The position numbers and the translations under genes were made by a program. Below, one piece after another: positions 1-64,000 of a DNA stretch of 64,000 nt; positions within the stretch are counted from its first letter, which is position 1, and each line of letters opens with the position of its first letter. The stretch is from an uncultured Alphaproteobacteria bacterium. GTDB lineage: Bacteria; Pseudomonadota; Alphaproteobacteria; Sphingomonadales; Sphingomonadaceae. The notes beneath the pieces were generated by a model, which was not told the DNA's origin, searched no databases, and saw only the letters and a list, made by a program, of their open reading frames with translations. The DNA is taken from the NCBI GenBank assembly GCA_963829325.1, contig CAWHHN010000002.1:272772-336771 (forward strand). The letters are read 5' to 3'.

Positions 1-356
1 CAGCCGTCGAGCAGCGGGGTCACGTCGATGTTGACGATGTCGCCGTCCTTGAGCGCTTTTTCCGAAGGAATGCCGTGGCAGATGACGTGGTTGATCGAGG
101 TGCAGCAGCTATGCGCATAACCGCGATAGCCCATGGTCGCGGGCACCGCCCCGGCGTCGAGCGTCATGCCGCGAACGAGATCGTCGATCTCGGCCGTCGT
201 CCGCCCCGGTTGCACGAAACCCGTCAGCTCGTCGAGGATCTCCGCGGCCAGCCGTCCGGCCTTGCGCATGCCCTCGAAGCCGTCGGGCCCGTGAAGCTTG
301 ATGGTTCCGTCGCGGTAGACGGATTGGTCGCTGTCGATCACCTGATATTCTGTCAT
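1..356 (-). CDS. map: Methionine aminopeptidase type I (3' part outside window)
   Basis: Manual minus-strand translation MTEYQVID...GMRKAGRLAAEILD...GYRGYAHSCCTSINHVICHGIPSEKALKDGDIVNIDVT; ATG at 356. Confidence 0.93.
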   Translation of the reverse strand, partial: MTEYQVIDSDQSVYRDGTIKLHGPDGFEGMRKAGRLAAEILDELTGFVQPGRTTAEIDDLVRGMTLDAGAVPATMGYRGYAHSCCTSINHVICHGIPSEKALKDGDIVNIDVTPLLDG

Positions 357-396
357 GCGCGCCACATAGCGATTGCGCCGGCGAAATGCGAGGCTG

Positions 397-1203
397 TCAG
401 CGATTGACGGTGAAGGCGTCGGCATAGGCCGGCTTCACCGCATCCACCACCGACGCGGTGACCGGAAGATCGATCTGGTAAGCGCCTTCGGCATAGGCTC
501 CCGCGACATAGGGCCCGAAATAGACCGTGATCCGGTCGAAGCTCCGGCCGTTCGACGATCCGATCAGCACGCTCGCCTCGTCGAGGCCGGGACATTTGTC
601 GAAGCTGTCCTTGCTGCCTTCCTCGATCTTGGTCCCGCGCCGCTTCTCGCGTTCGGCATCGAGCGCCGCACAGAGCTTGCCGCCGAGCGCCTGTTCGAGC
701 GCCACCGGCGAAGCGAACATGTCGATCCCCTCGACCGCGGTTTTCGCCTGCCTGTCCCACACCAGCGATTCGACCCCGGTCATGCCATGGGCGCCCCCGG
801 AATAGGTCGCCAGATGGCCCGACAGGCTCAGCCAGCCGGGCAGATCGGCGACGATCTTCCATTCCATCGATGCGCTGTGCTGGCGCGGTTGCCATTCCTT
901 TCCGGCGGCCGCCACCCAGTCGCGCTGGGCCTCGTCGACGAGCGCGGCCCGCATCCGTTCGGCCCGCTGCCCCAAGGCGGCCGAGAGCTCGGGGATCGCG
1001 GCGGCAGCGGCGGGCCATGAATAGTCGAAGGCATATTGTTCGGTCTCAGCCTCGATCACGCGCGGTTCGGCAGCGACGATATCGGGCGCCACGGCGGACG
1101 GGGTGGCAGCGGCATCGGCACCGGTGTCCTCAGGCTGTTCGGACTGGCCCGAGCAGGCCGCACTCGACAGGACGAGCGAAATCAGGAACAGGAGCGCACG
1201 CAT
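397..1203 (-). CDS. Exported, probable lipoprotein, DUF4163/DUF3298 (PdaC/RsiV-like)
   Basis: Signal peptide MRALLFLISLVLSSAAC; motifs YSGGAHG and FGPYVAGAYAEG; start moved to ATG 1203. Confidence 0.7.
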   Translation of the reverse strand: MRALLFLISLVLSSAACSGQSEQPEDTGADAAATPSAVAPDIVAAEPRVIEAETEQYAFDYSWPAAAAAIPELSAALGQRAERMRAALVDEAQRDWVAAAGKEWQPRQHSASMEWKIVADLPGWLSLSGHLATYSGGAHGMTGVESLVWDRQAKTAVEGIDMFASPVALEQALGGKLCAALDAEREKRRGTKIEEGSKDSFDKCPGLDEASVLIGSSNGRSFDRITVYFGPYVAGAYAEGAYQIDLPVTASVVDAVKPAYADAFTVNR

Positions 1204-1245
1204 GCCGGTATCCTCACAGAACACGAAAACAGGGAGCCTTCCCAT

Positions 1246-2634
1246 ATGGCCGACAGCGAACCGCTAATCCAGCCCGACCGAGGGCAGGACGCGATAGCCA
1301 TCCATCTCGTCGACCGCGACGGCTTTCCCGGCTGGGCCAAGCGCCTCTCCGCCGGTCAGCGCGCTGCGCTCGCGGCACAGAAATTCGAAGGCGGGGGCTA
1401 TCAGGTCGGCATCGTTCCCGATGGCGATCACTGGTTCGCGGTGGGCGGGGTCGCCAACCCCGGCGAACTGTCGAGCTGGTGCATGGCCAAGCTGGCCGAG
1501 GTGCTGCCCGAAGGCACCTATCGCCGCGCCGAGGGCGACCCCGGGCCGGCGCTCCACGGGTGGCAGACCGCGCAATATGTCTTCGATCGCTACAAGCAGC
1601 CCGAAACGCCCGCGGGGCCGCGCGTGCTGCTGACCAGGGATGCGGCCAGGATCGAACAGGCCATCGCCGAAGCGCAGGCGGTGTGCCTGGTGCGCGACCT
1701 CGTCAACACGCCGGCGGAGGACATGGGCCCCGCAGCGCTGGAGGACCAGTTCCACAAACTCGCCAAGGCCCATTCGGCGAAGGTGACGGTCACCGCGGGC
1801 GATGCACTGGAGCGCGAATATCCGATGGTCCATGCGGTCGGGCGGGCGGCTGCGCGCCACCATGCGCCGCGCCTGCTCCATCTCACCTGGGGCCGCGAAG
1901 GCGACCCCGTCCTGGCGGTGATCGGCAAGGGCGTGTGCTTCGATTCGGGCGGTCTCGACGTCAAGAGTTCGACCGGCATGCTGCTGATGAAAAAGGACAT
2001 GGGCGGCGCCGCCCATGCGATCGCGCTGGCCGGTCTGATCATGCGCGCCGGGCTCAAGCTGCGCCTGCACCTGCTCGTGCCCGCGGTGGAAAATGCCATC
2101 AGCAGCAACAGTTTCCGGCCGGGCGACGTGCTGAAGAGCCGCAAGGGCCTGACCGTCGAGATCGGCAATACCGATGCCGAGGGCCGTCTCATCCTCGCCG
2201 ATGCCCTGCACCGCGCCAGCGAGGAGAAGCCGGCACTGATCATCGATTTCGCGACGCTCACCGGGGCGGCGCGGGTGGCGCTGGGGCCCGAATACCCCGC
2301 GCTCATGACGCGCGAGGAGAGCACCGCCGCTGCGCTGATCGCGGCCGGCAAGGCGCATGACGACGAACCATGGCGGCTGCCGCTGCCCGAAGCCTACCGC
2401 GAATGGCTGTCGTCCGACATCGCCGACACCAACAACGCCCATGGCACCTCCTTCGCGGGGGCGAGCGTGGCCGGCCTGTTCCTCGACAAATTCGTCGGCG
2501 AGGGGATCGACTGGGCGCATTTCGACACCTTCGCCTGGCGTCCGACCGCCAAGCCCGGTCGGCCCAAGGGCGGCGAAGCCTATGGATTGCGGGCCGCGTG
2601 GCACATGCTCCGCGAGCGATACGGGGGCGCTTGA
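1246..2634 (+). CDS. M17 leucyl aminopeptidase family protein
   Basis: GKGVCFDSGG, MKKDMGGAA, NTDAEGRL, DFATLTG motifs; GGAG Shine-Dalgarno before ATG 1246. Confidence 0.93.
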   Translation: MADSEPLIQPDRGQDAIAIHLVDRDGFPGWAKRLSAGQRAALAAQKFEGGGYQVGIVPDGDHWFAVGGVANPGELSSWCMAKLAEVLPEGTYRRAEGDPGPALHGWQTAQYVFDRYKQPETPAGPRVLLTRDAARIEQAIAEAQAVCLVRDLVNTPAEDMGPAALEDQFHKLAKAHSAKVTVTAGDALEREYPMVHAVGRAAARHHAPRLLHLTWGREGDPVLAVIGKGVCFDSGGLDVKSSTGMLLMKKDMGGAAHAIALAGLIMRAGLKLRLHLLVPAVENAISSNSFRPGDVLKSRKGLTVEIGNTDAEGRLILADALHRASEEKPALIIDFATLTGAARVALGPEYPALMTREESTAAALIAAGKAHDDEPWRLPLPEAYREWLSSDIADTNNAHGTSFAGASVAGLFLDKFVGEGIDWAHFDTFAWRPTAKPGRPKGGEAYGLRAAWHMLRERYGGA

Positions 2635-2707
2635 GGGCCTCGCCTTGCGGGAAGCGCGATGCGCGGCTAAGCGCGCGCAACCGCAACATCCGGATTCGAC
2701 CAGCAGC

Positions 2708-3076
2708 GTGACCGCGCAAGCCAGCTACTCCCTCCCCGACGACACGGTCGGCCTCAAGGGCCCGGTCGCGAAACCCGCGCCGGGGACGCTGCCCTTGCGC
2801 GGCGACCTGGCGCATATCGCGCTCGCCGGGCAGTATCTCGCCGCGCATTACGTCATCCCCATGAACCGCCGGATCGGCGATGCGCCGGCGACGCTCAAGC
2901 TCGGCATGCAGGACGATGCCGATGACGGCGCGACGGTCGATCCGGGGCAGATGGTGGAACTGCTCGACGTCGCGGGCGACTGGGCGTGGATCGCCTGCGG
3001 CCCCGCGGGTCCGAGCGGCTATGTCCGGCTCGGCAGGCTTGCGCCCGACAGCCTGGCCGCCGCCAGTGACGCATAG
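2708..3076 (+). CDS. Small SH3b-like protein resembling the N-terminus of alphaproteobacterial NlpC/P60 peptidases, without a catalytic domain
   Basis: RGDLAH and LDVAGDWAW...SGYV motifs; GTG 2708 inferred as start; promoter-like TTGCGG-N15-GCTAAG from 2646. Confidence 0.6.
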   Translation: MTAQASYSLPDDTVGLKGPVAKPAPGTLPLRGDLAHIALAGQYLAAHYVIPMNRRIGDAPATLKLGMQDDADDGATVDPGQMVELLDVAGDWAWIACGPAGPSGYVRLGRLAPDSLAAASDA

Positions 3077-4004
3077 AATCTTCATCGACGGCGCCGCGGG
3101 AACGACCGGGCTCGAAATCGCCGAACGGCTGTCGCAGCGCAGCGAATTCGAGGTGATCGCGCTCGAGGAAGCCCGCCGCAAGGATGCTGCTGCCCGCCGC
3201 GAAGCGCTCAACGAAGCCGAACTGGCGATCCTGTGCCTTCCCGACGAGGCCGCGCGCGAGGCCGTGGCGCTGATCGACCCGGCTTCCGGAACGCGCGTCA
3301 TCGACGCCTCGAGCGCGCACCGCACGAGCGAGGGATGGTGCTACGGCTTTCCCGAGATCGTCGGGCGCGAGCGCGTCGCCGCTGCCCGGCGCGTGAGCAA
3401 TCCGGGCTGCTATCCGACCGGTTTTCTGGCCCTCGTCGCGCCGCTCGTCCGGACCGGCCTGCTGCCCGCCGACTGGCCCTACGCCGTTCACGCCGTGAGC
3501 GGCTATTCGGGCGGCGGCAAGCTGCTGATCGAACGGTTCGAAGACGATCCCGCCCTCGCCTATCGGGCCTATGGTTTCGACCTCGCGCACAAGCACGGGC
3601 CGGAAATGCAGCTTCACGCGGGGCTCGAGCACGGGGTCATCTTCTCCCCCTCGGTCGTGCGCGCCTATCGCGGGATGATGGTCGAGGTCCCGCTGCATCT
3701 GGAGGCGATGGGCGCGCCGGCGACTGCCGATCGGCTGCGCGCGGGCCTGCGGGACTTCTACCGCGATTCTCCGGTGGTGAGCGTGTGCGACGGCGACCGG
3801 CCCAGCGAACTTCTCCTGTCCGAGGACCAGCCGCCGAGCGACGCGATGGAGCTGTTCGTCTTCGGCAATGCGGACAGCCGCCAGGCGCGGCTGATCGCCC
3901 GACTCGACAATCTGGGCAAGGGCGCAAGCGGGGCGGCGATCCAGAACCTCAATCTCATGTGCGGGCTGTCCGAGACCACGGGCCTGCAACGCGCGGGCGC
4001 CTAG
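3066..4004 (+). CDS. argC: N-acetyl-gamma-glutamyl-phosphate reductase (short alphaproteobacterial type)
   Basis: IFIDGAAGTTGL, NPGCYPTG, SGYSGGG, DNLGKGASGAAIQNLN; GTG 3066. Confidence 0.95.
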   Translation: MTHRIFIDGAAGTTGLEIAERLSQRSEFEVIALEEARRKDAAARREALNEAELAILCLPDEAAREAVALIDPASGTRVIDASSAHRTSEGWCYGFPEIVGRERVAAARRVSNPGCYPTGFLALVAPLVRTGLLPADWPYAVHAVSGYSGGGKLLIERFEDDPALAYRAYGFDLAHKHGPEMQLHAGLEHGVIFSPSVVRAYRGMMVEVPLHLEAMGAPATADRLRAGLRDFYRDSPVVSVCDGDRPSELLLSEDQPPSDAMELFVFGNADSRQARLIARLDNLGKGASGAAIQNLNLMCGLSETTGLQRAGA

Positions 4005-4099
4005 TTTTTGGGCAGGCATTGACCGGGAAACAGGCAGGCCGAGCGGCGCCCCGGCACGGGATTGCGCGAACCCACTGCCGTCCGGCACAAAAATTGCGC
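3999..4099. promoter_or_regulatory. Two NtrC-like enhancer sites upstream of glnB
   Basis: GCCT-AGTTTTT-GGGC (3999-4013) and GCAC-AAAAATT-GCGC (4085-4099): GC-N11-GC dyads with A/T-rich cores upstream of a sigma54-like promoter. Confidence 0.5.
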
Positions 4100-4151
4100 G
4101 CGCCGCGTTTGGCGGCTTTCGAATCTTCGTCTAGGCCCGATCTGGCTCCCT

Positions 4152-4167
4152 TGGCACGATTCTTGGA
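4152..4167 (+). promoter_or_regulatory. Sigma54 (-24/-12)-like promoter of glnBA
   Basis: TGGCACGATTCTTGG versus consensus TGGCACG-N4-TTGC (GG instead of GC at -12). Confidence 0.6.
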
Positions 4168-4209
4168 ACGATCCGCTCATGGGAACCATTCGTTACCGGC
4201 GGGCGGTGA

Positions 4210-4590
<381 letters not shown>

Positions 4591-4707
4591 ACAGCACCCT
4601 CCCGCCCGCGGGAGAGAATTCGGGGGGCTGGCCCGCAAGGGCAACTCTCCATCGACACCCACCCTGCCCTCGCGCGAGCGGAAGGGGGATTTGAGAAGGA
4701 AAGATCA

Positions 4708-6117
4708 ATGGCAAGTGCAAGCGACGTCCTCAAGCGGATCAAGGACGAAGGCATCGAATGGGTCGATCTGCGCTTCACCGACCCCAAGGGCAAGTGGCAG
4801 CACCTGACCATGGTCGCCAAGATCCTCGGCGAGGACGAGCTCGAGGACGGCTTGATGTTCGACGGCTCCTCGATCGCCGGGTGGAAGGTGATCAACGAGA
4901 GCGACATGATCCTGAAGCCCGATCTCGAACGGGTCTATGTCGATCCGTTCAGCGCCGAGCCGATGATGATCATGTTCTGCGACATCGTCGAACCTTCGAC
5001 CGGCGAATGGTACGCGCGCGACCCGCGCACCACCGCGAAACGCGCCGAAGCCTATCTCAAGTCGACCGGCATCGGCGATACCATCTACGTCGGCCCCGAA
5101 GCCGAATTCTTCATGTTCGACGATGTCCGCTTCGAGGACGGCTATGCCGGTTCGGGCTTCGCTCTCGACGATATCGAACTGCCGACCAACAGCGGCCGCG
5201 AGTATGAATTGGGCAATCTCGCCCACCGGCCGCGTGCCAAGGGCGGCTATTTCCCGGTCGCCCCGGTCGACAGCGCGGTCGACATCCGCGGCGAGATGGT
5301 CTCGACGATGATCGAGATGGGTCTGAATTGCGACAAGCACCACCACGAGGTGGCCGCGGCGCAGCACGAACTCGGTCTCACCTTCGGCACGCTCGTGGAA
5401 ACCGCCGACAACATGCAGATCTACAAATATGTCGTCCACCAGGTCGCGCATATCTACGGCAAGACCGCGACCTTCATGCCCAAGCCGATCAAGGACGACA
5501 ACGGCAGCGGCATGCACACGCATATGTCGATCTGGGACAGCGGCAAGCCGACCTTCGCCGGCAACCAGTACGGCGGCCTCAGCGAGAATTGCCTCTATTA
5601 CATCGGCGGCGTGATCAAGCACGCCAAAGCACTGAACGCCTTCACCAATCCCACTACCAACAGCTACAAGCGGCTGGTCCCTGGGTTCGAGGCGCCGGTG
5701 CTGCTCGCCTATTCGGCGCGCAACCGGTCCGCCTCGTGCCGGATACCCTATGGCGCAGGCGACAAGGCCAAGCGGGTCGAGTTCCGCTTTCCCGACGCCA
5801 TGGCCAACCCCTATCTCGCCTATGCCGCGCTGCTGATGGCCGGTCTCGACGGAATCCAGAACAAGATCCACCCCGGCGAAGCGATGGACAAGAACCTCTA
5901 TGATTTGCCGCCGGCCGAACTGGCGGACGTGCCGACCGTCTGCGGTTCGCTGCGCGAAGCGCTCGAGGCGCTCGAGGCCGATCACGAATTCCTGCTCAAG
6001 GGCGATGTCTTCACCAAGGACCAGATCGACGCCTATGCCGAATTGAAATGGGACGAGGTGCTGCGCGTCGAAACCACGCCCTGCCCGGCTGAATTCGATA
6101 TGTACTACAGCGCTTAA
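4708..6117 (+). CDS. glnA: Glutamine synthetase type I
   Basis: [28 protein letters not shown], adenylylation motif DKNLYDL. Confidence 0.98.
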
Positions 6118-6150
6118 CCTTTTCGCGCTAAGGCCTGCCAATCACCGAGG

Positions 6151-6221
6151 AGGGCGTCCGGGAAACCGGGCGCCCTTTCGTTTTCGCATGCCACCGGGGC
6201 GTCGGGGCATTTTTCGTTTTC
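6151..6221 (+). terminator. Tandem intrinsic terminators after glnA
   Basis: AGGGCGTCCGG-GAAA-CCGGGCGCCCT followed by TTCGTTTT; second hairpin ATGCC(A)CCG-N6-CGGGGCAT followed by TTTTCGTTTT. Confidence 0.8.
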
Positions 6222-6274
6222 CTACACGCCGATTTTCTGGATGATGCAGCAGCCTCACCATCAGCGAGGCAGAG

Positions 6275-6910
6275 ATGAACCGGAAAACCGTTTTCGACAC
6301 CGTCCGTCGCATGCTCGGGCGCGGGTTCCGCCAGAGGGAAATTCGGGCGCTCGACGCTGCTCTCGACGATGCCGCCGCGGCAGCTTCCGCATCAGACGAT
6401 ATCGCAGCGGGTTCGACCGGCGAGATCGGGCACGCGGGAAGGCAGCTGATCCGCCAGTTCGAAGGATGCGCCCGCCGGCGCCGCGACGGGACTTTCGAAG
6501 CCTATCCCGACCCGGCGACGGGCGGCACCCCGTGGACGATCGGCTGGGGCGCGACCGGACCGGCGATCGGGCCCGGTACCGTCTGGACCCGCGAGCAATG
6601 CGATGCCCGGCTCGAGCGCGACCTGGCGCGTTTCGCGCGCGAAGTCGCGGCGGCTCTCGGCGAGGCCCCGACCATGCAGGCCGAGTTCGATGCGATGGTC
6701 AGCTTCCACTACAACACCGGCGCGATCGGTCGGGCCACGCTGACCCGCCTGCACATCGCCGGCGATCATGCCGGCGCCGCGGCACAATTCGCGCGCTGGA
6801 ACCGTGCCGGTGGGCGTATCGTGGCAGGGCTGACGCGGCGCCGCGAGGCCGAAGCGCGGCTCTACCGATCGGCCCGGCAGACAAGTGTCGCGAGTGCGAT
6901 CGCGCGATGA
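6275..6910 (+). CDS. GH24 (phage-type) lysozyme
   Basis: FEG...AYPDPATGGTPWTIGWGAT catalytic region, FDAMVSFHYNTG, WNRAGGRIVAGLTRRREAE. Confidence 0.9.
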   Translation: MNRKTVFDTVRRMLGRGFRQREIRALDAALDDAAAAASASDDIAAGSTGEIGHAGRQLIRQFEGCARRRRDGTFEAYPDPATGGTPWTIGWGATGPAIGPGTVWTREQCDARLERDLARFAREVAAALGEAPTMQAEFDAMVSFHYNTGAIGRATLTRLHIAGDHAGAAAQFARWNRAGGRIVAGLTRRREAEARLYRSARQTSVASAIAR

Positions 6911-6912
6911 GC

Positions 6913-6937
6913 GGAACTGAGGCTCCGCGCCTCCGTT
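6913..6937 (+). promoter_or_regulatory. EcfG (general stress response sigma) promoter
   Basis: Exact GGAAC-N16-CGTT, followed by AAGGAGG Shine-Dalgarno and ATG 6960. Confidence 0.75.
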
Positions 6938-6959
6938 CTCCCGACGAAGGAGGCCGACC

Positions 6960-7991
6960 ATGCGCACTATCCTCGCAAGCGCGGCAGCGCTGGCGCTGGC
7001 TGCCGCCAGCGGTGCCGGGGCGCGGCCGGGCAAAAGCGATGCGAACGGCAAGTGGTCCCAGGCCCCCGCCGCCCAGGGCCGGGCGCAGGGAGACAGGGCC
7101 AAGGGCCACTCCGGCGATCGCAAGGACGCGCGCCGCGACGCGACGGCCGACGAGGCCGCGCCCCTTCCCTCCGAAGGGCACGCCGCGCGACGCGGAAAAC
7201 CCGCATCGGGCGCGAAGGGCGGTCGCCTCCCCGGGGAAGGCAGGGAAAGACCCCGTGCGCATCAGCGGGCAAAACGCGCCGTCCCGCCTCGCGAGGCGAG
7301 CGGAGCGGAATATGATCGGACGATCCGCCCGGGTGCCAGCGGCCGGTCGGGCGTTCGCCCCGGCGCAGGCCGCCCCATCCGTGAAGTCCGGCTTCGCGAT
7401 CACGACCGCGAACCGATTCCGGGATGTCCCCCCGGCCTCGCGAAGCGCGACGATGGCTGCGCGCCGCCGGGCCTTGCGCGCCGGCAGTCACAGCGTTTCT
7501 ATGGCTACGACTATGGTCCCCGGCTCTTCGGCCTCTCGCATTATCAAGGCGGCCGCTATCTCCTCGGCGACGGCTATCTCATGCGGCTGGGAAGCGACGG
7601 CCGTGTGGCCGGCTACATCCCGCTGCTCGGCGGGGCGCTCGCGGTAGGGAAGATCTGGCCGAGATCCTACGCGAGCTATCCGCTGTCCGACTATTACATC
7701 GACTATTACGGGCTCGGTCCGGCAGCCTCCTATCGCTACGCCGACGACGTCATTTTTCGTGTCGATCCGGAGAATGCGGCGATCATGTCGGTGGCCGCGC
7801 TGCTGACCGGCGACGAGATCGCGATCGGCCGGCCGATGCCGCCGGGATATGATGTCTACAACGTTCCCTATGCCTATCGCGACCGCTACGCCGATACACC
7901 CGAAGCCAGCTATCGCTACTCCGACGGCTACGTCTACCGGATCGATCCGGCGACCCAGCGGGTCGCCGAGGCGATCGAATTGCTGGTATAG
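6960..7991 (+). CDS. Secreted protein with low-complexity N-terminus, GCPPGLAK motif and three RcnB-like repeats
   Basis: Signal peptide; CPPGLAKRDDGCAPPG; repeats YLLGDGYLMRL / YRYADDVIFRVDP / YRYSDGYVYRIDP. Confidence 0.7.
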   Translation: MRTILASAAALALAAASGAGARPGKSDANGKWSQAPAAQGRAQGDRAKGHSGDRKDARRDATADEAAPLPSEGHAARRGKPASGAKGGRLPGEGRERPRAHQRAKRAVPPREASGAEYDRTIRPGASGRSGVRPGAGRPIREVRLRDHDREPIPGCPPGLAKRDDGCAPPGLARRQSQRFYGYDYGPRLFGLSHYQGGRYLLGDGYLMRLGSDGRVAGYIPLLGGALAVGKIWPRSYASYPLSDYYIDYYGLGPAASYRYADDVIFRVDPENAAIMSVAALLTGDEIAIGRPMPPGYDVYNVPYAYRDRYADTPEASYRYSDGYVYRIDPATQRVAEAIELLV

Positions 7992-7993
7992 GC

Positions 7994-8596
7994 GTGCGCG
8001 TGTCGCTTCGACTTACCTCCCTCCTTGCCGGCGTGGCCGGCGCGACGCTGACGCTGGCGAGCGCCTGCACCGAGGCCGGGGGTGAGCAGAACGCGACCGT
8101 CGCGACCAAGGACGACGCGACGCGTACCCTCGCCGCGGTGCTCGCCGCCAGGCACGACATGACCACGCTTTCGGCTGCGCTGGGCAATACGGAACTGTCG
8201 GGCGTACTCGACGGGCCGGCCAGCTACACTCTGCTGGCCCCCGACGACGCAGCCTTCGCGGCGCTCGGCGAACAGGGCAACCAGCTGATGCAGGAGCACC
8301 AACGGCCGCTGCTGATCGGAATTCTGCGCGACCATCTGCTGCCCGGCCACCTCACCCCCGAGGCGATCGCGGCAACGGCCGCGGCGCAGGATACCCCCGT
8401 CGTCATGACCACGCTGGGCGACGCCGGGGTGCGCTTCTCCCGCGAAAGCGGCCGGCTCTATGTCTCGACCGGGAATGGCCAGCGGGCGGAAATCACCGGC
8501 CCCGCGGTCGCCGCCAACAACGGCGTCCTCATTCCGATCGATCGCGTGCTGCTGCCTCCCGGAAAGGGCCGGATCCCGGTCAATAGTCCCGGCTGA
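7994..8596 (+). CDS. Fasciclin (FAS1) domain protein, exported
   Basis: YTLLAPDDAAFAAL, LRDHLLPG, NGVLIPIDRVLLP. Confidence 0.88.
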   Translation: MRVSLRLTSLLAGVAGATLTLASACTEAGGEQNATVATKDDATRTLAAVLAARHDMTTLSAALGNTELSGVLDGPASYTLLAPDDAAFAALGEQGNQLMQEHQRPLLIGILRDHLLPGHLTPEAIAATAAAQDTPVVMTTLGDAGVRFSRESGRLYVSTGNGQRAEITGPAVAANNGVLIPIDRVLLPPGKGRIPVNSPG

Positions 8597-11500
8597 TCTC
8601 GGCCACGACGCTTTCGCGGCCCACGGTGGAGACCGAGGCAAGCAGCGACAGCCAGCTGGTCACGCGAAATTCGAGCTCGGTCGCGCTGTAGCCGCGCCCG
8701 TCGGTGATGATTTCCGCATAGAAGCGGCGGCCGAAGTTCTTGCCCAGCGCGACCCCCGTGCCCCGGCCGAGAGCGGGGTCGGCGCTGACGATGCGGAGCC
8801 GGTCGAGACCGATGGCGCTGCGCAGCTGGTTGATCGGGTCCATCCCCCCGCCCCCGCGCAGGCTGGCGACCGCCGCGCCGAGCTGCAGCGCATCGGTCGC
8901 CGAGAGGCCGGTAATCGACCCTCCGAACAGCAGCCGCGCGAGGATTTCCTCTTCGGGCAGGGCAGGATCGGAACTGAAGGCGATCTCGGGCTGGGTCGCG
9001 TTGCCGCGAACCGTCACCACCACGGTAAGGTCGTTGGTCTCGGTTTCGGCGCGGATGTCCAGCTGGGGATTGATGGGTTGGTTTGCGTCGAAGTCGATCT
9101 CGCCGCGGGTCAGTTCGAAGCTCGTGCCGGCAAAGGAATAATCGCCGCGCACCACCCGCGCGCTGCCGCCGATCCGGGGATCGTCGGTGGTGCCGCGCAG
9201 GATGATGTCGGCACCCCATTCGCTGTCCAGGCCCATGCCGTCGACGTCGATCCGGCTGCTCGCGGTGGCGTCGATCAGATAACGCCAGGGGCGACCCGGA
9301 GCGACCCGCGGGGCGCGCGTGGCCGGGGCATTGATCTCGCGGGTGGGAATTTGCGGCAATCGCAGGTCGTCCGCGGCCGTGCCGAGGCGCCAGCTCGCGC
9401 GATCGACCCTGACCCGTCCGGCGATGGTCCCGCCGAGCCCGTTCGACACGATCCGCAGCGGACCGGTGATGGTCGCGGCGAGACCGCGCGAATCGAGCAG
9501 TCTGGCGTTGCTTGCCGCCGCCCGCAGGTCGATGATCGGCCCGCGCACCTCGAGCACGCGGCCTTCGACCGTTTCGCCCAGCGTGCGCAGGTCGACGATG
9601 CCGCTGCCGCTCACGCTGCCGCCGTTCTCGGTGCTTCCCGCGAAATGGGTGATCTGCAACCGCGAGCCCTGGAAGCGGCTGCGCAGCGCGACATCGCGGA
9701 TGTCGGTGCCCGACAGCGCGCTGCGGATACGCAGGCCATCGCTGGCGACCGATCCGCGCACCGTGGGATCCTGCAGCGAGCCCGTGGCATCGGCCGCGAT
9801 CGCCACGGGGCCGGTGACATCGAAGGTCTCCAGCGCGACCAGCCGCCACAGGCTCTCCGCCGCCCCGCGGTAGCGCAATTGCGCGAACAGCGAGCCGGTG
9901 CGCAGCCGGTCGAGCAGGATGCCCGATTGCGGCAGGCGCGTGATCTGGGCCTGCACCCGCCCGCGCTGGATATCCTCGTTGCGCAGCACGGCGCGCGCTT
10001 CGAGGTCGGTCTCGGTCAAGCGGGCGAGCAGGGCAACGTCGACCGGCCGCGAGGTGAGCACGAGTCCCGAGCGCGTCAGATCGTCGATCTTGACCTTCGC
10101 TTCGGCCACCGGCAGCCGGAACTGGCCGAGCCCATATTCGACCGTCCCCGAAATCGTCCCGCCGAGGCCGGTGTCGGGACGGACGATGTCGATCAGCGAC
10201 AGCGGCATCCGCGCGAGCTTGAAGCGGAACACCAGATCCTCGCCGCCGAACTGCCCCGAAGCGATCATTCCGCCATCGCCGTAAGACACTTGCGTCGGTG
10301 CCAGCCGCCAGCCGCCCCCGTCGAGGTTGGTCAGGACGGCGCGGCGCGGCATCGAAATCTTGCGTCCGGCAAACTCGCCCTGCGCCGCCAGCGCGATCCG
10401 TTGGGGGCTGATCTTGGCATTGAGGTCGAGCACGAAGCGGCTGCTGCGCCGTCCTGCAAGCGACAGGTCGATGCGGCCCACGCCATTGTCGACCTGGCCC
10501 TGCGCGGCAAGCCGCGAGACGAACAGCGTGCCGTAGGACAGGCCGGCCGCCGTGCCAGAACCGCTGAAGCTCGATCGCCCGTCGCGGATCAGGCCGCTCG
10601 CCTCGACATCCGCACGAGCTATGCGCAGTTGAGTGCTGCCGCCGAAGCGGGCGTTGCGCGCTTCGAGCGAGACTTCGACCCCCTGTCCGCCGCCGCGCGG
10701 GGCGAGCGCCACCGTACCGTCGAGCCCGCCCCCGGCAAAGCCGATCTGCCCTTTCGCGCCGCCATCGACCAGCGTGAGTCCGCCCGTCACTTCGGTTTGC
10801 GAGACGGTGAGACGGGCGATATCGATCCGCGTCGGGCCGCCGGCGGGCGCATAGAGGCCAAGATTGCCCTCGAACGGCCCGAGCACCGATCCGCCGCTGG
10901 CGTCGATGGCAAATCCTTCGTCTGTCGGTGCGATGGCAAGCCTGACGTCCTCGAGCCCGGTAACCGGACGGGCGAATACCAGCACTGCCTTCGGCCCCTC
11001 GTCGGCAAGCGTCGCCTCGACCGTGAAATCGCCATAGGAGACATGCGTGCCCGAGCCGGCGATCCGCGTGGTCCCGTTTTCGATGCTGCCGTCGAGCGCC
11101 ATGCGCAATTTGCTCGCCTCCACCCGCAGCCGGTCGAACTCGAGCGCCGCATTGCCGCCCGCCGCTATGCCGCCCCGAACCCGGATCGGCGTTCCCGCAA
11201 GATTGGCGAGCGTCGCATTGGTCACCGGTGCAACGCGCGCGTCGAGATCGGCGGTCAGCCGCCAGGGTGCCCCCGGCGCCAGGACCAGGTCGATCATCGC
11301 CGAGCCGGCCGCCGTGCCGACATTGTCGAGCGCCAGCCGTTCCGCCCGGATCGGGCCGCGGATCTCGTAGCGGCCGCTTGCCAAATCGCCGCGCAGCGCA
11401 AGATTGGCCGAGGTTCCCGGAAACGACAGCCGCAGATCGTCCGCCAGCAGCCTGGATCCCGCAAGAACCACCGTACCGCGCACCGTACCGTCGACGAGCC

Positions 11501-12788
11501 GCGGATCGATCCAGCCATTGCCGCTGACGACCCTGCTTACCGCAAGATCGAGCGGCAAGGTCCAGCGCGTGCCGTCGTAGCGGGCGACACCTTGCTGGCG
11601 GAGGTCGGCGAGAACCGTTCCCCCCGCATCCAGCGAAGCGACGCGCACGTCATGACTGATCGAAAGGTCGTCGAACGGGCCGTCGATCGTCGCGGTCAGC
11701 CGCGCATCCTCGAGCGCGAGATCGGGGCCGAACAAGCTGGGATCGCGCACAACGGCAGCCAGCTCGAGCCCTTCGGTGCGGTTTTGCGCCAGATCCACTG
11801 TGCCCTGCGCATCGAGCCGGAGCCCTTGTCCGATCACCGTGGCGCTGGCGAGATCCACCACCCGGCTGTCGATCGCAGCCCGCGCCTTGATCGCCACATC
11901 CTCGCCCAGCGCACGCGCGGGAACACCCGAGAGGAAATCCGACGGATCGATTTTTCCCAAGACCCCGAAGCTGCCCGACCGATTGCTGATCCGCAGCGCG
12001 GCCACGCGCGTCTCATCGCTCCGTATCAGCAGGCCGCCTGTCCAGCTCGACCATGTTCCGTCACCCTCGAGGCGGACGGTATAGGCAGCATCGAGACCTG
12101 CCAGACCGACCAGCGGCCCGCCCCTTGCCGCATCGACAGCGAGCTCGATATCGAAATCGTCGCCGTCCGGTTCGGCATCGAGCAGCACCGCTATCCGGTC
12201 GCGCTTGCCCAGTTTTCCGTCGAGATCGACCATCATGCGGCGGTCTTCGACCTGTACCTCGCCGGCCAGGTCGACCCGCTGGGCTTGTTCGCCGGCAATC
12301 CCGGCCGCCAGCGTGAGATCGTCGATCTCGAGCCGATCGATCGAAATGTCGAAGCCGGGAAGAACCGGGGTGTCCTTCTCGCTCGGAAGGAATTCGGGCA
12401 AGCGTCGAAGCGTGCCGCGCCGGGCCGCGAAGCTGTCGATCTCGAGCCGGTTGGAAAGCCATGCCCCCGGATTCCAGTCGACCTCGGCCCGGGGAATGGT
12501 CAGGAAGACCCCCTGCGGATCCGACAGGCGGACATCATGCAGCACCGCTGCTCCGTAAAGATTTCCCTCGATCCTGCCGATCTTGACGTTGAGGCCGTTG
12601 GGAAAGGTTCGCTGGGCGATCTGGCTTGCCAGAAAGCGCTCGCCGATCGGCGTGTTGAGCACCACGAGCGCCCCCGCAATCAGCAACACGACGGCCGCCG
12701 CTATCCCCAGCAGCCATTTGCCGAGCCGGCGCGGCCCCGCGGGAGAAGACCGCGAGTGTTCGGTGTCGAGTTCCTCCCCCTGCGCCAT
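8580..12788 (-). CDS. tamB: Translocation and assembly module protein TamB
   Basis: N-terminal TM anchor, long beta-rich body, C-terminal DUF490-like region; ATG 12788 overlaps the tamA stop (TGATG). Confidence 0.92.
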   Translation of the reverse strand: MAQGEELDTEHSRSSPAGPRRLGKWLLGIAAAVVLLIAGALVVLNTPIGERFLASQIAQRTFPNGLNVKIGRIEGNLYGAAVLHDVRLSDPQGVFLTIPRAEVDWNPGAWLSNRLEIDSFAARRGTLRRLPEFLPSEKDTPVLPGFDISIDRLEIDDLTLAAGIAGEQAQRVDLAGEVQVEDRRMMVDLDGKLGKRDRIAVLLDAEPDGDDFDIELAVDAARGGPLVGLAGLDAAYTVRLEGDGTWSSWTGGLLIRSDETRVAALRISNRSGSFGVLGKIDPSDFLSGVPARALGEDVAIKARAAIDSRVVDLASATVIGQGLRLDAQGTVDLAQNRTEGLELAAVVRDPSLFGPDLALEDARLTATIDGPFDDLSISHDVRVASLDAGGTVLADLRQQGVARYDGTRWTLPLDLAVSRVVSGNGWIDPRLVDGTVRGTVVLAGSRLLADDLRLSFPGTSANLALRGDLASGRYEIRGPIRAERLALDNVGTAAGSAMIDLVLAPGAPWRLTADLDARVAPVTNATLANLAGTPIRVRGGIAAGGNAALEFDRLRVEASKLRMALDGSIENGTTRIAGSGTHVSYGDFTVEATLADEGPKAVLVFARPVTGLEDVRLAIAPTDEGFAIDASGGSVLGPFEGNLGLYAPAGGPTRIDIARLTVSQTEVTGGLTLVDGGAKGQIGFAGGGLDGTVALAPRGGGQGVEVSLEARNARFGGSTQLRIARADVEASGLIRDGRSSFSGSGTAAGLSYGTLFVSRLAAQGQVDNGVGRIDLSLAGRRSSRFVLDLNAKISPQRIALAAQGEFAGRKISMPRRAVLTNLDGGGWRLAPTQVSYGDGGMIASGQFGGEDLVFRFKLARMPLSLIDIVRPDTGLGGTISGTVEYGLGQFRLPVAEAKVKIDDLTRSGLVLTSRPVDVALLARLTETDLEARAVLRNEDIQRGRVQAQITRLPQSGILLDRLRTGSLFAQLRYRGAAESLWRLVALETFDVTGPVAIAADATGSLQDPTVRGSVASDGLRIRSALSGTDIRDVALRSRFQGSRLQITHFAGSTENGGSVSGSGIVDLRTLGETVEGRVLEVRGPIIDLRAAASNARLLDSRGLAATITGPLRIVSNGLGGTIAGRVRVDRASWRLGTAADDLRLPQIPTREINAPATRAPRVAPGRPWRYLIDATASSRIDVDGMGLDSEWGADIILRGTTDDPRIGGSARVVRGDYSFAGTSFELTRGEIDFDANQPINPQLDIRAETETNDLTVVVTVRGNATQPEIAFSSDPALPEEEILARLLFGGSITGLSATDALQLGAAVASLRGGGGMDPINQLRSAIGLDRLRIVSADPALGRGTGVALGKNFGRRFYAEIITDGRGYSATELEFRVTSWLSLLASVSTVGRESVVAEISRDY

Positions 12789-14926
12789 CAGAATGCCTGG
12801 CCGAGCGAGACGTAGACCGCGACCGAGGCATCCTCGGGATCGGGATTGAGCGGGACGCCGACGTCCAGCCGGATCGGACCGAAGCCGGTGGTGTAGCGCA
12901 GCCCGATCCCGGCCCCCATCTTGACCTCGCCGAAATCGGGAGAGGTCGAGGTCGAGACGCTCCCGAGATCGAAGAACGGCACCACCGAGACCGCCCCGTC
13001 GAGGAAGCCGGTACCGATGCGCGCTTCGACCGAGGCTTCGACTAGGCTGCGCCCGCCGATCGGCTCCATGAACTCGTTCTTCGGGCCGATCGATTGATAG
13101 CCGTAGCCGCGCACCGAACCGCCACCCCCGGCATAGAGCCGGCGCGATGGGGCGATGCCGACGAGAGCGGCGCCCTGGATGCTGGCGAACGCCACGCGCC
13201 CCGCGAGCACGGTGCGATCCGCAACCGACTGATAATACGACGCATCGACCCGGTTGCGCAGATAATAGAACTGCTCGCCTTCGGTCCGCGATGTCTCGGG
13301 CGCGAGGAAACCCGTCACGCGGAAGCCGCGCGTCGGATCGAGCAGCGAGTCGCTGGTGTCGATCGTCGCGCGACCGAATACTGAACCGATGAAATAGGTC
13401 TGACGGGGGCGTGCGATCCCGTTGACGATGCGGTTGCGCTCGTCGGTCGCGAGGATCTCGGCGCCCAGCCCCCATGCCAGCGGTTTCTGGAACAGCAGCG
13501 TGGAGGTGCGTTCGTAGATTCCCGACACGGCGACAGTGCGGGCGTCATAGGCGTCCGTATCGACCGTCGAGGCGTAGGCATCGAGCGTCAGCACCTTGTC
13601 GCGACCGCCGAAATTGTTCTTGCGGAAGGTTACCCCGGCGAGCTGCTCCTGCGTCCCCACGATCCCGCGCACACGCAATGCACCTTCCGGCGGGAAGAGA
13701 TTGCGATGTTCCCAACTGGCCTGGATGCGGAAGCCCTCTTCCGAACCATAGCCGATCGCGCCCGAAATCGTTCGCAGCTTGGCGCGTTCGAGGGCGACGT
13801 CCATGGCGACCACGCCGGGTTCGTCGCCCGACGGCGCTACCACCTCGCGCGGGGTTACCGACACGCTGGAGACCAGCCCCGTCGCGGTGATCGCCCGGCG
13901 CAGATCGAGTTCGAGGCTGCGCTGGTAGACCTCGCCGGGCTCGAAGCGGGCGATGTCGGCCAGATGTCCGCTCGACAGGAAATCATCGTCGTCGCTGACG
14001 ACCTCGCCGAAGACGTATTTTCCCTTGGGCCGTACCGCCATGGTGAGATCGCCCTCGAGACGCGCATGGTCGATCAGCAGCTCGGGCTCGTCGATCTCGG
14101 CAAAGGCATAACCGGTCTCGCCCAGAGTCCGGTCGAGGTCGAAGCGTTCGCGTTCGATCACGTCGGACTGAAGGTAATCGCCCGTGACGATCTCGAATGC
14201 GGATCGCAACATCGCGGCATCGGGCGCCGTTTCGAGCCGCCCGAGACCGATCGCCCCATAGCGATAGCGCGGCCCGGGAATGACGTCGAAACGCACACGG
14301 GGCTGGGGCACAGCGCTCTCCTCGCCCGCGCTCCGCGTCCCGATGGTACGGATGATCTCCCCATCGTAATAGCCATAGACCCGCAGCAGAGTGGCCAGCA
14401 GGTCCTGGTCCTCGCGCGCGCGCGCGGCCAGCTGGGCCACGTTCTCGTCGCCTGCGTCGAGTTCCTCGATCGTCGAGAGGGCTTCGAAGCGGTCGACGAA
14501 ATCCTCGCGCTCGCTGAACGGCGGCTCCTTCTGCGGGAAGCCGAGCACCAGCGTATCCGAAAGCTCCTCGAGATCGGCATCGGCGAAAGCGACCTGCGGC
14601 CTGTCCGCGAGCAAATCCGCAAACTGGATATCTGCTTCGGGTTCGAGTGGCTCGATCGGCTCGATCTCGATATCCTCGGGCCAGGCAATGCTCATGTCCG
14701 GCAATTCGGACGTCGGAGTATCGGCCCCGATCTCGGATGCGGTTTGCGCCTCTTCGGCGGCGGGCCCATCGGTTCCCTGATTGGCCCATGCCTCGGGATT
14801 TTCGACCGCGCTGTCGGGGATCAATTCTTCGAGATCGGCCGAGGTGTCGATATCCTGCGCCGCCAGCGGCTGCGCTGCCAGCGTGAGCGCGAGGCAGGCG
14901 GCCAGCGCGGCGCGCGTCGAAATCAG
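12788..14926 (-). CDS. tamA: Omp85-family TamA; start probably non-canonical (CTG 14926 or ATT 14923)
   Basis: POTRA-like region, [26 protein letters not shown]-terminal SLGQAF; signal peptide [21 protein letters not shown]. Confidence 0.9.
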
Positions 14927-15765
14927 TCGGCGATCCGGTAGGCCGAAGCACGCCCGTCCTTGGCCGGCAGGGCTTCGTCGCGGCGCTTGCCGCGGGGAGC
15001 GGTGGCCGCGGCAATGAGTCGCCGCTGCTTGTCTTCGGGCATCCGCTCCCACCCTCCGCGGGCGAGCTGTTCGAGCGGGCGGTAGCGGACCTTGTACTGC
15101 ATCCGGTCTGCGCCTTCGACCCAATAGCCGAGGTAGACGTAAGGCAGACCCCGATCGGCCGCCCGGCGGATGTGATCGAGAATGATGTAGTTCCCAAGCC
15201 CTGCGCGATCCTCATGCTCAGGGTCGTAGAAGCTGTAGATCATCGACAGCCCATCGCCCTGATAGTCCGTGAGACATGCACCGACCAGACGACCTGGTTC
15301 GGCGCCGACTCCCGGCTCCCGGTACTCGATTAAATAACTTGAGACCGAGGTATGTTCCACCATGTCGGCGAAATCCGATTCATCCATCTGCGTCATCCCG
15401 CCCCCGGGATGGCGAACCGCGAGATATTTCTGCAGCAGTTCGAACTGTTCGGCGGTCGCCCACGGACGGCATTCGGTGGCGACGAGATCGCCATTGGCCT
15501 TGAGCGCGCGCTTCTGCGCAGACGAAGGCTTGAATTCCTCCGCCACCACGCGGACCGAAACACAGGCCTGGCAATCGAGGCACGAGGGACGGTAGGCGAC
15601 GGTCTGACTGCGACGAAAACCGATGCGGCCCAGCGCTTCGTTCAATTCGTCGGCGTTTTCTCCGCTCAGCTCGGTGAATACCTTGCGCTCGCTCTTGCCC
15701 GGCAGATACGGACACGGCGCAGGGCTGGTCACGAAGAAGCGGGGGAAGCGGATCGGGGCCGTCAC
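14923..15765 (-). CDS. ate: ATE-family aminoacyl-tRNA-protein transferase (bacterial Ate/Bpt)
   Basis: PCPYLPG, GFRRSQ...[32 protein letters not shown]. Confidence 0.93.
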
Positions 15766-15837
15766 GGTGTGGAGCGTCCTTTCGGCTGTGTAGAGGTTGC
15801 CTTCAATAGACGCATCAATGCCAGAGGCGGTGCCGGG

Positions 15838-15856
15838 TTAAAAGTGTCTTAACCAT
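15838..15856. promoter_or_regulatory. CtrA binding site upstream of ate-tamA-tamB
   Basis: TTAA-AAGTGTC-TTAACCAT: perfect TTAA-N7-TTAAC in the only intergenic gap upstream of ate. Confidence 0.8.
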
Positions 15857-15934
15857 GAAAAGCGCTGTCGGTCCGTCGAATGGCTCGGGACCGGGGCCGA
15901 TCCGCGGGGGCGCGGGGCCGCACGGCGCGTCGCG

Positions 15935-17188
15935 TCACGCGAGTTCGGCGAGTTCCACCGAATAGCCCTTGCCCTGGAGCGTCGCGACGAGCCGGTCGAT
16001 CTGCTCGCCGTCGCGCGCCTCGCATTCGATCTCGGTGATCAGCCCCTTCGCAGGCAGGGTCGTGAAAATGCGCTGGTGGTAGATTTCGATGATGTTGACG
16101 TTGTGCTCGTTGAATTCGCGCATCACCTTGTAGAGCGCGCCCGGGCGGTCCTGGAGCGTGATCCTCAGCCGGGCGAGCCGACCCGAACGGGCGAGATCGC
16201 GCAACAGCACATTCGCCAGCAGGCGAGTGTCGATGTTCCCGCCGCACAACACCAGCCCGATCGTCTTGCCGGCGAACCGTTCCGGATAGGACAGCACCGC
16301 GGCCAGCCCCGCGGCACCGGCACCCTCGACCACGGTCTTTTCGATCTGGAGCAGGAGCGCTACCGAATGCTCGAGTGCGGATTCCTCCACCAGCAGGACC
16401 TCGTCGACCAGTTCGCCGATGATCCTGCGGGTGAATTCTCCCGGCGCCTTGACCGCGATCCCCTCGGCGAGCGTATCGCCGCCGCAAGGCATCTCGTCGC
16501 CGGTCACCGCGCTGTACATCGAGGGATAGAGCTTCGCCTGGACGCCGATCAGGCCGATGTCCGGTTTGAGCGCCCTTGCGACGGTCGCCATGCCGCTCAT
16601 CAGTCCGCCGCCGCCGATCGGCACCACGAGACAGTCGAAGTCGTCCTTCTCCTCGAGCATCTCGAGCGCCACCGTCCCCTGCCCGGCAGCGACCAGCGGA
16701 TCGTCGAAGGGGTGGACGAAGGTGAGACCGCGCTGCTGCTCCAGCTCGCGCGCATGGGCATAGGCTTCGTCGAAGGTCTCTCCGTGGAGCACGACGTTGC
16801 CGCCGACGCTCTCGGTCTGCATCACCTTCACGCTGGGGGTGGTCTGCGGCATGACGATGGTGACCGGCACGCCCAGCCTCCGACCATGGTAGCTGAGCCC
16901 CTGGCTGTGATTGCCCGCCGATGCGGCGATGACGCCGCGCGCCCTCTGCTCCTCGGTCAGATGGAGCAATGCGTTGAGCGCCCCACGTTCCTTGTAGGCG
17001 GCGGTGAACTGATGATTCTCGAACTTCAGCCAGATGTCCGCCCCGGTGATTTCCGACAGCGTCTGCGATCGCTGCATCGGCGTCCGCACCACCGAGCCGC
17101 GGATTCGCGCGGCGGCGGCGCGGACGTCGTCGAGCGTCAGGAGATCGGTCGCCTTGTCGGCAGCGCGGGCGTTCGAGCCTTGTGTCAT
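15935..17188 (-). CDS. ilvA: Threonine ammonia-lyase with C-terminal ACT domain
   Basis: KFENHQFTAAYKERGA (PLP Lys), ASAGNH, VPIGGGGL, CGGNID; ATG 17188. Confidence 0.9.
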   Translation of the reverse strand: MTQGSNARAADKATDLLTLDDVRAAAARIRGSVVRTPMQRSQTLSEITGADIWLKFENHQFTAAYKERGALNALLHLTEEQRARGVIAASAGNHSQGLSYHGRRLGVPVTIVMPQTTPSVKVMQTESVGGNVVLHGETFDEAYAHARELEQQRGLTFVHPFDDPLVAAGQGTVALEMLEEKDDFDCLVVPIGGGGLMSGMATVARALKPDIGLIGVQAKLYPSMYSAVTGDEMPCGGDTLAEGIAVKAPGEFTRRIIGELVDEVLLVEESALEHSVALLLQIEKTVVEGAGAAGLAAVLSYPERFAGKTIGLVLCGGNIDTRLLANVLLRDLARSGRLARLRITLQDRPGALYKVMREFNEHNVNIIEIYHQRIFTTLPAKGLITEIECEARDGEQIDRLVATLQGKGYSVELAELA

Positions 17189-17297
17189 GCCGCTGCCCCT
17201 ACGGCGCAGCGGTCTGCCGCGCAATCGCGGAAAGGGTTTGCGCGAACCAAGCTATGCCTTATCGGCATCCTCGCGAACGCAGTGGGACCGCTCTGAA

Positions 17298-18947
17298 ATG
17301 AAACTGAAAATCCTCGCCGCCCTGTGTACCTTCATGGTCTGCGCGCCGGCGCGAGCCGATGTGCTGGTCGACAATGTCGAAGGCATCACGATCGACGAAG
17401 ACGGCGCGGTCCTGCGCTTCACCGGGCTGGTAATCGACGACGACGGCAAAATCGCCCAGCTGCTGCGGCGCAACGACAAGAAGCCGCAGACCGACTATCG
17501 CGAGGACGGCAAGGGCCGGGTCATGATCCCCGGCCTGATCGATGCTCATGTGCATGTCATGGGGATCGGCATCGGGGCGCTGACGCTCGACCTGTCGGAT
17601 ACCAATTCGCTGGCCGAGGCACTCGACAGGATCCGCCGCTTCGCCGAGGAAAACCCCAGCCGCCCGTGGATCCTCGGGCGCGGCTGGAACCAGGAAAAAT
17701 GGCGGCTCGGACGGTTTCCCACGGCCGCCGAACTCGACGGCGCGGTGTCCGACCGGCCAGTCTATCTCCAGCGTGTCGACGGTCACGCGGGCTGGGCCAA
17801 CAGCATGGCGATGCAGGTGGCGGGCATCACTGCCGCGACCGGCGATCCCGACGGCGGACGGGTCGAACGGCTGACTGGGGGGCGGCAGCCCTCGGGCGTC
17901 TTCGTCGACGCCGCCGAGGAACTGATGACCGCCGCCATCCCGGCGCCGCGGCCGAAGGAGCGCGACCTTGCCTTTGCCGAGGCGCAGAGGCTGCTCAACC
18001 GGATGGGCGTTACCGCCGTCGCCGACATGGGCACGACGATCGAGGACTGGCAGGCATTCCGCCGCGCGGGCGACAGCGGCGCACTCACCCTGCGCATCAT
18101 GTCCTACGCCGCAGGTCCGGACACCATGGAACTGATCGCCGGATCGCGGCCCTCGCCCTGGCTATACGACGACAGGTTGCGGATGAACGGGGTGAAGCTC
18201 TACCTCGATGGCGCATTGGGCAGCCGCGGGGCATGGCTCAAGCAGCCCTACGCCGACGACCCCGGCAACACCGGCCTGCCGCTGATGGGCTCCGCCAAAT
18301 TGCGCAACATACTCGTGCGCGCCGCGCAGGGCGATTTCCAGCCGGCCATCCATGCGATCGGCGATGCGGCCAATGCCGAAGCGCTCAACGCGGTCTCCGA
18401 AATCGCCGAAAGCTTTCCAGGCGACCGCCGGTGGCGGATCGAACACGCCCAGATCGTCGATCCGGCCGACATTGCCAAATTCGGCCGCAACGGCATCATC
18501 GCCTCGATGCAACCGGTCCACCAGACCAGCGACCGGCAGATGGCCGAAGCTCGGCTGGGGCCCGGCCGGCTCGAAGGCGCCTATGCCTGGAACACGATCC
18601 TGCAGCAGGGCGGCCGCCTGGCCTTCGGCTCGGATGCGCCGGTGGAGTCGCCCGATCCCTTTGCCGGAATGGCGGCAGCGATCACCCGCACGGATGCCGC
18701 CGGCGAGCCATTCGGCGGCTGGCGCCCCGAGGAAAGGGTCACGCGCGAGCAGGCTCTGGCGGGCTTCACCAGCGGTGCGGCCTATGCCGGTTTCGCCGAA
18801 CGCCGGTTCGGGCGGCTGCTACCGGGTCAACGGGCCGATTTCGTGCTCGTCGATCGCGACCCGTTGCTCGCCACCCCATCCGAACTGCGCGAGACCAGGG
18901 TCCTCGAGACCTGGGTCGGCGGCCGCAAGGTCTACGATGCCGACTGA
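17298..18947 (+). CDS. Exported amidohydrolase-3 family (YtcJ-like) metallohydrolase
   Basis: PGLIDAHVH, RVDGHAGWAN, KLYLDGALGSRGA, HAIGD, RIEHAQ, FGSDAPVE; signal peptide. Confidence 0.9.
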   Translation: MKLKILAALCTFMVCAPARADVLVDNVEGITIDEDGAVLRFTGLVIDDDGKIAQLLRRNDKKPQTDYREDGKGRVMIPGLIDAHVHVMGIGIGALTLDLSDTNSLAEALDRIRRFAEENPSRPWILGRGWNQEKWRLGRFPTAAELDGAVSDRPVYLQRVDGHAGWANSMAMQVAGITAATGDPDGGRVERLTGGRQPSGVFVDAAEELMTAAIPAPRPKERDLAFAEAQRLLNRMGVTAVADMGTTIEDWQAFRRAGDSGALTLRIMSYAAGPDTMELIAGSRPSPWLYDDRLRMNGVKLYLDGALGSRGAWLKQPYADDPGNTGLPLMGSAKLRNILVRAAQGDFQPAIHAIGDAANAEALNAVSEIAESFPGDRRWRIEHAQIVDPADIAKFGRNGIIASMQPVHQTSDRQMAEARLGPGRLEGAYAWNTILQQGGRLAFGSDAPVESPDPFAGMAAAITRTDAAGEPFGGWRPEERVTREQALAGFTSGAAYAGFAERRFGRLLPGQRADFVLVDRDPLLATPSELRETRVLETWVGGRKVYDAD

Positions 18948-19729
18948 GCCTCTTCGGACTCTTCGCTCTCGGGAGCGGCGCGACTGCGTTCGGTAAACCG
19001 CATCAGTAGCAGCGAGCCTTCGAACAGCAGCAGCAGCGGGATTGCGAGCAGAAGCTGCGATCCCGGATCGGGCGGAGTGATGACCGCTGCGACGATCGCG
19101 ACCATCACCACCACGTAGCGCCGCGCGGCGACCAATTGCGCGCGCGTCACGATGCCCGCGCGATGGAGCAACAGCAACAGCACGGGCAACAGGAAGCTCA
19201 TCCCGAACGCAAGAATGAACTGCATCACCAGGCCGAGGTATTCGTTGGCGGTCGGCAAGGCCTGGATCTCGAGCCCGCCCGCCGTGCCCTGGAAACCCAG
19301 AAACCATCTGAAGGCGGTCGGCATCACCACGTAATAGGCCAGCGAAGCTCCCGCCAGGAAAAGGATCGGCGTGGCCAGAAGGAAGGGCAGGAACGCCTTC
19401 TTCTCGCGCGCGTAAAGCCCCGGCGCAACGAAGGCCCACAGCTGGTTGGCGATGACCGGAAAGCTGAGACAGAAGCCCGCGAAAAGCGCGACCTTCAATT
19501 CCACGAAGAACACTTCGTAGAGTTTGGTGAAGATCAGCTGCCCTTCGCCCGGCGGGAAAGCCGATTTGAGCGGCTGGATCAGAAATCCCAGGATCGGATC
19601 GGCAAAATAGAGGCAGATCGCGAATGCGACGACCAGGGCCAGAAGGCACCGCACCAGCCGCGCCCGCAATTCGATCAGATGATCGAGCAGCGGTGCTTGC
19701 GTTTCGTCGATATCCCTGATCGCGACCAT
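18932..19729 (-). CDS. tatC: Twin-arginine translocase subunit TatC
   Basis: LLDHLIELR, PGLYAREK, ITPPDPGSQ. Confidence 0.96.
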   Translation of the reverse strand: MVAIRDIDETQAPLLDHLIELRARLVRCLLALVVAFAICLYFADPILGFLIQPLKSAFPPGEGQLIFTKLYEVFFVELKVALFAGFCLSFPVIANQLWAFVAPGLYAREKKAFLPFLLATPILFLAGASLAYYVVMPTAFRWFLGFQGTAGGLEIQALPTANEYLGLVMQFILAFGMSFLLPVLLLLLHRAGIVTRAQLVAARRYVVVMVAIVAAVITPPDPGSQLLLAIPLLLLFEGSLLLMRFTERSRAAPESEESEEAQSAS

Positions 19730-19730
19730 C

Positions 19731-20201
19731 TCAGCGCCTCTCGTCCTTAGGCGGGGGATCGAACTGCAGCGTGGGTTCGGCCGGATCTGCAGCGCTTTTC
19801 GCGGGGGCTGCGCGCCTTATCGCCGCCTCCGCTGCGGCATCCGCATCGGTATCGGCATCGGTATCGGCAACGGCATCGACATCCGGCCCATCACGCGCCG
19901 AGGACAGCGGCTCCATCTCGGCGGGCAGGAGATTGTCGGGCGCACCGCCTTCCGGAGTCGAGCCATCGGGGTGCTTGGCCATGATCTCGCGGTTTCGCCT
20001 GGCCCATTGCTCCTCCATCTCCTCGATTTCGGCCTGGCGGACCATCTCATCCATGCCGGCGCGGAAATGGTTCGACATGCGCCGCATCTTGCCGATCCAG
20101 CGACCAGCCGTGCGCATCGCGCGCGGCATGTCCTTGGGGCCGATCACGAGGATTGCGACGATCAGGATCACCAGCAGTTCGCTGGCGCCGATATCGAACA
20201 T
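19731..20201 (-). CDS. tatB: Twin-arginine translocase subunit TatB
   Basis: MFDIGASELLVILIVAILVIGPKDMP. Confidence 0.95.
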   Translation of the reverse strand: MFDIGASELLVILIVAILVIGPKDMPRAMRTAGRWIGKMRRMSNHFRAGMDEMVRQAEIEEMEEQWARRNREIMAKHPDGSTPEGGAPDNLLPAEMEPLSSARDGPDVDAVADTDADTDADAAAEAAIRRAAPAKSAADPAEPTLQFDPPPKDERR

Positions 20202-20224
20202 ATGCGCCTCCGCCCGTCAGCGGA

Positions 20225-20455
20225 TCACTTGCGGTCTTCGGTCGATTTGATCTGGTTTTCGGTCAGACCCTCGTCCGCGGGCTTGGCTTCGTGGCCGAGC
20301 CGCTTGGCCGCAACGCCGTCTTCCTCGTTCATACCCTGTTTGAAGCTTTTGATGCCCTTTCCGAAATCGCCCATCATTTCGGAGATCCGGCCGCGGCCGA
20401 ACAGGACGAGGATGACGATGGCGATGATAATGAGCTGCCAGGGGCCGAGCGACAT
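20225..20455 (-). CDS. tatA: Twin-arginine translocase subunit TatA
   Basis: VLFGRGRISEMMGDFGKGIKSFK. Confidence 0.95.
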   Translation of the reverse strand: MSLGPWQLIIIAIVILVLFGRGRISEMMGDFGKGIKSFKQGMNEEDGVAAKRLGHEAKPADEGLTENQIKSTEDRK

Positions 20456-20514
20456 GATGAAACCTTTTTGCTAAGCGGGCTGCCAATATAGGACAGCCGA
20501 AGGGCGAGCGCCAG

Positions 20515-21135
20515 TCAGCCGTCGCTCGCAGGCTCACAAGTGTCGTCGTCGTCCGCCCGTTCGGCCTCGTCCGGTGGATCGCCGACGAGGTCTTCATAAG
20601 CGTCATCGACAGGATCGAGCAGGCCAGTGGCGCGCAGTTCGGCGATGCCCGGCAGGTCGCGCCGGCTCGACAGGCCGAAGTGATCGAGAAACTCCGGCGT
20701 CGTCGCATAGATCGTCGGACGCCCCGGAACCTCGCGCCGACCGGCGATCCTGACCCAGCCGGCCTCCATCAGCACATCGAGCGTTCCGCCCGACGTCTGC
20801 ACCCCGCGGATCGATTCGATTTCCGCCCGGCTTACCGGCTCGTGGTAGGCAATGATCGCCAGCACTTCGGTCGCCGCGCGGCTGAGGCGGCGCGGCTGTT
20901 CCCTTTCGCGGCGCAGCAGATGGGCAAGGTCGGGTGCCGTCTCGAAATGCCAGCGCCGGCCCCGCTCGACGAGATGGACGCCGCGATTGCCGAAATCCGC
21001 GGCGATCCGGCGCAGCGCCTCGCGCACTTCGACGACCGGTGCGTCGCCGAGAAACTGGGCGAGCGCTTCCGCGGTCATGGGCTCCTCGGCAGCGAAGAGC
21101 GCCGCTTCGACGGCCCGATCCAGATCATCCATCAT
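20515..21135 (-). CDS. scpB: SMC-Scp complex subunit ScpB
   Basis: EAALFAAEEP, EVLAIIAYHEPVSRAEIESIRGV, YATTPEFLDHFGL; ATGA overlap with scpA. Confidence 0.94.
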   Translation of the reverse strand: MMDDLDRAVEAALFAAEEPMTAEALAQFLGDAPVVEVREALRRIAADFGNRGVHLVERGRRWHFETAPDLAHLLRREREQPRRLSRAATEVLAIIAYHEPVSRAEIESIRGVQTSGGTLDVLMEAGWVRIAGRREVPGRPTIYATTPEFLDHFGLSSRRDLPGIAELRATGLLDPVDDAYEDLVGDPPDEAERADDDDTCEPASDG

Positions 21136-21938
21136 GCCGGAGCCCGCCGCAGATGGAGCGGACCGAAGGTGTTTTCCTGCTGCAGTTCCGCCTTGCCCAG
21201 CCGGGCAAGCTCGAGCGCTGCGACGAAGCTCGAGGCGAGGGCCGATTTGCGCAGCCGGGGTTCGGCGTGCGGCGGCAGGAACTCGCGCAGTTCCATCCAG
21301 TCGAGCGTGACGCCGAGCATGTTCGACACCCGCTCGAGAGCCGATTCGAGCGTCATCACGGGCCTCTCGCGAACCATGTGGATCGCCGGCGCCGTGCGCG
21401 CCTTGACCCGCCCATAGGCTTCGATCAGCGCGAACTGATCGCATTGCCACATGGTCTTGCGGGCGATCTCCAGCCCTTCGGGGCTCCCCCGGAGGAAGAC
21501 ATCGCGCCCGATCCGGTTCCCGCCCATCAGCCGCGCCGCCGCCTCGCGCATGGCCCCGAGCCGCTGGAGGCGAAGTTGCAGCTTGAGCGCGAGCTCTTCG
21601 GGGCTCGGGTCCTCCTGCTCGTCCTTGGGCAACAGCAGCGCGGATTTGAGAAAGGCGAGCCACGCCGCCATCACCAGATAGTCGGCGGCCAGTTCGAGCT
21701 TCAGCGCCTCGGCCTGATCGATATGGCTCAGATATTGATCGACCAGCGCGAGGATCGAGATCGCTCGCAGGTCGACCTTCTGTCGCCGCGCGAGATCGAG
21801 CAAGAGATCGAGCGGCCCCTCCCATCCTTCCAGTTCGAGATAGAGAGCGGTCGGATCGGTCGGCACTGCGGCCCCGATGCCATCCCAATCGTCGCCCTCT
21901 GCCGACGCTGTTTCGCCCAGAAGAAATCCCTCGGTCAC
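21132..21938 (-). CDS. scpA: Segregation and condensation protein A
   Basis: WEGPLDLLLDL, AADYLVMAAWLAFLKS, SSFVAALELAR; GTGA overlap with nagZ. Confidence 0.93.
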   Translation of the reverse strand: MTEGFLLGETASAEGDDWDGIGAAVPTDPTALYLELEGWEGPLDLLLDLARRQKVDLRAISILALVDQYLSHIDQAEALKLELAADYLVMAAWLAFLKSALLLPKDEQEDPSPEELALKLQLRLQRLGAMREAAARLMGGNRIGRDVFLRGSPEGLEIARKTMWQCDQFALIEAYGRVKARTAPAIHMVRERPVMTLESALERVSNMLGVTLDWMELREFLPPHAEPRLRKSALASSFVAALELARLGKAELQQENTFGPLHLRRAPA

Positions 21939-22954
21939 GTATCCGCATCCGCAATGGCCAGCAGCGTGTCGCGCTTGGCCAGCAGATCTTCGGTCGCACC
22001 TTCCTCGCCCGGCTTTCCCATCGCCTCGTGAACCCGCGCGAGCCGTTCGCGCGCCTTGTCGGAAAGCGTCCCGCAAGCCTTTGCGATGGCGATCTGGTCG
22101 TCCATTCTGGCCCAGCAATTGAGCACGATGTCGCAACCCGCCGCCAAGGCGCGCTCCGAGCGCTCGGGGATCGTTCCGGAGAGCGCCTGCATGTCGATGT
22201 CGTCCGACAGCAAGAGCCCGTCGAAGCCGATCTTGCCGCGGATCACCTCGTCGATGACGGTAGCCGACAGCGTTGCCGGGTTGTGCGCGTCCCAAGCCTC
22301 GAACACGATGTGCGCGCTCATCCCGAGCGGATGCGACGACAGCGTTCGAAAGGGCTGAATATCGCTTTCGAGTTCTTCTTCGCTGGCGCCGACGAGCGGC
22401 AGGTGGTGATGCGTGTCGCAGGTCGCCCGACCATGGCCGGGCATGTGCTTGAGGCAGCCGACCACCCCGCCGCGGCGCATGCCGTCGAGGATCGCCCGGC
22501 CGAGCGCGGCGACCTGCATCGGTTCGCTGCCGAGCGCGCGGTCGCCGATGACGTCGTCCGTCTCGGGGCGGCGCACGTCGAAGGGGGCATGATAGTCGAC
22601 GGTAATGCCCATTTGCGCCAGTTCGCGTGCCATCGCTTCGGCGTTGACGCGGGCCGCCTCGATCGCCGATGCGGGAGCGATTTGATAGAGCTTCGAGAAC
22701 GCCTCGCCAGCGGGATAGCGTCGCCACTCGGGCGGCTTCATCCGCGCCACGCGTCCGCCTTCCTGATCGATCGAGACGATGAGCTTGTCGCGTCCCTGGA
22801 TCGTTCGCAGATCGTCGGTCAGCCGGCGCAACTGCGTGCGATCGCGGCAATTGCGCCCGAACAGGATATAGCCGGCCGGGTCCGCATCCTTGAAAAAGGC
22901 ACGTTCGTCGGCGGTCAACTCGAGGCCGGCAATACCGAAAATGGCGGGCGTCAT
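21935..22954 (-). CDS. nagZ: Beta-N-acetylhexosaminidase (GH3)
   Basis: IDQEGGRVAR, KHMPGHG, DTHH, SDDIDM. Confidence 0.94.
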   Translation of the reverse strand: MTPAIFGIAGLELTADERAFFKDADPAGYILFGRNCRDRTQLRRLTDDLRTIQGRDKLIVSIDQEGGRVARMKPPEWRRYPAGEAFSKLYQIAPASAIEAARVNAEAMARELAQMGITVDYHAPFDVRRPETDDVIGDRALGSEPMQVAALGRAILDGMRRGGVVGCLKHMPGHGRATCDTHHHLPLVGASEEELESDIQPFRTLSSHPLGMSAHIVFEAWDAHNPATLSATVIDEVIRGKIGFDGLLLSDDIDMQALSGTIPERSERALAAGCDIVLNCWARMDDQIAIAKACGTLSDKARERLARVHEAMGKPGEEGATEDLLAKRDTLLAIADADT

Positions 22955-23030
22955 GGACCGAACCTGTGTCTTTTGCCGGAATCCCGCAAGTTTGCGGCCC
23001 TCGTCAAATGTGGAAAGCGATCGATACCGG

Positions 23031-23729
23031 CTATTTGACGAAACAGGCGAGACCGTCGCTCTTCAGCGCGGCGCACAGGCGATTGGCGGCAGCGCGGTCG
23101 CCGGCCATCGCCTGGAGCCGATAGACGCGCCCGATGTCGACCTGCGCCTCGGTCACTCGATGACTGACGCCGCCGAGTGCCTCGGTCTGGCGGATCAGGC
23201 GGCCCCATGCGGCCTCCGCATCGGCGCGCCGCGGGTAGGCACCGACCTGAACCGCGACCCCGCTGGTGCTTGCCGCGGCGGGGCTTTCGGTCACCGTCGA
23301 GGCGATCGACGGACCGGTCGTTTTGGCCGCGGGTTCGGTAGCGGGTACGGGGGTGGGTTCGGCGAGCTTGCCCACGCGGGTCCGCCCTTCCCCCACGGCG
23401 AAGCTGGTGTCGCCGGTCCCCGCAAATGTCTTGCCGCCGGGATCCTCGGGCCGGGTCTTGTAGGGTTCGGCCGGGGCGGCGATCACGCTGCCATCGGGTT
23501 CGGGTTCGTCGGACACCTGGTTGGTCACCAGCCAGATGCCCCCCACGACCAGCCCGAGAACGACCAGCGCGAGCACTCCGAGCATCGCCAGCCGCGAAGC
23601 GTCGATGCCAGCCGTTTCCTCGTCCTGCTCGCCGGTCTCGAGCCAGGGAAGGCGCTCGTCGTCGGCCAGGTCGAGTTCCTCTTCCGCCTCCCGGTCCTTT
23701 TCGCCGTCGAAAGGCGTCGAAGCCGTCAT
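23031..23729 (-). CDS. Membrane-anchored SPOR-domain (FtsN-like) protein
   Basis: LPWLE, single TM, C-terminal VQVGAY...YRLQ...LC...AC; conserved position between argS and nagZ. Confidence 0.85.
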   Translation of the reverse strand: MTASTPFDGEKDREAEEELDLADDERLPWLETGEQDEETAGIDASRLAMLGVLALVVLGLVVGGIWLVTNQVSDEPEPDGSVIAAPAEPYKTRPEDPGGKTFAGTGDTSFAVGEGRTRVGKLAEPTPVPATEPAAKTTGPSIASTVTESPAAASTSGVAVQVGAYPRRADAEAAWGRLIRQTEALGGVSHRVTEAQVDIGRVYRLQAMAGDRAAANRLCAALKSDGLACFVK

Positions 23730-23731
23730 GC

Positions 23732-25471
23732 CTACATCTCCTCTACCGCTTCGACTCCCAGGATGGCGAGCCCGTTGCGGATTACCTGCGCGATCTGCGC
23801 CACCAGGAACAGCCGGGCGGCGGTGAGGTCGGCATCGTCCTCGCGGATGATCCGCTTGGCCGGATCGTCATTACCCGCATTCCAGAAACTGTGGAAGGCA
23901 GCCGCCAGATCGCCGAGGAAAAAAGCGATCCGATGCGGTTCGCGCATCCTCGCGGCGCTTTCGACCACCCGCGGGAACTGGGCAGCCTCGCGAACCAGGG
24001 CGAGTTCATCCGCTCCGAGCAGGTCGAGCCGCCCATCGCCGGGCGCGACCCCGGCCTTGCGCAGCGTCGACCGGATCCGGGCGTGTGCATATTGGACGTA
24101 GAACACCGGATTGTCCTTCGATGCCTCGACGACCTTGGCGAAGTCGAATTCCATCTGAGCATCGGGTTTGCGCGTCAGCATGGTAAAACGGACAACATCC
24201 TTGCCGACTTCGTCGACAACATCGGCCAGCGTCACGAAGGTGCCCGAACGCTTGGACATCTTGACCGGTTCGCCATCGCGCAACAGCTTGACCATCTGAA
24301 CGAGCTTGACGTCGAACGGCACCTCGCGGCCCGCGCCCTGCGTCATGGCGGCGACGGCGGCTCTGATCCGCTTGACCGTACCGGCATGGTCGGCCCCCCA
24401 GATGTCGATCAGCGCATCGGCTTTCTCGGCCTTCTGGAAGTGGTAGGCGAGATCGGCACCGAAATAGGTCCAGCTTCCGTCGCTCTTGCGTATCGGTCGG
24501 TCCTGATCGTCGCCGAAGCGGGTCGAACGGAACAGCGGCAGTTCGACTGGTTCCCAGTCTTCGGGCGGTGCCTTGCCCTTCGGCGCTTCGAGCACGCCGT
24601 CATACACCAGATCCTTCGACCGAAGCCATCTTTCCGCCGCCTCGGGTTTCCCCGCGGCCTGCAGTTGGGCTTCGGAGGCGAACAAATCGTGATGGATGCC
24701 AAGCAGGGCGAGGTCGGCGCGGATCATGTCCATCATCGCGGAGACTGCACGCTGGCGGAACAGGGCCAGCCATTCCGCCTCGGGCGCCTCGCGGTAGGTC
24801 GCGCCGAATTCCTGCGCCAGCGCCTCGCCCACGGGCTTGAGATACTCGCCGGGGTACAGCCCCTCGGGAATGTCGCCCGCCTCTTCACCCAGGGCCTCGA
24901 GATACCGCAGGTGAACCGAGCGAGCCAGGACATCGACCTGGCCACCGGCGTCGTTGACGTAATATTCGCGGATGACGCGATGCCCCGCCCATTCGAGCAG
25001 GCCCGCAAGCGCGTCGCCGACCACTGCTCCGCGGCAATGGCCCATGTGCATCGGGCCGGTGGGATTTGCCGAGACGTATTCGATGTTGACGGTCCGCCCC
25101 GCGCCCATCGCCGATCTTCCGTAGTCGCTTCCGAGCGACGCGATTGCGGCCAGTTCGCGCCGCCACGCATCGGGCGACAGCCGCAGGTTGATGAACCCCG
25201 GCCCGGCAATCTCGGCCGTCTCCACGTCGGGCTCGCGCTGCAGATGCTCGACGATCTTCTCGGCCAGTGTGCGGGGGTTCGCTCGCGCCTGCTTGGCCAG
25301 CACCATCGCCGCATTGGTCGCCAGATCGCCATGCGAAGGATCGCGCGGCGGCTCGACCGTCACGCCGTCGCGCGCGCTCTCGGGCGGGAGGGCGCCTTCC
25401 ATCTCGAGCGCCCCGAGAACGGCGTTGATCCGGGCCGCGAAGGCGGCGTGAAGAGTCTGCATTTCAGCCAT
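23732..25471 (-). CDS. argS: Arginine--tRNA ligase
   Basis: [35 protein letters not shown]. Confidence 0.97.
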
Positions 25472-25518
25472 AGCGGGCGCCTAGCCTATCGGCGCGAAAT
25501 GACAAGATGCGAGCGGGA

Positions 25519-26172
25519 CTAGCGGGTGGCGTTGTAGACCAGCTGGTCCTGCGTCAGCTGGAACCCGATCAGCAGTTCGAAGGTCGCTCGATCGACCGCA
25601 GCGCGCACCGCCGGATCTGCCAGCGGGTCGAGCGCCGCGTCGGGATCGCCCGCCTTGCGCTTGCGCGTGATCTGCTGACGGACGTCTTCGGGCAAGGTCG
25701 CCTCTGCGCGGTCGACGTAGGCGCCCGCGGTTCCCCGCGCCTGCGCCCGATCCTGCCCTTCGGCGAACTGGAGTGTCACCGTTCCGACGCGCTTGGTGAC
25801 GACCGAGGAACCGCCCCGCAGCACGGTCGAGAAATAGGGCAGCGTGACCGTCCGGGCGCCGCGCGCATCGGCGCGGCGGGCAATGACGTCGAAGGTCGCT
25901 TCGGTATAGACGCGATCGCCGGCGGTCTCGTTGCAGGTCGATCGCAGGTTGGTGATCGTTGCGGTGACGTCGAGATCGGCCTGGGTTGTCGAACCCGGGC
26001 TGCGGAAGGTCGTGATGTCACCCGTATAGTCGGGAATGCCGACAGCCGGACAAGCCGTGCGCACGGCCGTGATGCCAACGCCCTGGTCGACCACCAGATC
26101 GCCCGTCTTGGCGCATCCGGCCAGGGCAAGGCCGAGGACGAACACGGGCAGCAGGCGGGTACGGATGATCAT
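25519..26172 (-). CDS. Hypothetical lipoprotein
   Basis: Lipobox LALAGC; intact 217-aa ORF with host-like codon usage. Confidence 0.7.
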   Translation of the reverse strand: MIIRTRLLPVFVLGLALAGCAKTGDLVVDQGVGITAVRTACPAVGIPDYTGDITTFRSPGSTTQADLDVTATITNLRSTCNETAGDRVYTEATFDVIARRADARGARTVTLPYFSTVLRGGSSVVTKRVGTVTLQFAEGQDRAQARGTAGAYVDRAEATLPEDVRQQITRKRKAGDPDAALDPLADPAVRAAVDRATFELLIGFQLTQDQLVYNATR

Positions 26173-26269
26173 GCGGCTAAGATCCCTTTTGCGTACGATA
26201 GAATTCGGGTGCCCGCGGGCATGGCAGACGCCCTAGCTTGGGTCGGGCGAAAGCGCTAGAGGGCGACAC

Positions 26270-27253
26270 ATGAATGCCCCCTTTCCATCCACCCCCGGCC
26301 GAACGAGCGGGGATCCGCGGCTGCCGTTGCAGCTGTTGATCGCAGCCCCAAGGGGTTTTTGCGCCGGAGTTGACCGGGCCATCGAGATCGTCGAACGCGC
26401 GCTGCAGAAATACGGCGCGCCGGTCTATGTGCGGCACGAAATCGTTCACAACCGCTATGTCGTCGATGGTCTGAAGGCGAAGGGCGCGATCTTCGTCGAG
26501 GAGCTTGACGAGGTGCCCGACGACGCTCCGGTGGTGTTCAGCGCGCATGGCGTCCCGAAATCCGTTCCTGCGGAGGCACGGCGGCGCAATCTGTTCTATG
26601 TCGACGCGACCTGCCCGCTGGTCAGCAAGGTCCATCGCCAGGCCGAACGGCAGATCGAGAAGGGACAGCACATCGTCTTCATCGGCCATGCCGGCCATCC
26701 CGAGGTGGTCGGGACCATGGGCCAGGTGCCTGCAGGCATGATCACGCTGGTCGAAACCGTCGAGGACGTGGCCTCGCTCCCCTTCACGCAGGCCGACGAT
26801 CTTTCGTTTCTCACCCAGACCACGCTGTCGGTCGACGACACGCGCGAAATCGTCGCGGCCTTGCATGCCCGCTTCCCGCAGATCGTCGCGCCCAAGGCCG
26901 AGGACATCTGCTATGCCACCAGCAACCGCCAGGCGGCGGTGAAACAGATCGCCGGTGGAAGCGACCTCGTGCTGGTCATCGGGGCGCCCAATTCCTCCAA
27001 TTCGCTGCGTCTCGTCGAAGTGGCCGAACGCCTGGGCGCTGACGCGCGGCTGATCCAGCGCGCCGATGAAATCGATCCGAGCTGGCTCGAAGGCGTCGGC
27101 ACGGTCGGGTTGACCGCAGGTGCCTCCGCGCCCGAAAAACTGGTCCGCGAAGTGGTCGATCGCCTGTCCGAATGGCGCGCGGTGACCGAGGAAGTGATTG
27201 TCACGACCGAGGAGAGCATGGTCTTCAAACTGCCGCGCCAGCTTACCGACTGA
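26270..27253 (+). CDS. ispH: 4-hydroxy-3-methylbut-2-enyl diphosphate reductase
   Basis: [42 protein letters not shown]. Confidence 0.97.
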
Positions 27254-27254
27254 C

Positions 27255-28211
27255 GTGGCGGTCTATACGCATCTCGGAGCCGAGCAATTGGCCGAGCTGA
27301 TCGCCGAATACGAGGTGGGTGGGCTGAAATCGGCCAAGGGCATCGCCGAAGGCGTATCGAATTCGAACTGGCTGATCGAGACGACCCGGGATCGCTTCAT
27401 TCTGACGATGTACGAACGGCGTATCGCGACGCGCGACCTGCCCTTCTTTCTGGGCCTGCTCGATCATCTTTCAGCCGCCGGTTGCCCGGTTCCGCGCACG
27501 ATCCACGATAGCGCGGGTGCAGCGTGGCGCGAGATGGAGGGCAAGGCGGTCGCGCTGATCGAATTCCTGCCCGGGGTCTCGCCAACGCGACCGACCGCCG
27601 CGCAGGCGCGAGCGGTCGGCATGGCGCTCGCCCAGATGCACGACAAGGCCCGCGATTTCGCGATGTGCAGGCGGAACGAACTGTCGCCTGCCGACGCACT
27701 CGCCATCCTCGAGGGCTGCGGCACCGAGGCCCTGGCCGCGATCGATCCGCGCCTTCCGTCGCTGTGCGAGGAAGGTGACCGGATAGCGCGAGCATGGCCG
27801 CGGGACCTGCCCTGCTCGGCAATCCACACGGACCTGTTTCCCGACAATGTGCTGATGCTGGGTGAACGGGTGACCGGCATGATCGACTTCTATTTCGCCT
27901 GTACCGACATGATGGCCTATGATCTTGCCGTGACGCACGCCGCCTGGTGCTTCGATGCGGACGGCTCGGCGTTCGATGCCCGAACGGGGCGCGCTCTGAT
28001 CGAGGGATACGAAGCGTTGCGCCCGCTCGACCGCGCCGAACGCGGTGCGCTGCCGCTGCTCGCCCAGGGCGCCTGCCTGCGTTTCGTCGCCAGTCGCGCG
28101 CAAGACTGGCTCGACACGCCGGCGGATGCGCTGGTCCGGCGCAAGGACCCGATGGATTTCGTCAGGCGACTGGATTTCTACTGCGAAAACGGGGAAGGCG
28201 CCTTCGCATGA
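27255..28211 (+). CDS. thrB: Homoserine kinase type II
   Basis: [32 protein letters not shown]; ispH-thrB-rnhA gene order. Confidence 0.92.
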
Positions 28212-28651
28212 AAAAGGTCGAACTCTTCACCGACGGATCCTGCAAGGGCAATCCCGGTCCCGGCGGCTGGGGTGCGCTGCTCCGCATGGGCGCGCATGAA
28301 AAGGAGCTTTCGGGTGGAGAGCCGGAGACCACCAACAACCGGATGGAGATGACCGCCGCAATCCGCGGGCTGGGCGCGCTGATCGAGCCGTGCGAAGTCG
28401 ATCTCTATACCGACAGCCGGTATCTCATCGACGGCATCACCAAATGGGTGCACGGATGGAAGAAGCGCGGCTGGATCAACGCCAGCAGGAAACCCGTTCG
28501 CAACGCCGAATTGTGGCATGAACTGATCGACCTTACCGCGCACCACCGGGTCGAATGGCACTGGGTCCGCGGCCATTCGGGCCATCCCGAAAACGAGCGC
28601 GTCGACCAACTCGCATGCGCCGAAGCCGAACGGATCGCCGCAGCGGGTTAG
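28208..28651 (+). CDS. rnhA: Ribonuclease HI
   Basis: [43 protein letters not shown]. Confidence 0.97.
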
Positions 28652-29745
28652 GCGAACCGCGCGGGTGAATACAATGCGGCGTCGAGATCGCGCGTCATCG
28701 AATCGCGCGGTCTGGCGAGCAGCAGCTGCGCAGCCAGTCGGGCCGCGGCGGGCGAGGTCTGGATCCCGAAGCCGCCCTGCCCCGCGAACCAGAAGAATCC
28801 CTCCACACGGGCGTCCCAGCCATAGACCGGAAGCCGGTCGGGCGCGAAACTGCGCAATCCCGCCCATTTGTGCTCGACCGCCTCGATTCGCCAGTCGACC
28901 ACCTGTCCGAACCGAGCGATAGCTTCGGCGACCGCCAGCTCTTCGGGAGCGGCATCGCAGGGCTCGCTCGGGACTTCGTCGTGCGGGCTTAGCCAGACCC
29001 GCCCCGTTTCGGGCTTGAAGTAGAAATCCCCGCCGATGTCGAGCACCAGCGGCATGCCCTCCGGCGCGGGCGGAGCGGTGCGCAATTGGAGCACCGTCCG
29101 CCGCAAGGGCTGAATGCCGAGCGGTGCGGCGCCAGCCAGCAGCGCCAGCTCGTCGGCCCATGCCCCGGCGGCGTCGACCAGCGTGGTCGCATCATAGTTC
29201 TCGCCCTGCGCCGTGCCTATCCGCCACGCGCCCTCGCTGCGTTCGGCGGCGACGATGCGGGCGCGGCACGCAAGCGCAGCCCCGCTCGCTCGGGCCCGCG
29301 CGAGAAAATGGGCATGCAGCGCAGCGACGTCGATGTCGGCGCAGGCGGCCTCCCACACCGCGCCGGTCCAGGCATGCCGTATGCCGGGAATGCGCCGACG
29401 CAGTTCGGCCTTCCCAAGGCGTTCGAGCGTCGCGCCCGTCGAGGCGAAGCGGGCGATGAAATCGTCGAGTTCGGCGCTGTCGGCATCACTGCCGATGTAT
29501 AGCGCGCCTCGCGGAGCGAGGAAGCCGTGCCGGCCGAGCCACGGACCCGAAGCGAGCGTCAGCGGAACGATCTGCGGTCCGCCGTAGCATTCCTCCCAGA
29601 AGGCGGCCGAGCGGCCGGTGGCGTGGTAGCCCGGCCGCTCCTCCGCCTCGAGCACGATCACCGAGGCCCCGGCTTCCGCCAGTTCGGCGGCCAGGCTGGC
29701 CCCGGCGATGCCCGCGCCGGCAATGGCAAAATCGTGCAGGCTCAC
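28648..29745 (-). CDS. FAD-dependent oxidoreductase (DAO family)
   Basis: [35 protein letters not shown]. Confidence 0.88.
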
Positions 29746-30719
29746 GGGGTCTGCGCAGGTGCCACTCGGTCGAGGAAGTCGGCGATCGCCGCCAGCGCAG
29801 TGTCGCGCACCGGATCGACCTCGCGCAGGATTTCATGGCGGGCCTCGTCACCGAAAGCGAGCGTCTCGCCCCGCGGCAAGCGTTCGGCCGCCCGCATTGC
29901 GGAGGCATGGCTGACCAGCCGGTCGGCCGAGGTCGATACGATCAGGACGGGGACTTCGACCGCCTCCATCGCGCCGCGCCTCTCGAGCTGTCGGGTTGAG
30001 GCATAGGCGCATTCGACCCAGCCCCAGCTGCCCGGCCCCATGGCCAGTTCGGGACGCTTCTCGCGCCACCACAATTCATCGGCATACCGTTCGGCATCAT
30101 GCGTCAGCAGATCGCGTCGTTCGGCCGGCATCTCGCCCGGCTTTTCGCTCCATTTCCATGCCGGGCGCGTGGGTGCCCCGATCCGCATCATCACGGCCGC
30201 GACGGCCTGAAGCAGGATGAGCGGCAATGGCGGCCCCGCCATCCTCAGCATCGGCGCGCTGAGAACAGCGGCATCGGGTTCGATCCGCCGATCGACCAGA
30301 GCGCGCATGACCAGGTGCCCGCCCATCGAATGACCTACGATGACGTGCGGCCCCGGGGTCTCGCCCTGCCATACCGTCCACATGGCCGCGAGATCATCGA
30401 CCCAATCGCCGAAATTGCCGATATGGCCGGTGAGTGCATCCGTGCCGAGCCTTCCCGATCCCGCCTGGCCGCGCCAGTCGGCTGCCGTCACGTGCCAGCC
30501 GGCATGGTGCCAGCCGTCGAGCGTTTCGAGGTATTTCTCGTAGAAATCGCCGCGTCCCGGGAGGAAAAGTATCGAACCGCGTGGGGCTGCGGCGCCGGGC
30601 CAGTCGATCCGCCGCAATTCGTGGCCGTCGGGCATGACGAAGTGCGATTCGCGCGCGATTGCCGGAATCGAACGGCGATCGATCCGGCATTCCGTCGCTT
30701 GCTGTGCGGTGATGGCCAC
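29742..30719 (-). CDS. Alpha/beta hydrolase (lysophospholipase PldB-like)
   Basis: PGRGDFYEKY, DWRGQAGS, GHSMGG, RHEILRE. Confidence 0.88.
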   Translation of the reverse strand: MAITAQQATECRIDRRSIPAIARESHFVMPDGHELRRIDWPGAAAPRGSILFLPGRGDFYEKYLETLDGWHHAGWHVTAADWRGQAGSGRLGTDALTGHIGNFGDWVDDLAAMWTVWQGETPGPHVIVGHSMGGHLVMRALVDRRIEPDAAVLSAPMLRMAGPPLPLILLQAVAAVMMRIGAPTRPAWKWSEKPGEMPAERRDLLTHDAERYADELWWREKRPELAMGPGSWGWVECAYASTRQLERRGAMEAVEVPVLIVSTSADRLVSHASAMRAAERLPRGETLAFGDEARHEILREVDPVRDTALAAIADFLDRVAPAQTP

Positions 30720-30787
30720 CCTCCTATGGTTACTTCTTGGTAAGCAGGTACCGCTATGGTGCAGCCGAACGAACCTTCGGGAACGCC

Positions 30788-31504
30788 ATGTACCACCAGA
30801 TTTTCACCTACGTTCTGCTCGCCGGGTTGGCAATCGCGCTGGTCGCGGTGATCGTCACCGACATCAAGAGCCGGACCATCAGCAACAAGCTCACGTCGTC
30901 GGTTGCGGCGGGGGCACCGCTCTACTGGCTTGCGGTCGGGCTGCCGCTTTGGCCGGGCGTCGCCTGCCAGCTGGCGCTGGCGCTGGGCGTGTTCGCCGTC
31001 TGCTGTGTGCTGTTCGCGATACGCCAGATGGGCGGCGGCGACGTCAAGCTTCTCGCCGCGCTCGCGCTGTGGATTCCGCCGTCGCAATTCACCCTGCTGC
31101 TGGTGGCGATGGCAATGCTCGGCTGGGTGCTGACCATGGCGGTGGGCGCCTGGCGCGTCGCGCATTCGACGACGATCAGGACCAAGCCCGCGCGCGACAC
31201 GCTGCTGCTGGTGGCGGGAACCGCCATCGCGGCGCTGTTCGCCAGCGCGGTTCTGGGCGGCCCCAAACTGCCGATTCCGCAGCCATTGGTCGATGCCGCA
31301 CCGAGCAGCACCGCCGTCGCGCTGATCATGCTCCTCGCCCCGCTGGCGATGCTGCTCGTCGTCACGCTCGGCTCGATCCGGATCATCCGGCGTCACGATC
31401 GCGATGTCTGGGTGCCCTACGGCCCGGCAATTTCGCTGGCGGGGATCTGGATCGTCGCCAGCGGACAATTGTTCGCGGCCGGCACGGCGGCCGGGCTCGG
31501 CTGA
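30788..31504 (+). CDS. cpaA: A24 prepilin peptidase with internal TM insertion
   Basis: TDIKSRTISN, MGGGDVKLL, C-terminal VPYGPAI; heads the cpa cluster. Confidence 0.85.
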   Translation: MYHQIFTYVLLAGLAIALVAVIVTDIKSRTISNKLTSSVAAGAPLYWLAVGLPLWPGVACQLALALGVFAVCCVLFAIRQMGGGDVKLLAALALWIPPSQFTLLLVAMAMLGWVLTMAVGAWRVAHSTTIRTKPARDTLLLVAGTAIAALFASAVLGGPKLPIPQPLVDAAPSSTAVALIMLLAPLAMLLVVTLGSIRIIRRHDRDVWVPYGPAISLAGIWIVASGQLFAAGTAAGLG

Positions 31505-31596
31505 CAACCCGATCTTAACCAGTTCGCCCTAGAGCGTGAAACCATACTTGCCCGCCGTGGGATTTCATGCGGGCCGAACGAGGGGGCTAGACAGCC

Positions 31597-32652
31597 ATGG
31601 ATAGGAAGAAGCTGGTTCTGCTGGTAGGTGCTCTGATCGTCGCGATCGGCACGGCGCTCGTCGCGCGGAGCATGTTTGCCGGCGCCAGCGCGCCGCAGGC
31701 CGAAGCGGCCGCGATGGTAGAGGCGCAGGGCCCCAAGGTCCTCGTCGCCCAGCGCGCCTTGCCGGTGGGTACGATCATTACCGCCGATGCGATCGGCTTC
31801 CAGCAGTGGCCCGAGGAGCTGGTCCAGGACGCCTATTTCCTCGACGGCGAGGCGGATATGAGCAAGCTGCTCGGCACCGTCGTGCGTCATCCGATCACCG
31901 CCGGCGAACCGGTCACCCAGGGCTCGCTCGTCGCACCGGGCGACCGCGGCTTCCTCGCTGCCGCGCTGACCCCGGGCATGCGCGCCATCACCGTTCCGGT
32001 CTCGGCCCAGTCGGGCGTCGCCGGCTTCGTCTTCCCCGGTGACCGCGTCGACATGGTTCTGACACAGACCGTTTCCGGGGTCGAAGGCACCGAACTGAAG
32101 GCATCGGAAACCATTCTTCGAAACCTTCGCGTGCTGGCCACCGACCAGTCGACCCAGTCCGAAAAGGCCGAGGACGGTTCGACGATCGTCAAGGCGTTTC
32201 GCACGGTGACGCTCGAGGTCACTCCGGTGATTGCCGAGAAGGTCGCGGTCGCACAGACCATCGGCACGCTCAGCCTGTCGCTCCGCTCGCTGGCAGACAA
32301 CCAGAACGAGCTCGAGCGCGCGATCGCTGCGGGCAATGTCTCGATCCCCGACAGCGCCACGCCGGAAGAGGAAGAGAAGCTTCTGCGCGAAGCCATGGCG
32401 CGTCCCGACGACGGCAAGAGCACCTATGTCACCGGAGGCGACGTGTCGCGCTTCCAGCGCCGGACCGTGCCGCCTCAGAGTGCCGGACAGCCTGCGCAAT
32501 ACGCTGCGTCGCCCGCCGGCGGATACGCGCCGACCGAAACTGGCCAGCCCGTCCGCCGCGGCCCCAGCGTTCGCGTCACCCGCGGCAAGGAAACCGTGGA
32601 TGTTCCGGTCGGAAAGGACCGCACCTCGGCCCAGTCGGTAGCGCTCAAGTGA
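31597..32652 (+). CDS. cpaB: Flp pilus assembly protein CpaB (SAF + RcpC)
   Basis: LPVGTII, PGMRAITVPV, FVFPGDRVD, GTLSLSLRS. Confidence 0.93.
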   Translation: MDRKKLVLLVGALIVAIGTALVARSMFAGASAPQAEAAAMVEAQGPKVLVAQRALPVGTIITADAIGFQQWPEELVQDAYFLDGEADMSKLLGTVVRHPITAGEPVTQGSLVAPGDRGFLAAALTPGMRAITVPVSAQSGVAGFVFPGDRVDMVLTQTVSGVEGTELKASETILRNLRVLATDQSTQSEKAEDGSTIVKAFRTVTLEVTPVIAEKVAVAQTIGTLSLSLRSLADNQNELERAIAAGNVSIPDSATPEEEEKLLREAMARPDDGKSTYVTGGDVSRFQRRTVPPQSAGQPAQYAASPAGGYAPTETGQPVRRGPSVRVTRGKETVDVPVGKDRTSAQSVALK

Positions 32653-32693
32653 GCCGGAGAGAGAAACAGGAAAGCCATTCAGGGGGCAATTCC

Positions 32694-34283
32694 ATGAAGC
32701 GTCGTCTAACCACAAAACTGCTGCTCGCCGGTCTCGCCGTCGCGCCGCTGGCTACCGCCCCGACGACCGTTGCGACGGCCCAGTCGGTGGTCCGCCCGGC
32801 TTCGGAGATCGTCCTCTCGATCGGCCGCGGGGAGCTGATCAACGTGCCCGGGTCGATGGCCGATGTGTTCATCGCCAACGACCAGATCGCCGATGTCCAG
32901 GTGAAGTCGCAGCGCCAGCTCTATGTCTTCGGAAAGTCCGGCGGCGAGACCACGGTCTATGCCAGCAACGCGGCAGGGGACATCATCTGGTCCGCGAATG
33001 TCAGGGTCGGCTCGAACATCGGCAGCATCGACCAGATGCTGGCGCTGGCCATGCCCGAAGCCAAGATCTCGGTCGCCACCATGGGCAGCAATGTCGTGTT
33101 GCTGACCGGCACCGTCGCCGCTCCGGAAGACGCTGCCGAGGCGCAGGAACTGGTGCAGGCGTTCGTCGGCGATGAATTCAACGTCATCAGCCGCCTGCGC
33201 ATGGCGACTCCGCTGCAGGTCAATCTGCAGGTCCGCATCGCCGAGGTCAGCCGCAGCTTCGTCCGGGCGCTGGGCGTCAATCTCGCGAGCATCGACAGTT
33301 CGAGCGGATTCAAGTTCGGCATCGGCCAGGGCCGCACCGGCGCGGTTCCCAATCTCGTTCCGGGAGCCCCCTTGGGCGGCAATGCCGTGCCCCAATATTA
33401 TGTCCCCGATCCGAACAATCCGGGCGAGTTCCTGCTCCAGAACGGGTCGTCGATCACCTCGCTGTCGCCTGGCACGACGCTCGGCGCATTCGGCAAGTTT
33501 CTCGGCCTCGACGTCGGCGCGGCGCTCGACCTCGCCGAGACCGAAGGCCTGGTCACCACGCTCTCGCAGCCCAATCTGACCGCGCTGTCGGGCGAGACCG
33601 CCGAATTCCTCGCCGGGGGCGAGTTCCCGATCCCGCTCAGCCAGGGGCTCGGAACGACCACGGTCGAATACAAGAACTACGGCGTCAGCCTCGCCTATTC
33701 GCCAACCGTCCTGGCCAACGGTCGCATCTCGTTGAGAGTGCGCCCCGAAGTCTCGGAACTCTCGAGCCAGGGCGCGATCACGCTCAACGGATTTCAGGTC
33801 CCGGCGCTCGTCACCCGGCGCGCTGAAACCACGGTCGAACTCGGTTCGGGGCAAAGCTTCATGATCGCCGGCCTGCTGTCGAACAATTCGCAGAATTCGA
33901 TCGATAAGGCACCTGGCCTCGGCGACGTGCCGGTGCTCGGCAATCTGTTCCGCTCGACCACCTATCGCAAGGGCGAGACCGAACTTGTCATCGTGGTTAC
34001 GCCCTATCTGGTGAAACCGGTCGATGCGAACGACATCAAACTGCCGACCGACGGTTTCCGCAATCCGACCGAAACCCAGCGTCTGCTCGGTTTCCAGCAG
34101 AGCGACGGGGTCAGCGGTGCGGACCGGCCGAAGCCCAGTTCGGCGCCGTCCGCCGAGACGCCGGCACCGCAGATTTCCTACGGAAAACCCGAAGAAGACG
34201 ACGATCGCCTAGCCGCTGGCCCGGGCGATGCACGGCGCGAGGAACGTACCGCCGCGGCCGAACCCGGCTTCAGCTTCGAATAA
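32694..34283 (+). CDS. cpaC: Flp pilus secretin
   Basis: QVNLQVRIAEV, PNLTALSGETAEFLAGGEFP, PGLGDVPVLGNLFRS, ELVIVVTPYLV. Confidence 0.94.
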   Translation: MKRRLTTKLLLAGLAVAPLATAPTTVATAQSVVRPASEIVLSIGRGELINVPGSMADVFIANDQIADVQVKSQRQLYVFGKSGGETTVYASNAAGDIIWSANVRVGSNIGSIDQMLALAMPEAKISVATMGSNVVLLTGTVAAPEDAAEAQELVQAFVGDEFNVISRLRMATPLQVNLQVRIAEVSRSFVRALGVNLASIDSSSGFKFGIGQGRTGAVPNLVPGAPLGGNAVPQYYVPDPNNPGEFLLQNGSSITSLSPGTTLGAFGKFLGLDVGAALDLAETEGLVTTLSQPNLTALSGETAEFLAGGEFPIPLSQGLGTTTVEYKNYGVSLAYSPTVLANGRISLRVRPEVSELSSQGAITLNGFQVPALVTRRAETTVELGSGQSFMIAGLLSNNSQNSIDKAPGLGDVPVLGNLFRSTTYRKGETELVIVVTPYLVKPVDANDIKLPTDGFRNPTETQRLLGFQQSDGVSGADRPKPSSAPSAETPAPQISYGKPEEDDDRLAAGPGDARREERTAAAEPGFSFE

Positions 34284-34298
34284 AGGGAGACGAGTATA

Positions 34299-34949
34299 AT
34301 GGCCAAGGCATTCAATCGCACGCTCGCCGGCTCGCTCGCCGTGTCGCTCAGCCTCGTTCTCGGAGGCTGCGGTGGGGTTCCGACCGAAAACCGGTCGCTC
34401 TACAGCATTCGCCAACCGGTCGTCGAACGCAGCAATTTCACGCTCGACGTGAATGTCGCCGGCGATGGCCTCACCGTCGCGGAGCAGCAGCGCGTGGCGG
34501 GCTGGTTCGAGGCGATGGACCTGAGTTACGGCGATCGGATCGCGATCGACGATCCCAGCGCCAATCCGGCGGTTCGGGAGGACGTCTCCGCGCTTGCAGG
34601 GCGCTACGGTCTGCTGGTCAGCGAAGGCTCGCCCGTGACCTCGGGCTATGTCGATCCCGGGCAGGCACGCATCGTGGTGACGCGTTCGACTGCCCATGTT
34701 CCGGGTTGCCCGGACTGGTCGGCAAACAACGAGGCCAACGACCACAACGCCACCTATCCCGGCTACGGCTGCGCGATCAATGGCAATCTCGCGGCCATGG
34801 TCGCCGATCCCGAAGACCTGATCCACGGCAAGAAGGGCACGGGCGAGACTGTCGTCACGACCTCCACCAAAGCCATCAAATCGTACCGCGAACAGGCGCC
34901 CACGGGGGCGGAAGGCCTGGCCGCAGTCGCCAGCAACGAAGGAGGCTGA
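34299..34949 (+). CDS. cpaD: Pilus assembly lipoprotein CpaD
   Basis: Lipobox LGGC; CPDWS...YGCAINGNLAAMVADPEDL. Confidence 0.9.
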   Translation: MAKAFNRTLAGSLAVSLSLVLGGCGGVPTENRSLYSIRQPVVERSNFTLDVNVAGDGLTVAEQQRVAGWFEAMDLSYGDRIAIDDPSANPAVREDVSALAGRYGLLVSEGSPVTSGYVDPGQARIVVTRSTAHVPGCPDWSANNEANDHNATYPGYGCAINGNLAAMVADPEDLIHGKKGTGETVVTTSTKAIKSYREQAPTGAEGLAAVASNEGG

Positions 34950-34955
34950 CACGTC

Positions 34956-36245
34956 ATGAGCGCTTCACTGAAACCCGGTCATACCGGCAACCGCGATGCT
35001 TTCGCCGCCTATATCTGCGACGATAATGCGCTTGATGCGCTGCGTCCGGTGGTGATCGAGCTCGGCTGGCAGCCTGAGAAATGCAACAAGGGCGGGCTGC
35101 GCAACGCGATTCAGTCGCTCTCGGTCTCGGCCAGTCCGAACATCCTCATGGTGGATCTGTCGGAAAGCGGCGATCCGCTCAATGACATCAACGCGCTGGC
35201 CGAGGTCTGCGAGCCCGGCACGGTGGTGATCGCGATCGGCCAGGTCAACGACGTGCGCCTCTATCGCGACCTGCTCGCCAGCGGCATTCACGACTATCTG
35301 CTCAAGCCGCTGTCGGCCAATATGCTGCGCGATTCGCTCAACCAGGCGCAGGCCGTCTTCGCAGCCCCGCGCACCGGCGAGGACGAAGGCATCAAGCGCC
35401 ATATCTCGACAGCCGTCATCGGCACGCGAGGCGGCGTCGGCGCTTCCACGCTGGCCACTTCGATCGCCTGGCTGTTCTCTAGCGACAAGCGCATGCCGAC
35501 CGCCCTGCTCGATCTCGACGTCCATTTCGGCACGGGCGCGCTGACGCTCGATCTGGAGCCCGGACGCGGCTTGACCGATGCGATCGACAACCCGAGCCGC
35601 ATCGACGGTCTGTTCATCGAGCGTGCGATGATCCGCGCCAACGAAAATCTCGCTATCCTTTCGGCCGAGGCGCCGATCAGCGCACCGCTGATGACCGATG
35701 GCGCGGCCTTCCTGCAGCTGCAGGAGGAATTCCGCCATGCTTTCGAGGCCACCGTCGTCGACCTGCCGCGCAACATGATGATCAATTTCCCGCATCTGCT
35801 CGCAGGCTTGAACGTGGTCGTGCTGGCGACGGAAATGTCGCTCGCTTCGGCGCGCGACACGATCCGCATCCTCTCCTGGCTCAAGGTCAACGCCCCGCAT
35901 GCGCAGGTCCTGATCGTCGCGAACAAGGTACAGCCGGGCGCAGCGGAAATCAGCCGTGCGGATTTCGAAGCCTCGATCGAGCGCAAGATCGACATCGCGA
36001 TCCCCTATGACCAGAAAGCGGCCGCCAACGCCGCCAAGCTGGGCAAGACCTTCGCCGATGCCAACGGCGGATCGAAGGCCACTTTGGCCATCAAACAGCT
36101 CTCCACGCGCGTCCTTGGTGCAAGCGAAGAAGAAGTCGTGGAAGCCGACGAGGCCGGCGCGAAGAAATCGCTGCTCGGCGGGCTCGATCTCAAGGGACTG
36201 CTGGCGAAGAAGAAAAGCGCACCGGTTCGCGAACCGGCGGAGTGA
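34956..36245 (+). CDS. cpaE: Pilus assembly protein CpaE (receiver-like + ParA/MinD-like ATPase)
   Basis: GQVNDVRLYRDL, GTRGGVGASTLA, DLDVHFG, VVDLPR. Confidence 0.92.
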   Translation: MSASLKPGHTGNRDAFAAYICDDNALDALRPVVIELGWQPEKCNKGGLRNAIQSLSVSASPNILMVDLSESGDPLNDINALAEVCEPGTVVIAIGQVNDVRLYRDLLASGIHDYLLKPLSANMLRDSLNQAQAVFAAPRTGEDEGIKRHISTAVIGTRGGVGASTLATSIAWLFSSDKRMPTALLDLDVHFGTGALTLDLEPGRGLTDAIDNPSRIDGLFIERAMIRANENLAILSAEAPISAPLMTDGAAFLQLQEEFRHAFEATVVDLPRNMMINFPHLLAGLNVVVLATEMSLASARDTIRILSWLKVNAPHAQVLIVANKVQPGAAEISRADFEASIERKIDIAIPYDQKAAANAAKLGKTFADANGGSKATLAIKQLSTRVLGASEEEVVEADEAGAKKSLLGGLDLKGLLAKKKSAPVREPAE

Positions 36246-36295
36246 ACGGTCGCCGACATGTCGGCGACCGTGGGTAGTTTGGACGGAGAGCAAGC

Positions 36296-37267
36296 ATGAA
36301 CATCATTCAGCTGGTGCTGGTGGCCGTCGGGGTGCTTGCCCTGCTGGCGATCGGCTACACGCTGCTCTCCGGCCCGAATGCGGCGAAGGCGAGCCAGCGG
36401 CGCCTCCAGCAGGTCCGTTACCGCCATTCGGAGAGCACCGACACGAAGGTCGAATCGCAGCTCAAGAAGGCGATCGCCGCGCGCAAACCCATGCTCCATC
36501 GCGCCGCCGGTTCCGAATCGCGGATCCATGCGCTTGCGATACGGCTCGACCGCACGGGCAAGAAGTGGACGCTGAGCCAATATGCCTATGCCTCGCTGGG
36601 GATCGGCGTGGCAGTCGCGCTCATCATGTTTCTGCGCAGCGGTTCGCTGGGCCTTTCGCTCGGGATGGGCATGCTGTTCGGTGCAGGGCTGCCGCACTTC
36701 ATGGTCAACCGTGCGATCAAGAAGCGCACCAATCAATTCAACGCGAAGTTTCCCGATGCGATCGATCTGCTGGTTCGCGGATTGCGCTCGGGCCTGCCGG
36801 TCGGCGAAACGCTCGCCGTCGTGGCGCAGGAAGTCCCCGGCCCGGTGGGGGTCGAATTCAAGGGTATCGTCGAACGGATCAAGATCGGTCGGACGATGGA
36901 GGAATCGCTCCAGGAAACCGCCGATCGCCTGGGCATCCCCGAATTCAACTTCTTCTGCATCACCCTCGCGATCCAGCGCGAGACCGGCGGCAATCTCGCC
37001 GAAACGCTGTCCAATCTCGGCGACGTCCTCCGCAAGCGCGCGCAGATGAAGCTCAAGATCAGGGCGATGAGCTCTGAATCCAAAGCGTCGGCCTATATCG
37101 TCGGTTCGCTGCCCTTCATCGTCTTCTCGATGATCTGGTGGATCAACCCGACCTATATCGGCGGATTCTTCGAAGACGATCGGCTGATCGTGACCGGTCT
37201 GGGTGGCCTCGTCTGGATGTCGATCGGCAGTTTTATCATGGCCAAGATGGTCAGCTTCGAAATCTGA
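36296..37267 (+). CDS. tadB: Tad pilus inner-membrane protein TadB
   Basis: FPDAIDLLVRGLRSG, IQRETGGNLAETL, SSESKASA. Confidence 0.92.
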   Translation: MNIIQLVLVAVGVLALLAIGYTLLSGPNAAKASQRRLQQVRYRHSESTDTKVESQLKKAIAARKPMLHRAAGSESRIHALAIRLDRTGKKWTLSQYAYASLGIGVAVALIMFLRSGSLGLSLGMGMLFGAGLPHFMVNRAIKKRTNQFNAKFPDAIDLLVRGLRSGLPVGETLAVVAQEVPGPVGVEFKGIVERIKIGRTMEESLQETADRLGIPEFNFFCITLAIQRETGGNLAETLSNLGDVLRKRAQMKLKIRAMSSESKASAYIVGSLPFIVFSMIWWINPTYIGGFFEDDRLIVTGLGGLVWMSIGSFIMAKMVSFEI

Positions 37268-37283
37268 GCAGGAAGAACAGAGC

Positions 37284-38282
37284 ATGGAATCCGCCACCGG
37301 CCCCACCCTACTCGGCTTCGACGTCATTCTAGTCGGCTCGATCCTCGCCGGAATCGCCTCGCTGGCGGTGCTGGTGGCGATCTATACCGCGGTCACCATC
37401 AAGGATCCGATGGCCAAGCGCGTCAGAGCGCTCGAGGGGCGACGCGAAGAGCTCAAGATGGGACTCGTCACTTCGACGGCCAAGAAGCGCCAGAGCCTGG
37501 TCCGCAAGACCGACACCACCGAGCGGATCAAGGACACGCTGGGCAATCTGAAGGTCCTGCAGCAGAGCCAGGTCGAGATCGTCCAGCGCAAGCTCGCCCA
37601 CGCCGGCATCCGCAACAAGGAACTGGCGGTGCTGGTGATCGGCCTGCGCGCGGTTCTGCCGATCCTGCTGGGCGGCTTCGCCTTCGTCATGCTGTACCTC
37701 GTCGAGGTCTATCCCGACTGGCAGGTGAAGCGGGTCGCGGCGCTCGCTCTGGCACTGTTCATCGGCTACAAGGGCCCCGAACTCTACATCAGCAACATCG
37801 CCAAGAAGCGGTCCGACGCGATCCGCAAGGGCCTGCCCGATGCGCTCGACCTGCTGGTGATCTGCGCCGAAGCCGGCCTCACGGTCGATGCCGCCTTCAA
37901 CCGCGTGGCGAAGGAACTGGGCCGCGCCTATCCCGAGCTGGGTGACGAATTCGCGCTCACCGCGATCGAATTGTCGTTCCTCAACGAACGCAAGAAGGCC
38001 TTCGACAATCTCGCCTATCGCGTCGATCTCGAAGCGGTCAAGGGCGTGGTGACGACCATGATCCAGACCGAACGCTACGGCACCCCGCTCGCCTCGGCCT
38101 TGCGTGTGCTGTCGGCCGAATTCCGCAACGAGCGCATGATGCGCGCCGAGGAGAAGGCCGCCCGTCTGCCCGCGATCATGACCGTGCCGCTGATCATGTT
38201 CATCCTCCCGGTGCTGTTCATCGTCATTCTCGGCCCGGCCGCCTGTTCGATCGCCGACGCCTTCAGCGGCGGGATCGGGTAG
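37284..38282 (+). CDS. tadC: Tad pilus inner-membrane protein TadC
   Basis: LPDALDLLVICAEAGL, QTERYGTP, AEEKAARLP. Confidence 0.92.
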   Translation: MESATGPTLLGFDVILVGSILAGIASLAVLVAIYTAVTIKDPMAKRVRALEGRREELKMGLVTSTAKKRQSLVRKTDTTERIKDTLGNLKVLQQSQVEIVQRKLAHAGIRNKELAVLVIGLRAVLPILLGGFAFVMLYLVEVYPDWQVKRVAALALALFIGYKGPELYISNIAKKRSDAIRKGLPDALDLLVICAEAGLTVDAAFNRVAKELGRAYPELGDEFALTAIELSFLNERKKAFDNLAYRVDLEAVKGVVTTMIQTERYGTPLASALRVLSAEFRNERMMRAEEKAARLPAIMTVPLIMFILPVLFIVILGPAACSIADAFSGGIG

Positions 38283-38290
38283 CAGCCCCG

Positions 38291-38758
38291 CTAGTCGGCC
38301 AGGCTCTCCGCATCGAACTCGCCCGCCTGGTCGCGAATGCGGACGAGCATGTCCTGGAGCGCGGCGCGTTCCTCGTCGCTCAACACCGCGAACAGCTGGC
38401 GTTCGATCTTCAGCGCCAGCGGCATGATGCCGTTGTGCACTGCCGTGCCTTCCGCGGTCAGTTCGAGCAGGTGCGAGCGGCCGTCGCGGGCGTTGGGCGA
38501 ACGCTGGACCAGCCCGCGGTCTTCGAGCTTGCGGCACGCGCGATTGACCGGAACCTTGTCCATCAGCGTCCGCTGCGAAAGTTCGCGCTGCGTCAGCTCG
38601 CCGTGATCGCCCAGCACCGCCATGATCCGCCATTCGGTGGTCTTGAGCGCGAAGCGCTTGCGATATTGCTCGGCGATCCGGGCCGAAACCGCGTTCGAGG
38701 CGATCGAAAGCTGATAGGGGAGAAATTCGGCGAGGCGCGGTGAGAGCTGGCGTGACAT
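38291..38758 (-). CDS. MarR-family transcriptional regulator
   Basis: EFLPYQL, EWRIMAVL, DKVPVNRA, DGRSHLLELT. Confidence 0.9.
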   Translation of the reverse strand: MSRQLSPRLAEFLPYQLSIASNAVSARIAEQYRKRFALKTTEWRIMAVLGDHGELTQRELSQRTLMDKVPVNRACRKLEDRGLVQRSPNARDGRSHLLELTAEGTAVHNGIMPLALKIERQLFAVLSDEERAALQDMLVRIRDQAGEFDAESLAD

Positions 38759-38824
38759 GCAGCCATCCTTAGGAAGCGAACGGCCCTTGGCAAGCCGTTG
38801 CGTATGTGACTATCCCCGAAGCAG

Positions 38825-39697
38825 CTATTCGTAGCCCGGCTCGTCCCACCAGGGATAGAAGTCGGGCATGTCCGCGCCCACCGTGTCGGGATAGTGCGGC
38901 GGGCGCTTCTCGAGGAAGCTTGCGATACCTTCCCGGGCATCCGCACTCCGACTGAGGCGGTAGATCGCGCGGCTGTCGATCCGGTGCGCATCCATCGGAT
39001 GCCCCCCCGCCCCGAGCCGCCACAGCATCGCACGCGTCATCGCGACCGAGACCGCCGAAGTGTTGTCGGCGATCTCGCGGGCCAGCCCCATGGCCGCGGG
39101 AAGCAGGTCCTGCTGCGGATGCACCGAACGGACCAGCCCCTTGTCCAACGCCTCGCGCGCATCGAAAATGCGGCCCGTCATGCACCATTCGAGCGCCGTC
39201 TGCATGCCCACCAGCCGCGGCAGGAACCAGCTCGACGCCGCTTCGGGCGTGATCCCCCGCCGGGCGAAGACGAAACCGAAGCGCGCATTGTCAGAACACA
39301 GCCGCATGTCGAAAGGCAGCTGCATCGTCGCCCCCACCCCGACCGCCACGCCGTTACACGCGCCGATCAACGGCTTCTTCGAATTGAACAACCGCAGCGT
39401 CAGCCTCCCGCCGCCATCGCGGACGCGTTCGTCCGAAAGATCCTCGACCCGATCGGGATCGGAGAACACATGCCCGCCGCCCTCGGGCGTCAGGTCGGCA
39501 CCAGCGCAGAAGGCACGCTCGCCGTCGCCGGTCACAATGACCGCGCGCACGTCATCGTCGGCATCGGTAATGTCGAGCGCATCGATGAACTCCTGCATCA
39601 TCACTCGCGTGAAGGCGTTCATCTTTTCGGGTCGGTGCAGCGTAACGGTGGCGATACCATCCGCGATGGCGAGCTTGATCTGGGTAAATTGGGTCAC
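38825..39697 (-). CDS. Enoyl-CoA hydratase/isomerase (crotonase) family protein
   Basis: HRPEKMNAF, AFCAGADL, NGVAVGVGATM, GITPEAAS; GTG 39697. Confidence 0.9.
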   Translation of the reverse strand: MTQFTQIKLAIADGIATVTLHRPEKMNAFTRVMMQEFIDALDITDADDDVRAVIVTGDGERAFCAGADLTPEGGGHVFSDPDRVEDLSDERVRDGGGRLTLRLFNSKKPLIGACNGVAVGVGATMQLPFDMRLCSDNARFGFVFARRGITPEAASSWFLPRLVGMQTALEWCMTGRIFDAREALDKGLVRSVHPQQDLLPAAMGLAREIADNTSAVSVAMTRAMLWRLGAGGHPMDAHRIDSRAIYRLSRSADAREGIASFLEKRPPHYPDTVGADMPDFYPWWDEPGYE

Positions 39698-39874
39698 GGC
39701 GCAATTCCTCTTCGCTCTGCGGAGCGTATCGGGCAGGGACCGTTGGTCACGCGGTCCTGGAGCAAGAAACGCCCCCCCTCCTCGCGTATGAAACGGGAGG
39801 AAGGAGGGGCTCGAAACCGTCATGCCGCCGGTTCTGGCGCGCGACGCGCGCGGTCGGATGGCGCCTACCGTGCA

Positions 39875-40660
39875 TCAGCGCGGCGCCATCCGGATCGCAC
39901 CGTCCAAACGGACATCCTCGCCGTTGAAATAGCCGGTCTCGATCATGCACATCGCCAGCTTGGCATATTCCTCGGGATTGCCGAGCCGCTTGGGAAACGG
40001 AACGCTGGCGGCGAGCGCTTCCTTCACCTGGGGCGGAGCGGCGTTCATCAGCGGGGTGTTGAAGATGCCCGGCAGGATGGTGTTCACGCGGATGCCCTCG
40101 CGCATCAGGTCGCGCGCGATCGGCAGCGTCATGCCGACCACGCCGCCCTTCGAAGCCGAGTAGGCAGCCTGGCCCATCTGCCCGTCCTCGGCCGCGACCG
40201 AAGCGGTATTGACGATCGCACCGCGGTCGCCTTCGTCGGTCAAGGGATCGAGCGTCATCATTCCGGCAGCCGACTTGGCGATGCAGCGGAAGGTGCCGAT
40301 CAGGTTGACCTGGATGACGAATTCGAAGGCCTGCAACGGAAAATGCTTGATCTCGCCCGATTGCTTGTCGCGGCTGGCGGTCTTGATCGCATTCCCGATA
40401 CCCGCGCAATTGACCAGGATGCGTTCCTGGCCATGGGCCTCGCGCGCCTTGGCGAAGCCCGCGTCGACATCTTCCTCGCTGGTCACATTGACCTTGCAGA
40501 ACACGCCGCCGATGTCCTTTGCGACGGCCTCGCCCTTTTCCTCGTTCATGTCGAAAAGCGCGACCTTGGCGCCCTTGGCAGCGAGCGCGCGGGCGGTGGC
40601 TTCACCGAGGCCCGAGGCGCCGCCGGTGACGATCGCGGGGGTTTTGCTGCTGACTTCCAT
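39875..40660 (-). CDS. SDR, 3-hydroxyacyl-CoA dehydrogenase type II-like
   Basis: TGGASGLG, NCAGIG, NTASVAA, YSASK, PKRLG. Confidence 0.92.
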   Translation of the reverse strand: MEVSSKTPAIVTGGASGLGEATARALAAKGAKVALFDMNEEKGEAVAKDIGGVFCKVNVTSEEDVDAGFAKAREAHGQERILVNCAGIGNAIKTASRDKQSGEIKHFPLQAFEFVIQVNLIGTFRCIAKSAAGMMTLDPLTDEGDRGAIVNTASVAAEDGQMGQAAYSASKGGVVGMTLPIARDLMREGIRVNTILPGIFNTPLMNAAPPQVKEALAASVPFPKRLGNPEEYAKLAMCMIETGYFNGEDVRLDGAIRMAPR

Positions 40661-40795
40661 TTTTCTCTCCTGACAGTTCGAAATCATTGATGCCTGTGTG
40701 GCCTGGTGGCCGATTGCATATCGGCCCCTGCCGGTTCATGCGAAGCGGATCTTTACCCGCTATGGCACGAACGCGCTTGTCTGATCCGTGCCCGA

Positions 40796-41968
40796 CTACA
40801 GTGCTTCGATGATGGTGACGTTGGCGACGCCGCCGCCTTCGCACATCGTCTGCAGCCCGTACTTCTTGCCGCGGGCCTTGAGCGCGTGGACCAGCGTCGC
40901 CATCAGCTTGGTGCCCGAGGCGCCGAGCGGGTGGCCGAGCGCGATCGCTCCGCCGTTGACGTTGAGCTTGTCCGGATCGGCGCCGGTGTGCTTGAGCCAG
41001 GCGAGCGGCACGGGCGCGAAGGCCTCGTTGACCTCGTAGAGATCGATGTCCTCGATGCGCATCCCGGCGCGCTGCAACGCGCGATCGGTCGCGAACAGGG
41101 GTTCCTCGAGCATGATCACCGGATCGCCTGCGGTGACCGTGAGATTGTGGATCCGCGCCAGCGGGGTGAGGCCATATTCCTTGAGCGCCTTTTCCGAGAC
41201 GATCAGCGCCGCGCTCGACCCGTCGCAGATCTGGCTGCTGGTGGCAGCGGTAATCGTGCCCTCGGGGCTTAGCAGCTTGACCGACTGGATGCTCTCGAGC
41301 GTGGCGTCGAAGCGGATGCCTTCGTCGACCGTGTGCATTTCGGTTCCGTCGGCGGTTTCTATCTCGATCGGCACGATCTCCGCCGCGAAGGCGCCCGATT
41401 TGGTCGCTTCGATCGCCTTGTGGTGGCTCGCCAGCGCGAAGCGGTCGAGGTCGTCCTTGGTGAAGCCGTGCTTCTTGACGATCATCTCCGCACCCATGAA
41501 CTGCGACCACTGGATCCCGGGATACTTCTCCTCGAGCCCGGGCGACTTGTAGTTGCCCAGCCCCTCCTTCATGTGGAACATGGCGGTCGAGCCCATCGGG
41601 ACGCGGCTCATGCTTTCGACACCCGCGGCGATCACCACGTCCTGCGTGCCGCTCATGACCGCCTGCGCGGCGAACTGGATCGCCTGCTGGCTCGATCCGC
41701 ACTGCCGGTCGATCGTTACCGCCGGGACGCCTTCCCCGAGGTGCTTCGCGGCCAGCACGGCGTTTCGCCCGACCTGCATCGCCTGTTCGCCGCCCTGGCT
41801 GACGCAGCCCATCACCACGTCGTCGACCGCCTTCGCTGCGAGGCCGGTCCGTTCCATGACCGCATCGAGCGTGCGTGCCGCGAGATCGACCGGGTGAACC
41901 CCGGCGAGACGACCTCCGCGGCGACCGCCCGCGGTTCGAACGGCTTCTACGATATAGGCTTCGGGCAT
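40796..41968 (-). CDS. Acetyl-CoA C-acyltransferase (thiolase)
   Basis: DRQCGSS, NEAFA, GGAIALGHPLGASG, MCEGGG. Confidence 0.95.
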   Translation of the reverse strand: MPEAYIVEAVRTAGGRRGGRLAGVHPVDLAARTLDAVMERTGLAAKAVDDVVMGCVSQGGEQAMQVGRNAVLAAKHLGEGVPAVTIDRQCGSSQQAIQFAAQAVMSGTQDVVIAAGVESMSRVPMGSTAMFHMKEGLGNYKSPGLEEKYPGIQWSQFMGAEMIVKKHGFTKDDLDRFALASHHKAIEATKSGAFAAEIVPIEIETADGTEMHTVDEGIRFDATLESIQSVKLLSPEGTITAATSSQICDGSSAALIVSEKALKEYGLTPLARIHNLTVTAGDPVIMLEEPLFATDRALQRAGMRIEDIDLYEVNEAFAPVPLAWLKHTGADPDKLNVNGGAIALGHPLGASGTKLMATLVHALKARGKKYGLQTMCEGGGVANVTIIEAL

Positions 41969-42290
41969 TGCATCCTCATTAGGTTTCTAATCGGGACCAA
42001 GTTGGTAAGCGCGCTCCCATTCGCGGTCAAGCAAGCGGCGCCGATGGATCGGCGCGAGCATCCCCGCCCCGGCCAGCGGGCCGCAAAGACCCTTTGTCGA
42101 GGTGTGATATGGCGGCAACACCCGGGCACCCAAACTGGCCGAAATGTAACAAAAGCTTTGCATTGCGGGGGGCGCTGGGAGCACATGCCACGTTCCACAG
42201 GGGGGGTGCCCGAATGGATCCGCATTCCCTCCAGGAGTCCTTAGGAGTTCCGACCCCAGGGGCGGATCGATCAAAAGAGGGATTATCAGA

Positions 42291-45200
42291 GTGAAACTCC
42301 AAACTTATTTCAAAGCCAGCACGGCTCCCGCCGTCCTCGGCCTTGCCCTGCTCTCGCAGCCGGTGCTGGCCCAGGCCACAGATGACGAACCCGGCGTCCA
42401 GCCTGCTGCCGGCGTCGATGGCGACGAGCTCGGCACTTCAGGCCAGGCCATCGTGGTCACCGGCTCGCGCATCAAGCAGCCGAACCTCGAGTCGGCCAGC
42501 CCGGTTACCGTGATCGGCTCCGAGGAGATTACCCAGACCGGAACGACCCGCGTCGAGGATCTCGTAAACTCGCTTCCGCAAGTATTCGCCGGACAGGGTT
42601 CGACTATCGCGAATGGTGCGACCGGCACCGCCACGCTCAACCTGCGCGGCCTCGGTTCGGAGCGCACCCTCGTGCTCGTCAACGGCCGTCGTCTCGTCCC
42701 GGGTGATCCGACCACTTCGGCTGCCGACATCAACGTCATCCCGGCAGCAATGATCGAACGCGTCGACGTGCTGACCGGCGGTGCCTCTTCCGTGTACGGT
42801 GCCGATGCCGTGGCCGGCGTCGTCAACTTCGTGATGGACACCGACTTCGAAGGCTTCAAGCTCGACACCCAGTATTCCGTCTACAACCACGATAACCGCA
42901 ACCGGAGCGTCTACACCGATCCGCTCGATGCGCGCGGCTTCGGCTATCCGCGTGGCTTGGTCACCGATGGCGGCACCTTCGACGCCACGCTTTCCTTCGG
43001 TGCCGGCTTCGACGATGGCCGCGGACACGTGATGGGCTATCTCGGCTACCGCAAGATCGATCCGATTACGCAGAACAAGCGCGATTATTCGGCCTGCGCC
43101 CTCTCCGCGGCGGCAGCGGGTGGCTACACCTGCGGCGGCTCGGCCACTTCGCCGACCGGGACGCTTTTCTACTACGACGATTTCGACGACACGACCGACC
43201 TCGTCGGCGGCGGTCCTGATGGTGATCAGCCGGACGGTGTCGCGGATTCGTTCACGTCGACCATTGGCCAGTTCGGCCCCAACCGGACGCTTTTGCCCGG
43301 ATTTACGCCTTACAACTTCGCCCCGCGGAACTATTACCAGCGGCCTGACGAGCGTTATGTCGCCGGTGTCTTCGCCGATTACGAGATCTCGCCCGCGCTG
43401 AAGCCCTACATGGAATTCATGTTCATGGACGACCGTACGGTCGCCCAGATCGCGGAATCCGGCGACTTCGGCAACACGGTGTCGATCAACTGTGACAACC
43501 CTCTGCTCGGCCCGGACCAGTTGGCTCAGATCTGCGACGACGAGAACCTTCTCGTCAGTCCGCTCGCGATCGATGCCTTCACCACCGTCGGCAACGTTGC
43601 AGCAGAAAATGCCGCGCGCGCCGCTCGCAACATCGGTGAACCACTACTGCCGACCACGCCGTACCAGTTTGGTTCCGCCGGCAGCCAGTATACCCGTGGC
43701 TTCGCGCAGATCCTGCGTCGTAACGTCGAAGGCGGTCCGCGTCAGGACGACCTTCAGCACACCAGCTATCGTGCGGTTCTGGGCATGCGCGGCGACATCG
43801 ATCCAGTGTGGTCGTATGACGCGTACTACCTCTATGGACGTACCAACTTTGCTCAGACCTATCTGAACGATTTCTCGGTTACGCGCCTGACCCGTGCGCT
43901 CGACGTCGTCGACGATCCGAACACCCCCGGTGTTCTCGATCCGGTATGTCGTTCGGCAATCGATGGCACCGATCCGAATTGCGTGCCTTACAACATCTTC
44001 TCGCCCGGTAGTGCTGCTCCTTCGCAGGCAGCGATCGACTACCTGTCGACCCCCGGCTTCTCGCGCGGGATCGTCAGCGAGCAGGTGGCCTCGGCCTATG
44101 TGTCGGGTTCGCTCGGCAACTACGGCCTTCAGAGCCCGTGGTCGTCCGAAGGCATCGGGCTCGTGTTCGGCGCGGAATACCGCAAGGAACGGCTGGAATT
44201 CCAGTCGGACGTCGCATTCCAGACCGGCGATCTCGCGGGTCAGGGAGCACCGACCTTGCCGGTGAACGGCTCGTTCGACGTGAAGGAATTCTTCACCGAA
44301 GCCCGTATCCCGATCGTCCAGGACGGTTTCCTGTACGACTTCTCGATCACCGGCGGTTATCGCTATTCGGACTACAGCACCGGCGCGACCACCGATACCT
44401 ACAAGATCGAGGGTGAACTTGCTCCGACCCGGGACATCCGCCTCCGCGGCGGATACAACCGTGCGGTGCGTGCGCCCACGGTGCAGGATCTCTTCGCTCC
44501 GCAGCGTGTCGCACTCGACGGTTCGACCGATCCGTGCGCGGGCACTTCGGATAGTCCGCACGGCCCGATCACTTCGAGCGATATCGGCTGCCTCGCCAGC
44601 GGTTTGACCGTTGGTCAGGTGGTCGCTCCGAACCCGGCGGCACAGTACAACGGCCTGATCGGTGGCAACCCCGATCTCGTGCCGGAAATTGCCGATACCT
44701 ACACCGTGGGTGTGGTGCTTACGCCGACGTTCCTGCCCGGGTTCAGTGCCTCGGTCGACTACTTCAACATCAAGGTTGAAGGCGCGATCCAGGGCATCGG
44801 TGCCGATACGATCCTCGAGCAGTGCGATCTCGATACGGCCGACGCGTACTTCTGCAGCCTCGTCAATCGCGATGCTTCGGGTTCGCTCTGGCGCTCGTCG
44901 AACGGTTTTGTGACCGATCTGTCGCAGAACATCGGCAAGCTTGCGACCTCGGGCGTCGACGTGCAGGCAGCTTACGGTCGTCAGATCGGCAGCGCCGGTC
45001 GTCTGAACCTGTCCTTCGTCGGTACCTGGCTCGACTCGAACCGGTTCAACCCGGGCGTACCGGGCCTCGAGGACACCGAATGCGTCGGGACCTACGGCAA
45101 CGTCTGCGGTACGCCGACTCCCGAGTGGCGTCACCAGGCTCGCGTTGGCTTCGACTTCGCCAACGGCGTCGGGGCTTCGGTCCGCTGGCGTCACTTCGGC

Positions 45201-45464
45201 TCGGTCGTGGTCGACAATCTGTCGGCGACCACACAGCCGGGCATCGCCGGTTTCGACGCCCAGAACTATATCGACCTGGCATTCACCTACGAGATCGGAG
45301 ATCACTACAACTTCCGTCTCGGGGCGAACAACGTCTTCGACAAGGAACCGCCGATCACGGGTTCGCAGGCTTGCCCTGCCGGATTCTGCAACGGCAACAC
45401 CTACTCGCAGGTGTACGACGCCTTGGGTCGTTATCTCTATGCTGGCGTGACGCTTGAGTTCTAA
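42291..45464 (+). CDS. TonB-dependent receptor (Cys-rich loops), TBDR1
   Basis: Signal peptide, TonB box IVVTGSRI, NLRGLG..RTLVLVNGRR, ERVDVLTGGASSVYGADAVAGVVN, C-terminal LEF. Confidence 0.96.
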   Translation: MKLQTYFKASTAPAVLGLALLSQPVLAQATDDEPGVQPAAGVDGDELGTSGQAIVVTGSRIKQPNLESASPVTVIGSEEITQTGTTRVEDLVNSLPQVFAGQGSTIANGATGTATLNLRGLGSERTLVLVNGRRLVPGDPTTSAADINVIPAAMIERVDVLTGGASSVYGADAVAGVVNFVMDTDFEGFKLDTQYSVYNHDNRNRSVYTDPLDARGFGYPRGLVTDGGTFDATLSFGAGFDDGRGHVMGYLGYRKIDPITQNKRDYSACALSAAAAGGYTCGGSATSPTGTLFYYDDFDDTTDLVGGGPDGDQPDGVADSFTSTIGQFGPNRTLLPGFTPYNFAPRNYYQRPDERYVAGVFADYEISPALKPYMEFMFMDDRTVAQIAESGDFGNTVSINCDNPLLGPDQLAQICDDENLLVSPLAIDAFTTVGNVAAENAARAARNIGEPLLPTTPYQFGSAGSQYTRGFAQILRRNVEGGPRQDDLQHTSYRAVLGMRGDIDPVWSYDAYYLYGRTNFAQTYLNDFSVTRLTRALDVVDDPNTPGVLDPVCRSAIDGTDPNCVPYNIFSPGSAAPSQAAIDYLSTPGFSRGIVSEQVASAYVSGSLGNYGLQSPWSSEGIGLVFGAEYRKERLEFQSDVAFQTGDLAGQGAPTLPVNGSFDVKEFFTEARIPIVQDGFLYDFSITGGYRYSDYSTGATTDTYKIEGELAPTRDIRLRGGYNRAVRAPTVQDLFAPQRVALDGSTDPCAGTSDSPHGPITSSDIGCLASGLTVGQVVAPNPAAQYNGLIGGNPDLVPEIADTYTVGVVLTPTFLPGFSASVDYFNIKVEGAIQGIGADTILEQCDLDTADAYFCSLVNRDASGSLWRSSNGFVTDLSQNIGKLATSGVDVQAAYGRQIGSAGRLNLSFVGTWLDSNRFNPGVPGLEDTECVGTYGNVCGTPTPEWRHQARVGFDFANGVGASVRWRHFGSVVVDNLSATTQPGIAGFDAQNYIDLAFTYEIGDHYNFRLGANNVFDKEPPITGSQACPAGFCNGNTYSQVYDALGRYLYAGVTLEF

Positions 45465-45486
45465 GCACCACACCGATTAGACAGGG

Positions 45487-45520
45487 AATGGCGGGCCTTC
45501 GGGTCCGCCATTTTCGTTTT
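45487..45520 (+). terminator. Intrinsic terminator/attenuator after TBDR1
   Basis: AATGGCGGGCC-TTCG-GGTCCGCCATT followed by TTCGTTTT. Confidence 0.85.
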
Positions 45521-45524
45521 GACG

Positions 45525-47099
45525 ATGCTCGACCCTGGAGAGGGAAATGATTTTTGCCGTGGATCATCCCACTTGAGCCGGGAAGCCACATCGATCTCGC
45601 TTCGCTCGGTATCGCCAAGCGATCCGGTGCGAGCTTTCCGCGCGGGACTGGCAGCTCTTCATGCGGATGACGCGGAGATCCTGCTGCCTTTTGCCCGCGA
45701 CTGGGCCGAAAAGTCGCCGCGCGATCCACGGCTTCAGCAATTGCTCGGTCTCGCCGCGCGCAGTGCGGGCGACAGCGCCACCGCATGGAAAGCCTTTGCC
45801 GAGGCCGCCGCTCTGGCCCCGGGCGATCCACTCATCGCACACTCCCGCGCCCGAACGGCGCTCGAGGCAGGGCACTTATCGGTCGACCTGTTCGACCGCG
45901 CGGCGGTACTGGCCCCGCGCGACGGTTCGGTCCTTCTCGGAAAGGCTGCTGCCCTCTTGCAGGACCATGGCCCCGAAGAGGCGACCTCTTTCCTTTGCGA
46001 ACTGATCCGCAGCAATCCCGGATGGATCGACGGCCAACGGAGCCTTGCGCATCTACTTGGCCAGATGGGTGAGTGCCCCGTCAGCGAAATCGACCGCGCG
46101 CTCGGACGATTCCCGGATAATGAAGAATTGAGCCGGCTGAAGATCGGTATCCTGCTGGAAGCGCGCTTGCACGAGCGCGCCGCCGCCGCTTGCGAGATGT
46201 CCTTGGGCAGATTGGGACAACGCCGTTGGCTGGTGCTGCTCGCTGCCCATACAGCATCGGAGCTCGGCCGGCTGGAAGAGGCCGACACGCTCTTCACCCA
46301 GTGCGGGAATCCTCAAAACGTCGAGGAAGTCGGAACGGTCGCACGCCATCTTCTGCGCGCCCAGCGGCCGGTGGAGGCCTGCTCCTCTGTCGAGCCCTGG
46401 ATCGCAGAGGACTGCGACAACCTCCTCTGGCCATACCTTTCGCTCGCTTGGCGAATCACCGGCGACGACCGTTGGCGATGGCTGGAAGGCGACGAGCGAC
46501 TGGTCGGCACTTACGATCTCACCGGCACGCACGGCGATCTGTCCGCTATCGCCGATCACGTCCGCGACCTCCATTTCGCAAAGGCACCGCCTCTGGATCA
46601 GTCGGTACGCGGCGGAACCCAGACCGACGGCAACCTTCTTCTCCGCGACGAGCCGCCGATCGTCGCATTGCGTGCAGCGATCCGCGAGGCAGTCGCTGCG
46701 CATATCGAAGCGCTTCCCGAGCCGGACGACCTGCATCCCACCCTGCTGCGCGACCGCCATCCGCAGCGTATCGCCGGTTCGTGGTCCGTCCGGCTCACCG
46801 GAGCCGGCTTCCACGCCGATCACGTTCACTCGCAAGGTTGGTTCAGTTCTGCCTTCTATCTCACCGTTCCGGAAGCGCCCCCTGGAGATGCGGGGTCGCA
46901 GAACACTGCGGGATGGCTCAGCCTGGGCGAATGCCGCGAGCTGGTCACCGATCTCGCTCCTTCGCGGATGATCGAGCCCAAGCCGGGCCTTTTGGTGCTC
47001 TTTCCATCAACAATGTGGCATGGTACTCGCGCTTTTCCTTCGGGCGAGCGGATGACCGTTGCATTCGACATCGCCCGGCCAAGCCAGAAAAATCGGTGA
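45525..47099 (+). CDS. TPR-repeat protein with C-terminal putative 2OG-Fe(II) oxygenase (start uncertain)
   Basis: Helical TPR-like N-half; QSVRGGTQT, WSVRL..GFHADHVHSQGWFSSAFYL, VLFPSTMWHGT, RMTVAFD; no signal peptide. Confidence 0.85.
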   Translation: MLDPGEGNDFCRGSSHLSREATSISLRSVSPSDPVRAFRAGLAALHADDAEILLPFARDWAEKSPRDPRLQQLLGLAARSAGDSATAWKAFAEAAALAPGDPLIAHSRARTALEAGHLSVDLFDRAAVLAPRDGSVLLGKAAALLQDHGPEEATSFLCELIRSNPGWIDGQRSLAHLLGQMGECPVSEIDRALGRFPDNEELSRLKIGILLEARLHERAAAACEMSLGRLGQRRWLVLLAAHTASELGRLEEADTLFTQCGNPQNVEEVGTVARHLLRAQRPVEACSSVEPWIAEDCDNLLWPYLSLAWRITGDDRWRWLEGDERLVGTYDLTGTHGDLSAIADHVRDLHFAKAPPLDQSVRGGTQTDGNLLLRDEPPIVALRAAIREAVAAHIEALPEPDDLHPTLLRDRHPQRIAGSWSVRLTGAGFHADHVHSQGWFSSAFYLTVPEAPPGDAGSQNTAGWLSLGECRELVTDLAPSRMIEPKPGLLVLFPSTMWHGTRAFPSGERMTVAFDIARPSQKNR

Positions 47100-47107
47100 C
47101 TGCCTGG

Positions 47108-48985
47108 ATGTCTTCCGTCGTTTCCGCCCCTCCCCGAGCCCTCGCCGACGCCATCCGGCTGATGCGATCCGGCGATCTTGCGGCTGCCTTGCGGACAGCC
47201 GAGGGCGCTCTTGCCGATGCTTCCGATCGGGCGCCATTTCTGGCGCTGGCCAGCCTTGCTGCACTTCGCCTGGGGAAAGCCGCGGAGGCAGTGCCTCATC
47301 TGCGCGAACTCACTACCCTCCACCCTGACGACAAGGCAAGTCGCAACAATTTCGTCACCGCGCTTGCCGAAGCAGGCGAAATTGACGAAGCGCTGGCGCT
47401 TGCCGCGGGCTCGAAAGAACCGGCTCTTGCGCGGGTGGAAGGCCACATCCACCAACAGAGGGGCGAGCTCGACCTGGCCGCCGCTGCCTATCAGCGGGCG
47501 CTAGATGGGGATCCCAACGATCTGACCAGCGTCAACAATCTCGGCAACGTTCTGACCTCGCTCGAGCGGTTCGACGATGCCATCCATGCGTTCGAACGTG
47601 CCATCTCGCTGGCTCCGGCGGATGTTCCCATCTATCTCAATCTTGCCGAGACCCTGCGCATCGCCGACCGTCCGGGGCCGCGGGTGAAGGTCCTAATGGA
47701 TGCGCTGGCCATCGCACCGACGAACCTGCGCGTCCTGACCGACCTGGGAATGGCCCAAGCGCACAACGACGAAATCGATCAGGCGATGGAAACATTGCGC
47801 CGCGCCATGGCGCTGGCAGACGGTTTCAGCGAAGCGCATATCGAATATGGAATGCTCCTCGAAAGCTTGAACCGCACGGACGAGCTTGCCGATCTTGTCC
47901 GCAGCTTCAAACGCGAAGACGCCCCGCCCGAAGCCGCCTATCTCATAGCTTGGGACGCTCGGCGAGCAGGCGATTTCGAAGAGGCCTCACGGATCGCCGA
48001 AGTGATCCCCGACTCCGTCAATCCGATGCGCCGCTGGCAGCTGGTCGGCGGGATCGCCGACCGGATGGAAGATGCCGCGAAAGCGTTTTTGGCGTTCGAG
48101 CGGATGAACGCCGCCGCGCTGGTCGACGCGCGCGCCGAGGTCGGCCCCACCTATCGCGAGAGGGTCGAAACCCAGTTGCGTAACTGGACCCCGTCCTGGG
48201 CCGCAAGCTGGAGCGATCTCGCACCGTCTGACGACGGGTTGAAGGATCCTGTGTTCCTCGTCGGTTTTCCGCGCTCCGGAACGACGCTGCTCGATACCAT
48301 GCTGATGGGTCTTCCCGAGCTGAGCGTGCTGGAGGAACGTCCGATGATGGCGCGGGTAGCGCGAAGCGCAGCCGACGAAACGCTGCCCACGATGACGCCC
48401 GCCCGCATCGCCGAACTGCGCAGCACCTATTTCGCCGCGGCGCGCGAGTTCGGCTGGGACGAGACAAGATGGCTGGTCGACAAGCATCCCCTGAACATGC
48501 AGCGCGTCCCGCTCATCAGGCGCATCTTCCCGAACGCCCGTATCATCCTGGCAGAGCGCCATCCCTACGACGTGGTGCTGAGCTGCTTCATGGCGAACTT
48601 CACCCTCAATCACGCCATGCGCAGCTTCACTTCGCTCGACGAAGGCGCCCGCACCTATGATGCCGTGTGGCGGGCCTGGAGCAAGGGCGTGGAGCTTTTC
48701 CCGGTCGATTGGCAGGCGGTGAGATATGAGCGGCTGGTCGACGACCCGCGCGCCGAACTCGAACCGCTGGTCGAGTGGCTGGGACTCGAATGGAATCCCC
48801 GGCTACTCGAACACACCGATATCGCGCGCGAACGCGGTCAGGTCCGGACCGCAAGCTATTCCCAGATCGGCGAGCAGCTCTACACCCGCGCGCGCTACCG
48901 CTGGCGTCGCTATAGCGAGCACCTCGCGCCGGTCATGCCGATCCTCAGGCCGTGGGCAGAGCGGCTCGGTTACGAAACCGCCTAG
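47108..48985 (+). CDS. TPR-repeat sulfotransferase (Sulfotransfer_3/TPST-like)
   Basis: TPRs (NNLGNVL); PAPS-binding PVFLVGFPRSGTTLL, DKHPLN, RHPYDVVLSCF, VRTASYSQ; no signal peptide. Confidence 0.9.
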   Translation: MSSVVSAPPRALADAIRLMRSGDLAAALRTAEGALADASDRAPFLALASLAALRLGKAAEAVPHLRELTTLHPDDKASRNNFVTALAEAGEIDEALALAAGSKEPALARVEGHIHQQRGELDLAAAAYQRALDGDPNDLTSVNNLGNVLTSLERFDDAIHAFERAISLAPADVPIYLNLAETLRIADRPGPRVKVLMDALAIAPTNLRVLTDLGMAQAHNDEIDQAMETLRRAMALADGFSEAHIEYGMLLESLNRTDELADLVRSFKREDAPPEAAYLIAWDARRAGDFEEASRIAEVIPDSVNPMRRWQLVGGIADRMEDAAKAFLAFERMNAAALVDARAEVGPTYRERVETQLRNWTPSWAASWSDLAPSDDGLKDPVFLVGFPRSGTTLLDTMLMGLPELSVLEERPMMARVARSAADETLPTMTPARIAELRSTYFAAAREFGWDETRWLVDKHPLNMQRVPLIRRIFPNARIILAERHPYDVVLSCFMANFTLNHAMRSFTSLDEGARTYDAVWRAWSKGVELFPVDWQAVRYERLVDDPRAELEPLVEWLGLEWNPRLLEHTDIARERGQVRTASYSQIGEQLYTRARYRWRRYSEHLAPVMPILRPWAERLGYETA

Positions 48986-49009
48986 GCATCTCGGCGCGGC
49001 GAAGGACGC

Positions 49010-49300
49010 TCAGTTGCCTTCCTTCCAGCGCGCCGCCTGAGCTTTTTCGAGCGTTTGCCGGAGGATCGCCTGTTCGGCCGCCCATTGGCGCTTGGTCTGG
49101 CAGCGCTTGGCCGCCTTGAGGCGCGAGCCGGTCGCCTTTGCGGACTTGCAGACGATCTTGTCCATATCCGGGTCGGCTCCCTCGTCTGCCGTCGCCGTCG
49201 CGTCGGCCGGGTCGGCGGGCTTTGCGGGCTCCCCGGCCCAGGCGGTCGAAGCGGCGCTCAGGGCCAATGCGGAAATGAGCAGCTGCGCAGCGCGTTTCAT
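49010..49300 (-). CDS. Small secreted two-Cys protein
   Basis: Signal peptide ending AWA; IVCKSAKATGSRLKAAKRCQTKRQW; ATG 49300 with GGAG Shine-Dalgarno. Confidence 0.75.
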   Translation of the reverse strand: MKRAAQLLISALALSAASTAWAGEPAKPADPADATATADEGADPDMDKIVCKSAKATGSRLKAAKRCQTKRQWAAEQAILRQTLEKAQAARWKEGN

Positions 49301-49458
49301 CGGATAAGTCTCCATCGACGATAAGAAAAAGATGCCGGCAGGATACCCTAGCGCGGGCTCCAGGTCCAATTTCTTCGGGAGAGGCCCTCCCCCACTGGAT
49401 TTCGCCGGTGGAGGGGATATGGTCGGGCGCCTCGACGCCAGCAAGGGAGAGGAACAAG

Positions 49459-50025
49459 ATGACCGGAAGGACACGTGTGCGCATCGGGACCATGATGGCG
49501 ATTGCGGTTCCAATGGCGATCTTCGCGAGCACGCCTGCGCTTTCGCAAGATGGCCAGGCGGCTCCCAAGGCCAATGGCTACCTCGAATCGCTGAAGGCAT
49601 GTCAACGACTGTCCGAGCCCGGAGCGCGGCTGTCGTGCTTCGATTCAGCCGCTGCTACGATGGTCGAGGCGAGCGAGGCCGGCGATATGAAGATCGTCGA
49701 TCGCCAGGATGTCCGCGAGACGCGACGCAAGCTGTTCGGCTTCTCGCTGCCCGATCTGGGCATCTTCGGCGGGGGCGACGACAAGCAGGATGAGGAAGAC
49801 GAATTCGAGCAGATCGAGACGACCATCGCCGCGGTCTCGGGCTCCCATGCGACCGGCTACCTGCTGCGTACCGCGGAGGGCGCCGTCTGGCGGATCGACG
49901 ACGTGCCGCGGCGCCTGCTCACCCCCGAGGTCGGCGACAAGCTGCTGATCAAGAATGGCGCGCTGACCTCTTTTTTCCTTCGCATCAACGACAGAGGCGG
50001 CGTCAAGGGCGTGCGGGTCAGGTGA
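49459..50025 (+). CDS. Secreted hypothetical protein with N-terminal Cys pair and beta-rich C-terminus
   Basis: Signal-like N-terminus; ACQRLSEPGARLSCFD; RETRRKLFGF; GAGGA Shine-Dalgarno before ATG 49459. Confidence 0.72.
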   Translation: MTGRTRVRIGTMMAIAVPMAIFASTPALSQDGQAAPKANGYLESLKACQRLSEPGARLSCFDSAAATMVEASEAGDMKIVDRQDVRETRRKLFGFSLPDLGIFGGGDDKQDEEDEFEQIETTIAAVSGSHATGYLLRTAEGAVWRIDDVPRRLLTPEVGDKLLIKNGALTSFFLRINDRGGVKGVRVR

Positions 50026-50071
50026 GCTTCGCGTTCCGTCCGGACTGATTCCACCTAGTCCCGACACGAGA

Positions 50072-50103
50072 ACGCCCGGCGTGCTGTCCAGCGCGCCGGG
50101 CGT
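50072..50103. terminator. Hairpin between convergent genes (probable bidirectional terminator)
   Basis: 14-bp stem ACGCCCGGCGTGCT-GTCC-AGCGCGCCGGGCGT. Confidence 0.65.
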
Positions 50104-50123
50104 CTTCGGTTTTGTTGGACGTG

Positions 50124-52127
50124 CTACAGCCCGCCGGGGCCGCAGTCGTTCGCGAGGAAGTCGAGCATCTTGGTGTAGAACTGCTCCTGATGCTCATACA
50201 TCAGCGTGGTGTAGAAGTGGTCGGCACCCTTCAGCGTCAGGAACTGGGCATCGGTCTTGCCGGCCTGCTGCAGCGCCTTCCGGTAATCCTCGAAATTGAA
50301 GTACAGCACACGGGAATCGACGTCGCCGTGAACCATCAGGATCGGGACGTTGACCTTGGACACTTCCTTCATCGGATTGATACCGATCATGCCGCGGCGT
50401 TGCGACCATTCGTCGAGCGCCTTGGGGCTGTAGGGATTGCGACGCAGCTTGTAGACCTTCTCGGGGTCAGCAACCGCCGCCCCGGCGATGACGCACTGGT
50501 ACATGTTGGGTTCGCGCGATGCCGCAACCAGCGCCGCATAGCCGCCATAGGACCAGCCGAACATGGCGACCCGGTCGGGATCGACCAGCCCCTGCTCGAT
50601 CAGGTATTTCGCCCCGTCGTCCTTGTCGTCCTGCATGGCGAGGCCGTGCTGGCCATAGGCCGAATCGAACAGCTCCTGTCCCCAGCCCACCGACATCCGG
50701 TATTCGGGCTGGAGGACCATATAGCCTGCATTGGCCAGCAACTGTCCCCACTCGTCGTAACCGACGACCTCGTTCACGTGGGGCCCGCCGTGCGGGAGGA
50801 CCACCAACGGGAAGGGACCCTTGCCCTTGGGCTTGGTCACATAGCCCGAGAGCGTCTTGCCGTCGCGCGTCGGATAACGGATGAACTCCACGTCCGACAA
50901 CTGCTCGGGCTGGAGCAGCGGATTGCGGCTGCCGAGCTTGGCCATCCGGCCGTCGCGGATCAGCCAGTACGAACCCGGATCATGCGGTCCGCTGTTGTAG
51001 ACCACCATGGTGTCGCCATCGCGCGAACGGCTGGTGATCGAAACCGAATGGGCATAGGGGATCTGCGCCTCGAGCGCCTCGTAGAGCGCCTTTTCCTCGG
51101 CATCGAACCACACCCGTTCGCGCTTGTCCCAGGGGTAGCGTGCCGCGACCAGCGTATCCTTGCCGGGCAGCGAATGGGTCTGCGTCCACATGATGTCGGC
51201 CTTGTCGGTGCCCGCGAGCTTCTCGCCGAACTGGCCGGTCTCGAAATTGAATTCCCACAGCGCGGCCTTGTCCTCGCCGCGGTTGTCGATGATGTAGCCG
51301 ATGTTGGGGTTGTTGGGATCGAAGCCCTTGATGCCCATGAACCCGCCGAGCACGCGATAGAGATTTTCGTGCTTGTCGTAGTCGTAGGTCTGATCGAGCT
51401 TCTTCCATGAACGGTCGCCGGGTGCGCGGTAGTAATAGACCAGTTCGTTCGACCCCGGCTCGACCGAGCTGGTCCAGCGGGGATTGCCGTCGGCGTCGAA
51501 CTCGGCGGTCGGATATTTCTCGCTCCCCTTCAACACCAGTTCGCGCGTGCCGCGCTCTAGATTGAAGCGGTAGTAGGAACGCGGGCGGAAGGCCGCGAAG
51601 GGATCGACGCCGGTGCCGTCGGCCACCGCATTGCCCGATCCGATCAGAATCTCGTTCGGCTCCTTGGGCAGCTTGCCGACGAGTTCGAAATTGCCCGGCA
51701 GCTCCTGAAACTTGTTGGCCTTGAGATTGTAGGAAAAGGCCTTGTAGTCGTAGGTGCTTTCTTCGGGTCCTTTGACCGAATGGCGGTTCTGCTCCCACGC
51801 AGTTCCGAAGATGTAATTGTCGCTCACCCATTGAACCTGGATGATCTCCATGGGGTCGGCGTTGAGCCGCCGAAGCGGCTTCGACATATCCTCGGTATCG
51901 TAGATCTCGAGAAGGTAGTCGCCTTCCTTGCTCTCGAGCTTCTGCACCAGGACATGCTTGCCGTCGGGCGAAACCTCGACGTCATTGATCACATCGCGCA
52001 ACGCCCAGACCTCGAGCGGGACCGTGGGGTGGCCGGGGGTCGTCTGCGCCACTGCGGGAGCGGCGGGCTGGACGAGGCACAGCGCACCAGCGGCCGCTGC
52101 CATGAGGGTTGATTTGAAATGGTTCAT
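50124..52127 (-). CDS. Periplasmic S9 (prolyl oligopeptidase family) peptidase
   Basis: Signal peptide; PHGGPH, GWSYGGY (Ser), HGDVDSRV (Asp), GADH (His). Confidence 0.93.
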   Translation of the reverse strand: MNHFKSTLMAAAAGALCLVQPAAPAVAQTTPGHPTVPLEVWALRDVINDVEVSPDGKHVLVQKLESKEGDYLLEIYDTEDMSKPLRRLNADPMEIIQVQWVSDNYIFGTAWEQNRHSVKGPEESTYDYKAFSYNLKANKFQELPGNFELVGKLPKEPNEILIGSGNAVADGTGVDPFAAFRPRSYYRFNLERGTRELVLKGSEKYPTAEFDADGNPRWTSSVEPGSNELVYYYRAPGDRSWKKLDQTYDYDKHENLYRVLGGFMGIKGFDPNNPNIGYIIDNRGEDKAALWEFNFETGQFGEKLAGTDKADIMWTQTHSLPGKDTLVAARYPWDKRERVWFDAEEKALYEALEAQIPYAHSVSITSRSRDGDTMVVYNSGPHDPGSYWLIRDGRMAKLGSRNPLLQPEQLSDVEFIRYPTRDGKTLSGYVTKPKGKGPFPLVVLPHGGPHVNEVVGYDEWGQLLANAGYMVLQPEYRMSVGWGQELFDSAYGQHGLAMQDDKDDGAKYLIEQGLVDPDRVAMFGWSYGGYAALVAASREPNMYQCVIAGAAVADPEKVYKLRRNPYSPKALDEWSQRRGMIGINPMKEVSKVNVPILMVHGDVDSRVLYFNFEDYRKALQQAGKTDAQFLTLKGADHFYTTLMYEHQEQFYTKMLDFLANDCGPGGL

Positions 52128-52161
52128 CGGGCGACTCTCACAAGATTCGGTGGGGATTTCA

Positions 52162-52203
52162 AATGAAAAGGGCGGTTCCAGACCGAAAACTGGAACCGCC
52201 CTT
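52162..52203 (-). terminator. Intrinsic terminator/attenuator after TBDR2
   Basis: Perfect 14-bp stem AAGGGCGGTTCCAG / CTGGAACCGCCCTT followed on the minus strand by a T-rich tail. Confidence 0.85.
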
Positions 52204-52228
52204 CGCGTTTCATTCTAGATGCGAGGCA

Positions 52229-55200
52229 TCAGAATTCGTAGCGGACCGAGGCAAAGAACTCGCGTCCGTCGTAGTCGTAGCCGTTGCCGATCGCGGTGTT
52301 GGCGATGGCGAGCACTTCATTGCTGTCCACCAGCGGCGGAGCAGTGTTGAAGATGTTGTCGACGCCCGCGATGATCGTGAAGCGATCGGCACGGTAGCGG
52401 ATCGACGCCGTGTGCAGGAACTGGGCATCGGCGAAGCCCACGTCGCGGCAGAAGTTGCCGTCGCCGGCGACGACGCCGCTCGGCGATCCACCGCCGGTGC
52501 AGGTGTCGCTGAAGAAATCAGCGCTACCGTCACCGTCGACATCGGCCGGGTTGCCGTCAGGACCATTGCCGAAGACGTCGGCGAAGGCGTCGATACCGTC
52601 GGGGTCCTGCTCGACCGGCCCGACATAGCGGGTAGACCAGGTGAAGCGGAACTTGTCGATATCCGCGGTGAACTGGGCATTGCCGGTCCACTTGGGGAAA
52701 CCGAATTCACCCGTTGCATCGTCGAACGAACGGCGTCCATCGTCGTCGACGAACAGCGAACTGCGTTCGATCAGATGGTTGGCACGCAGCGTGATGCCGA
52801 AGTCGATGAACTTGCCGAACATCGGCACTTCCTTGCCCAGATAGGCGTTGAAGTCGATGCCGCGCACGCTTTCTTCGTCCTGGTTGGTGAAGGTCGGCTG
52901 CACATCCGAGATCAGCCCGCGGCTCGATGGCGTCGCGCCATAGGCCAGGAGATCGCAGAAGGTGCTGCGGGTGCCGTCATCGCGCAGGAAGCAGTCGTTG
53001 ATGATGAACTGCGTGCTGAGCTCGATGATCGAGTCCTTCACCTTGATGTCGAAGTAGCTTGCACCCAGCGAAACGTCGAAGCCTTCACCGAAGGTTTCTT
53101 CGAACGCGAACCCGGCAGTGATCGACCGCGACGTTTCGGGATCGATGTCGAAGCTGCCTGCGGTCTCGACTTCGATGCTGGTCGTGCTGACCGTGTTCGA
53201 ACCGTTGGTACCGACCGTGAACGGGTCGCGACCTTCGCGCTGACAGGCGGCGATCACGTTCCCACCGCGAGTATCCTTGCCTGCCTGATAGCCCGGATTG
53301 GTCGGATTGAGCGGCTCGTATGCATCGCTCGGCACGGCGCAGGGATCGAACAGGGTAAGGAAGCCCGACTGGCCGAGCAGGAAGTTCTCGCGGAGATTCG
53401 GTGCGCGGAACGACGTGCCGTAGCTCATCTTCAGCAGCAGCGGATCGATCGGTCTCCAGCCACCCTTGATCGAGTAGGTGAAGTTCGTCCCGTAGAACTC
53501 GTCGTTGGTGACGCGGCCGGACAGGTTCAGGCTAAGCTCGCGAACCCAGGGCTTGTCCGCCTGAAGCGGAATGTCCAATTCGGCGAATGCTTCCTTGGTG
53601 ACCTTGCTGCCGACGGCCCCGCGGTCGCGGAAGAAGCCGAAGAACAGGCCGTTCGATGCCACGTCATTGGGCGAGGAATCGATGCGATCCTTGCGGAATT
53701 CGACGCCGAGCACCGCACCCACCGGACCGGCCGGAAGAGTGAACAGATCGCCGGTCATGAACGCATTGCCGATGATCTGCTCGTAGGTGGTGTCAAAACG
53801 ACGGGTCCCGAACAGATAATCGCGTTCGGCCTGGCTGCCGAAATCACCGATGGCGCCGGTCAGCAGGCTCGGAGCGAACAGATTGACCGGAACGCAGCCC
53901 TGCACGAGATCGGGCATTGCGAGGTCGGGATTGGCAAGACCCGCGGCGTTGCACGGTCCGATGTTGAGCGTGTCACCAGCGAAGAGATCGAGGTTCGAAT
54001 CGTAATCGTCGGCGATGCCGTCGCCCGGACCGTCGGCGACGCCGTCGCCATCGGTGTCGGTGTCGTTGTCCGCGATCCCGTCGCCGCTGAAGTCACCGGT
54101 CGGATCGATGCCCAGCGCGAACGCCAGCTTGTCTTCGCGGACGCCCTGGCGGATCGAAACGCCTTCCGAGCGCGAGTAGACGCCCGAAACCTCGAAGGTC
54201 CAGCTCGGCGAGATGAACGGCAGGTCGCCGCGGACGCCCAATACGCCACGATAGATTTCCTGCGTGACGTCGGTGTTGTTGCGATCGCCGCGGACGGCGA
54301 CGATCGGGCTGACCGGCAGGCTGAAGCCGTAGGTCCCGCGCGGGTTGCCCGGAACTCCCGGTGGGTTGTAAACCGGGAAGTTGTTGATCGCGTTGTCGAT
54401 TTCGCGACAGTCGACGCCATCGGGATTGGTGTCGATGTTACACGGGTTGAAGGCGTTGTCAGCCGGCACGTAGGGGAAGATCTGCGGAGTGCCGGTGTTG
54501 TCGGCATAGATCTCCGCGCGGCTGAAATTCGCCTCGAAGAACGGCGTGATGTTGCCCGCGCCGGGGAAGGTGTACTCGCCATAGGCCATGACGTTGAACA
54601 GCTTCTGCTGGCTCAGGAAAACCTGATCGATGTTCTGACCGTTCGTGTTGACGTCCTGGAAATCGACATCGCGGATTCCGTCGCCGTCGTTGTCGACCGG
54701 CTCGCCGAAGGCGTTGGTCGATTCCGAATAGGGGAAGTTCGGGAAGCCCGGGAAGTTGCCGCTACCGTCGGGATCGAAGTAGATCGAGCCGGAGAAGTTG
54801 TAGGGGTTGAAGATGCGGCCCGAAATGCCGGTGACCTTACATTCGTTCTCCGAGACCGAAATCGTGCCGCCCGAATCTTCGAGCACCAGCGCGTTGTCGT
54901 ATTTGCCAACCGTATAGATGTTGCCATCCTGGTCGATCTCGTAGTTCTTGTCGCATCCGCGCAGGAAGTCGCGGTCGCTCAGGCGCACGGTATCGCGATA
55001 GTCGTACTCGGCGCCGATGCCGATGAAGCCGCGGTCGAAGTTGAGGCCGTAGGCTGCGCTGACGGTATAGTCGTCGCCGCCGCCCTGCGGGTTGATCTCG
55101 CCGCGACCATAGAGTTCGAGCCCGTCGAAATCCTTGCGCAGGATGACGTTGCCGACACCTGCAACGGCGTCCGAGCCATAGACCGACGATGCGCCGTCGA

Positions 55201-55795
55201 GCAGCAGGTCGTAGCGATCGATGAGCGAACCCGGGAGGAGGTTGATCGACGGGTTGACCGGTGCGCCTTCGACGCCGGAAGGCGCAAGACGCCGTCCATT
55301 GAGCAGGAGCAGCGTGCGATTAGCGCCGAGGCCACGCAGGTTGAGCGTCTGCGAACCGGGGCCATTGTCGAGCACGAAGCCCTGGAAAGTGGCGTCGATC
55401 TGCTGGCCCGAGGCGGATTCCGAACGCTGGAGGATCTGCGAGGGATCGAACAGACCCGCTTCGTTCGATGCTTCGGTGGTCAGGACCTGGAGCGGCGAGA
55501 TGCTGCTGTAGGTGTCGCGCTTGATGCGCGAGCCGGTGACGACGATGCCGCCTTCGGCCTGCTGGCCGGTGGCACCGACGTCGGTGACGTCGACGACATC
55601 CTGCGCACCCGGGTCATTGCTGGTGACGCCATCGGGGCCCTCGCTCTGGACGACGCATTCGCCGCCCACTTCTTCCTGGCCGGCGGGGCAATCGAGATCG
55701 GTGTCCTGCGCCATCGCCTGACCGCCGGCGACGAGCGCCATTGCGGACACGGAGACCGCGAGCCCCCTGACCGTATTCTGATGAATTTTTCGCAT
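52229..55795 (-). CDS. Large TonB-dependent receptor with Asp-rich and Cys-pair loop insertions, TBDR2
   Basis: Signal peptide MRKIHQ...AMA, IVVTGSRI, NLRGLGANRTLLLLNGRR, DGASSVYGSDAVAGV, C-terminal YEF; ATG 55795. Confidence 0.96.
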   Translation of the reverse strand: MRKIHQNTVRGLAVSVSAMALVAGGQAMAQDTDLDCPAGQEEVGGECVVQSEGPDGVTSNDPGAQDVVDVTDVGATGQQAEGGIVVTGSRIKRDTYSSISPLQVLTTEASNEAGLFDPSQILQRSESASGQQIDATFQGFVLDNGPGSQTLNLRGLGANRTLLLLNGRRLAPSGVEGAPVNPSINLLPGSLIDRYDLLLDGASSVYGSDAVAGVGNVILRKDFDGLELYGRGEINPQGGGDDYTVSAAYGLNFDRGFIGIGAEYDYRDTVRLSDRDFLRGCDKNYEIDQDGNIYTVGKYDNALVLEDSGGTISVSENECKVTGISGRIFNPYNFSGSIYFDPDGSGNFPGFPNFPYSESTNAFGEPVDNDGDGIRDVDFQDVNTNGQNIDQVFLSQQKLFNVMAYGEYTFPGAGNITPFFEANFSRAEIYADNTGTPQIFPYVPADNAFNPCNIDTNPDGVDCREIDNAINNFPVYNPPGVPGNPRGTYGFSLPVSPIVAVRGDRNNTDVTQEIYRGVLGVRGDLPFISPSWTFEVSGVYSRSEGVSIRQGVREDKLAFALGIDPTGDFSGDGIADNDTDTDGDGVADGPGDGIADDYDSNLDLFAGDTLNIGPCNAAGLANPDLAMPDLVQGCVPVNLFAPSLLTGAIGDFGSQAERDYLFGTRRFDTTYEQIIGNAFMTGDLFTLPAGPVGAVLGVEFRKDRIDSSPNDVASNGLFFGFFRDRGAVGSKVTKEAFAELDIPLQADKPWVRELSLNLSGRVTNDEFYGTNFTYSIKGGWRPIDPLLLKMSYGTSFRAPNLRENFLLGQSGFLTLFDPCAVPSDAYEPLNPTNPGYQAGKDTRGGNVIAACQREGRDPFTVGTNGSNTVSTTSIEVETAGSFDIDPETSRSITAGFAFEETFGEGFDVSLGASYFDIKVKDSIIELSTQFIINDCFLRDDGTRSTFCDLLAYGATPSSRGLISDVQPTFTNQDEESVRGIDFNAYLGKEVPMFGKFIDFGITLRANHLIERSSLFVDDDGRRSFDDATGEFGFPKWTGNAQFTADIDKFRFTWSTRYVGPVEQDPDGIDAFADVFGNGPDGNPADVDGDGSADFFSDTCTGGGSPSGVVAGDGNFCRDVGFADAQFLHTASIRYRADRFTIIAGVDNIFNTAPPLVDSNEVLAIANTAIGNGYDYDGREFFASVRYEF

Positions 55796-55802
55796 TTTAT
55801 AC

Positions 55803-55879
55803 TCCAGTTGCGAGAACTGGAACGACGGCCACGCACCGAGCGATTGGCTGTCACGCTCCCCTTTTTGCGTGTCAGCCAA
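55803..55879 (-). promoter_or_regulatory. Structured 5' leader of TBDR2 (two hairpins, one covering the Shine-Dalgarno)
   Basis: TTGGCTG-A-CACGC-N10-GCGTG-A-CAGCCAA; TCCAGTT-N5-AACTGGA includes the GGA of GGAG, 6 nt before ATG. Confidence 0.6.
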
Positions 55880-56158
55880 GATCCTTGTGTCGCCCGGTTG
55901 CAGAAGCCCCAGTCCCAATGTGTCGGTTCTGCGAAAGCGACAGGTCGATGTCAAAGAGCGACAGGAAGTTTACGTCCCGATTAACGAGCGCTGTGGCGTA
56001 AATCACACATTAATTGTTAGGTCCGAGACCTCGGCCCGGTAGTCGCGAAATTATCGATGTTAAGAGGCCGGGTGAACGGACCGAAAATTTCGCGGGCGAC
56101 TTGCCGGGCTTCGAACCGGCGAATTGCCCGCGGCTTGCCCCCGCCTGTCACAATTGCG

Positions 56159-58748
<2,590 letters not shown>

Positions 58749-58779
58749 TCAGTCATCCCTCGCTCGAATTGCCGCCCGG

Positions 58780-58808
58780 ATATGGTGTTGCCGATTATGC
58801 AACACAAG
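58780..58808 (-). promoter_or_regulatory. RpoH (sigma32)-like promoter of clpB with an embedded palindrome
   Basis: Minus strand CTTG-TGTTGCATAATCGGCAACA-CCATAT; the spacer is the dyad TGTTGC-N7-GCAACA. Confidence 0.65.
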
Positions 58809-58919
58809 GCCCTGCCGACGGTTTTTTCGACCGCGCTGCGGGTGTGTTAGTCCGATATAGGGGTGCGGCTCGCAAAGGCGAGAGGGCCAGTGCCAAAAAT
58901 CTGCCGCGCCCGGGGCGGG

Positions 58920-60373
58920 CTAGCGCGCTCCCGCGCCCTCGAGGCCGGGGACCATGATCGTCCTTCCGCCACCGAATTCCTCGCGCACCACGACCACGCC
59001 CTGGCGCTCGAGATGGTCGAGCAAGCGGCGTATCCGTCCGGGCGAACTGGTGCCGTAGGCGCGGGCAAGATCCTGTTCGTCGACCTGTGTTTCGCCGGCG
59101 TGCGCGGCCGGGCGATCACCAGGAACGGCGCGAGCAGATCTTCCTCGACTGCCGCACGCCAATCTGCAGAATGCGCGTCGCGGGTGGTCTCTTCGAGCTG
59201 GTCCAGACCCGCGGCGGCGATGGCGAAGCGGCGGCGGAAGCCGCGCATGTCGGGCATCGGCCCGATCAGCCGATCGCGGCGGCAGCGGATGAGGAAGCTC
59301 TGGTATTGCGCGCTGGCCGACTGGAAGGCGGTCGCTTCCTCGGCGGCCAGTTCGGCGATGATCGCCTCGACCCGCCTGGCGACATCGGGGGCTCCGGGGA
59401 CCGGCTGCGCGGTGTCCGCCGGCGCTTCCTCGGCCCGGGCGATGCTGTCCGCGATCTCCTCGACCCGCGGCGCGGGCGGCGGCGGCGGCGGCGAAGCGGG
59501 GGCCCGGGCGGCCTCGCCCGCGAGGTCCCTCGTCAGCAGGGCTTCCATTTCGGCGGGTGCGGTATCGGGCAGCGCCATCAGACCCTCCGCGCGCGCCTTG
59601 AGGCCCGATCGGACCGGACCGATCCTGACCGCCACCGGCAGCCGCGTGATCGCCGGGCCGAGCGCGAGAAAATGTCCGCGTTCGAGTTCGCGGATGCGTT
59701 CGGCCTGGCGGCGCTCCATCCCCAGCAGGTCGGCCGCGCGGACCATGTCGATATCGAGAAAGGTGCGCCCCATCAGGAAGTTCGAGGCTTCGGCGGCGAC
59801 GTTCTTCGCCAGCTTGGCCAGCCGCTGCGTCGCGACGACACCCGCCAGCCCGCGCTTGCGCCCGCGGCACATGAGATTGGTCATCGCCGACAGCGTCATC
59901 CGCCGCGTATCCTCGGCCATCTCGCCGGCGGCGGCGGGGGCGAACATCTGCGCCTCGTCGACCACCACCAGCGCGGGATACCAATGCTCGCGCGGGGCGT
60001 CGAACAGAGCGGTGAGGAATTGCGCGGCGCAGCGGATCTGCTGCTCGACCTCGAGCCCTTCGAGCGCCAGCACGACCGACGCGCGGTGTTCGCGGATGCG
60101 CCGCGCCAGAGCCTCGATCTCGCCCGGCGAATAGGCTGCGCCATCGACCACCACATGCCCGAAAGGTTCGGCGAGCGTGACGAAATCGCCCTCGGGATCG
60201 ACCACCACCTGCTGCACCATCCGGGCGCTCTCCTCGAGCAGCCGGCGCAGCAGGTGCGACTTGCCGCTGCCCGAATTGCCCTGCACGAGCAGCCGGGTGG
60301 CGAGGAGTTCCTCGATGTCGAATTCGACCGGCTTGCCGGAAGAATCATGGCCGATGGTAATGCGGGCAGTCAC
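58920..60373 (-). CDS. HerA/FtsK-like P-loop ATPase with probable C-terminal winged helix; one net frameshift near 59110
   Basis: QGNSGSGKS, IDPEGD-like VDPEGDF, VVVDEAQ, RGRKRG, ATQR; C-terminus YGTSSPGRIRRLLDHLE lies in the adjacent frame. Confidence 0.82.
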
Positions 60374-60492
60374 GCGCACCGGCCTAGCGAGGCGAATGCC
60401 GTTAACGAAACAGCCGCCGGTCGGTTTTGCCCAACCGGATTGCACCGCACCGGCTTGCTCGCTAGGTCGGTTGCAAGAGAGGACGGGAATCA

Positions 60493-62727
60493 ATGAGGAA
60501 TTGGATCGCGCGGCTCGGTTTCGGGCTGCTCGTACTGCTGCTTGCCGGCTTCGTAGGCCTGGCGGTGTGGGAGCCGTTCTGGGCCGAGCGCGAGGATGTG
60601 CGTCCCGCCGATCGCGCCTATGCGGCGCAGATCACTCGCGACGAATTCGGCGTGCCGCATATCTGGGGCGATACCGATGCCGATGTCGCCTACGGGGTGG
60701 CGGTGGCGCATGCGGAGGACGATTTCGCCACGCTGCAGGATGTCGTCGCGATGAGCCGCGGGCGCTACGGCGCGATCGCCGGTCAGGAAGGCGCGGCGAT
60801 CGATTACGTCTATCACCTGCTCGACGCACGCGGCACCGCCGAGCGGCATTACCCCGAACTGCCGGCCGACACGCGGGCGCTGTTCGAAGCCTATGCCGCC
60901 GGCCTCAACGACTTTGCCGAGGCGCATCCGGACGAAATCAAGCTCGGCAATCTCTTCCCGGTCGACGGGCTCGACGTGGCTGCGGGCTTCGCGCTGCGCC
61001 AGCCGTTCTTCTTCGGGCTCGGCAACGTCATCGAACCGCTGGTCAAGGGCGAGGAATTGCGTCCCGAATACGGACCCGCCATCCCCGCCGCGAACCGCCA
61101 GCCGCGCCGCGCCACCGAGCCGGCCGAGGTGCTCCGCGCCGCAAGCCGGGCCCCCGCCCCGCCGCTGCCGTGGGGCGAGGACGGCGCGCTGTCGGGTTCC
61201 AACGCCTTCGCCATCGCGCCGAAGAAATCGGGCGACGGCGTCACCCGCCTGGTGTCCAACAGCCACCAACCCTGGCGCGGCGGCGTTGCCTGGTACGAAC
61301 TCGTGGTCGAGAGCGGCGAAGGCTGGCACTTCGCCGGCGCGAACTTCCCCGGCAGCCCCTACCCCTTCCTCGGCCACAACGAGCATCTCGGCTGGACCAA
61401 CACGGTCAACACACCCGACATGATCGACGTCTACCAGCTGGTGATGGACGACAGCGGCACCCGCTACCGGATCGGCGACCGCTGGTTCGACCTCGAACAG
61501 GAAACCGTCACCCTGCCCGTCCGCATCGGGCCGGTGGTGCTGCCGATCCGCCGCGACGTCTATCGCAGCGTGCACGGCCCGGTGATCCGCAACGACAAGG
61601 GCTATTTCGCCATCCGCTATGGCGGGATCGACGATCTCGGCCAGCTCGATGCCTATTACCGGCTCAACAAGTCCGAGACTCTCGACGAATGGCAGGCGGT
61701 CCTCGCGCGGATGGACATTCCCTCGACCAATTTCATCTACGGCGACGAGAAGGGCAATATCGCCTATGTCTACAACGCCGCCCTCCCCGACCGGGCGCGC
61801 GGCTACGACTGGCGCGGGATACTGCCCGGAGACGATCCGCGCGCGATCTGGAGCGGACCGGTCGCCTATGAGGCGCTGCCCCGCTACGTCAATCCGGCGA
61901 GCGGCTGGCTCTACAATTCGAACAACACCCCCTACACCGCGGCCGGCGCCGAAAGCGATCTGTCGCCCGGGGATTTCGCCCCCGAACTGGGCATCGAGAT
62001 CAAGCAGACCAACCGTTCACGGCGCGCCTGGAAGCTGATGAGCCAGCCGGGCCCGATCGACCGCGAACGGCTCGAGGAAATCAAATATGACACCGCCTAT
62101 GAACGATCCGGCTATATCGCCGATCTGTGGGGCGATCTGGCGCGGCTCGACCTGCCGCCCGGTTCCGATCTCGGCCGCGCGCGCGACCTGCTGCTGGAGT
62201 GGGATTTTACCGCCGACGGGGTCGGGCGCGGCGATGCGCTGGCGCTGCTGATGATCAAGGACTTCATGTCCGCCACCTACCAGAACAAGCCCCTGCCCGA
62301 CGTCCGCGACAAGCTCGCCTGGGCGGTCGACCATCTCGAGCGCCACTTCGGCCGGATCGACCCGCCGATGGGCGCACTGCTGCGCCTGCGTCAGGGACCG
62401 GGGCCGTTCAGCGTCGATCTCCCGCTCGACGGCGGCTCCGACACGCTGCGCGCCGCGACCACCTGGGACATCGCCGAGGACGGCCGGCTGTCGGTCCGCC
62501 ACGGCGACAGCTTCATCCAGTTCGTCGAATGGGAACCGGGTAGAAGGGTGCGGTCGCAGTCGATCCAGCCGTTCGGCGCAGCGACCACCCGGCCACGCTC
62601 GCCGCATTACACCGATCAGGCATCGCTGTTCGTCCAGCATCGCTTGAAGCCAGTCCACTTCTGGCGCGAAGATGTGCTTGCGAATGCCAAGCGCCGCTAT
62701 ACCGTGCGCCACGAAGCTACGCGCTAA
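60493..62727 (+). CDS. Penicillin/AHL acylase family Ntn-hydrolase (peptidase S45)
   Basis: ITRDEFGVPHI, beta-subunit N-terminus GSNAFAI, SNSHQPW, GWTNTVN, YNSNNTP; N-terminal TM/signal. Confidence 0.9.
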   Translation: MRNWIARLGFGLLVLLLAGFVGLAVWEPFWAEREDVRPADRAYAAQITRDEFGVPHIWGDTDADVAYGVAVAHAEDDFATLQDVVAMSRGRYGAIAGQEGAAIDYVYHLLDARGTAERHYPELPADTRALFEAYAAGLNDFAEAHPDEIKLGNLFPVDGLDVAAGFALRQPFFFGLGNVIEPLVKGEELRPEYGPAIPAANRQPRRATEPAEVLRAASRAPAPPLPWGEDGALSGSNAFAIAPKKSGDGVTRLVSNSHQPWRGGVAWYELVVESGEGWHFAGANFPGSPYPFLGHNEHLGWTNTVNTPDMIDVYQLVMDDSGTRYRIGDRWFDLEQETVTLPVRIGPVVLPIRRDVYRSVHGPVIRNDKGYFAIRYGGIDDLGQLDAYYRLNKSETLDEWQAVLARMDIPSTNFIYGDEKGNIAYVYNAALPDRARGYDWRGILPGDDPRAIWSGPVAYEALPRYVNPASGWLYNSNNTPYTAAGAESDLSPGDFAPELGIEIKQTNRSRRAWKLMSQPGPIDRERLEEIKYDTAYERSGYIADLWGDLARLDLPPGSDLGRARDLLLEWDFTADGVGRGDALALLMIKDFMSATYQNKPLPDVRDKLAWAVDHLERHFGRIDPPMGALLRLRQGPGPFSVDLPLDGGSDTLRAATTWDIAEDGRLSVRHGDSFIQFVEWEPGRRVRSQSIQPFGAATTRPRSPHYTDQASLFVQHRLKPVHFWREDVLANAKRRYTVRHEATR

Positions 62728-62739
62728 CAGGAGCCCTCC

Positions 62740-64000
62740 ATGCGTCGCCATCTTCTCACCGGCCTTGCCGCAATTTCTCTCACCGGCTGCAGCACCTTGC
62801 CTTCGGCGGATGTCAGCCGGACCGATATCGCGCAGGCCCCCGCGGCGCCCGACGCATCGTCGCTGTCCGCGCTCGTCGACCAGGTCGACATCCCCTACGA
62901 GCAGTTCACGCTCGACAACGGCCTTACGGTGCTCGTCCATACCGACCGCAAGGCGCCGATCGTCGGGGTGACGACCTATTATCGTGTCGGTTCGAAGAAC
63001 GAACCGCGCGGCCGCACGGGCTTTGCGCATCTGTTCGAGCATCTGATGTTCGGCGGCAGCGAGAACGTCGAGAATTTCGACATTCCGCTCGAAGCCGCGG
63101 GTTCGACCAGCACCAACGGCTCGACCGATTTCGATCGCACCAATTACGTCGAGGTGGTCCCCACCGGCGCGCTCGATTTGGCGCTGATGATGGAAAGCGA
63201 TCGCATGGGCTATCTGCTCGGCGCGGTCACGCAGGACAAGCTCGACAAGCAGCGCGGGGTGGTGCAGAACGAGAAGCGCCAGGGCGACAATCAGCCCTAT
63301 GGCCTCACCTTCTACGCGCTGCTCGAAGGCATTTTCCCCGTCGGCCACCCCTATCGCCACTCGACCATCGGTTCGATGGCCGATCTCGATGCCGCGAGCC
63401 TCGCCGACGTACGGCAGTGGTTCGTCAACAATTACGGCCCCAACAACGTCGTCCTCTCGCTTACCGGCGATATCGACGCGGCGACTGCGCGGCCGATGGT
63501 CGAACGCTGGTTCGGTGCCATTCCCCGTGGCCCCGAAGTCACCCCGGTGCAGGCCGCTCCGGTCACGCTGCCGACCGACAAGGCGCGCGAGATCGTCGAT
63601 CAGGTGCCGCAGACCCGGGTCTATCGCGTATGGAGCGGCCCCGGGCTCAACCAGGCCGACGCGATTCCGCTGACGCTGGGCATGAGCGTGCTGGGCGGGC
63701 TGGCCAGTTCGCGGCTCGACAACGTGCTGGTGCGCGACGAACAGCTCGCCACCAGCGTCAGCGCGTTCAACTGGCAATCGGAACAGGTCGCGTTGCTGGT
63801 CGCGCAGATGGACATCAAGCCGGGGGTCGACCGTGCGACGGCGGAACGGCGGCTCGATCAGGTGATCGCGGAAATGATCGCCGAAGGGCCCAGCGCCGAC
63901 GAGCTCGAACGCGCCGCGACCAGCATGGTCTCGAACGAGATCGACGGGCTCGAACGCGTCGGCGGCTTCGGCGGCAAGGGCAGCACGCTCGCCGAAGGGC
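62740..64000 (+). CDS. M16 (pitrilysin/PqqL-like) zinc metallopeptidase, lipoprotein, truncated by window end
   Basis: Manual translation: MRRHLLTGLAAISLTGC lipobox; LDNGLTV, GSKNEPRGRTGFAHLFEHLMF, VQNEKRQ. Confidence 0.93.
   Translation, partial: MRRHLLTGLAAISLTGCSTLPSADVSRTDIAQAPAAPDASSLSALVDQVDIPYEQFTLDNGLTVLVHTDRKAPIVGVTTYYRVGSKNEPRGRTGFAHLFEHLMFGGSENVENFDIPLEAAGSTSTNGSTDFDRTNYVEVVPTGALDLALMMESDRMGYLLGAVTQDKLDKQRGVVQNEKRQGDNQPYGLTFYALLEGIFPVGHPYRHSTIGSMADLDAASLADVRQWFVNNYGPNNVVLSLTGDIDAATARPMVERWFGAIPRGPEVTPVQAAPVTLPTDKAREIVDQVPQTRVYRVWSGPGLNQADAIPLTLGMSVLGGLASSRLDNVLVRDEQLATSVSAFNWQSEQVALLVAQMDIKPGVDRATAERRLDQVIAEMIAEGPSADELERAATSMVSNEIDGLERVGGFGGKGSTLAEG

Follow-up and report, generated by a model that had tools for sequence, protein, structure and literature searches.

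A conserved gene module pairing a TonB-dependent receptor with TPR-fused oxygenase and sulfotransferase genes in Sphingomonadales

The locus described here, located in a 64,000-nucleotide stretch of DNA from an uncultured member of the Sphingomonadaceae (the window), holds a copy, pared down to two enzymes, of a gene module that is widespread and whose existence and conservation we consider close to certain. Fewer genes are conserved than make up the "twin-TBDR island" proposed in a preliminary description of the window. The unit is composed of a TonB-dependent receptor (TBDR1), a TPR-oxygenase, and a TPR-sulfotransferase, and in most cases two small exported proteins with two Cys each are also present. 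That description fared well in its emphasis on receptor linkage, a TPST-like enzyme, a TPR-fused oxygenase, and the lack of an assigned function—we found no published function for the module in the literature—but not in treating both receptors as one island or in its idea of a RiPP-like peptide handled by an S9 peptidase.

Organization of the locus

All seven genes were found at the positions first proposed, and each call was confirmed by Pfam; as the preliminary description also held, profile matches revealed no carbohydrate-active or siderophore-synthesis gene among them. TBDR1 (positions 42,291–45,464, forward strand; 1057 aa; Pfam Plug 8e-24, barrel 5.4e-28) is followed on the same strand by the oxygenase (45,519/45,627–47,099), for which the database start is 45,627 (490 aa) and an alternative upstream start lies at 45,519, and then by the sulfotransferase (47,108–48,985; 625 aa). 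The layout is operon-like, with a gap of 54 nt between TBDR1 and the oxygenase and the ATG of the sulfotransferase only 8 nt past the oxygenase stop, and no terminator was found before position 50,072. Two divergent genes come next, smallA (49,010–49,300, reverse strand; 96 aa) and smallB (49,459–50,025, forward strand; 188 aa), whose products each carry a signal peptide of the Sec type along with exactly two conserved Cys, in agreement with the original reading. A strong, bidirectional terminator-like hairpin (50,072–50,103; 14 pairs, 11 of them G-C) separates smallB from the convergent S9 gene and closes the core unit.

Beyond the hairpin, both on the reverse strand, are a peptidase of the S9 (prolyl-oligopeptidase) family with a signal peptide (50,124–52,127; Pfam 7.7e-38) and TBDR2 (52,229–55,795; 1188 aa; Pfam, start read from the sequence). 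Both receptors have the signal peptide, TonB box, Plug, and 22-strand barrel expected of TonB-dependent receptors, the N-terminus of TBDR1 bearing its signal peptide and the TonB box IVVTGSRI. The S9 and TBDR2 genes accompanied the core in just 3 of 80 related loci, other relatives having a different receptor in this slot, which is at odds with one twin-receptor system; because the two so rarely accompany the core, the RiPP/S9 idea is likewise unsupported. The tree places TBDR2 apart from the TBDR1 clade, and an S9 ortholog also accompanies the core in a genome of the same genus (G398). The pair is a separate one in a variable slot, outside the conserved module, and probably serves peptide uptake.

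Conservation and linkage to receptors

The linkage of TPR-sulfotransferase and TPR-oxygenase homologs to TonB-dependent receptors, offered in the preliminary description as a check, holds strongly. A TBDR1-clade receptor was found upstream, on the same strand, in 59 of 62 orthologous Sphingomonadales loci; the TPR-sulfotransferase was present in 64 of 71 Sphingomonadales loci, and the block is kept in Erythrobacter mangrovi, Tsuneonella, and others. Phylogenetic analysis placed TBDR1 in a clade of receptors inherited together with TPR-oxygenase genes. This single clade (SH-like support 97–98) holds every receptor adjoining a TPR-oxygenase homolog, members from another proteobacterial class among them. 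No other receptor in its own genome exceeded 102 bits against TBDR1. The oxygenase family comprises 822 clusters at 50% identity (E up to 1e-30), with at least 590 oxygenase loci in species-representative genomes.

Paralogs of the sulfotransferase display the same association with receptors of varied subfamilies: a TonB-dependent receptor abuts 17 of 20 TPR-sulfotransferase paralog loci, mostly in the order receptor then sulfotransferase and 10–125 nt apart. Distances among receptors and among sulfotransferases were correlated (Mantel r 0.74 for 27 pairs and 0.49 for 21 pairs; 0 of 5000 permutations as high). These pairs sit in unrelated catabolic contexts, including MFS plus nitrilase-type genes, NamZ, and a glutamine-synthetase-like gene plus DAO, and therefore the constant partner is the receptor, not the pathway. 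The arrangement is far from chance: the host genome encodes ~21 Plug domains in 2.73 Mb, but dozens of species have their genes arranged in this same way.

Fuller clusters in relatives contain an extra, genuine TPR plus Asp_Arg_Hydrox gene and a second TPR-Oxy_5 gene, and a PF05118 plus TPR gene was also found beside one TPR-sulfotransferase paralog.

Two cytoplasmic enzymes with TPR arms

Both enzymes were described as signal-less and thus cytoplasmic, a view supported by our reading of the translations, in which neither has an N-terminal hydrophobic stretch. The oxygenase matches 2OG-FeII_Oxy_5 (PF13759; 64.7 bits, cut-off 27), and its predicted structure (pLDDT 93.6, pTM 0.90) consists of ~290 aa of TPR helices and then a double-stranded beta-helix domain. 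The iron triad H396-x-D398...H465 and the 2OG-binding R475 are invariant in 42 orthologs. Among PDB entries searched with Foldseek, the best matches, and the best at full length, were to the TPR and oxygenase domains of human AspH (~500 columns), with TM-scores that are low (~0.3) because the domain orientations differ. The enzyme thus has the build of this protein hydroxylase, with the 2OG oxygenase domain coming immediately after the TPR arm, consistent with the residue hydroxylation envisaged at the outset, although its catalytic domain is PF13759 rather than PF05118 and no EGF-type substrates are present. Assignment to PF05118 (Asp_Arg_Hydrox) was rejected, as the window gene matches PF13759 only, and assignment to the PiuC family was rejected since profile matches instead give PF13759 with TPR; the related NCBIfam model TIGR02466 was not reached (24.4 versus a cut-off of 62.5).

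The sulfotransferase (Sulfotransfer_3, PF13469; 120.6 bits, cut-off 27) is TPST-like in sequence and catalytic residues, as had been suggested. The nearest solved structures to its core are human TPST2 and TPST1 (E ~1e-11), and in a HMMER alignment with TPST2 the motifs GFPRSGTT, LEER, DKHP, and ERHP..VLS all align. Retained features include the GxPRSGTT 5'-phosphosulfate loop, an EE pair at the catalytic Glu of TPST2 (E99), and the equivalents of the catalytic Lys (K158) and of the 3'-phosphate-binding Arg and Ser (R183/S191). Human TPST1/2, RaxST of Xanthomonas oryzae, and the enzyme described here thus have the Pfam family, PAPS loops, and catalytic Glu and Lys in common; in contrast to those enzymes, this one is cytoplasmic, fused to a long TPR arm, and partnered at the gene level with a receptor. 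A system of the RaxST-RaxX-RaxABC type was discounted, with no leader-bearing peptide or peptidase-containing ABC exporter among the neighbours here or at orthologous loci. The host genome encodes an APS kinase, so PAPS can be made.

Small exported proteins

SmallA contains a disulfide-type loop (C-x7-GSRL-x6-C-x-T-x3-W) and was counted in 34 of 80 related Sphingomonadales loci, with three spurious matches set aside. SmallB, aligned with its homologs (40 sequences), shows a C...RLxC(F/Y)D hairpin and a RRKLFGFSLPDLGIFG linker that never varies, and it ends in a small beta barrel; its model (pLDDT 76) has no significant match in the PDB. Homologs of smallB were found in 58 of 69 related loci, mostly divergent from and upstream of a TBDR1-clade gene.

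These proteins raise the prospect of a secreted carrier, in which smallA and/or smallB would be hydroxylated or sulfated, exported by Sec, capture a nutrient or metal outside the cell or in the periplasm, and dock on TBDR1 in the manner of a hemophore or methanobactin. We judge this improbable. The confinement of the smallA motif to these gene blocks, with one copy per genome (in the host, by motif scan), and the frequent company that smallB keeps with TBDR1-clade genes speak for such a role, but about half of the sulfotransferase-bearing clusters lack smallA, smallB also lies beside TBDR1-clade genes without either enzyme, and BLAST recovered no smallA- or smallB-like gene at receptor-sulfotransferase pairs of other receptor subfamilies. 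Alignments, moreover, revealed no conserved acidic-context Tyr in smallA or smallB, nor in the TBDR1 clade. A precedent exists in methanobactin operons (MbnA, MbnS, MbnT), where one locus unites a modified, exported, and re-imported ribosomal peptide with a sulfotransferase and a TonB-dependent transporter (PMC3621798). The latter two genes share a locus here as well, but there is no MbnB/MbnC core, MATE exporter, or evident copper link, and MbnS belongs to PF00685 and has no TPR, unlike the present sulfotransferase.

Possible substrates of the enzymes

The reading that we favour, at somewhat below an even chance, is that an exported envelope protein is modified in the cytoplasm before export. 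The TPR arm of each enzyme would hold an unfolded polypeptide there, most likely the precursor of the cognate receptor or, alternatively, the precursors of the small exported proteins. The oxygenase would add a hydroxyl group and the TPST-like enzyme would transfer sulfate from PAPS to Tyr or to the new hydroxyl, both ahead of Sec export, and the resulting negatively charged groups on the transport system might then tune ligand capture. That several enzymes each have a peptide-binding arm suggests one shared polypeptide substrate. More doubtful, if still a realistic possibility, is the specific form of this proposal—that TPR-fused hydroxylases and TPST-like sulfotransferases modify precursors of their own neighbouring receptor or of co-encoded small exported proteins before Sec, as a paralogous, enzyme-per-receptor system.

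Several observations argue against a protein-directed mechanism. Neither enzyme is nearby in 16 of 39 members of the TBDR1 clade, and no Tyr or other residue column separates the sulfotransferase- or oxygenase-paired members from the unpaired. SmallA has no conserved Tyr in its ortholog alignment, and the N-terminal Tyr of smallB is His in several orthologs. The TPR arms of the two enzymes resemble one another only generically, part of their likeness to OGT and AspH is common to TPR proteins in general, and the nearest studied analogue, CciT-CciO, is discussed with a small-molecule ligand. It also counts against the mechanism that we know of no Sec-exported bacterial outer-membrane protein that is sulfated or hydroxylated in the cytoplasm.

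Nearly as likely as envelope-protein modification, and likewise tentative, is a small-molecule role like that proposed for CciO, PiuC, and YbiX, in which the TBDR1 ligand would be processed after uptake, or a ligand made by the cell would be hydroxylated, sulfated, and retaken by the receptor. In Caulobacter crescentus, the receptor CciT depends strictly on CciO, a cytoplasmic 2OG dioxygenase encoded next to it, through a mechanism still unknown, the pair is co-conserved across Proteobacteria, and published models all invoke a small ligand (PMC12004947). As in CciT-CciO, Fiu-YbiX (E. coli), and PiuA-PiuC (Pseudomonas), a receptor gene here adjoins a co-conserved cytoplasmic 2OG/Fe(II) oxygenase gene; both enzymes are apparently co-transcribed with the receptor, their pairing suits hydroxylate-then-sulfate chemistry, and the sequence matches also include CurM-type sulfotransferases, which use small acyl substrates. 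On the other hand, the conserved block has no scaffold-building enzyme, exporter, or inner-membrane importer, a TPR arm on each enzyme would be unusual for small-molecule enzymes, and sulfating cargo makes little sense in the unrelated catabolic loci of the sulfotransferase-receptor pairs. Differences from the three studied pairs point the same way: CciO is, we assume, a PiuC-type oxygenase, whereas the present oxygenase belongs to PF13759 and carries a TPR arm of ~290 aa, the receptor (~1050 aa) is not Fiu- or PiuA-like, and no Fur box was found at the locus within 3 mismatches. This module also adds a sulfotransferase and small exported proteins, and siderophore receptor models match TBDR1 in the plug region only.

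Least probable, in our estimation, is organosulfate scavenging, whereby the receptor would import sulfate esters and the sulfate would be removed or recycled by reverse sulfotransferase action onto PAP or by AtsK-like oxidative ester cleavage. Sulfate esters are abundant in marine organic matter, and the host is a member of a marine lineage of Erythrobacteraceae; in addition, Pseudomonas putida uses sulfate esters by means of 2OG dioxygenases (TauD, AtsK) and the TonB-dependent receptor SftP, and aryl sulfates can regenerate PAPS via sulfotransferases, both of which lend this scheme some plausibility. However, PF13759 is not the TauD/AtsK family, no surveyed neighbourhood contained sulfur-assimilation or sulfatase genes, and the TPR arms would be left without explanation.

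Implications

Sphingomonads, caulobacters, xanthomonads, and marine gammaproteobacteria rely on TonB-dependent receptors as one of the chief routes by which nutrients enter the cell. To our knowledge, CciT-CciO, Fiu-YbiX, and PiuA-PiuC are the sole studied pairs of a receptor and a cytoplasmic enzyme; they matter for iron uptake and for the entry of cefiderocol, and all, as far as we know, are mechanistically unsolved. The module described here represents a second, much larger class of such pairs, and as its genes form a compact unit of two or three, what the enzymes do can be tested directly. If the enzymes act on ligands, the module points to hydroxylated, sulfated compounds of a class as yet unknown. 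If they instead modify envelope proteins, tyrosine sulfation and side-chain hydroxylation would join bacterial outer-membrane biology, and modification of the precursors would make these transport proteins the first of the bacterial outer membrane to be sulfated or hydroxylated.

Organization of the locus

The window, with a G+C content of 62-70%, lies on contig C2 of the 2.73 Mb, three-contig source genome, and Qipengyuania, Erythrobacter, and other Erythrobacteraceae supply the closest named homologs. Seven genes sit where the preliminary description had placed them—five large ones, confirmed by Pfam, with two small ones between. The first TonB-dependent receptor gene (TBDR1, 42291-45464, +) is followed by genes for a TPR-fused 2OG-FeII_Oxy_5 protein (PF13759, here the oxygenase; open reading frame from 45519, public gene call from 45627, 490 aa) and a TPR-fused Sulfotransfer_3 protein (the sulfotransferase; 47108-48985, +), the ATG of the latter lying 8 nt past the preceding stop. 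Two divergent genes, smallA (49010-49300, -) and smallB (49459-50025, +), each encode a two-cysteine protein with a Sec-type signal peptide. Between smallB and the convergent S9 peptidase gene (50124-52127, -) lies a strong, bidirectional terminator-like hairpin (50072-50103); the S9 gene is followed by the second receptor gene, TBDR2 (52229-55795, -; true start MRKIHQ). The block is bordered by clpB at one end and, at the other, by an operon of thiolase, SDR, and enoyl-CoA hydratase genes. Because inspection of the oxygenase and sulfotransferase revealed no N-terminal hydrophobic segment and hence no signal peptide, both enzymes are most likely cytoplasmic, and gene spacing together with conservation suggests that the core genes are co-transcribed.

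The clpB gene (56165-58748, -) is broken: its pieces, aligned with ClpB of Erythrobacter mangrovi, alternate between frames -1 and -3, switching at about 58656, 57600-57700, and 57400, and the N-terminal half is just 64% identical, compared with 86% for the C-terminal half, reflecting either a pseudogene or indel errors in the assembly. The seven genes of the locus, unlike this neighbor, are intact.

An Rfam search of positions 36000-60000 for riboswitches or other RNA elements upstream of the receptor genes gave no match at E up to 0.1, and no Fur box was found within 3 mismatches across the whole window. An imperfect palindrome, GGTGTGAT-N6-CAACACC, occurs at 42101-42122 (+), about 170 nt 5' of TBDR1, in the intergenic region common to TBDR1 and the divergent thiolase operon. 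Orthologous loci carry a TGT-N12-ACA palindrome at the matching position (perfect in locus L021, GGTGTGAC-ATAGGC-GTCACACC), making this a candidate operator for a regulator of TBDR1 or of the thiolase operon.

Conserved and variable parts of the cluster

In genomes of the same genus and family, TBDR1, the oxygenase, the sulfotransferase, smallA (on the opposite strand), and smallB recur together at 55-77% identity; in Erythrobacter mangrovi and Tsuneonella, this block is flanked by the same thiolase operon and clpB as in the window. The slot past smallB is instead variable: several genomes have another receptor there, Tsuneonella suprasediminis has a receptor and S9 peptidase in forward orientation, and the window and a same-genus genome (G398) have the inverted S9-TBDR2 pair.

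Pattern searching across species-representative genomes turned up at least 590 loci with relatives of the oxygenase, and the 80 best were all from Sphingomonadales. Among these 80, 59 of the 62 loci with sufficient DNA had a receptor of the TBDR1 clade upstream in the same orientation; the TPR-sulfotransferase was found in 64/71, and a smallB homolog in 58/69 (outside Erythrobacteraceae, smallB is mostly divergent and 5' of the receptor). The smallA motif, which occurs exactly once in the source genome, was present in 34/80 after three spurious matches had been set aside. S9 and TBDR2, which the preliminary description had counted as members of one system with the enzymes, were found in only 3/80 and are therefore excluded from it. 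For the loop of acidic GDG(I/V)AD repeats noted in TBDR2 (53995-54110), a link to the sulfotransferase is unsupported by gene association, since TBDR2 falls outside the enzyme-linked clade.

Other clusters are larger. An extra 1.2-1.6-kb gene lies between receptor and oxygenase in 18 loci—a TPR plus Asp_Arg_Hydrox (PF05118) protein where checked—and some of the clusters checked have two TPR-Oxy_5 genes. With these additions, a cluster among the loci checked can have as many as four tailoring enzymes with a TPR fusion, and the window is thus a reduced, two-enzyme version.

Receptor linkage of the two enzymes

The expectation that homologs of both enzymes would be linked to TonB-dependent receptors was borne out by the neighborhood survey (59/62 loci for the oxygenase and 17/20 for the sulfotransferase). 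Oxygenase homologs occur in 23 of 401 genomes evenly sampled from the phylum, and 14 of 26 fetched oxygenase loci have an adjoining receptor that scored 400-1500 bits against TBDR1; in the source genome, with about 21 Plug domains, no other receptor exceeded 102 bits. A tree of 43 receptors placed every one of the 17 neighbors of an oxygenase homolog in a single clade (SH-like support 97-98), which takes in members from another class. The converse fails, with 16 of 39 members of the TBDR1 clade having neither enzyme gene nearby. In low-GC gammaproteobacterial genomes, the receptor lies upstream of a TonB2-type DUF3450/MotA-ExbB cluster, sometimes with a TPR-sulfotransferase in between. Four such loci (L099, L103, L104, and L112) have a TBDR1-clade receptor directly 5' of genes for DUF3450, a large MotA/ExbB protein, ExbB, ExbD, and TonB, the TPR-sulfotransferase of L112 being inserted between the receptor and this energy cluster.

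Linkage of the sulfotransferase is broader than the oxygenase rule, as it includes receptors of other subfamilies. Of the 20 best TPR-sulfotransferase loci from 41 related genomes, 17 have a TonB-dependent receptor immediately alongside; seven of these receptors were identified by BLAST, and ten belong to other subfamilies (790-930 aa, confirmed by Pfam). The receptor usually comes first, on the same strand as the sulfotransferase, with a gap of 10-125 nt. Pairwise distances of receptors and sulfotransferases were correlated (Mantel r 0.74 for 27 pairs, and 0.49 for 21 pairs once close orthologs were dropped, with 0/5000 permutations as high in either case), a correlation to which shared species history contributes. 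The surroundings of these pairs vary—MFS and nitrilase-type genes, NamZ, glutamine-synthetase-like and DAO genes, or an AspH-family gene—and the receptor is the constant partner throughout.

The source genome has a second such pair outside the window (G000:C2:406291-410300, locus L115), in which a 792-aa TonB-dependent receptor is convergent with a 520-aa Sulfotransfer_3 protein; Pfam called no TPR in the roughly 200-aa N-terminal part of the latter. Contig C3 (30.8 kb) is an almost exact repeat of the C2 end (C2:406-413 kb), sharing its seryl-tRNA synthetase, SurE, and sulfotransferase genes. It probably represents a duplicate introduced in assembly, and copy counts from this genome accordingly call for care.

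Catalytic features of the TPR-fused enzymes

By sequence, human TPST2 and TPST1 are the closest solved relatives of the sulfotransferase domain (E about 1e-11), followed by CurM and mycobacterial sulfotransferases. The PAPS loops and the positions of TPST2 E99, K158, and R183/S191 are kept in the alignment, and PAPS should be available, given that the source genome encodes an APS kinase. The TPR arm matches OGT-type TPR superhelices, a likeness largely generic to TPR proteins.

The oxygenase belongs to a family of 822 clusters (50% identity, E up to 1e-30), and its H396-x-D398, H465, and R475 are conserved in 42/42 aligned orthologs. The best full-length PDB matches of its model (pLDDT 93.6, pTM 0.90) are human AspH TPR-plus-oxygenase structures, with E 3e-9 but TM about 0.3; domain-level relatives are the uncharacterized structural-genomics proteins 2rg4 and 3bvc. 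A common origin of the two TPR arms was rejected (27% identity over 109 aa, E 0.007).

A separate group of oxygenase paralogs in sphingomonads is flanked by a pseudouridine synthase gene on one side and HAD/ATP12 genes on the other, and a TPR-methyltransferase is the partner of one paralog. In loci L084, L085, L088, and L089, the TPR plus 2OG-FeII_Oxy_5 paralog sits beside an RluD-type pseudouridine synthase in a conserved housekeeping context with no receptor nearby; a HAD hydrolase lies on the other side in 3/4 paralog loci checked on both sides, with ATP12 beyond in one. The target of these paralogs may differ, with a possible link to translation.

Small exported proteins

The conserved loop of smallA follows C-x(5-8)-G-[ST]-R-[LV]-x(5-8)-C-x-T-x(3)-W. 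The ortholog alignment has no conserved tyrosine, and smallA was accordingly rejected as a tyrosine-sulfation substrate. Between the two cysteines of this loop, the invariant G[ST]R[LV] core is similar to VVTGSRI, the TonB box of both TBDR1 and TBDR2, and smallA could conceivably act in the periplasm as a mimic or decoy of that box. In smallB, a C...RLxC(F/Y)D hairpin and a RRKLFGFSLPDLGIFG segment are both invariant, and the protein also contains a small beta barrel; it matches no Pfam family, and its fold no PDB entry at E up to 0.001, with weak likeness to OB/IF1-type barrels only. That one of these exported proteins serves as a modified secreted carrier, analogous to methanobactin MbnS and MbnT (PMC3621798), is among the less likely readings.

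Possible substrates

The locus thus comprises a conserved receptor-plus-TPR-enzyme unit with intact catalytic motifs in both enzymes and a supply of PAPS. Full-text literature yielded no published description of a receptor paired with a TPR-oxygenase or TPR-sulfotransferase; a paper on a Sutterella sulfotransferase deals with a different, periplasmic aryl-sulfate family. We tentatively favor a polypeptide substrate on two grounds: a peptide-binding arm is present on each of several enzymes, and the receptor is the only constant partner whatever the genomic context. The substrate would be the precursor of the receptor or an exported protein encoded alongside it, altered before Sec export; we judge this plausible and somewhat short of probable. 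Against it stand the many TBDR1-clade members without the enzymes, a receptor clade without a discriminating residue, and the fact that no precedent is known for modification of this kind. Comparing oxygenase-paired and unpaired members, no alignment column held a residue in at least 85% of the former and at most 25% of the latter; the same thresholds for sulfotransferase pairing gave only five columns, none of them tyrosine and unconvincing since the sequences are related, and a modification-site signature in the receptor was rejected. Action on a small molecule, as in the models put forward for CciO (PMC12004947), is nearly as probable as a polypeptide substrate, and organosulfate scavenging is less likely. 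Under the polypeptide reading that we tentatively prefer, the TPR-armed enzymes would act on either candidate protein ahead of its passage through Sec.
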